IMG/VR virus record: IMGVR_UViG_2684622620_000010 | Coordinates: 1-16,330 of that record | From: a virus | Taxonomy: Duplodnaviria; Heunggongvirae; Uroviricota; Caudoviricetes | Length of the DNA: 16,330 nucleotides | Direction: 5' to 3' (one strand) | Part shown: one piece after another, positions 1 to 16,330 of the stretch | Numbering within the stretch: position 1 is the first letter of the stretch | Layout: every line of letters starts with the position of its first letter | Position numbers and translations under genes: made by a program | Notes under the pieces: generated by a model | Databases searched by the model: none | What the model was told of the DNA's origin: nothing | The model's input: only the letters and a program-made list of their open reading frames with translations

Positions 1-6042: not shown

Positions 6043-8265
6043 ATGACCATTTTTAACGGCTTGTTAGAAGCGAAAAAAGGCGCGCTCAAAAACGGCGCGA
6101 TCCCGGCGCTGGCCATCGCCATCGACGCCCCTAACAAAAAAGTTGCCGAGAACATCATCATCGGCAAATTGTGGGAAGCCTACCCTGACCACGGCGACAA
6201 CTATTTCAAACCTAAAATCTGGGAAGATGCCCCGGGCCAACCGCGCCCAGGCGTTGGTGAGTTTGATGAGACGTTCGCCACAGAACACAGTTTTGATGGC
6301 GAAAAATGGGTAGTTAACACCCCCGTTGTAGATAGCGGTTCAGCAGATATCGCACAGGTTAACGACCTGATGAAACTGCCGGCTCGTGAACGATTCGCCG
6401 CCGTTCTGCTGTTCAGCCACGACGCCAACGAAGTCAACAGTGAATTGCTTGCGCAGACGCGTGAATACCTGGAGATGCTCGACAACAGTGATACTGACAG
6501 TGAGGATGAGGTTGACGCGTTTAACCGCATCGTTCTTGATGCCATGGTGGCGTGTAAGCCCATCGAGTACATGCATATTGCTGGATTGAATAATCTGGTA
6601 CATGCAATTTTGGCAAGTTGCGATACCCAGGAACAAAACCCGACCAGTTGGACTATCTCCAAATTTATAAAAAAATGGGTAGAGAATCCCGGTAAACGCG
6701 ATGAAATGCTGCCGGAGGTAAAACCAGAAACAGCATCCGCACGTCCTTACAAACAGACTCACGCTACACTGGATCGTGAAATTGCCTGCGCTCTGTTACC
6801 CGTTGGCCCGGAAAAAATCACCCCCAGCGTCCTGAAAGCGGCAGACGAAATAATCAGCCAGGATCGGGAGGATTTTAAACGCTGGTCAATGGCCTTGCGC
6901 ACAACGGATCAGATCCTTTCCTATGACCGGGCATCCGTATTCGGTGTCGTTCAGAGTGCCCCCGCAAAAGACACGTACCATTTCCCGCAATCCCTGCGCA
7001 GTCACATCGACAACTGGCTGCAAGCTAACGGGCAGCGTGATGCAAATGCTGTTGAAGAGAAGCCAAAGGACGCAGCACCAAAGGGTGATGTAAAAGTCAC
7101 CAACCACGGCGGCGGGCGATTCTCAATCGATGGGATGATGTCAGAACCCCCCTCAAATCAGGGCGAAAAAAGCGAAGCAGCAAATGCTGGAGAGCGTAGT
7201 TTGCAGCAGTTGCGTGAGCAGTTTGTCACGCCCCGCCATGTGTATGGCGTACCAGAAAATAACGCCGTATCACAGCGGGAATCTGTAACTGTTATCCTGG
7301 AAGAAGAGACTCCTCCACAAGAAAAACTTAGCGAGCAGGTAAAAGACCTGGTGCAGAACGTTGACGCTCTGGTTGAGCGGATCCATACCGAGGAAAAAAC
7401 TGCATCAATTCGCATGGAGCATTATCTGTCAGCAATGAATGATGACCAGAGCAAAGCAAATTTGGCTATCTGGAATCGCGTTCAGCGGACCGATCCTGCG
7501 TATGTCACACATAATGATTACGGTGCAGGACTGCACTCCATACGCGCACAATATATTTTGATGCGTGCGACTGAAGTGCTGGGAATGGAAGGCATTGGTT
7601 GGGGAGTTGAAATCAAGGAGGAGCGAGTGGATCGCGGTGTGCCATTACTTGAACCTATACAGGATCAGACAGGGAAAATTATTGGACAAAAACCTGTCAG
7701 GGATGCTGACGGCTCCCTGTTCTGCCTGTCAGTACACACCATCCGGATAGATCTCTGGTACGTCTGGAACGGAGTGAAAGGATTTATTCCGTCATATGGC
7801 CACACGGATTACATATCAAAAAATAACAAAGGGGCACTGGTAATGGAAAAAGAGGCCTCCAAAAAGTCTCTTACTGATGCCACCGTCAAAGCACTATCTC
7901 ATCTGGGATTTGCGGCAGATGTTTATATGGATATGCATAACGATAGTGCCTACACCGCCGAGCTGAATACAGAATACGGTATTAAGAAGGCAAGCGAGAA
8001 AGCAGAGGATGCTACCCGACTGCGTGAAGAACTGGATGAACGACTCTCAGGTGTTGCCAAAACACTGGCTGCAGCCGTAACCCCCAATGAAGTTAATAAA
8101 GTCTATGGCCTTATTGCGCGGGAAGTAGAAGTTCACCGCAAAGCCGCAGAATCCAAAGGTGATAAGGAGTATTCAACTTATCTTGGTTCGCGCCTGCGCC
8201 GTTTGAATGAAATCAAAACCGAACGCCTCGCCGCTCTCGCCGCCGCACAGGAGCAAACAGCATGA
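6043..8265 (+). CDS. Large recombination protein with a C-terminal Rad52/Erf-superfamily annealing domain and an unassigned N-terminal half
   Basis: 740-aa ORF. Residues about 585-625 (YISKNNKGALVMEKEASKKSLTDATVKALSHLGFAAD) resemble the Rad52 N-domain signature ([29 protein letters not shown]). Residues about 335-460 look like a low-complexity linker; the first ~330 aa match nothing I recognise. Start has SD GAGGAAAGACC then ATG. Confidence 0.6.
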   Translation: MTIFNGLLEAKKGALKNGAIPALAIAIDAPNKKVAENIIIGKLWEAYPDHGDNYFKPKIWEDAPGQPRPGVGEFDETFATEHSFDGEKWVVNTPVVDSGSADIAQVNDLMKLPARERFAAVLLFSHDANEVNSELLAQTREYLEMLDNSDTDSEDEVDAFNRIVLDAMVACKPIEYMHIAGLNNLVHAILASCDTQEQNPTSWTISKFIKKWVENPGKRDEMLPEVKPETASARPYKQTHATLDREIACALLPVGPEKITPSVLKAADEIISQDREDFKRWSMALRTTDQILSYDRASVFGVVQSAPAKDTYHFPQSLRSHIDNWLQANGQRDANAVEEKPKDAAPKGDVKVTNHGGGRFSIDGMMSEPPSNQGEKSEAANAGERSLQQLREQFVTPRHVYGVPENNAVSQRESVTVILEEETPPQEKLSEQVKDLVQNVDALVERIHTEEKTASIRMEHYLSAMNDDQSKANLAIWNRVQRTDPAYVTHNDYGAGLHSIRAQYILMRATEVLGMEGIGWGVEIKEERVDRGVPLLEPIQDQTGKIIGQKPVRDADGSLFCLSVHTIRIDLWYVWNGVKGFIPSYGHTDYISKNNKGALVMEKEASKKSLTDATVKALSHLGFAADVYMDMHNDSAYTAELNTEYGIKKASEKAEDATRLREELDERLSGVAKTLAAAVTPNEVNKVYGLIAREVEVHRKAAESKGDKEYSTYLGSRLRRLNEIKTERLAALAAAQEQTA

Positions 8266-8831
8266 GCACCGCTATCGCTATTGCAAAAGAATACGCCAGC
8301 CTGATTGACCTGCTGGAAACCTCCGACGAACTGACGCCAGAGATGATCGCCGACACACTTGAAGGTATGGAAGGAGAACTGGGAGACAAACTGGACGCCA
8401 TGATGGTCATCTGCCGCAATTTACAGGGCAATGCCAGTACCTGCGCTGAAGAAATGTCTCGCCTGGCTACCCGTAAGACGTCCTTTGAAGGCAAGGAAAA
8501 AGCAATTCGGAAGCATATGCTCGCCTGCCTGCAAGCTGCTGGCCTGGATAAACTAAAAACCGCAAAAAACACATTTACTGATGCACAGGGGGCTATCCGG
8601 GTAATTATCGATAGCAAAGATAAGATCCCGGATGAGTATGAAGGCGTGTCACTTGTTGATGTAGAAACGGTTATTACACCAAACAAGCGAGCCATTAAAG
8701 AAGTGATTGAATCTGCGGAGGCGGTTGCCGCCGAAATACTGGCGCGTGGAGAAACACCACCAGCCGAGTTATTAAACCCGGTACCAGGCGCACATCTGGA
8801 ACGCGGCGAACGTTCGCTGAGGGTACGCTAA
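8262..8831 (+). CDS. Siphovirus Gp157-like protein (recombination-module accessory protein)
   Basis: 189-aa acidic coiled-coil protein (EMIADTLEGMEGELGDKLDAMMVICRNL...) resembling the Gp157 family that often follows Erf/Sak genes. ATGA overlap with the upstream gene. Confidence 0.55.
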   Translation: MSTAIAIAKEYASLIDLLETSDELTPEMIADTLEGMEGELGDKLDAMMVICRNLQGNASTCAEEMSRLATRKTSFEGKEKAIRKHMLACLQAAGLDKLKTAKNTFTDAQGAIRVIIDSKDKIPDEYEGVSLVDVETVITPNKRAIKEVIESAEAVAAEILARGETPPAELLNPVPGAHLERGERSLRVR

Positions 8832-9013
8832 TGCTTAAACTCACATTAAAGCGTGGTGACGCGGTTCACCTGGTACTTGCCGATGGTACCAATGGCATTA
8901 TTGAAGCACGGAGTCGCTGCGAACTTGGGCTACACCTGCCAGAAAACATTAAGGTCACGCGGGAGAAATCGGCATTCCCCCCACCAGAACTGATTACGCC
9001 TAATCAGAAATAA
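8831..9013 (+). CDS. CsrA-like small protein (60 aa)
   Basis: An ungapped alignment with E. coli CsrA (61 aa) keeps M1-L2-x-L4-T5, G9, G33-x3-P37 and V42-x-R44-E45, plus conservative hydrophobic matches. Start overlaps the upstream stop (TAATG). Confidence 0.45.
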   Translation: MLKLTLKRGDAVHLVLADGTNGIIEARSRCELGLHLPENIKVTREKSAFPPPELITPNQK

Positions 9014-9062
9014 AAACTCACCATCGCTAGCATTGCGATTCACCAGTAACAGGAGGATCACA

Positions 9063-9257
9063 ATGCTGCGATGGCAACCGGGAGCAACTCTGCTCTCCGC
9101 ATTTGATATCAAAATTGGCCGACTGTCGGCCAGCGTCAGGAAACAGGCCTTGACCGAGTCTGATATTGCCCGTGCCTGCCATGTGGCAGATGACGCAATA
9201 AGCTACATAATGAGGAAAGACCATGAACGATCTGTTAAACGACGAGGAACTGGTTGA
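9063..9257 (+). CDS. Hypothetical small protein (64 aa)
   Basis: ATG at 9063 preceded by AGGAGG with 6-nt spacing; the ORF-track start at 9033 is a TTG. Overlaps the excisionase start by 35 nt in another frame. Confidence 0.4.
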   Translation: MLRWQPGATLLSAFDIKIGRLSASVRKQALTESDIARACHVADDAISYIMRKDHERSVKRRGTG

Positions 9258-9438
9258 ACTGACCGGCTACCAGTTCCCGTCAAAACAATGCGGCGCCCTG
9301 ACCCGTGCCGGGATCTCTTATGTAAAACGCCGCGATGGGCGACCTCGCGTCACATGGACGCATGTAAACGCTGCGCTGTCCGGAGCAAGGTCCGTGCAGA
9401 TTGCCGAAGAAGAACAACCAAATTTTGATGCAATCTGA
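9223..9438 (+). CDS. Excisionase-like protein (DUF4224-type Xis)
   Basis: 71-aa ORF directly upstream of, and TGATG-overlapping, the integrase gene, with the motif ELTGYQFPSKQCGALTRAGISYVKRRDGRPRVTWTHV typical of small phage excisionases. Confidence 0.6.
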   Translation: MNDLLNDEELVELTGYQFPSKQCGALTRAGISYVKRRDGRPRVTWTHVNAALSGARSVQIAEEEQPNFDAI

Positions 9439-10466
9439 TGAGCAGAACACGAAAAAGCGCGGAAGATAATAAGCTGCCACCCCGCGTTTATAAAAACAAA
9501 TACAGCTATTATTTCAAACCAACGCCCCGAGAGTGTATTACGCTGGGTAAAATTAATGATCTGTCAATTGCTCAGGTATGGGTGAAATACGAAGAGATCC
9601 TGAATGATGCTATTGATGTCATGACGTTCAGTAAACTCTGGAACAAATTTCTCAACAGCACCTACTATCTGGAACTCGGTCAGCGTACACAAAAGGATTA
9701 TCTGCAGCACCAGAAGAAATTACTCGCCGCGTTCGGGAAAATGAAAGCCGACAACATAAAACCTGCTCACGTGCGGCTGTATATGGACAAGCGGGGGCTG
9801 AAAAGCAAAACACAGGCGAACCATGAAAAAGCCAGTATGTCGCGAGTATTCCGCTGGGGATACGAACGCGGATACGTAAAAGGGAATCCATGCCAGGGCG
9901 TCAGTAAATTTTCCCTCAAGCCCCGCGACTACTATTTCACGGACGAGGAATATATCGCAATTTATCAGGAGGCATCTCCCGTTTTACAGTGCGCGATGGA
10001 GATCGCCTATCTGTGCGCCACGCGGATCGGCGATATACGAAAGCTGACGTGGGATCAGGTTATGAGTAAGGGTTTGTTTATCCAACAGGGTAAGACTGGC
10101 AAAAAGCAGATCAAACAGTATTCAGAGCGACTGACGTTCGCACTTGAGCAGGCGAAATCGTTGGGAGGACAACATTTCGTGGTCTGTAACAAATATGGCG
10201 GGCAATACAGTTATACCGGATTTAACGATATCTGGCGTAAAGCCAGGGCGGCGGCAAGTGAAAAGCTGGGCTACCCGATTACGGGAACGTTTCACGATTT
10301 AAAAGCGAAGGGGATCTCAGACTACGACGGAAGCAGTAAAGAAAAGCAGTTGTTCTCTGGTCACAAAACTGAGGCGCAGGTGCTGACGTATGATCGCAAA
10401 CCTGCAGTTTCTCCGACTCTGGATATTCCGGTGCTGGATGTCACAGTTCTGAGCAGAAACCCGTGA
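9438..10466 (+). CDS. Tyrosine integrase (lambda Int family)
   Basis: 342-aa ORF with the C-terminal catalytic region TFHDLKAKGISDY...SGHKTEAQVLTYDRK, aligning to lambda Int TFHELRSLSARLY...GHKSDTMASQYRD (from memory). Adjacent to the tRNA-Ser 3' end. Confidence 0.85.
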   Translation: MSRTRKSAEDNKLPPRVYKNKYSYYFKPTPRECITLGKINDLSIAQVWVKYEEILNDAIDVMTFSKLWNKFLNSTYYLELGQRTQKDYLQHQKKLLAAFGKMKADNIKPAHVRLYMDKRGLKSKTQANHEKASMSRVFRWGYERGYVKGNPCQGVSKFSLKPRDYYFTDEEYIAIYQEASPVLQCAMEIAYLCATRIGDIRKLTWDQVMSKGLFIQQGKTGKKQIKQYSERLTFALEQAKSLGGQHFVVCNKYGGQYSYTGFNDIWRKARAAASEKLGYPITGTFHDLKAKGISDYDGSSKEKQLFSGHKTEAQVLTYDRKPAVSPTLDIPVLDVTVLSRNP

Positions 10467-10473
10467 CGGTCTA

Positions 10474-10507
10474 ATTCTAAGTGAATATTCTAAGTCCGTT
10501 CTAACAG
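10474..10507. repeat. Direct repeats ATTCTAAGT / ATTCTAAGT / TTCTAACAG (candidate integrase arm-type sites)
   Basis: Three copies starting at 10474, 10487 and 10499 (12-13 bp spacing) between the int stop and the tRNA-Ser 3' end. Confidence 0.4.
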
Positions 10508-10551
10508 GGGGATCGACGGTGAAAAGTGAGTGACGTAAGTCATTGATAAAG

Positions 10552-10641
10552 TGGCGGAGAGAGGGGGATTTGAACCCCCGGTAGAGTTGCCCCTACTCCG
10601 GTTTTCGAGACCGGTCCGTTCAGCCGCTCCGGCATCTCTCC
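10552..10641 (-). tRNA. serU: tRNA-Ser (anticodon CGA)
   Basis: Reverse complement reads GGAGAGATGCCGGAGCGGCTGAACGGACCGGTCTCGAAAACCGG...GGGGGTTCAAATCCCCCTCTCTCCGCCA: 7-bp acceptor stem, anticodon loop CTCGAAA, long variable arm, T-loop GTTCAAATC, encoded CCA. Confidence 0.9.
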
Positions 10642-10734
10642 GTTCAGATGGTTGCCATGATGCCAGGAAATTTGGCATTTTAACAGTCCCTGTCCGTGCA
10701 ATTTTGTTCAAGTGACGAGTTTGCGAGCAAAACG

Positions 10735-11532
10735 ATGATTAAGTGGCCCTGGAAAGTACAAGAATCAGCACATCAAACTGCCCTTCCCTGGCAGGAAGCA
10801 CTATCGATCCCCCTTTTAACGTGTCTGACGGAACAGGAACAAAGCAAATTAGTCACTCTTGCCGAACGTTTTTTACAGCAAAAGCGGCTTGTTCCTTTAC
10901 AGGGCTTTGAACTGGATTCATTAAGAAGCTGCCGGATAGCACTTCTATTTTGCCTACCCGTTCTGGAGTTAGGACTGGAATGGCTGGATGGTTTTCATGA
11001 AGTCTTAATTTATCCTGCGCCATTTGTGGTCGATGATGAATGGGAAGACGATATCGGTCTGGTGCATAACCAACGTATTGTTCAGTCAGGTCAGAGCTGG
11101 CAGCAAGGGCCTATCGTTTTGAACTGGTTGGATATACAAGATTCTTTTGATGCTTCTGGTTTTAACCTGATTATTCATGAAGTCGCTCATAAGCTGGACA
11201 CCCGTAACGGCGATCGCGCCAGCGGAGTTCCCTTTATTCCGTTGCGTGAGGTTGCTGGCTGGGAACACGATCTTCATGCTGCAATGAACAACATTCAGGA
11301 AGAAATCGAATTGGTTGGCGAGAATGCGGCGAGCATTGATGCTTATGCTGCCAGTGATCCTGCTGAATGTTTTGCCGTACTTTCTGAATATTTCTTTAGC
11401 GCCCCAGAACTTTTTGCTCCTCGTTTCCCTTCATTGTGGCAACGTTTCTGCCAATTTTATCAACAAGATCCTTTGCAGAGACTGCATCGCACTAATGATA
11501 CAGACTCGTTTTCGGCGACGAATGTTCATTAA
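10735..11532 (+). CDS. mtfA: MtfA-like zinc-dependent peptidase (Mlc titration factor A)
   Basis: Begins [14 protein letters not shown]..., has the HEVAHKLD (HExxH) motif and the C-terminal region of MtfA/YeeI. The ORF-track start at 10696 is a GTG and is rejected. Confidence 0.8.
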
Positions 11533-11585
11533 TTAACAACTTTGCAGATTAATTAACCAATTGAAATGACTTATGAAATTTAGTA

Positions 11586-11614
11586 TTGACAGACAAGGTA
11601 CCGCTAAGTAATAT
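11586..11614 (+). promoter_or_regulatory. Sigma70 promoter of the tRNA-Asn gene
   Basis: TTGACA (11586-11591), 17-bp spacer, TAATAT (11609-11614), followed by a GC-rich discriminator TCGCCCC; the tRNA starts about 19 nt downstream. Confidence 0.55.
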
Positions 11615-11632
11615 TCGCCCCGTTCACACGAT

Positions 11633-11708
11633 TCCTCTGTAGTTCAGTCGGTAGAACGGCGGACTGTTAATCCGTATGTCACTGGTTCGAGTCCAGTCAG
11701 AGGAGCCA
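11633..11708 (+). tRNA. tRNA-Asn (anticodon GUU)
   Basis: TCCTCTGTAGTTCAGTCGGTAGAACGGCGGACTGTTAATCCGTATGTCACTGGTTCGAGTCCAGTCAGAGGAGCCA: 76 nt, anticodon loop CTGTTAA, T-loop GGTTCGAGTCC, encoded CCA. Which of the identical asn tRNA gene copies this is cannot be told from the sequence. Confidence 0.92.
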
Positions 11709-11796
11709 AATTCTAAAAATTCGCTTCTTAGCGCAATGTCACTAACCTTAGTTGAACATTGTTTATTAACGGATAGCGGGTTTTTAACATCTTAAG

Positions 11797-11830
11797 CGCC
11801 CTCGACCTTTATGGTTGAGGGCGTTTTGCT
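11797..11830 (+). terminator. Rho-independent terminator downstream of tRNA-Asn
   Basis: CGCCCTCGACC-TTTAT-GGTTGAGGGCG stem-loop (11 bp with one G-U pair) followed by TTTTGCT. Confidence 0.6.
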
Positions 11831-12020
11831 ATGAACGCCATCACCATTTTCCCCTCGATTATAAAACTTGAGTTATTCAGTAGTCTCCCCTCTTGCAACT
11901 CACACCCAAAACTGCCTAACGAAAAGTTATTAATTTTCAATCATATTGCTATCAGGATTTACATTTTTTCGCTGTGCTAGAAAGGGCGCATGTATGTTAG
12001 CTCGTTCAGGGAAGGTAAGC

Positions 12021-15020
<3,000 letters not shown>

Positions 15021-15074
15021 TGAACCGCCCCGGAAATCCTGGAGACTAAACTCCCTGAGAAAGAGGTAAACAGG

Positions 15075-15401
15075 ATGACTAAAAATACTCGTTTTTCCCC
15101 CGAAGTCCGTCAGCGGGCGATTCGTATGGTTCTGGAAAGTCAGGATGAATATGACTCACAGTGGGCGGCAATTTGTTCCATTGCCCCAAAGATTGGCTGT
15201 ACGCCGGAGACTCTGCGTGTCTGGGTTCGCCAGCATGAGCGGGATACCGGGGGCGGTGATGGTGGGCTCACCAGCGCTGAACGTCAGCGTCTGAAAGAGC
15301 TGGAACGTGAAAATCGTGAACTGCGCCGCAGTAACGATATCCTTCGCCAGGCTTCCGCTTATTTTGCGAAGGCGGAGTTCGACCGCCTCTGGAAAAAATG
15401 A
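15075..15401 (+). CDS. IS3-family transposase OrfA (copy B)
   Basis: Identical 108-aa translation to 55-381. Confidence 0.9.
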
Positions 15402-16288
15402 TGCCACTGCTGGATAAGCTGCGTGAGCAGTACGGGGTCGGACCGGTATGCAGCGAACTGCATATTGCCCCGTCAACGTATTACCATTGTCAGCAACAGC
15501 GACATCATCCGGATAAACGCAGTGCCCGTGCGCAGCACGACGACTGGCTGAAGAGAGAGATACAGCGCGTATACGATGAAAATCATCAGGTGTACGGTGT
15601 GCGTAAAGTCTGGCGTCAGTTGTTACGGGAAGGAATCAGGGTGGCCAGATGTACAGTGGCACGTCTCATGGCGGTTATGGGACTTGCCGGTGTTCTCCGG
15701 GGTAAAAAGGTCCGTACGACCATCAGCCGGAAAGCCGTTGCCGCAGGCGACCGCGTAAACCGTCAGTTCGTGGCAGAACGACCTGACCAGCTGTGGGTGG
15801 CTGATTTTACTTACGTCAGCACATGGCAGGGCTTCGTCTATGTGGCGTTTATCATTGATGTGTTTGCCGGATACATCGTGGGGTGGCGGGTCTCATCGTC
15901 TATGGAAACGACATTCGTGCTGGATGCGCTGGAGCAGGCGTTGTGGGCCCGTCGTCCGTCTGGCACCATCCATCACAGCGATAAAGGCTCTCAGTATGTG
16001 TCACTGGCCTATACGGAGCGACTAAAAGAAGCCGGATTACTGGCATCAACAGGGAGTACAGGCGACTCGTATGACAACGCGATGGCTGAGAGCATCAATG
16101 GTCTTTACAAAGCGGAGGTAATACACCGTAAGAGCTGGAAAAACCGTGCAGAAGTGGAACTGGCCACACTAACGTGGGTGGACTGGTATAACAATCGACG
16201 ATTGCTGGGAAGGCTGGGCCATACTCCTCCGGCAGAAGCAGAAAAAGCTTATTATGCTTCCATCGGAAACGATGATCTGGCAGCCTGA
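15398..16288 (+). CDS. IS3-family transposase OrfB (copy B)
   Basis: Identical 296-aa translation to 378-1268. Confidence 0.9.
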
Positions 16289-16330
16289 GTTCACAGATAA
16301 AACACTCTCCAGGAAACCCGGGGCGGTTCA

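What the first reader, a model, noticed from the sequence alone, without database searches (positions are those of the whole stretch)
6043..8265. Unusually large (740-aa) annealing protein: Rad52-like domain fused behind a ~330-aa unassigned N-terminal domain
The Rad52-type signature lies at residues ~585-625 (nt ~7795-7920). Phage Erf/Sak/Rad52-like annealing proteins are typically ~200-300 aa. Here the annealing domain is preceded by a low-complexity linker (~335-460) and an N-terminal domain with no motif I recognise. The N-terminal half could be a fused exonuclease partner, a host-nuclease inhibitor or an unrelated effector. No separate exonuclease gene is present in the operon.
Basis: partly seen in the sequence, partly recalled or inferred. 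Interest (0 to 1): 0.65.

Follow-up and report, generated by a model that had tools for sequence, protein, structure and literature searches.

The report
Rad52-type annealase on RecE-like scaffold
This 740-residue E. coli prophage protein joins a Rad52-type DNA-annealing domain to the non-catalytic N-terminal scaffold otherwise carried by RecE-type exonucleases, so the database label "exonuclease" is very probably wrong and the fusion offers a new way to study the unexplained RecE N-terminus.

Summary
ORF 6043-8265 is one intact 740-aa gene, conserved full length in E. coli, Salmonella, Klebsiella and a sequenced phage.

- **C-terminus.** Residues ~470-640 have a Rad52 fold. The six best PDB matches of the model are all human RAD52, and the signature helix lies at 604-626.
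- **Linker.** Residues ~336-455 are acidic, variable and predicted disordered.
- **N-terminus.** It is not unassignable. Residues 14-330 align collinearly with the non-catalytic N-terminus of YdfE/RecE-type prophage "exonucleases" (Pfam YdfE_N; RecE residues 260-370).
- **Interchangeable C-terminal domains.** That scaffold carries a PD-(D/E)XK 5'-3' exonuclease in RecE, a DEDDh 3'-5' exonuclease in YdfE-type proteins, or this Rad52-type annealase.
- **No nuclease.** I found no nuclease fold or motif in the protein. The fused-exonuclease idea is not supported.
- **Partner.** The constant partner is a translationally coupled Sipho_Gp157 (Mu Gam-like) gene, present in 78 of 80 related viral loci. 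No cognate exonuclease gene appears in the operon or in the intact prophage.
- **Mosaicism.** The Rad52 core is swapped as a cassette between lineages.

Most likely this is an annealing recombinase that works with an end-protection protein. The function of the N-terminal scaffold remains unknown. I rate it a new variant of a known kind, of moderate interest.

The parts
6031..6035 (+). Shine-Dalgarno GAGGA, 7 nt upstream of the ATG at 6043
   Evidence: Read directly from the sequence.
6043..8265 (+). Whole gene: 740-aa fusion protein (YdfE/RecE-type N-terminal scaffold, disordered linker, Rad52-type core, helical tail)
   Evidence: PHROG 2489 matches full length. 100% identical in 7 E. coli genomes. 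Full-length homologues exist.
6043..6357 (+). N1 module, aa 1-105: small alpha/beta domain of the YdfE_N type (Pfam PF27430)
6358..6726 (+). N2 module, aa 106-228: acidic helical bundle, present once or twice in family members
   Evidence: AlphaFold predicts helices 114-222. Some homologues (P0004, P0008, P0029, P0031, P0072) carry a ~100-aa insertion resembling a second copy. Net charge is -10.
6727..7047 (+). N3 module, aa 229-335: helical module shared with the middle of RecE (RecE residues ~260-370)
   Evidence: NCBIfam RecE model PRK09709 matches aa 230-335 to model positions 260-370 at E 5e-13. PHROG 607 and 2082 match at E 2e-23 and 7e-21. BLASTP against K-12 RecE aligns 242-307 with 263-332. 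AlphaFold pLDDT is 82-93.
7048..7407 (+). Linker, aa 336-455: acidic, variable, predicted disordered, ending in a long helix from about aa 429
   Evidence: pLDDT is below 50 for aa 336-438. Homologues differ by indels here. Composition is E-rich.
7408..7962 (+). Rad52-type single-strand-annealing core, aa 456-640 (fold match about 470-640)
   Evidence: The six top Foldseek hits against the PDB are human RAD52 N-terminal domain (E 3.4e-5 to 1.8e-4, probability 1.00, ~180 columns). hhalign against RAD52 residues 46-176 gives E 1.8e-4. The exhaustive search finds 2364 relatives, mostly stand-alone. 15 of 53 relatives hit Pfam Rad52_Rad22.
7852..7920 (+). Rad52 signature helix, aa 604-626 (EASKKSLTDATVKALSHLGFAAD)
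   Evidence: The family-invariant residues lie here. It aligns with RAD52 residues 141-162. The pairs are K607-K144, T611-T148, D612-D149, K616-R153 and G622-G159 (RAD52 numbering checked).
7963..8262 (+). C-terminal helical tail, aa 641-740 (three long helices)
   Evidence: AlphaFold predicts helices 635-676, 681-705 and 708-739 at pLDDT 70-88. The tail tracks the N-terminal lineage rather than the core type in mosaic relatives.
8262..8831 (+). Partner gene: Sipho_Gp157 / Mu Gam-like protein (189 aa). Its ATG overlaps the fusion gene's TGA (ATGA), with an AGGAG 7 nt upstream
   Evidence: Pfam PF05565 at E 2.5e-28. PHROG 253 'Mu Gam-like end protection' at E 4.4e-46. The overlap was read from the sequence. 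A homologue lies at 78 of 80 related viral loci, directly after the fusion gene in 77 of 79 cases.

Best explanation
The gene encodes a modular phage recombination protein, not an exonuclease.

Shown by fold and profile:
- The C-terminal core (aa ~470-640) is a Rad52/Sak-type single-strand-annealing domain.
- The N-terminal 335 residues are the non-catalytic scaffold found on YdfE- and RecE-type prophage proteins. A ~120-residue acidic, predicted-disordered linker joins it to the core.
- The same scaffold carries interchangeable C-terminal domains: a 5'-3' PD-(D/E)XK exonuclease, a 3'-5' DEDDh exonuclease, or this annealase.

Inferred from the family:
- The core would form oligomeric rings that bind ssDNA in a basic groove and pair complementary strands without ATP.
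- The protein is made from the early-left operon. It is translationally coupled to a Gp157 (Mu Gam-like) protein that would shield DNA ends from host nucleases.
- No cognate exonuclease is encoded, so the ssDNA substrate must come from host nucleases or from replication gaps.

Unknown: what the scaffold does. My best guess is that it is a docking or tethering module. It would bring whichever C-terminal domain it carries to the same site, such as DNA ends, a second DNA molecule or a host factor.
For: C-terminal domain.
- In the AlphaFold model its pLDDT is 75-88. The six best PDB matches of the model are all human RAD52 N-terminal domain, at probability 1.00.
- hhalign of 53 stand-alone relatives against RAD52 aligns residues 46-176, and the signature helix is in register.
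- 15 of those 53 relatives hit Pfam Rad52_Rad22.
- Stand-alone relatives in Pseudomonas phages are annotated as RAD52-like annealing proteins.

N-terminal scaffold.
- BLASTP gives 5e-22 over aa 14-330 against the N-terminus of the PPompW_699 YdfE-type protein. That protein's C-terminus is Rv2179c-like DEDDh (Pfam 4.8e-68).
- RecE-family models match aa 230-335.
- P0146 and P0147 combine Pfam Exonuc_VIII (the RecE N-terminus) with the Rad52-like C-terminus.
- RecE itself and SPN3UB gp44 combine Exonuc_VIII with a PDDEXK domain.

No nuclease.
- Pfam gives no hit at all.

Partner and context.
- Gp157 follows at ATGA. A homologue is present at 78 of 80 viral loci.
- The same pair occurs with stand-alone annealases in phages PMG1 and PseuP_222.
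- No RecE-type or DEDDh homologue lies within 4 kb at those 80 loci.
- No recurrent exonuclease family appears among 101 neighbouring proteins.
- None is annotated in the intact prophage.

Selection for the fusion.
- The architecture spans about 26 clusters at 50% identity.
- Two core types (about 37% and about 78% identical to this one) are exchanged on otherwise similar scaffolds and tails.
Against: - No member of this fused family has been tested biochemically as far as I could find. Annealing activity is inferred from fold alone.
- The protein itself does not reach any Pfam threshold for Rad52_Rad22.
- The hhalign probability is only 49%.
- A profile search of PDB sequences found nothing.
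- Two RAD52 DNA-binding positions are not basic here: K152 aligns with V615, although the family consensus there is K, and R156 aligns with S619.
- Rad52-family proteins such as DdrA protect DNA ends rather than anneal.
- The 'Gam-like' function of Gp157 is an annotation, not a tested property.
- The neighbourhood screen would miss an exonuclease encoded far away or of an unknown type. One search lists only the 25 commonest of 44 families.
- In this window the prophage is a remnant cut by insertion sequences, so the gene may not be expressed in a useful context.
Confidence: 0.66

Rival explanations
1. One-polypeptide two-component recombinase. The N-terminal half would be the exonuclease that makes the ssDNA, and the C-terminal half would anneal it.
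For: - Databases call the family 'exonuclease' (PHROG 2489; RefSeq 'exonuclease family protein').
- No separate exonuclease gene is present.
Against: - The label comes from similarity to the non-catalytic part of RecE (residues 260-370). The nuclease domain is at 564-866 (review PMC11611040).
- Pfam finds no nuclease family. The NCBIfam RecE model scores 48 bits against a cutoff of 1269.
- In RecE and YdfE-type proteins the same scaffold sits in front of a separate nuclease domain.
Confidence: 0.04
2. Artefact: two genes joined by a sequencing or assembly frameshift, or a decaying pseudogene in a defective prophage.
For: - The prophage in this window is truncated by insertion sequences.
- The linker has low complexity.
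Against: - The 740-codon frame is identical in 7 independent complete genomes.
- It is kept full length at 45-77% identity in other genera and in a sequenced phage.
- It is kept at all 80 IMG/VR loci.
- Linker indels always preserve the frame.
- No plausible internal start with a Shine-Dalgarno was found at aa 330-480.
Confidence: 0.01
3. The Rad52-fold domain works in DNA-end protection or as a RecA cofactor, like DdrA or as proposed for lactococcal Sak, rather than as an autonomous annealase. Together with Gp157, the cassette would be an end-protection or anti-RecBCD module.
For: - It is always paired with a Gam-like gene and never with an exonuclease.
- Two basic groove positions of RAD52 are not conserved.
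- Sak and Sak3 have been reported as RecA cofactors, as cited in PMC3945230.
Against: - The signature helix and most invariant residues of annealing Rad52 and Sak proteins are kept.
- Many phage annealases lack a neighbouring exonuclease (PMC2896510).
Confidence: 0.12
4. The N-terminal scaffold captures or inhibits a host nuclease or helicase, as P22 Abc2 does with RecBCD. The host enzyme would then make the ssDNA and load the tethered annealase, replacing a phage exonuclease.
For: - There is no cognate exonuclease.
- A long flexible linker suits tethering.
- The scaffold is conserved across interchangeable DNA-processing C-terminal domains.
- Full-length RecE gains linear-linear recombination activity over the nuclease domain alone (PMC11611040).
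Against: - The same scaffold is carried by RecE and YdfE-type proteins, which have their own nucleases.
- A Gam-like gene is already present for host-nuclease control.
- No structural or sequence match to any known inhibitor was found.
Confidence: 0.12

Closest known systems
Human RAD52 N-terminal domain and phage Sak (Rad52/Rad22 family, Pfam PF04098)
   Same: The predicted fold of aa ~470-640 matches, with about 180 aligned columns and 17-18% identity. The signature helix is in register and keeps the K144, T148, D149, R153 and G159 equivalents. Stand-alone relatives reach PF04098.
   Different: - This protein does not itself reach PF04098.
- The K152 and R156 equivalents are V and S.
- It carries a 455-residue N-terminal extension and a 100-residue helical tail that RAD52 and Sak lack.
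- Annealing activity has not been tested.
RecE (exonuclease VIII) of the Rac prophage
   Same: - Same overall plan: a long non-catalytic N-terminal region, an acidic disordered linker, then a C-terminal DNA-processing domain.
- Module N3 (aa 230-335) is homologous to RecE 260-370.
- Some family members carry the true RecE N-terminal Pfam domain (P0146, P0147) or the RecE linker motif GEFVxGISDPNDPKWV.
- Same position in the early-left operon next to xis/int.
   Different: - There is no PD-(D/E)XK nuclease domain.
- A Rad52-type annealase sits in its place.
- The downstream partner is Gp157, not RecT.
YdfE / ECO26_1771-type 'putative exonuclease' of Qin-like and PPompW prophages
   Same: The N-terminal 330 residues align collinearly at 26% identity, E 5e-22. 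Both share the Pfam YdfE_N domain.
   Different: Its C-terminal domain is an Rv2179c-like DEDDh 3'-5' exonuclease. No Gp157 gene follows it.
Stand-alone Rad52-like + Gp157 cassette of Pseudomonas phages (PMG1_00054/00053, PseuP_222, F116p19)
   Same: The annealase core and tail are homologous at 31-34% identity. The same downstream, overlapping Gp157 gene is present.
   Different: Those proteins are about 248 aa and have no N-terminal scaffold or linker.
Lambda Red (Exo, Beta, Gam) and P22 Erf/Abc recombination modules
   Same: Each is an early-operon phage recombination module built around an ATP-independent annealase plus a function that deals with host nucleases.
   Different: There is no Exo-type partner. 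The annealase belongs to the Rad52/Sak branch, not Red-beta/RecT or Erf (no Pfam hit). The Gam analogue belongs to the Gp157 / Mu Gam-like family.

Membership tests
Rad52/Sak-type single-strand annealing proteins | Rad52 N-terminal-domain fold (beta-hairpin, beta-sheet, long helix) | tested here: met
   In the Foldseek search of the AlphaFold model against the PDB, ranks 1-6 are all human RAD52 (E 3.4e-5 to 1.8e-4, probability 1.00, TM 0.45-0.57 on the target). The model's pLDDT in this region is 75-88.
Rad52/Sak-type single-strand annealing proteins | Signature helix with conserved basic and polar residues lining the ssDNA groove (RAD52 K141-G159) | tested here: inconclusive
   The equivalents of K144, T148, D149, R153 and G159 are invariant in the family. 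K152 aligns with V615 (family consensus K) and R156 with S619.
Rad52/Sak-type single-strand annealing proteins | Match to Pfam Rad52_Rad22 (PF04098) above threshold | tested here: not met
   This protein gives no Pfam hit even at E up to 1. The link is transitive only: 15 of 53 stand-alone relatives hit PF04098 at E up to 0.01, best 4.5e-5.
Rad52/Sak-type single-strand annealing proteins | Ring oligomers, ssDNA binding, ATP-independent annealing | not testable with these tools
   This needs purified protein, electron microscopy and annealing assays.
RecE / exodeoxyribonuclease VIII | C-terminal PD-(D/E)XK 5'-3' exonuclease domain (Pfam DUF3799 region of RecE) | tested here: not met
   DUF3799 is found in K-12 RecE and SPN3UB gp44 but not here. 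The C-terminus has a Rad52 fold instead.
RecE / exodeoxyribonuclease VIII | Full-length match to the NCBIfam equivalog PRK09709 | tested here: not met
   The score is 48 bits against a cutoff of 1269. Only aa 230-335 match.
YdfE_N-containing prophage proteins (Pfam PF27430) | N-terminal YdfE_N domain | tested here: met
   PF27430 is precomputed on all full-length homologues and is named YdfE_N. BLASTP against the K-12 YdfE pseudogene gives 1e-8 and against the PPompW YdfE-type protein 5e-22. The model itself is not in the local Pfam copy, so the test is indirect.
Red-beta/RecT and Erf annealases | Match to the RecT or ERF Pfam families | tested here: not met
   Pfam gives no hit. No PHROG of those families appears in the list.
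Known anti-phage defence proteins (PADLOC) | Match to any PADLOC model | tested here: not met
   There are no hits for the fusion protein, Gp157 or the two small flanking ORFs. The ZorA hit in NCBIfam (E 0.064, in the linker) is noise.

The most novel reading that the evidence does not exclude
The YdfE/RecE-type N-terminal scaffold is a common docking or tethering module. Phages would use it to deliver interchangeable DNA-end-processing C-terminal domains (5'-3' exonuclease, 3'-5' exonuclease or Rad52-type annealase) to one shared target, such as a DNA end, a second DNA molecule or a host replication or repair factor. On this reading the protein is a self-targeting annealase that needs no cognate exonuclease. 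The long-unexplained N-terminus of RecE, which boosts linear-linear recombination, would then have the same function.
Probability: 0.3. Interest if true: 0.7.

Novelty: new variant of a known kind. Interest (0 to 1): 0.5.

Why it matters
- **Annotation.** A widespread enterobacterial prophage family is labelled 'exonuclease' or 'hypothetical'. It is very probably an annealing recombinase. That affects surveys of phage recombinases and predictions of how prone a phage genome is to mosaic exchange.
- **RecE N-terminus.** The N-terminal region of RecE (residues before the nuclease domain at 564-866) has had no known function for decades, although full-length RecE is preferred for linear-linear cloning. 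The same scaffold on three different DNA-processing domains argues that it acts independently of the catalytic domain. It also gives three natural contexts in which to test it.
- **Tools.** The annealase plus Gam-like pair, with no dedicated exonuclease, is a compact candidate recombineering module native to E. coli, Salmonella and Klebsiella.

Tried and rejected
- **Pfam.** The local Pfam scan of the whole protein at E up to 1 gave nothing, because the relevant model PF27430 is newer than the local copy.
- **PDB by sequence.** phmmer with the protein gave nothing. A 53-sequence profile of the C-terminal domain gave only coiled-coil noise.
- **Phage DNA.** megablast against phage genomes gave no match.
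- **RecE profile comparison.** hhalign of the family against K-12 RecE was weak (30% probability, 78 columns). I rely on the RecE-family HMMs and on bridging sequences instead.
- **Word-indexed search.** The homologue search with the C-terminal domain returned only 11 proteins. The exhaustive search replaced it.
- **Defence function.** PADLOC gave nothing.
- **Internal start.** I found no in-frame start with a plausible Shine-Dalgarno between aa 330 and 480 that would express the annealase alone.
- **Clamp-binding motif.** I considered one in the linker (QLREQF). It fits the consensus poorly and is not conserved, so I rejected it.
- **Literature.** One search was wasted because 'RecE' matched 'receptor'. 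Searches for PF27430, YdfE, Gp157 with Gam, and fused Rad52-like recombinases found no description of this architecture.
Full report
**What the window is.** It is E. coli chromosome: the early region of a lambdoid prophage integrated beside tRNA-Ser, mtfA and yeeJ.
- The 13.7 kb between the two terminal repeats is 99.7-100% identical to contiguous chromosome in several complete genomes.
- On the minus strand lie a Cro-like gene, a CII/YdaT-like gene, a replication initiator with iterons, and a DnaB-type helicase cut short at 260 aa.
- On the plus strand lie a CI-like repressor and then the early-left operon. It holds a 106-aa ORF, the 740-aa ORF, a Sipho_Gp157 gene, a 60-aa ORF, a DUF4224 excisionase and a tyrosine integrase.

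- ORF 6043-8265 is an uninterrupted 740-codon frame with a good ribosome-binding site.
- It is identical in seven complete E. coli genomes.
- Full-length homologues of 710-757 aa occur at 45-77% identity in Salmonella, Klebsiella, Raoultella and in Stenotrophomonas phage BUCT708, whose whole early region is syntenic with this one.
- At the 80 best IMG/VR loci the host ORF is always 396-881 aa. Indels in the linker keep the frame. A frameshift artefact is excluded.

**The C-terminal domain.**
- An exhaustive HMMER search with residues 465-740 finds 2364 cluster representatives. Most are stand-alone proteins of 200-380 aa. Only 26 of the best 150 are 660 aa or longer with the domain at the C-terminus.
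- Fifteen of 53 stand-alone relatives reach Pfam Rad52_Rad22.
- A profile of those 53 aligns with human RAD52 residues 46-176 (E 1.8e-4). The signature helix is in register.
- In the AlphaFold model of the full protein this region has pLDDT 75-88. The six best Foldseek hits in the PDB are all human RAD52 N-terminal domain at probability 1.00. The next hits drop to E above 0.04.
- Caveats: the protein itself misses every Pfam threshold. Two basic groove residues of RAD52 are not conserved.

**The N-terminal region.** It is not orphan.
- PHROG and NCBIfam RecE-family models match residues 230-335 to RecE positions ~260-370.
- Precomputed Pfam assigns PF27430, YdfE_N, to the family.
- Residues 14-330 align collinearly (E 5e-22) with the N-terminus of the PPompW_699 'putative exonuclease'. 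That is the intact form of the K-12 Qin pseudogene ydfE.
- The PPompW protein continues through a RecE-like linker motif into an Rv2179c-like DEDDh 3'-5' exonuclease domain.
- RecE and SPN3UB gp44 have Exonuc_VIII at the N-terminus and a PDDEXK domain at the C-terminus.
- Two representatives (P0146, P0147) join the genuine Exonuc_VIII domain to the Rad52-like C-terminus. Two of the 80 viral loci do the same.
- So one family of scaffolds carries three alternative C-terminal domains.
- The scaffold modelled alone has mean pLDDT 78.9. It consists of a small alpha/beta domain (1-92) and two helical bundles (110-222, 240-330).
- The review PMC11611040 states that the RecE N-terminal domain has unknown function, and that full-length RecE improves linear-linear recombination.

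**Context.**
- The Gp157 gene starts at the fusion gene's stop (ATGA) behind an AGGAG.
- A Gp157 homologue is present at 78 of 80 related viral loci. It lies directly after the fusion gene in 77 of 79 cases.
- The same pair exists with stand-alone annealases in phages PMG1 and PseuP_222 and in a Providencia prophage.
- No RecE-type or DEDDh homologue lies within 4 kb at the 80 loci.
- Pfam scans of 101 neighbouring proteins from 36 dereplicated loci show integrases and repressors but no recurrent exonuclease.
- The intact prophage in strain TUM11353 has none annotated.

**Mosaicism.**
- Segment-wise identities show two types of Rad52 core, about 37% and about 78% identical to this one. They are exchanged independently of the scaffold and of the helical tail.
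- P0002 is 93-98% identical in the scaffold, 38% in the core and 79% in the tail. The Klebsiella proteins show the reverse pattern.
- The fusion is therefore maintained while its annealing core is swapped. This argues for selection on the architecture and for a separate role of the tail.

**Interpretation.**
- The best-supported reading is a Rad52-type annealase tethered by a flexible acidic linker to a non-catalytic YdfE/RecE-type scaffold. It would work with a Gam-like end-protection protein and depend on host nucleases or replication gaps for its ssDNA.
- Shown: the fold, the homologies, the architecture and the gene linkage.
- Inferred: annealing activity, the role of Gp157, and any role of the scaffold.
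- The fused-exonuclease idea is not supported.
- I found no paper describing this architecture in the searched literature.
- The family is already present in sequence databases under uninformative or misleading names. I therefore rate it a new variant of a known kind, of moderate interest.

Noticed in passing
window 1-1310 and 15021-16330: Two identical 1310-bp copies of an IS3-family insertion sequence lie in direct orientation exactly at the two ends of the window. Each has a 108-aa orfA and a 296-aa orfB, and from memory resembles IS629. The terminal inverted repeats are at 1286-1310 and 15021-15045. The 13,710 bp between the copies is contiguous chromosome, without the IS, in other E. coli genomes. 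The window could therefore be an IS-bounded composite unit, or a 15,020-bp circle read past its start.
   Followed up: partly
window 1308-2090 (-) and 12208-15069 (+): The insertion sequences truncate two genes. The prophage DnaB-type helicase is 260 aa here against about 462 aa in intact relatives. The inverse-autotransporter adhesin gene yeeJ is 953 aa here. The prophage in this window is thus a remnant with no late genes.
   Followed up: partly
window 2714-2803: Two tandem 45-nt units lie inside the replication-initiator gene (2087-3187, minus strand). Each contains TTGGGTCA...TTGACC iteron-like half-sites. This looks like a lambda-style origin within the O-like gene.
   Followed up: no
L006 3366-5833 (phage PPompW_699); K-12 ydfE, L013 5079-5999: The YdfE-type 'putative exonuclease' combines the same N-terminal scaffold, a RecE-like linker motif (GEFVAGISDPNDPKWV plus a CxxC...CxxC stretch) and an Rv2179c-like DEDDh 3'-5' exonuclease. 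No annealase or Gp157 gene follows it. K-12 ydfE is its IS2-truncated remnant.
   Followed up: partly
alignment A1 columns ~240-350 (homologues P0004, P0008, P0029, P0031, P0072): Some family members carry an extra helical segment of about 100 aa between N2 and N3. It resembles a second copy of N2 (motif LS..DR..YVLLF...). The scaffold therefore seems to be built from repeatable modules.
   Followed up: no
alignment A1 linker columns ~540-580: Most homologues share a short conserved linker motif, VTDxQAxQARETLNxMGYGVYA, inside the otherwise variable, predicted-disordered linker. In this protein it is degenerate (QLREQFVTPRHVYGV, aa ~396-410). It may be a short binding motif.
   Followed up: no
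window 10552-10641 (-) and 11633-11708 (+): tRNA-Ser(CGA) lies directly after the integrase gene and is the likely attachment site. tRNA-Asn(GTT) lies downstream of mtfA.
   Followed up: partly
window 5692-6012 and 8831-9013: Two small conserved ORFs of unknown function (PHROG 2479, 106 aa; PHROG 2482, 60 aa) flank the annealase-Gp157 pair. They keep these positions in the Salmonella and Stenotrophomonas relatives and may belong to the module.
   Followed up: partly
phage records PMG1_00054 (L005) and several Vibrio phages: Stand-alone members of this Rad52-like family are also annotated 'exonuclease' in GenBank. This looks like the same annotation error spreading from the RecE-scaffold fusions.
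   Followed up: no

Follow-up and report, generated by a model that had tools for sequence, protein, structure and literature searches.

ORF60, a 60-aa protein encoded in the early region of a lambdoid prophage, is not CsrA by any curated standard, but its similarity to the divergent CsrA-like regulators of phages is statistically specific, if partial. Judged from its sequence, ORF60 may be a highly diverged branch of the CsrA/Rsm superfamily that would bind single-stranded RNA and act on its own early-left transcript, a reading with slightly less than an even chance of being correct. It is not a working duplicate of the host CsrA. The initial annotation, which presented ORF60 as a prophage-encoded CsrA-like protein, is partly supported, and 'possible very remote CsrA-superfamily member' would be a defensible label. 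A conserved translational-occlusion hairpin is predicted directly 3' of the gene; this hairpin and an unannotated 64-aa ORF are the most tangible starting points to emerge.

The gene, its family and its genomic setting

The window, by which is meant the whole stretch of DNA analysed (16,330 nucleotides), is a lambdoid prophage arm adjoining tRNA-Ser and mtfA in E. coli. Its + strand carries, in order, a CI-type repressor, the phrog_2479 protein, an exonuclease, Gp157, ORF60, the 64-aa ORF, Xis and Int, and YdaS/YdaT-type and replication genes occupy the opposite strand. The features around ORF60 are:

5692–6012, + strand: gene of the phrog_2479 protein (106 aa), which starts the conserved block and has an equivalent position in related loci
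6043–8265, + strand: RecE-like exonuclease (740 aa, phrog_2489), the central segment of which resembles exodeoxyribonuclease VIII
8262–8831, + strand: Gp157-family gene (PF05565; phrog_253, 'Mu Gam-like end protection'), directly 5' of ORF60
8819–8823, + strand: Shine-Dalgarno sequence of ORF60, GAGGG, seen in the sequence 7 nt 5' of the ATG
8831–9013, + strand: ORF60, coding for a 60-aa, predicted all-beta protein of phrog_2482, the subject of the initial annotation
8993–9010, + strand: codons of the C-terminal tail L54-I55-x-x-N58-Q59-K60, conserved in the ORF60 family and lacking a CsrA counterpart
9223–9438, + strand: excisionase-like DUF4224 gene (Xis)
9438–10466, + strand: tyrosine integrase (Int)

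The ATG of ORF60 overlaps the Gp157 stop codon by one base (TAATG). The translation (MLKLTLKRGDAVHLVLADGTNGIIEARSRCELGLHLPENIKVTREKSAFPPPELITPNQK, 60 aa) corresponds to the RefSeq product WP_000916333.1, 'hypothetical protein', and is matched over its full length by the profile of phrog_2482, a family of unknown function (E 5.4e-35, residues 1–60 against 1–61 of 61). The identical sequence is present on at least 1000 contigs, and there are ~75 clusters of homologues at 35–98% identity, all 56–67 aa long. Length and frame are kept in 46 full-length homologues spanning 30–98% identity. The named carriers are Enterobacterales (Escherichia, Salmonella, Klebsiella, Citrobacter, Serratia, Pectobacterium/Brenneria and Sodalis). 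Homologues are also encoded by two deposited phages that bear the label Stenotrophomonas. In the alignment of the 46 sequences, M1, G19, I24, P37, I55 and N58 are invariant, and conservation is 90% or more at L2, G9, D18, G22, R29, Q59 and K60. The tail is among the best-kept parts of the protein, with I55 and N58 each found in 46/46 sequences, Q59 in 45/46, K60 in 42/46 and L54 in 38/46. ORF60 is a real, conserved gene, because its homologues are conserved and the gene order around them is kept; a spurious-ORF reading was dropped on the same grounds of conservation and synteny.

In all 14 contexts read, ORF60 lies 3' of a RecE-like exonuclease and Gp157 and 5' of xis/int, and the recombination/early-operon setting assigned initially is confirmed in the window by the exonuclease and Gp157 upstream and by Xis and Int downstream. 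Homologues of the exonuclease carry precomputed YdfE_N, YdfE_C or Exonuc_VIII matches. The xis/int genes next to ORF60 are of three kinds unrelated to each other, one with DUF4224, one with a lambda-type Exc and an arm-binding Int, and one with HTH_17. ORF60 thus travels with the exonuclease/Gp157 block and not with one integration module, since the former pairing is constant while the xis/int type varies. Genes for real phage CsrA likewise occur in early-left operons, close to those for an exonuclease or RecT. The constant neighbourhood of ORF60 favours the main competing explanation, in which ORF60 is an unrelated compact beta protein (SH3-like or small-sandwich) that serves as an accessory to the exonuclease or Gp157 through its LIxxNQK tail, the likeness to CsrA being convergent and due to generic beta-hairpin motifs. 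The adjacency of the PHROG numbers 2479, 2482 and 2489 points in this direction too; if PHROG numbering follows family size, the three families are of similar size.

Comparison with CsrA and curated models

The sequence taken to be that of E. coli CsrA was confirmed by its match to PDB 1Y00 (E 8e-35). Aligned to it without gaps, ORF60 at its annotated position has exactly the 10 identities originally claimed (17%; M1, L2, L4, T5, G9, G33, P37, V42, R44 and E45), and the alignment bears out the replacement of R6/R7 of CsrA by L/K. When ORF60 is shuffled with Met1 fixed and composition kept, the BLOSUM62 score is reached in 35 of 100,000 shuffles and 10 identities in 985 of 100,000. The match is better than chance for a pair named in advance, but not after a choice among thousands of families.

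A Pfam search for PF02599, proposed initially as a check, returns a weak match below the cutoff (13 bits, E 0.1, against a gathering cutoff of 27 bits). CsrA is the sole Pfam family matched by ORF60 itself, and the match is full-length and in register. It is also the commonest weak match in the family, given by 17 of the 23 close members and 11 of the 46 wider ones, at best with E 9e-4 over residues 1–45 on 1–45; the five most distant members are without any Pfam CsrA match. The Pfam model SH3_2 is matched by the family about as weakly (best E 6e-4).

Other searches are negative within their respective scopes. NCBIfam has no match for ORF60, and no CsrA chain is returned by PDB sequence searches with ORF60 alone or with the family profile. 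The HMMER family profile gives 17 matches among 1.84 billion representatives, none identifiable as CsrA. In the opposite direction, tblastn (E up to 10) with CsrA, MT837633 and Bcep22 gp54 yields no ORF60-carrying phage among the matches listed, MT837633 as a single query finds no relatives in viral contigs, and a word-indexed search with E. coli CsrA returns only sequences at least 88% identical to it.

In profile–profile comparison, the canonical CsrA alignment (phage-borne and enterobacterial copies from the data, plus six species entered by hand) gives hhalign values of 12–20% with the close ORF60 family, 3% with the 46-sequence family and 0.6% with the distant members alone. The canonical signal fades as the ORF60 profile widens, which is the opposite of normal true remote homology. 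This fading with diversity, like the SH3_2 match, speaks for an unrelated beta protein.

Similarity to divergent phage CsrA-like regulators

The phage-borne homologues of CsrA have been reviewed, and viruses have been surveyed for CsrA with PSI-BLAST until convergence, which gave a list of 30 phages that includes SopranoGao, Parlo and Bcep22 (PMC7366521). ZF40, which carries an ORF60 homologue, is absent from this survey. A TldR/CsrA paper was set aside, as it deals with chromosomal csrA-tldR loci. In a tblastn search with CsrA against 50,697 phage records, 88 records match at E ≤ 1e-3, and the weak tail consists of annotated 'CsrA-like regulators'. The initial doubt as to whether such phages carry CsrA homologues is settled: 88 phage records contain annotated, real ones with 35–90% identity to the E. 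coli protein. The family of ORF60 is not among them.

The divergent set assembled for comparison comprises 13 proteins, namely Pondi CsrA, Bcep22 gp54, DC1 gp46, GP4 gp04, Itty13, Parlo_062, SopranoGao_25, USP25_20, F116 p47 and four metagenomic proteins. Several open with MLKLDIKPGE or MLKLSLKPGE, to be compared with MLKLTLKRGD in ORF60, and they too are without the R6/R7 pair. Against canonical CsrA, the divergent proteins reach hhalign values of 96–99.8%, and the nine-member podophage clade among them reaches 97.7%. The Pfam CsrA cutoff is passed by 7 of the 10 divergent proteins tested; SopranoGao_25 scores 14 bits, and F116p47 and USP25_20 have no match. A failed Pfam score such as that of ORF60 is thus also seen in accepted CsrA members, because these three fall there as well.

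It is to this set that the ORF60 family is most similar. The hhalign values are 93.6% (P 2e-7) against the first five divergent proteins, 92.9% (P 3.7e-7) against all 13, 85.7% (P 5.4e-6) against the podophage clade alone (nine proteins of Bcep22/DC1/Parlo type) and 90.1% (P 1.6e-6) against a 30-sequence alignment of the CsrA superfamily. Widening the ORF60 profile keeps the signal (A2, 92.5%; A3, 92.5%; A5, with 46 sequences, 93.6%). Leaving out one sequence at a time gives 86–94%, and omission of Met1 gives 68–86%. Column-permutation nulls, including those with Met1 or Met1-Leu2 fixed, score at most 20–24 against the observed 38, and eight control families, likewise conserved and taken from these loci, do not exceed 4%. 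In a decoy set of 857 ORFs, the divergent-CsrA HMM ranks members of the ORF60 family directly after the true CsrA-like proteins (E 6e-4 to 0.04), with noise starting at about E 1; conversely, MT837633 and Bcep22 are the top non-members for the ORF60 HMM.

The signal originates from residues 1–14 (score about 25) and 31–48 (score 15–17, P about 1e-3). Both segments are in the correct register, and residues 15–31 add nothing. The remote-homology clustering of PHROGs keeps phrog_2482 separate from the CsrA-like phrogs 8397, 9500 and 5527, and MT837633 matches phrog_2482 with an E of only 0.18. A marked likeness is seen against the divergent phage set (86–93%), and not against Pfam (13 bits) or the canonical alignment (3–20%). 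An accessory protein with a merely convergent likeness sits poorly with a similarity this specific (86–93% against at most 4% in controls, with reciprocal best matches) and with two matching blocks that are collinear and in register across the domain, with P37 and R44 conserved.

Predicted fold and residue conservation

CsrA consists of five strands followed by a C-terminal helix and forms an intertwined homodimer, in which beta1 and beta5 of each chain pair with the other chain. Its RNA-contact residues are L2, L4, R6, R7, V40, V42, R44 and I47. Five strands are also predicted for ORF60 (residues 2–6, 11–15, 21–25, 30–34 and 41–45), without a helix, residues 46–60 being predicted as Pro-rich coil; they lie near the positions of the five strands of CsrA in PDB 1Y00. 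AF2 monomer models of ORF60 reach pLDDT values of 78 and 89. In the comparison of an AlphaFold model with the CsrA fold, also suggested at the outset, a fold search with the first model (pLDDT 78) found no CsrA chain, the model being a monomer and CsrA itself an intertwined dimer. Nor did the same search find an SH3 or other fold at significance.

The positions of CsrA can be mapped on the ORF60 family because both matching blocks keep an ungapped register. Replacing Arg44 of CsrA abolishes RNA binding (cited in PMC7366521), and this position is R in 39/46 members. L2 is kept as L in 44/46, L4 is hydrophobic in 36/46, G9 is G in 45/46, P37 is P in 46/46, V40 is V or I in 40/46, V42 is hydrophobic in 46/46 and E45 is E or Q in 35/46. 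R6 is R in 0/46 (L in 31) and R7 is R in 2/46 (K in 25); position 47, I in CsrA, lacks a hydrophobic residue, and there is no C-terminal helix. The beta5 face with the critical arginine of CsrA thus appears to be largely kept, and the beta1 arginines and the helix not.

These results cut both ways for an exonuclease- or Gp157-associated beta protein unrelated to CsrA. The confident, compact monomer and the lack of a CsrA match for the model searched fit such a protein, as does the fact that D18, G19, G22, I24, R29, I55, N58 and Q59, the most conserved residues, lie outside the CsrA-like regions. However, the model has no significant structural match to SH3 or another fold either. On balance this explanation has a substantial, if less than even, probability and comes next after remote homology to CsrA; the two that follow are unlikely.

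That ORF60 is a swapped-hairpin DNA-binding protein of the AbrB/MazE/SpoVT type is suggested by UniRef, which names the homologue P0171 'AbrB/MazE/SpoVT family DNA-binding domain-containing protein', and by an hhalign value of 57% over residues 4–25 against an AbrB/MazE alignment of sequences entered by hand. ORF60 and this domain share a GD-type hairpin (L-x-x-G-D-x-h-x-h-x-x-D-G-x-x-I), but the likeness is only local: the match covers 21 columns and one hairpin, no inter-strand helix is predicted, the motif order is reversed relative to the AbrB domain, and the helix and first hairpin are missing from ORF60 in the expected order. Moreover, 0/46 members match Pfam AbrB/MazE at E ≤ 10, and NCBIfam returns nothing for P0171. 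The hairpin probably explains the UniRef name, and the N-terminal block of ORF60 may be a generic hairpin motif; a true member of this group is improbable.

Least probable is a functional phage CsrA that shares the GGA targets of the host protein and hijacks the host Csr network or titrates it, as initially envisaged: R44, P37 and the beta5 pattern are kept and real phage CsrA homologues exist, but real copies, at 35–90% identity, pass Pfam easily, while ORF60 combines 17% identity and a canonical hhalign value of 3% with the loss of R6, nearly always of R7, of a hydrophobic residue at position 47 and of the helix.

A conserved hairpin downstream of ORF60

Two further features lie between ORF60 and the integration genes:

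9024–9071, + strand: predicted RNA hairpin, which begins 11 nt past the ORF60 stop codon
9063–9257, + strand: 64-aa ORF (phrog_27062), which overlaps the start of xis and is unannotated in the RefSeq record examined

The hairpin pairs both the Shine-Dalgarno sequence AGGAGG (9051–9056) and the AUG (9063–9065) of the 64-aa ORF. A homologous ORF of 62–72 aa is called in 12 related loci; the hairpin is predicted in 12/12 loci and the AUG is paired in 11–12/12, with MFE z-scores of −3.0 to −7.0. At each of the spacer positions −1 to −5, pairing is seen in 11–12/12 loci and with three to four pair types, which means compensatory changes. The one locus without the small ORF also lacks the hairpin. 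A search of Rfam over positions 8700–9500 gives only chance sub-threshold matches.

The 3' side of the hairpin apex reads A(C/A)GGAG in most loci. CsrA recognises GGA in the loops of RNA hairpins or across ribosome-binding sites. The apex sequence fits an ANGGA-type CsrA site but equally a plain ribosome-binding site, and is non-discriminating. Across loci the stem begins 11–18 nt past the ORF60 stop, a gap which, given the ribosome footprint, probably keeps a terminating ribosome from melting the stem. Translational coupling through such melting was considered and judged unlikely because of this distance.

Proposed mechanism and its implications

Remote homology to CsrA stands at roughly an even chance, and RNA binding is what we infer. 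ORF60 closes a fixed block of genes (phrog_2479 protein, RecE-like exonuclease, Gp157, ORF60), which sits at the distal end of the early-left operon in Rac-like lambdoid prophages of Enterobacterales. If the homology holds, its nearest relatives would be the 'CsrA-like regulators' of Bcep22-, DC1- and Parlo-type phages, not the host CsrA. Two segments would be retained. The first corresponds to beta1–beta2 (MLKLxLKxGD-x-h-x-h) and the second to beta4–beta5 (L-x-h-x-h-P37-x-x-V40-K-h42-T-R44-E), which in CsrA is the RNA-binding surface with the critical Arg44. The central part of the domain would have been remodelled and the C-terminal helix swapped for the LIxxNQK tail. ORF60 would presumably act as a small oligomer on single-stranded RNA, a candidate target being the hairpin 11 nt past its own stop codon, which would lock both the AUG of the gene that follows and the ribosome-binding site of that gene. 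The tail of ORF60 may be a docking site for a partner, perhaps Gp157 or the exonuclease. That ORF60 opens or locks this hairpin, at the A(C/A)GGAG apex or the 5' arm, and so provides a translational switch from the recombination block to excision control in a widespread set of enterobacterial prophages, is a doubtful extension of the proposal, with a small probability.

If the remote link is true, the CsrA fold has a branch that was missed by curated models. Its prophage carriers would be found on 1000 or more contigs of E. coli, O103 isolates among them, as well as in Salmonella, Klebsiella, Serratia and Pectobacterium. Post-transcriptional regulators of phages would then be a larger group, and a candidate RNA target would be at hand. 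If it is false, two short beta-hairpin motifs can yield a full-length, in-register match with 10 identities to a 61-residue regulator, and ORF60 is an ordinary phage protein without an assigned function. Either way, this little-studied early region of the prophage offers concrete features that can be tested, namely the conserved exonuclease–Gp157–ORF60 block and the hairpin sequestering a start codon.

Relation to known CsrA proteins

With CsrA, RsmA and RsmE (PF02599; PDB 1Y00, 2BTI, 1VPZ and 2JPP), ORF60 has in common the 10 ungapped identities and near-equal predicted strand positions, but it differs in lying below curated thresholds, in having neither the helix nor R6, and in the lack of a structural match. 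The CsrA-like proteins of Bcep22, DC1, the Ralstonia phage GP4, the Serratia phage Parlo, F116 and the Escherichia phage Pondi (phrog_8397 and phrog_9500) are closer. Like ORF60, they are phage-encoded and small (60–70 aa), open with MLKL-x-[IL]-[KR]-x-G-[DE] and continue into a strand of alternating hydrophobic residues, contain an L-x-h-x-h-[AP]-x-x-V-x-I-x-R block, and have a short or degenerate C-terminal part. However, there is no pairwise BLAST match between the two groups, and the middle third is unrelated, with D18-G19-x-x-G22 in ORF60 and a G-D turn and K-S-G loop in the divergent proteins. The LIxxNQK tail and the RecE/Gp157 setting in temperate prophages are likewise particular to ORF60.

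A third group resembles ORF60 in location. F116 gp24, phi297 gp21, gp26 of the Vibrio phage VvAW1 and the homologue in the Providencia phage PSTCR8lys are also encoded in early-left operons of temperate phages, by small genes that sometimes stand beside exonuclease or RecT genes. These proteins share 57–81% identity with E. coli CsrA and carry that annotation, whereas ORF60 is undetected from them. Phage-encoded CsrA homologues are already known, and ORF60 would, if the link holds, be a new and highly diverged variant.

A covarying hairpin and a conserved ORF upstream of xis

Two further elements lie upstream of, or overlap, the excisionase gene:

9024-9071, (+) strand: covarying RNA hairpin, present at 12 of 12 related loci
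9063-9257, (+) strand: conserved 64-aa ORF (phrog_27062), overlapping the start of xis

In the predicted hairpin, the Shine-Dalgarno sequence and AUG of the 64-aa ORF are sequestered, and five stem positions show compensatory changes across the 12 related loci. Comparison of the hairpin with Rfam gave no matching family, and the ORF is without annotation in the RefSeq record examined.

The exonuclease and the early region

The 740-aa product annotated as an 'exonuclease family protein' (6043-8265) aligns over its full length with phrog_2489. The match to exodeoxyribonuclease VIII (RecE) covers residues 230-335; the local Pfam copy gives no match for the protein, and YdfE_N/YdfE_C matches are precomputed for its homologues. 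Its partner gene is Gp157, and no RecT- or Erf-type annealing protein was found among the scanned genes of the exonuclease/Gp157 block. Further upstream, ~1 kb (4696-5691) between the repressor and phrog_2479 genes has no gene annotated in the related RefSeq record, and two ORFs within it (4815-5036 and 5175-5381) had no match in the PHROG comparison.

Two database members of the family of ORF60 (the 60-aa candidate CsrA relative), P0023 and P0030, resemble frameshifted copies of ORF60, the middle part of P0030 matching the +1-frame ORF at 8853-8993. Both appear to be pseudogenes or to stem from sequencing errors, rather than being isoforms.

Insertion sequences at the ends of the window

1-1310 and 15021-16330, direct orientation: an IS3-family element with 108- and 296-aa ORFs, one copy at each end of the window

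The copies are spaced 15,020 bp apart and are identical over at least their first 300 bases. One adjoins a truncated DnaB-like prophage helicase (1308-2090), a 260-aa ORF here whereas the gene in strain TUM11353 is 1392 bp long, and the other adjoins a truncated yeeJ (12208-15069). The arrangement suggests that the rest of the prophage was lost through an IS-mediated event.

CsrA-type genes in other phages

Pseudomonas phage F116 (loci L007 and L034) carries two CsrA-type genes, gp24 and the divergent p47; where gp24 aligns with E. coli CsrA, the two are 60 % identical. Vibrio phage VvAW1 (locus L026, 3403-4213) encodes a genuine CsrA homologue in a gene that overlaps the last part of a DEDD exonuclease gene, a location loosely resembling that of ORF60.

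Follow-up and report, generated by a model that had tools for sequence, protein, structure and literature searches.

Lysine at the second catalytic arginine position of a lambda-Int-like prophage integrase at serU is an ordinary family variant

Across the tyrosine recombinases of RefSeq, the second catalytic arginine position (Arg-II) is occupied by Arg in 99.1% of cases and by Lys in 0.5% (Gibb et al., PMC2943603). In regard to the consequences of such an exchange, the same Arg-II to Lys change has been studied in Cre (R292K), Flp (R308K) and vaccinia TopIB (R223K), where Lys supports cleavage and recombination. [quoted passage not shown] Lys at this position is also found in natural integrases. 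In the Integrase-On-Demand study, the Lys-type Pseudomonas integrase Pal_Y-Int_1 produced integration in 18.7% of the P. putida cells that received the plasmid and matched Arg-type integrases in the same assay, while the other natural Lys-type integrase tested, Pal_Y-Int_2, failed (PMC12884075). For phage ST64B, whose integrase likewise has Lys at Arg-II, excision has been quantified by attP qPCR (PMC12455584), and excision is also reported in Alonso 2005, as cited in PMC7380047. The re-integration of ST64B has been credited in part to a second, chromosomal integrase, IntA (PMC12455584), so the evidence from this phage is cleanest for excision and not for integration.

The window, i.e. the whole stretch of 16,330 nucleotides analysed here, contains an intact integrase gene (Table 1), and its product combines the PF00589 profile, Arg-I, the catalytic Lys, His-II, His/Trp-III, the Tyr nucleophile and the fold of a tyrosine recombinase. 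The basic residue expected at Arg-II, three positions after His-II, is present as Lys289, a minority state in comparison with the canonical Arg. In Pfam, PF00589 (Phage_integrase) matched the protein with 41.8 bits against a cut-off of 27.1 and PF14659 (N-terminal SAM-like domain) with 23.0 against 22.6, and PF22022 (central domain), at 24.2 bits, remained under its cut-off of 27. The protein also matched PHROG 1 'integrase' (1.5e-51), and a RefSeq cluster of E. coli proteins with 112 members is 100% identical to it, while NCBIfam gave no family match for either int or xis. An AlphaFold2 model built from a 47-sequence alignment (mean pLDDT 87) is laid out as N-terminal beta strands, corresponding to the arm-type domain, followed by a helical core-binding domain and a catalytic domain. 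Compared with the PDB by Foldseek, full-length lambda Int (1z1b) ranked at the top, with an E-value of 2e-16 and TM scores of 0.65-0.77, the upper value stemming from the constructs of lambda Int that cover residues 75-356, and Tn1549 Int, XerA, IntI, XerH and Cre ranked below.

Table 1. Positions of the described features within the window; counts refer to the 120 nearest cluster representatives.
Feature	Coordinates	Strand	Description
IS3-family element, IS1203/IS629-like	1..1310	+	interrupts the DnaB-like helicase gene of the prophage
Excisionase-like gene, DUF4224, 71 aa	9223..9438	+	PF13986 1.5e-16; PHROG 1266 excisionase 2.4e-30
Integrase gene	9438..10466	+	intact 342-aa ORF; lambda-Int-like three-domain tyrosine integrase
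Arg196 codon, Arg-I	10023..10025	+	lambda R212; kept in 120/120 homologues
Lys219 codon, catalytic Lys	10092..10094	+	lambda K235; QGKTG vs QSKTG, beta-hairpin; 120/120
His286 codon, His-II	10293..10295	+	lambda H308; 120/120
Lys289 codon AAA	10302..10304	+	Arg-II position (from alignments and fold); lambda R311, Cre R292; in frame with the ORF
His309 codon, His-III	10362..10364	+	lambda H333, GHK in both; 119/120
Tyr318 codon, nucleophile	10389..10391	+	lambda Y342; 120/120
att core, 77 bp	10536..10612	.	prophage/chromosome junction; 61 nt from the 3' end of serU and 16 nt downstream of it
tRNA-Ser(CGA), serU	10552..10641	-	ARAGORN; tRNA-Ser in E. coli genome annotations; integration target

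Among the described systems, the nearest to the window integrase are those of ST64B Sb28, ZF40, mEp390, Evi, Chris1 and KpF5, with 46-62% full-length identity. Box II of the ST64B-like integrases, F-H-D-L-K-A-K-G, agrees with that of the window integrase, and a small excisionase gene of the same kind is located directly upstream. On the other hand, the best phage record reaches only 62% identity, setting the window integrase apart from this set as a distinct lineage, and, unlike them, it is tied to a different mosaic prophage of the lambdoid/P2-tail-like kind. The integration site of ST64B is presumably serU as well. In the record of vB_EcoM-606R7 (ON470580.1), deposited as a phage 'partial genome', host serU and mtfA adjoin the int gene, and this record is a prophage-plus-flank sequence and not a packaged genome; its integrase, 62% identical to that of the window, represents a second Lys-type lineage at serU. 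Pal_Y-Int_1 resembles the window integrase in its natural Lys at Arg-II and is active in site-specific integration, but it was placed in the BPP-1-arm subgroup (PMC12884075), while the window integrase has no DUF3596 match in Pfam. The DUF3596 (PF12167) arm-binding domain defines the IntBPP-1 subgroup (Smyshlyaev 2021; definition from PMC8138268), and as this domain is absent from the window integrase at E<=0.01 in Pfam, membership of that subgroup was rejected. Finally, in contrast to the engineered Cre, Flp and TopIB mutants, Lys in the window integrase is an evolved native state in what may be a co-adapted sequence background.

Of the solved structures, lambda Int is the best match in both sequence and fold (1z1b, 1z1g, 5j0n, 1p7d, 1ae9). 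Both enzymes have three domains, the R-K-H-x-H-Y positions, a xis-int operon and the same tRNA/att logic, but they are only 20-22% identical, and the window integrase differs from lambda Int by Lys in place of R311, by a Cys where lambda Int has Thr, three residues ahead of Arg-I, and by targeting serU and not attB(gal-bio). One alternative explanation of the unusual residue is a misalignment: Lys289 would not correspond to lambda R311, and another basic residue, such as K291 or R320, would fill the Arg-II site. Such an explanation can point to the invariance of both K291 and R320 in the clade, and to the PF00589 match, whose envelope ends with residue 288, one position short of the Lys. As Lys289 lies outside of that envelope, its column was placed by HMMER against the PDB and by MAFFT. 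With all PDB sequences searched by HMMER, only chains of lambda Int were significant, and in the alignments with its structures (1z1b, 1z1g, 5j0n, 1z19, 1p7d and 1ae9) the query segment 'tgtFHDLKakg' is paired with lambda 'pptFHELRsls' at the maximal posterior probability ('*'). Three independent MAFFT alignments put Lys289 in the R311 column again, and in the AlphaFold2 model the helix of residues 286-295 starts at His286 and includes Lys289. Against a shift in register also stand the exact H-x-x-[R/K] spacing from His-II and the G-H-K and Tyr landmarks downstream, which align unambiguously. Furthermore, the Arg-type relatives in the same alignment read F-H-D-[LI]-R-A-K, with Arg exactly in the Lys289 column and the Lys at +2 retained, so K291 is not a replacement for the missing Arg. 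We regard misalignment as very unlikely, and the assignment of Lys289 to the Arg-II position is confirmed at the level of sequence alignments and of the agreement between predicted and known folds.

The residue had first been pointed out in a sequence-only reading, which located a lysine, encoded by AAA at 10302-10304, in a box II reading TFHDLK, named R311 as the lambda counterpart and proposed a multiple alignment with lambda-type integrases as a check. The position of the codon is exact and in frame as residue 289, the lambda numbering (R212/K235/H308/R311/H333/Y342) agrees with Table 1 in Gibb et al. 2010 (PMC2943603), and the HMMER and MAFFT alignments bear out the positional homology of Lys289 and R311. 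Only the range given for the whole TFHDLK motif, 10290-10307, has to be corrected three bases leftward, to 10287-10304, where ACG TTT CAC GAT TTA AAA encodes T-F-H-D-L-K. Two interpretations were offered there, a substitution that inactivates the enzyme and so fixes a decaying prophage at its site, and a tolerated variant of the family, and these can be separated by the distribution of Lys among the relatives.

According to the first, a point mutation from AGA to AAA would have exchanged Arg for Lys, inactivated the integrase of a decaying prophage and left the element frozen at serU. In favour of this scenario, Arg predominates so strongly among tyrosine recombinases (99.1%; PMC2943603), AAA is, as had been stated, a single transition away from AGA, and the prophage in the window is indeed damaged by an IS element. 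However, aligned by MAFFT together with lambda Int, all of the 120 nearest cluster representatives (54-100% identity), these being the best representatives of 90%-identity clusters from Enterobacterales and relatives, have Lys in the R311 column, and their other catalytic residues are kept just as well (Table 1). Lys is likewise found at Arg-II in eight phage records, ST64B, ZF40, mEp390, vB_EcoM-606R7, Chris1, Evi, KpF5 and Fostie, several of which are prophage-derived sequences and not proven lysogenising isolates, vB_EcoM-606R7 being one example. The integrases of these eight records contain zero stop codons and keep all six catalytic residues, and those of ST64B, ZF40 and mEp390 (46-55% identity) read TFHDLKAKG. 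Arg at this position was found neither in the 120 nearest representatives, nor in the loci of Lys-type phages or of close relatives that were read.

Beyond the close relatives, in species-representative genomes, Lys is kept in Symbiopectobacterium, Gilliamella, Aeromonas, Pseudaeromonas, Enterovibrio and Microbulbifer (34-64% identity), and the Lys-bearing relatives from Aeromonas, Gilliamella and Microbulbifer are only 34-47% identical to the window protein. At the level of DNA, a scan of genome contigs for homologues gave 15 loci, in which the Lys codon is AAA in some relatives and AAG in others. Judged from these loci, the variation is the trace of selection that holds the amino acid while the codon drifts. 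The nearest Arg-type relative read as DNA is Pseudomonas phage F10, whose integrase (29% identity) has FRDIRPKA in this region and CGC as its Arg codon. With AAA or AAG for Lys in the relatives and CGC for Arg in F10, nothing indicates a recent change from AGA to AAA.

For the wider surroundings of the family, 1.84 billion 50%-identity representatives were searched with HMMER, and 3817 relatives were retrieved. Among the 122 full-length proteins within the best 150 of these, 73 have Lys and 46 have Arg in the Arg-II column. On a neighbour-joining tree rooted on lambda Int, Fitch parsimony put Arg at the root and counted only approximately three K/R changes. Within one sequence neighbourhood, at least three switches took place. 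The window protein, with TFHDLKAKG, FSGHK and TYD, fits the motif of the Lys-type clade, F-H-D-[LI]-K-A-K followed by S-G-H and Y-[DN], a motif that recurs in 120/120 of the near homologues and, among the 73 Lys-type representatives, in most. Two of the 50%-identity representatives, P0206 and P0208, have Asn or Gly at Arg-II and lack other catalytic residues too. By their sequences, these are probably decayed copies, in contrast to the intact protein of the window, and in them several catalytic residues are missing together.

In addition, the remainder of the window ORF is intact and identical to copies residing in full prophages with perfect att repeats. With Lys in every one of the nearest homologues, in the eight phage records, in relatives down to 34% identity with both codons and in 73/122 of the wider set, and with Arg missing from all close relatives, the inactivating point mutation is exceedingly improbable, and the notion of a substitution that locks the prophage falls away. 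The other interpretation, a tolerated family variant, holds up: Lys is clade-wide, and ST64B, with the same FHDLKAKG box, is competent for excision. It had been argued that functional orthologs routinely carrying Lys would speak against a lesion, and ST64B, the excision of which has been measured (PMC12455584; also Alonso 2005, as cited in PMC7380047), is such an ortholog. On this comparative evidence, Lys at Arg-II is to be read as the inherited, conserved native state of a large clade of ST64B Sb28-like integrases. We hold with high confidence that Lys is a native and functional equivalent of Arg-II, and by analogy with the active members of the family we infer that the copy in the window would be catalytically competent.

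Standard tyrosine-recombinase chemistry would then most likely apply. Tyr318 would attack the scissile phosphate, Arg196 and Lys289 would balance the charge on the non-bridging oxygens in the transition state, Lys219 would act as the general acid, and His286 and His309 would assist. The DUF4224 excisionase encoded upstream would set the directionality, and integrase and excisionase together would recombine a core of 77 bp overlapping serU at its 3' end.

It is also conceivable that the Lys-type clade is attenuated on purpose, with slower ligation or longer-lived covalent intermediates altering the directionality or the regulation of integration and excision. By analogy with the ligation defect of Cre R292K, which piles up the covalent intermediate (PMC2943603), Lys-type enzymes could be slower, and Lys does covary with residues close to the active site, namely Cys193, Ile/Val293 and Ser307. 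The residue three positions before Arg-I (Cys193, codon 10014-10016) is Cys in 66/73 Lys-type and Thr in 44/47 Arg-type representatives, and Ile/Val293, at +4 from Lys289, and Ser307, at -2 from His-III, also track the Lys type among the 50%-identity representatives. However, the 293/307 pair corresponds to another mode of packing that Gibb et al. had described for Arg-type enzymes (PMC2943603), Pal_Y-Int_1 equalled the Arg-type integrases in efficiency when assayed alongside them (PMC12884075), and the covariation counts are confounded by shared ancestry. Purposeful attenuation is accordingly improbable in our estimation, and Lys as a native, functional residue of the clade remains the preferred reading. 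As the counts are confounded in this way, the covarying positions represent leads that may reflect either co-adaptation or common descent. The more specific proposal that the ST64B-like clade is a stable natural solution for Lys at Arg-II, reached through co-adapted residues with Cys193 as the clearest candidate, is tentative and seems to us rather doubtful.

In its surroundings, the integrase gene forms part of an int/xis/att module. The stop codon of the excisionase-like gene overlaps the ATG of int, an arrangement of xis and int that is also seen in ST64B, ZF40, mEp390 and F10, and both traits of the Lys-type clade, the small excisionase gene directly in front of int and a tRNA gene whose 3' end serves for integration, are present at this locus. 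Beyond the integrase gene follow serU, mtfA, asnT and yeeJ. In E. coli APEC20/16, a 100% identical integrase is part of a prophage of approximately 46 kb at serU that holds replication, Q, lysis, terminase, capsid and contractile-tail genes, and an exact copy of the 77-bp att sequence is found at the far end of this prophage, between a tail-fibre gene and yodB. At 77 bp, the repeat is unusually long for a core. The integrase is present in only 22/5426 complete E. coli genomes, the others having an empty serU site, and element-free genomes match the window only from 10536 onward. Such a distribution, together with the empty sites, fits acquisition by site-specific integration. In regard to the state of the APEC20/16 prophage, its cro-like regulator (L001 20643-20874; approximately 3953-4210 in the window), located opposite an HTH repressor, is frameshifted according to RefSeq, and the portal gene is marked as frameshifted as well, so even this 'intact' prophage may be defective for lytic growth.

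The picture of a decaying prophage, from which the locking of the element had been derived, was therefore correct in one part: the prophage is damaged, an IS element cutting its helicase gene at about 1310, but this damage has no link to residue 289. The element has terminal inverted repeats of 25 nt (1-25 and 1286-1310), two transposase ORFs (108 and 296 aa) in which HTH_Tnp_1 and rve domains were recognised, and 99.6-99.8% identity to annotated IS1203-family copies. The interrupted helicase gene is reduced to an ORF of 260 aa, in comparison with a gene of 1392 bp in APEC20/16. The real lesion of the window prophage is this insertion into the replication helicase gene, independent of integrase residue 289. 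A second, identical and directly oriented 1310-bp copy of the IS is located at 15021-16330, where it truncates yeeJ. The ends of the window coincide with the outer ends of the two copies in a layout resembling a composite transposon, with the end of the prophage, serU, mtfA, asnT and the 5' part of yeeJ in between. Among the complete E. coli genomes of the collection, none matches the window beyond 1311-15025 in one place.

Two further features of the prophage part were observed. Within the replication-initiator (O-like) gene (2087..3187, minus strand), two tandem units of 45 nt, 78% identical to each other, occupy 2714-2803, each with TTGGGTCA...TTGACC half-sites, and by their sequence these units look like origin iterons. 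The 740-aa ORF at 6043-8265 has no Pfam match, but PHROG 2489 'exonuclease' matches it over the full length (bit score 1062.8), and its relatives are annotated as hypothetical or exonuclease-family proteins.

If Cys193 and Lys289 were truly compensatory, their pairing would explain the partial tolerance of the R-to-K change in Cre, Flp and TopIB, and would show how Lys-type active sites could be engineered for a shifted balance between cleavage and ligation. Irrespective of that, Lys at Arg-II belongs to the ordinary variation of the family, has already been recorded in the literature, and is not a mutation that cripples the enzyme. A missing canonical Arg-II, or another departure from R-H-R-Y, is consequently no proof of a pseudogene or a 'locked prophage' unless the clade has been checked. 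Automated screens that drop integrases without Arg-II would lose many phage integrases of enterobacteria and other gammaproteobacteria, as the Lys type makes up 73/122 of the nearest 50%-identity clusters. For the locus in the window, since Lys is native to the clade, int, xis and att probably still make up a competent module, in a prophage that the IS insertion has disabled elsewhere.

Follow-up and report, generated by a model that had tools for sequence, protein, structure and literature searches.

Candidate arm-type integrase sites at the serU junction of a lambdoid prophage in Escherichia coli

A serine tRNA gene of the E. coli chromosome and the integrase gene of a prophage beside it are separated by less than a hundred base pairs, and within this interval stand three short direct repeats. 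What these repeats do, and where the recombination that placed them next to the tRNA gene took place, are the questions that this locus raises. The stretch of DNA analysed as a whole (16,330 nt; hereafter the window) is E. coli chromosome, recognisable by serU, mtfA (10696-11532), asnT and yeeJ, with a lambdoid prophage on its left. The region is best read as the attR junction of that prophage, where the P' arm of the phage is joined to serU, and the repeats are most likely the arm-type sites of the P' arm for the integrase (Int). The tRNA genes that frame the argument are the following:

10552-10641, minus strand: serU, an intact tRNA-Ser(CGA) gene found by ARAGORN and identical to K-12 serU
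11633-11708: tRNA-Asn(GTT) gene, found by ARAGORN

The tRNA-Ser call agrees with a first-pass annotation of the locus, which had placed the 3' terminus of the tRNA at 10552 on the minus strand.

The prophage can be read in its complete form in E. coli APEC20/16, a strain 100% identical to the window over 9400-11750 and 1311-6000. There, yodB and serU flank a prophage of ~45 kb whose early genes resemble those of lambda and whose late region is of the contractile-tail kind. A search of 5426 complete E. coli genomes found the junction of the window in 22. The window itself looks like a contig ending in repeats: identical 1310-bp copies of an IS1203/IS629-type element (IS3 family), in the same orientation, bound it exactly at 1-1310 and 15021-16330. 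With APEC20/16 as the reference, the left copy interrupts the DnaB-like helicase gene of the prophage; the right copy breaks up yeeJ. The joint between IS and prophage at 1310 was found in none of the complete E. coli genomes. Because the prophage of the source genome is cut by the IS at this point, this copy may no longer be functional. Repeats of other kinds occur elsewhere in the window. TCTCTG is found three times at an exact spacing of 12 bp (2677-2706) inside a RepO-like ORF (2087-3187, minus strand), and these copies are probably the origin iterons of a lambdoid replication module. At least seven copies of GACCA lie within 5414-5625 (TGACCA at 5414, 5424 and 5436, with more copies to ~5620), upstream of an ORF at 5692-6012, in a stretch that holds only short ORFs in the window and no annotated gene in APEC20/16; they may serve as a series of binding sites for a protein.

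The far end of the complete prophage is informative about the site of integration. Integration had been proposed at the 3' end of tRNA-Ser(CGA), with the partner att site and the other end of the prophage lying outside the window and no repeat of the tRNA 3' segment within it; none was indeed found there. The direct repeat is present in the flanking sequence at the far end of the APEC20/16 prophage, where 10536-10612 recurs exactly. Two features follow from this comparison:

10536-10612, no strand assigned: 77-bp att identity block; the exact 77-mer also lies at the APEC20/16 locus (L003) 23445-23521, minus strand, adjoining yodB
10603-10609, minus strand: anticodon loop of serU, the presumed 7-bp overlap (strand-exchange) region, placed from the end of the block

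The block consists of TAAGTCATTGATAAAG, the 16 bp 3' of the tRNA, and then the 3' 61 nt of serU, which by inference are phage-donated. Its two copies part on one side at 10535/10536 and on the tRNA side after GAGACC (10612), 3 bp into the 5' strand of the anticodon stem; the identity accordingly takes in the whole anticodon loop (10603-10609) and 3 bp of the stem on its 5' side. Two free phages, Chris1 and S.Typ Adana, have attP blocks that stop at this very position, GAGACC(G). Among integrases of the lambda family that use tRNA genes, integration at the anticodon loop is established. Since the identity block runs to the anticodon stem-loop, the crossover by analogy probably lay in the anticodon loop of serU and not at its 3' end. 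Thus, the duplication in APEC20/16 upholds serU as the target, whereas the reach of the 77-bp block probably moves the assumed crossover from the 3' end of the tRNA to the anticodon stem-loop. Because the two 77-bp copies are identical, the crossover is not placeable from sequence within them. The complete genome of E. coli W13-16 carries a truncated prophage of a related type at serU (the 606R7 type, discussed below) that lacks attL, so its polymorphisms gave no crossover position either.

On the other side of the junction, the integrase stop codon (TGA, 10464-10466) is followed by CGGTCTAATTCTAAGTGAATATTCTAAGTCCGTTCTAACAGG, in which ATTCTAAG(T) begins at 10474 and 10487 and GTTCTAAC at 10498, so that the order after the stop codon is CGGTCTA-ATTCTAAGT-GAAT-ATTCTAAGT-CC-GTTCTAAC-AGG. 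Scored with a position weight matrix (PWM), the repeats are:

10474-10482, plus strand: candidate arm-type repeat 1, ATTCTAAGT, an exact 9-mer (PWM score 15.7)
10487-10495, plus strand: candidate arm-type repeat 2, ATTCTAAGT, 13 bp after repeat 1 (PWM score 16.95, the maximum of the window)
10498-10505, plus strand: candidate arm-type repeat 3, GTTCTAAC, 11 bp after repeat 2 (PWM score 11.3)

The ATTCTAA(G) direct repeats that the first-pass annotation had reported between int and tRNA-Ser are therefore present at 10474, 10487 and 10498, but the spacing of 12-13 bp given for them has to be corrected to 13 and 11 bp (TTCTAA starts at 10475, 10488 and 10499). The variant in the third copy recurs elsewhere, as the third copy in Citrobacter amalonaticus (L017), GTTCTAACAG, is the same variant. 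TTCTAA as such is no commoner than expected, with 6 copies over the whole length of the window against 6.8. It is the clustering of the triplet that lies well outside what chance produces. When 10467-10535 was shuffled 20,000 times by dinucleotides, a series of three copies of any one 6-mer, each 9-15 bp from the next, turned up in 2 of the shuffles; two wider intervals treated in the same way gave 5 and 8 per 20,000. Clusters of this kind number three in the whole 16.3-kb window. The PWM score of repeat 1 was unequalled among 88,552 background positions of the prophage.

The protein that would read these repeats, and the gene that precedes it, are given by three features:

9438-10466, plus strand: int, encoding a tyrosine integrase of 342 aa, probably of the heterobivalent lambda-Int type (Phage_integrase match; lambda Int is the closest solved relative)
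9438-9623, plus strand: predicted arm-binding domain, Int residues 1-62, with a predicted lambda-Int-like fold
9223-9438, plus strand: putative excisionase or recombination directionality factor (RDF) of 71 aa (DUF4224, E 1.5e-16; PHROG 1266 'excisionase', E 2.4e-30)

The integrase shares 23% identity with lambda Int over residues 5-318 (tblastn; about 21-23% overall), and lambda Int is its best match among solved structures. In an AF2 model (pLDDT 82.6), an N-terminal unit with strands at 17-19, 23-26 and 34-38 and a helix at 44-59 precedes the core-binding and catalytic domains, and the top Foldseek matches are to full-length lambda Int, over ~351 aligned columns. The predicted structure thus contains a separate N-terminal domain of ~60 aa, made of a three-stranded sheet and a helix, and for residues 1-62 the predicted fold resembles the arm-binding domain of lambda Int. 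The Pfam profile PF00589 matches with 41.8 bits (cut-off 27.1), a match that covers only profile positions 4-132 of 172. Aligned to lambda Int, the catalytic residues R196, K219, H286, H309 and Y318 correspond to R212, K235, H308, H333 and Y342. The second catalytic Arg of lambda, R311, aligns with K289 (codon 10302-10304), so that five of the six catalytic residues are kept; K289, just short of which the PF00589 match stops, is invariant in 34 family members, in the motif HD[IL]KAKG. Upstream, the DUF4224 ORF overlaps the start of int by 1 nt at its end. Its product is a putative excisionase by profile similarity, and the gene in the equivalent position of phage mEp390 is annotated as an excisionase; our literature search found no paper tying DUF4224 to excision. 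The adjacency of int and xis described for this locus is borne out to this extent, with int at 9438-10466 adjoining the putative xis at 9223-9438.

The repeats can be followed through the relatives of this integrase, which were drawn at 40-82% integrase identity from phage records, species-representative genomes and viral contigs. Three direct repeats stand at or just after the int stop codon in ~27 of ~50 non-redundant relatives, among them Enterobacterales, Gilliamella, Shewanella and others, with start-to-start spacings of 13+11, 13+10 or 12+10 bp. About half of the relatives surveyed are without the triplet; in some of these (e.g. Evi) the att is inverted, and some of the rest may be relics. 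The motif of the window, ATATTCTAAG, is shared by Raoultella, Citrobacter amalonaticus, Rosenbergiella and Gilliamella, and other phages carry ATTCTACG, ATATTCCAAG, ATATACCAA(G/C), ACGCTAAC, TCTACGA, ATGGCGAA, TTTTCTCA, ATTCGGAA or TATTAGGAA. The motif therefore varies between phages, and the copies within one phage change together. At three loci (L013, L017 and L019), TTCTAAG adjoins a different tRNA target, which links the repeats to the integrase rather than to the core. A correspondence is also visible between the motif and residues of the N-terminal domain of the integrase: the class YSYY[YFL]K goes with TTCTAAG and TTCTACG, YSY[VI][WF]KP with TACCAA and TTCCAAG, GK[SA]x[YF]E[FY] with motifs ending in GGAA or GCGAA, and RPSGYYWKP with TTTTCTCA. 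In the AF2 model, the YSYY/YSYV segment is located in the second strand of the N-terminal domain (23-26) and immediately behind it. Such covariation is what recognition by the N-terminal domain would predict, though it is confounded by shared ancestry. Overall identity of the N-terminal domain was also tried as a predictor of the motif and was rejected, as it does not sort the phages by motif; only the residue-class patterns do.

The other arm of attP bears on the identity of the protein that would bind the repeats. In the four free phages Chris1, mEp390, S.Typ Adana and ZF40, the far arm contains one inverted and one direct copy of the motif, at 178-211 bp and 241-276 bp, respectively, after the first near-arm copy and 62-65 bp apart from each other, and no exact copies occur elsewhere in these four loci. 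The repeats could alternatively be sites for the DUF4224 protein, acting as excisionase or directionality factor, in the manner of the tandem X1-X1.5-X2 sites of lambda Xis. Sites for Xis proteins and other RDFs are likewise typically tandem direct repeats at about one helical turn, the putative RDF gene adjoins int, and the far arm of the present prophage, taken from APEC20/16, yielded no strong copy of the motif in exact, mismatch and PWM scans (the matrix being built from 21 family sites). RDF sites, however, cluster on one arm, unlike the motif in the free-phage relatives, whose single inverted and direct far-arm copies fit Int sites such as P1 and P2. The triplet lies on the int-proximal arm, abutting the int stop codon exactly like lambda P'1-P'3, and the class of motif tracks the class of the Int N-terminal domain. 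Binding by the DUF4224 protein is thus considered unlikely, and the repeats are better understood as sites for Int.

The far arm of the present prophage deserves a closer description in this context. Its PWM scan gave four weak hits at the threshold, with 1.1 expected. Where the family predicts the inverted copy (~185 bp after the first copy), AAAGAATA occurs at 186 with a match of 6/8, and the predicted direct position has a match of 5/8. The AAAGAATA site reads TAAGAATA in a divergent relative. In divergent far arms of three further genomes, the inverted position expected from the family still holds AGAATAT, but these arms are too alike overall for this to be decisive. A far arm of the APEC20/16 type occurs together with this integrase in 20 genomes. 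In E. coli GF131 (L110), a far arm ~85% identical to that of the present prophage is joined to a different tRNA-like block, with a Leu-type 3' part as in mEp390 and ZF40, which suggests that att arms and cores have been reshuffled between phages of this integrase family.

Between the repeats and serU lies a single further candidate site:

10536-10548, minus strand: IHF-consensus site, a candidate H'-like bend, TATCAATGACTTA = WATCAANNNNTTR, the only exact match in the window

This site falls inside the identity block, 3 bp from the 3' end of the tRNA. In the family, 20 of 27 loci have an IHF-consensus match of this orientation ~28-32 bp beyond repeat 3, when no more than one mismatch is allowed; among control segments the figure is 9.5%. 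Measured from the putative bend, the candidate arm sites lie 37-68 bp away in one direction and the anticodon loop 61-67 bp away in the other, and since they flank the IHF site in this way, a U-turn there would bring the two together. The total distance from the repeats to the presumed crossover is about 100-130 bp. These observations can be assembled into a mechanism, in which Int would bind at the repeats and IHF at 10536-10548, as judged from the sequence. The N-terminal domain of Int would bind the three repeats after the int stop codon, while the core-binding and catalytic domains of the same protein would work at a distance of ~100-130 bp, probably on the anticodon stem-loop of serU. A sharp bend at the IHF site, roughly midway, would fold the arm back so that arm-bound Int could reach the crossover, a role that may be likened to that of lambda H' in serving P'1-P'3. 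Integration would have swapped the 3' 61 nt of serU and the 16 bp downstream for an identical phage copy, and the displaced host copy would have ended up at the far end of the prophage. The earlier view that the repeats are placed like arm-type integrase sites thus gains support from the conserved geometry, the far-arm copies in free phages, the predicted fold of the N-terminal domain and the IHF-like site.

At relatives inserted in another tRNA gene (3' end TGGCGGAAGCGCAGAGATTCGAAC; L013, L017, L019, L023, L028, L031 and L053), a strong GC hairpin, GGGG(C/T)TACC-TTCG-GGTAACCCC, separates the repeats from the end of the tRNA; it lies ~20-60 bp beyond repeat 3 and overlaps the IHF-like match. 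It is absent from serU-type sites and is probably the terminator of the tRNA. The repeats might themselves act at the level of RNA or transcription, as a read-through terminator or processing signal of serU, or as a sib-like retroregulator of int. In favour of such a role, serU is transcribed towards the repeats, its native downstream sequence has been replaced by that of the phage, and a clear hairpin exists between repeats and tRNA in the relatives just described. That hairpin, however, is separate from the repeats; a scan of 10300-10700 found no terminator-like site near them, and minus-strand RNA of 10460-10555 folds no better than its shuffles (z = +0.8). A function in RNA is therefore the least probable of the explanations considered for the triplet, which is best regarded as a set of DNA sites for Int.

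The same arrangement has left a trace in strains that lack the prophage. In K-12 W3110 (L002 2897-3017) and WP5-S17 (L106 2501-2621), a relic of ~120 bp to the left of serU is the equivalent of 10431-10551 of the window. It reads ...GAATATTCTACGATTGTTCTGTTTAGG..., and comprises the 3' end of an int gene (translating as ...QVLNVTVSNRKQ), one or two arm repeats (ATATTCTACG, GTTCTGTT) and an IHF-like site. The identity of the relic is 70% with the window and 78% with a relative whose motif is TTCTACG. As the 'empty' serU site of E. coli carries a decayed int end, repeats and an IHF-like site, its attB is a fossil attR. It also follows that the megablast boundary against prophage-free strains, at 10536, could not by itself define the core, because K-12-like sites carry the relic arm; the far end of the prophage was needed for this.

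A decaying copy beside serU in prophage-free E. coli shows that such repeats can persist without a phage, and the prophage of the window is itself disrupted by an IS. It might be supposed from this that the triplet is a non-functional by-product, for example a slippage duplication or the decaying arm of an older att site, that plays no part in recombination. The shuffles, however, exclude chance, and relatives down to ~40% integrase identity keep the 13+11 geometry although their motif has changed, in every copy at once, a pattern of concerted change under constraint and not of decay. Such an origin is accordingly very improbable, and function as arm sites remains the preferred explanation.

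Comparison with lambda shows how closely this layout follows a known one. In lambda attP, as with the candidate sites here, the int stop codon is followed by three tandem arm sites in the same orientation, ~10-13 bp apart (P'3-P'2-P'1), then by an IHF site in the same orientation (H') and by the core. The integrases share a three-domain architecture, lambda Int being the closest solved structure, and a small xis gene (here putative) lies upstream and overlaps int. The two systems differ in the arm motif (CAGTCACTAT in lambda, ATTCTAAG here), in arm spacing (10-11 bp against 13+11 bp), in R311 against Lys, and in the Xis family of lambda against a DUF4224 candidate. Additionally, the identity block is 15 bp in lambda and 77 bp here, where the target is a tRNA gene. 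With such a target and block, the arm sites come to lie ~100-130 bp from the presumed crossover, compared with 54-84 bp in lambda. The P' arm architecture is in itself classical, here combined with a tRNA target and a long identity block, and is unsurprising to a specialist.

Among phages closer to the present one, serU is the documented insertion site of ST64B (PMC10100743). The Salmonella phage S.Typ Adana is similar in size to ST64B, and host, size and site suggest that it is ST64B itself. Its integrase is 55% identical to that of the window, and its attP has a serU-like 3' part, three copies of TTTTCTCA at 13+10 bp after int, and far-arm copies; it differs in arm motif and in tRNA sequence. 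Integrases 46-49% identical are found in mEp390, the attP of which is annotated as putative, and in the Pectobacterium phage ZF40. After int, mEp390 carries four copies of ATGGCGAA and ZF40 two of TATTAGGAA, both with inverted and direct copies in the far arm, and both differ from the present phage in their motifs and in using another tRNA, the block resembling a Leu-type 3' part. To our knowledge, the att sites of mEp390 and ZF40 have not been mapped experimentally. Prophages of the vB_EcoM-606R7 type share the serU-mtfA site, with an integrase 62% identical, but have a different phage backbone. Their three ATATTCCAAG repeats overlap the int stop codon, and TTCCAAG there is one base apart from TTCTAAG here. 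With 606R7-type prophages counted by a related integrase at serU, 1094 of 5426 complete E. coli genomes carry one. Beside them, serU (L004 2593-2639, corresponding to 10566-10612 of the window) departs from that of K-12 by two substitutions within the long extra arm, GGTAGAG to GGTGGAG and CCCCTAC to CCCCCAC; the two look compensatory, and both fall in the part that is predicted to be phage-donated.

Taken as a whole, the att site of a type of prophage resident at serU has been located, with its 77-bp block, candidate arm sites and candidate IHF site, in a tRNA gene where roughly one complete E. coli genome in five harbours a related element. Comparison across the family could help to mark the ends of prophages more accurately in annotation. 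The naturally occurring pairs of arm motif and N-terminal domain could serve in predicting or re-engineering the arm specificity of lambda-type integrases. It is conceivable, though on balance doubtful, that these elements represent an uncharacterised, large integrase subfamily of Enterobacterales and their neighbours, built on a constant arrangement in which three arm sites (13+11 bp) are followed after ~30 bp by an IHF site and then by a tRNA gene. In such a subfamily, an invariant Lys would stand for the second catalytic Arg, the code of arm recognition would be readable from the covariation of N-domain strand residues with the motif, and an attB that is a fossil attR could still recruit integrase and bias the choice of site or directionality. 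What makes the locus valuable is chiefly the collection of arm motifs across the family, together with the fossil arm within the attB of E. coli and the invariant Lys at the position of the second catalytic Arg.
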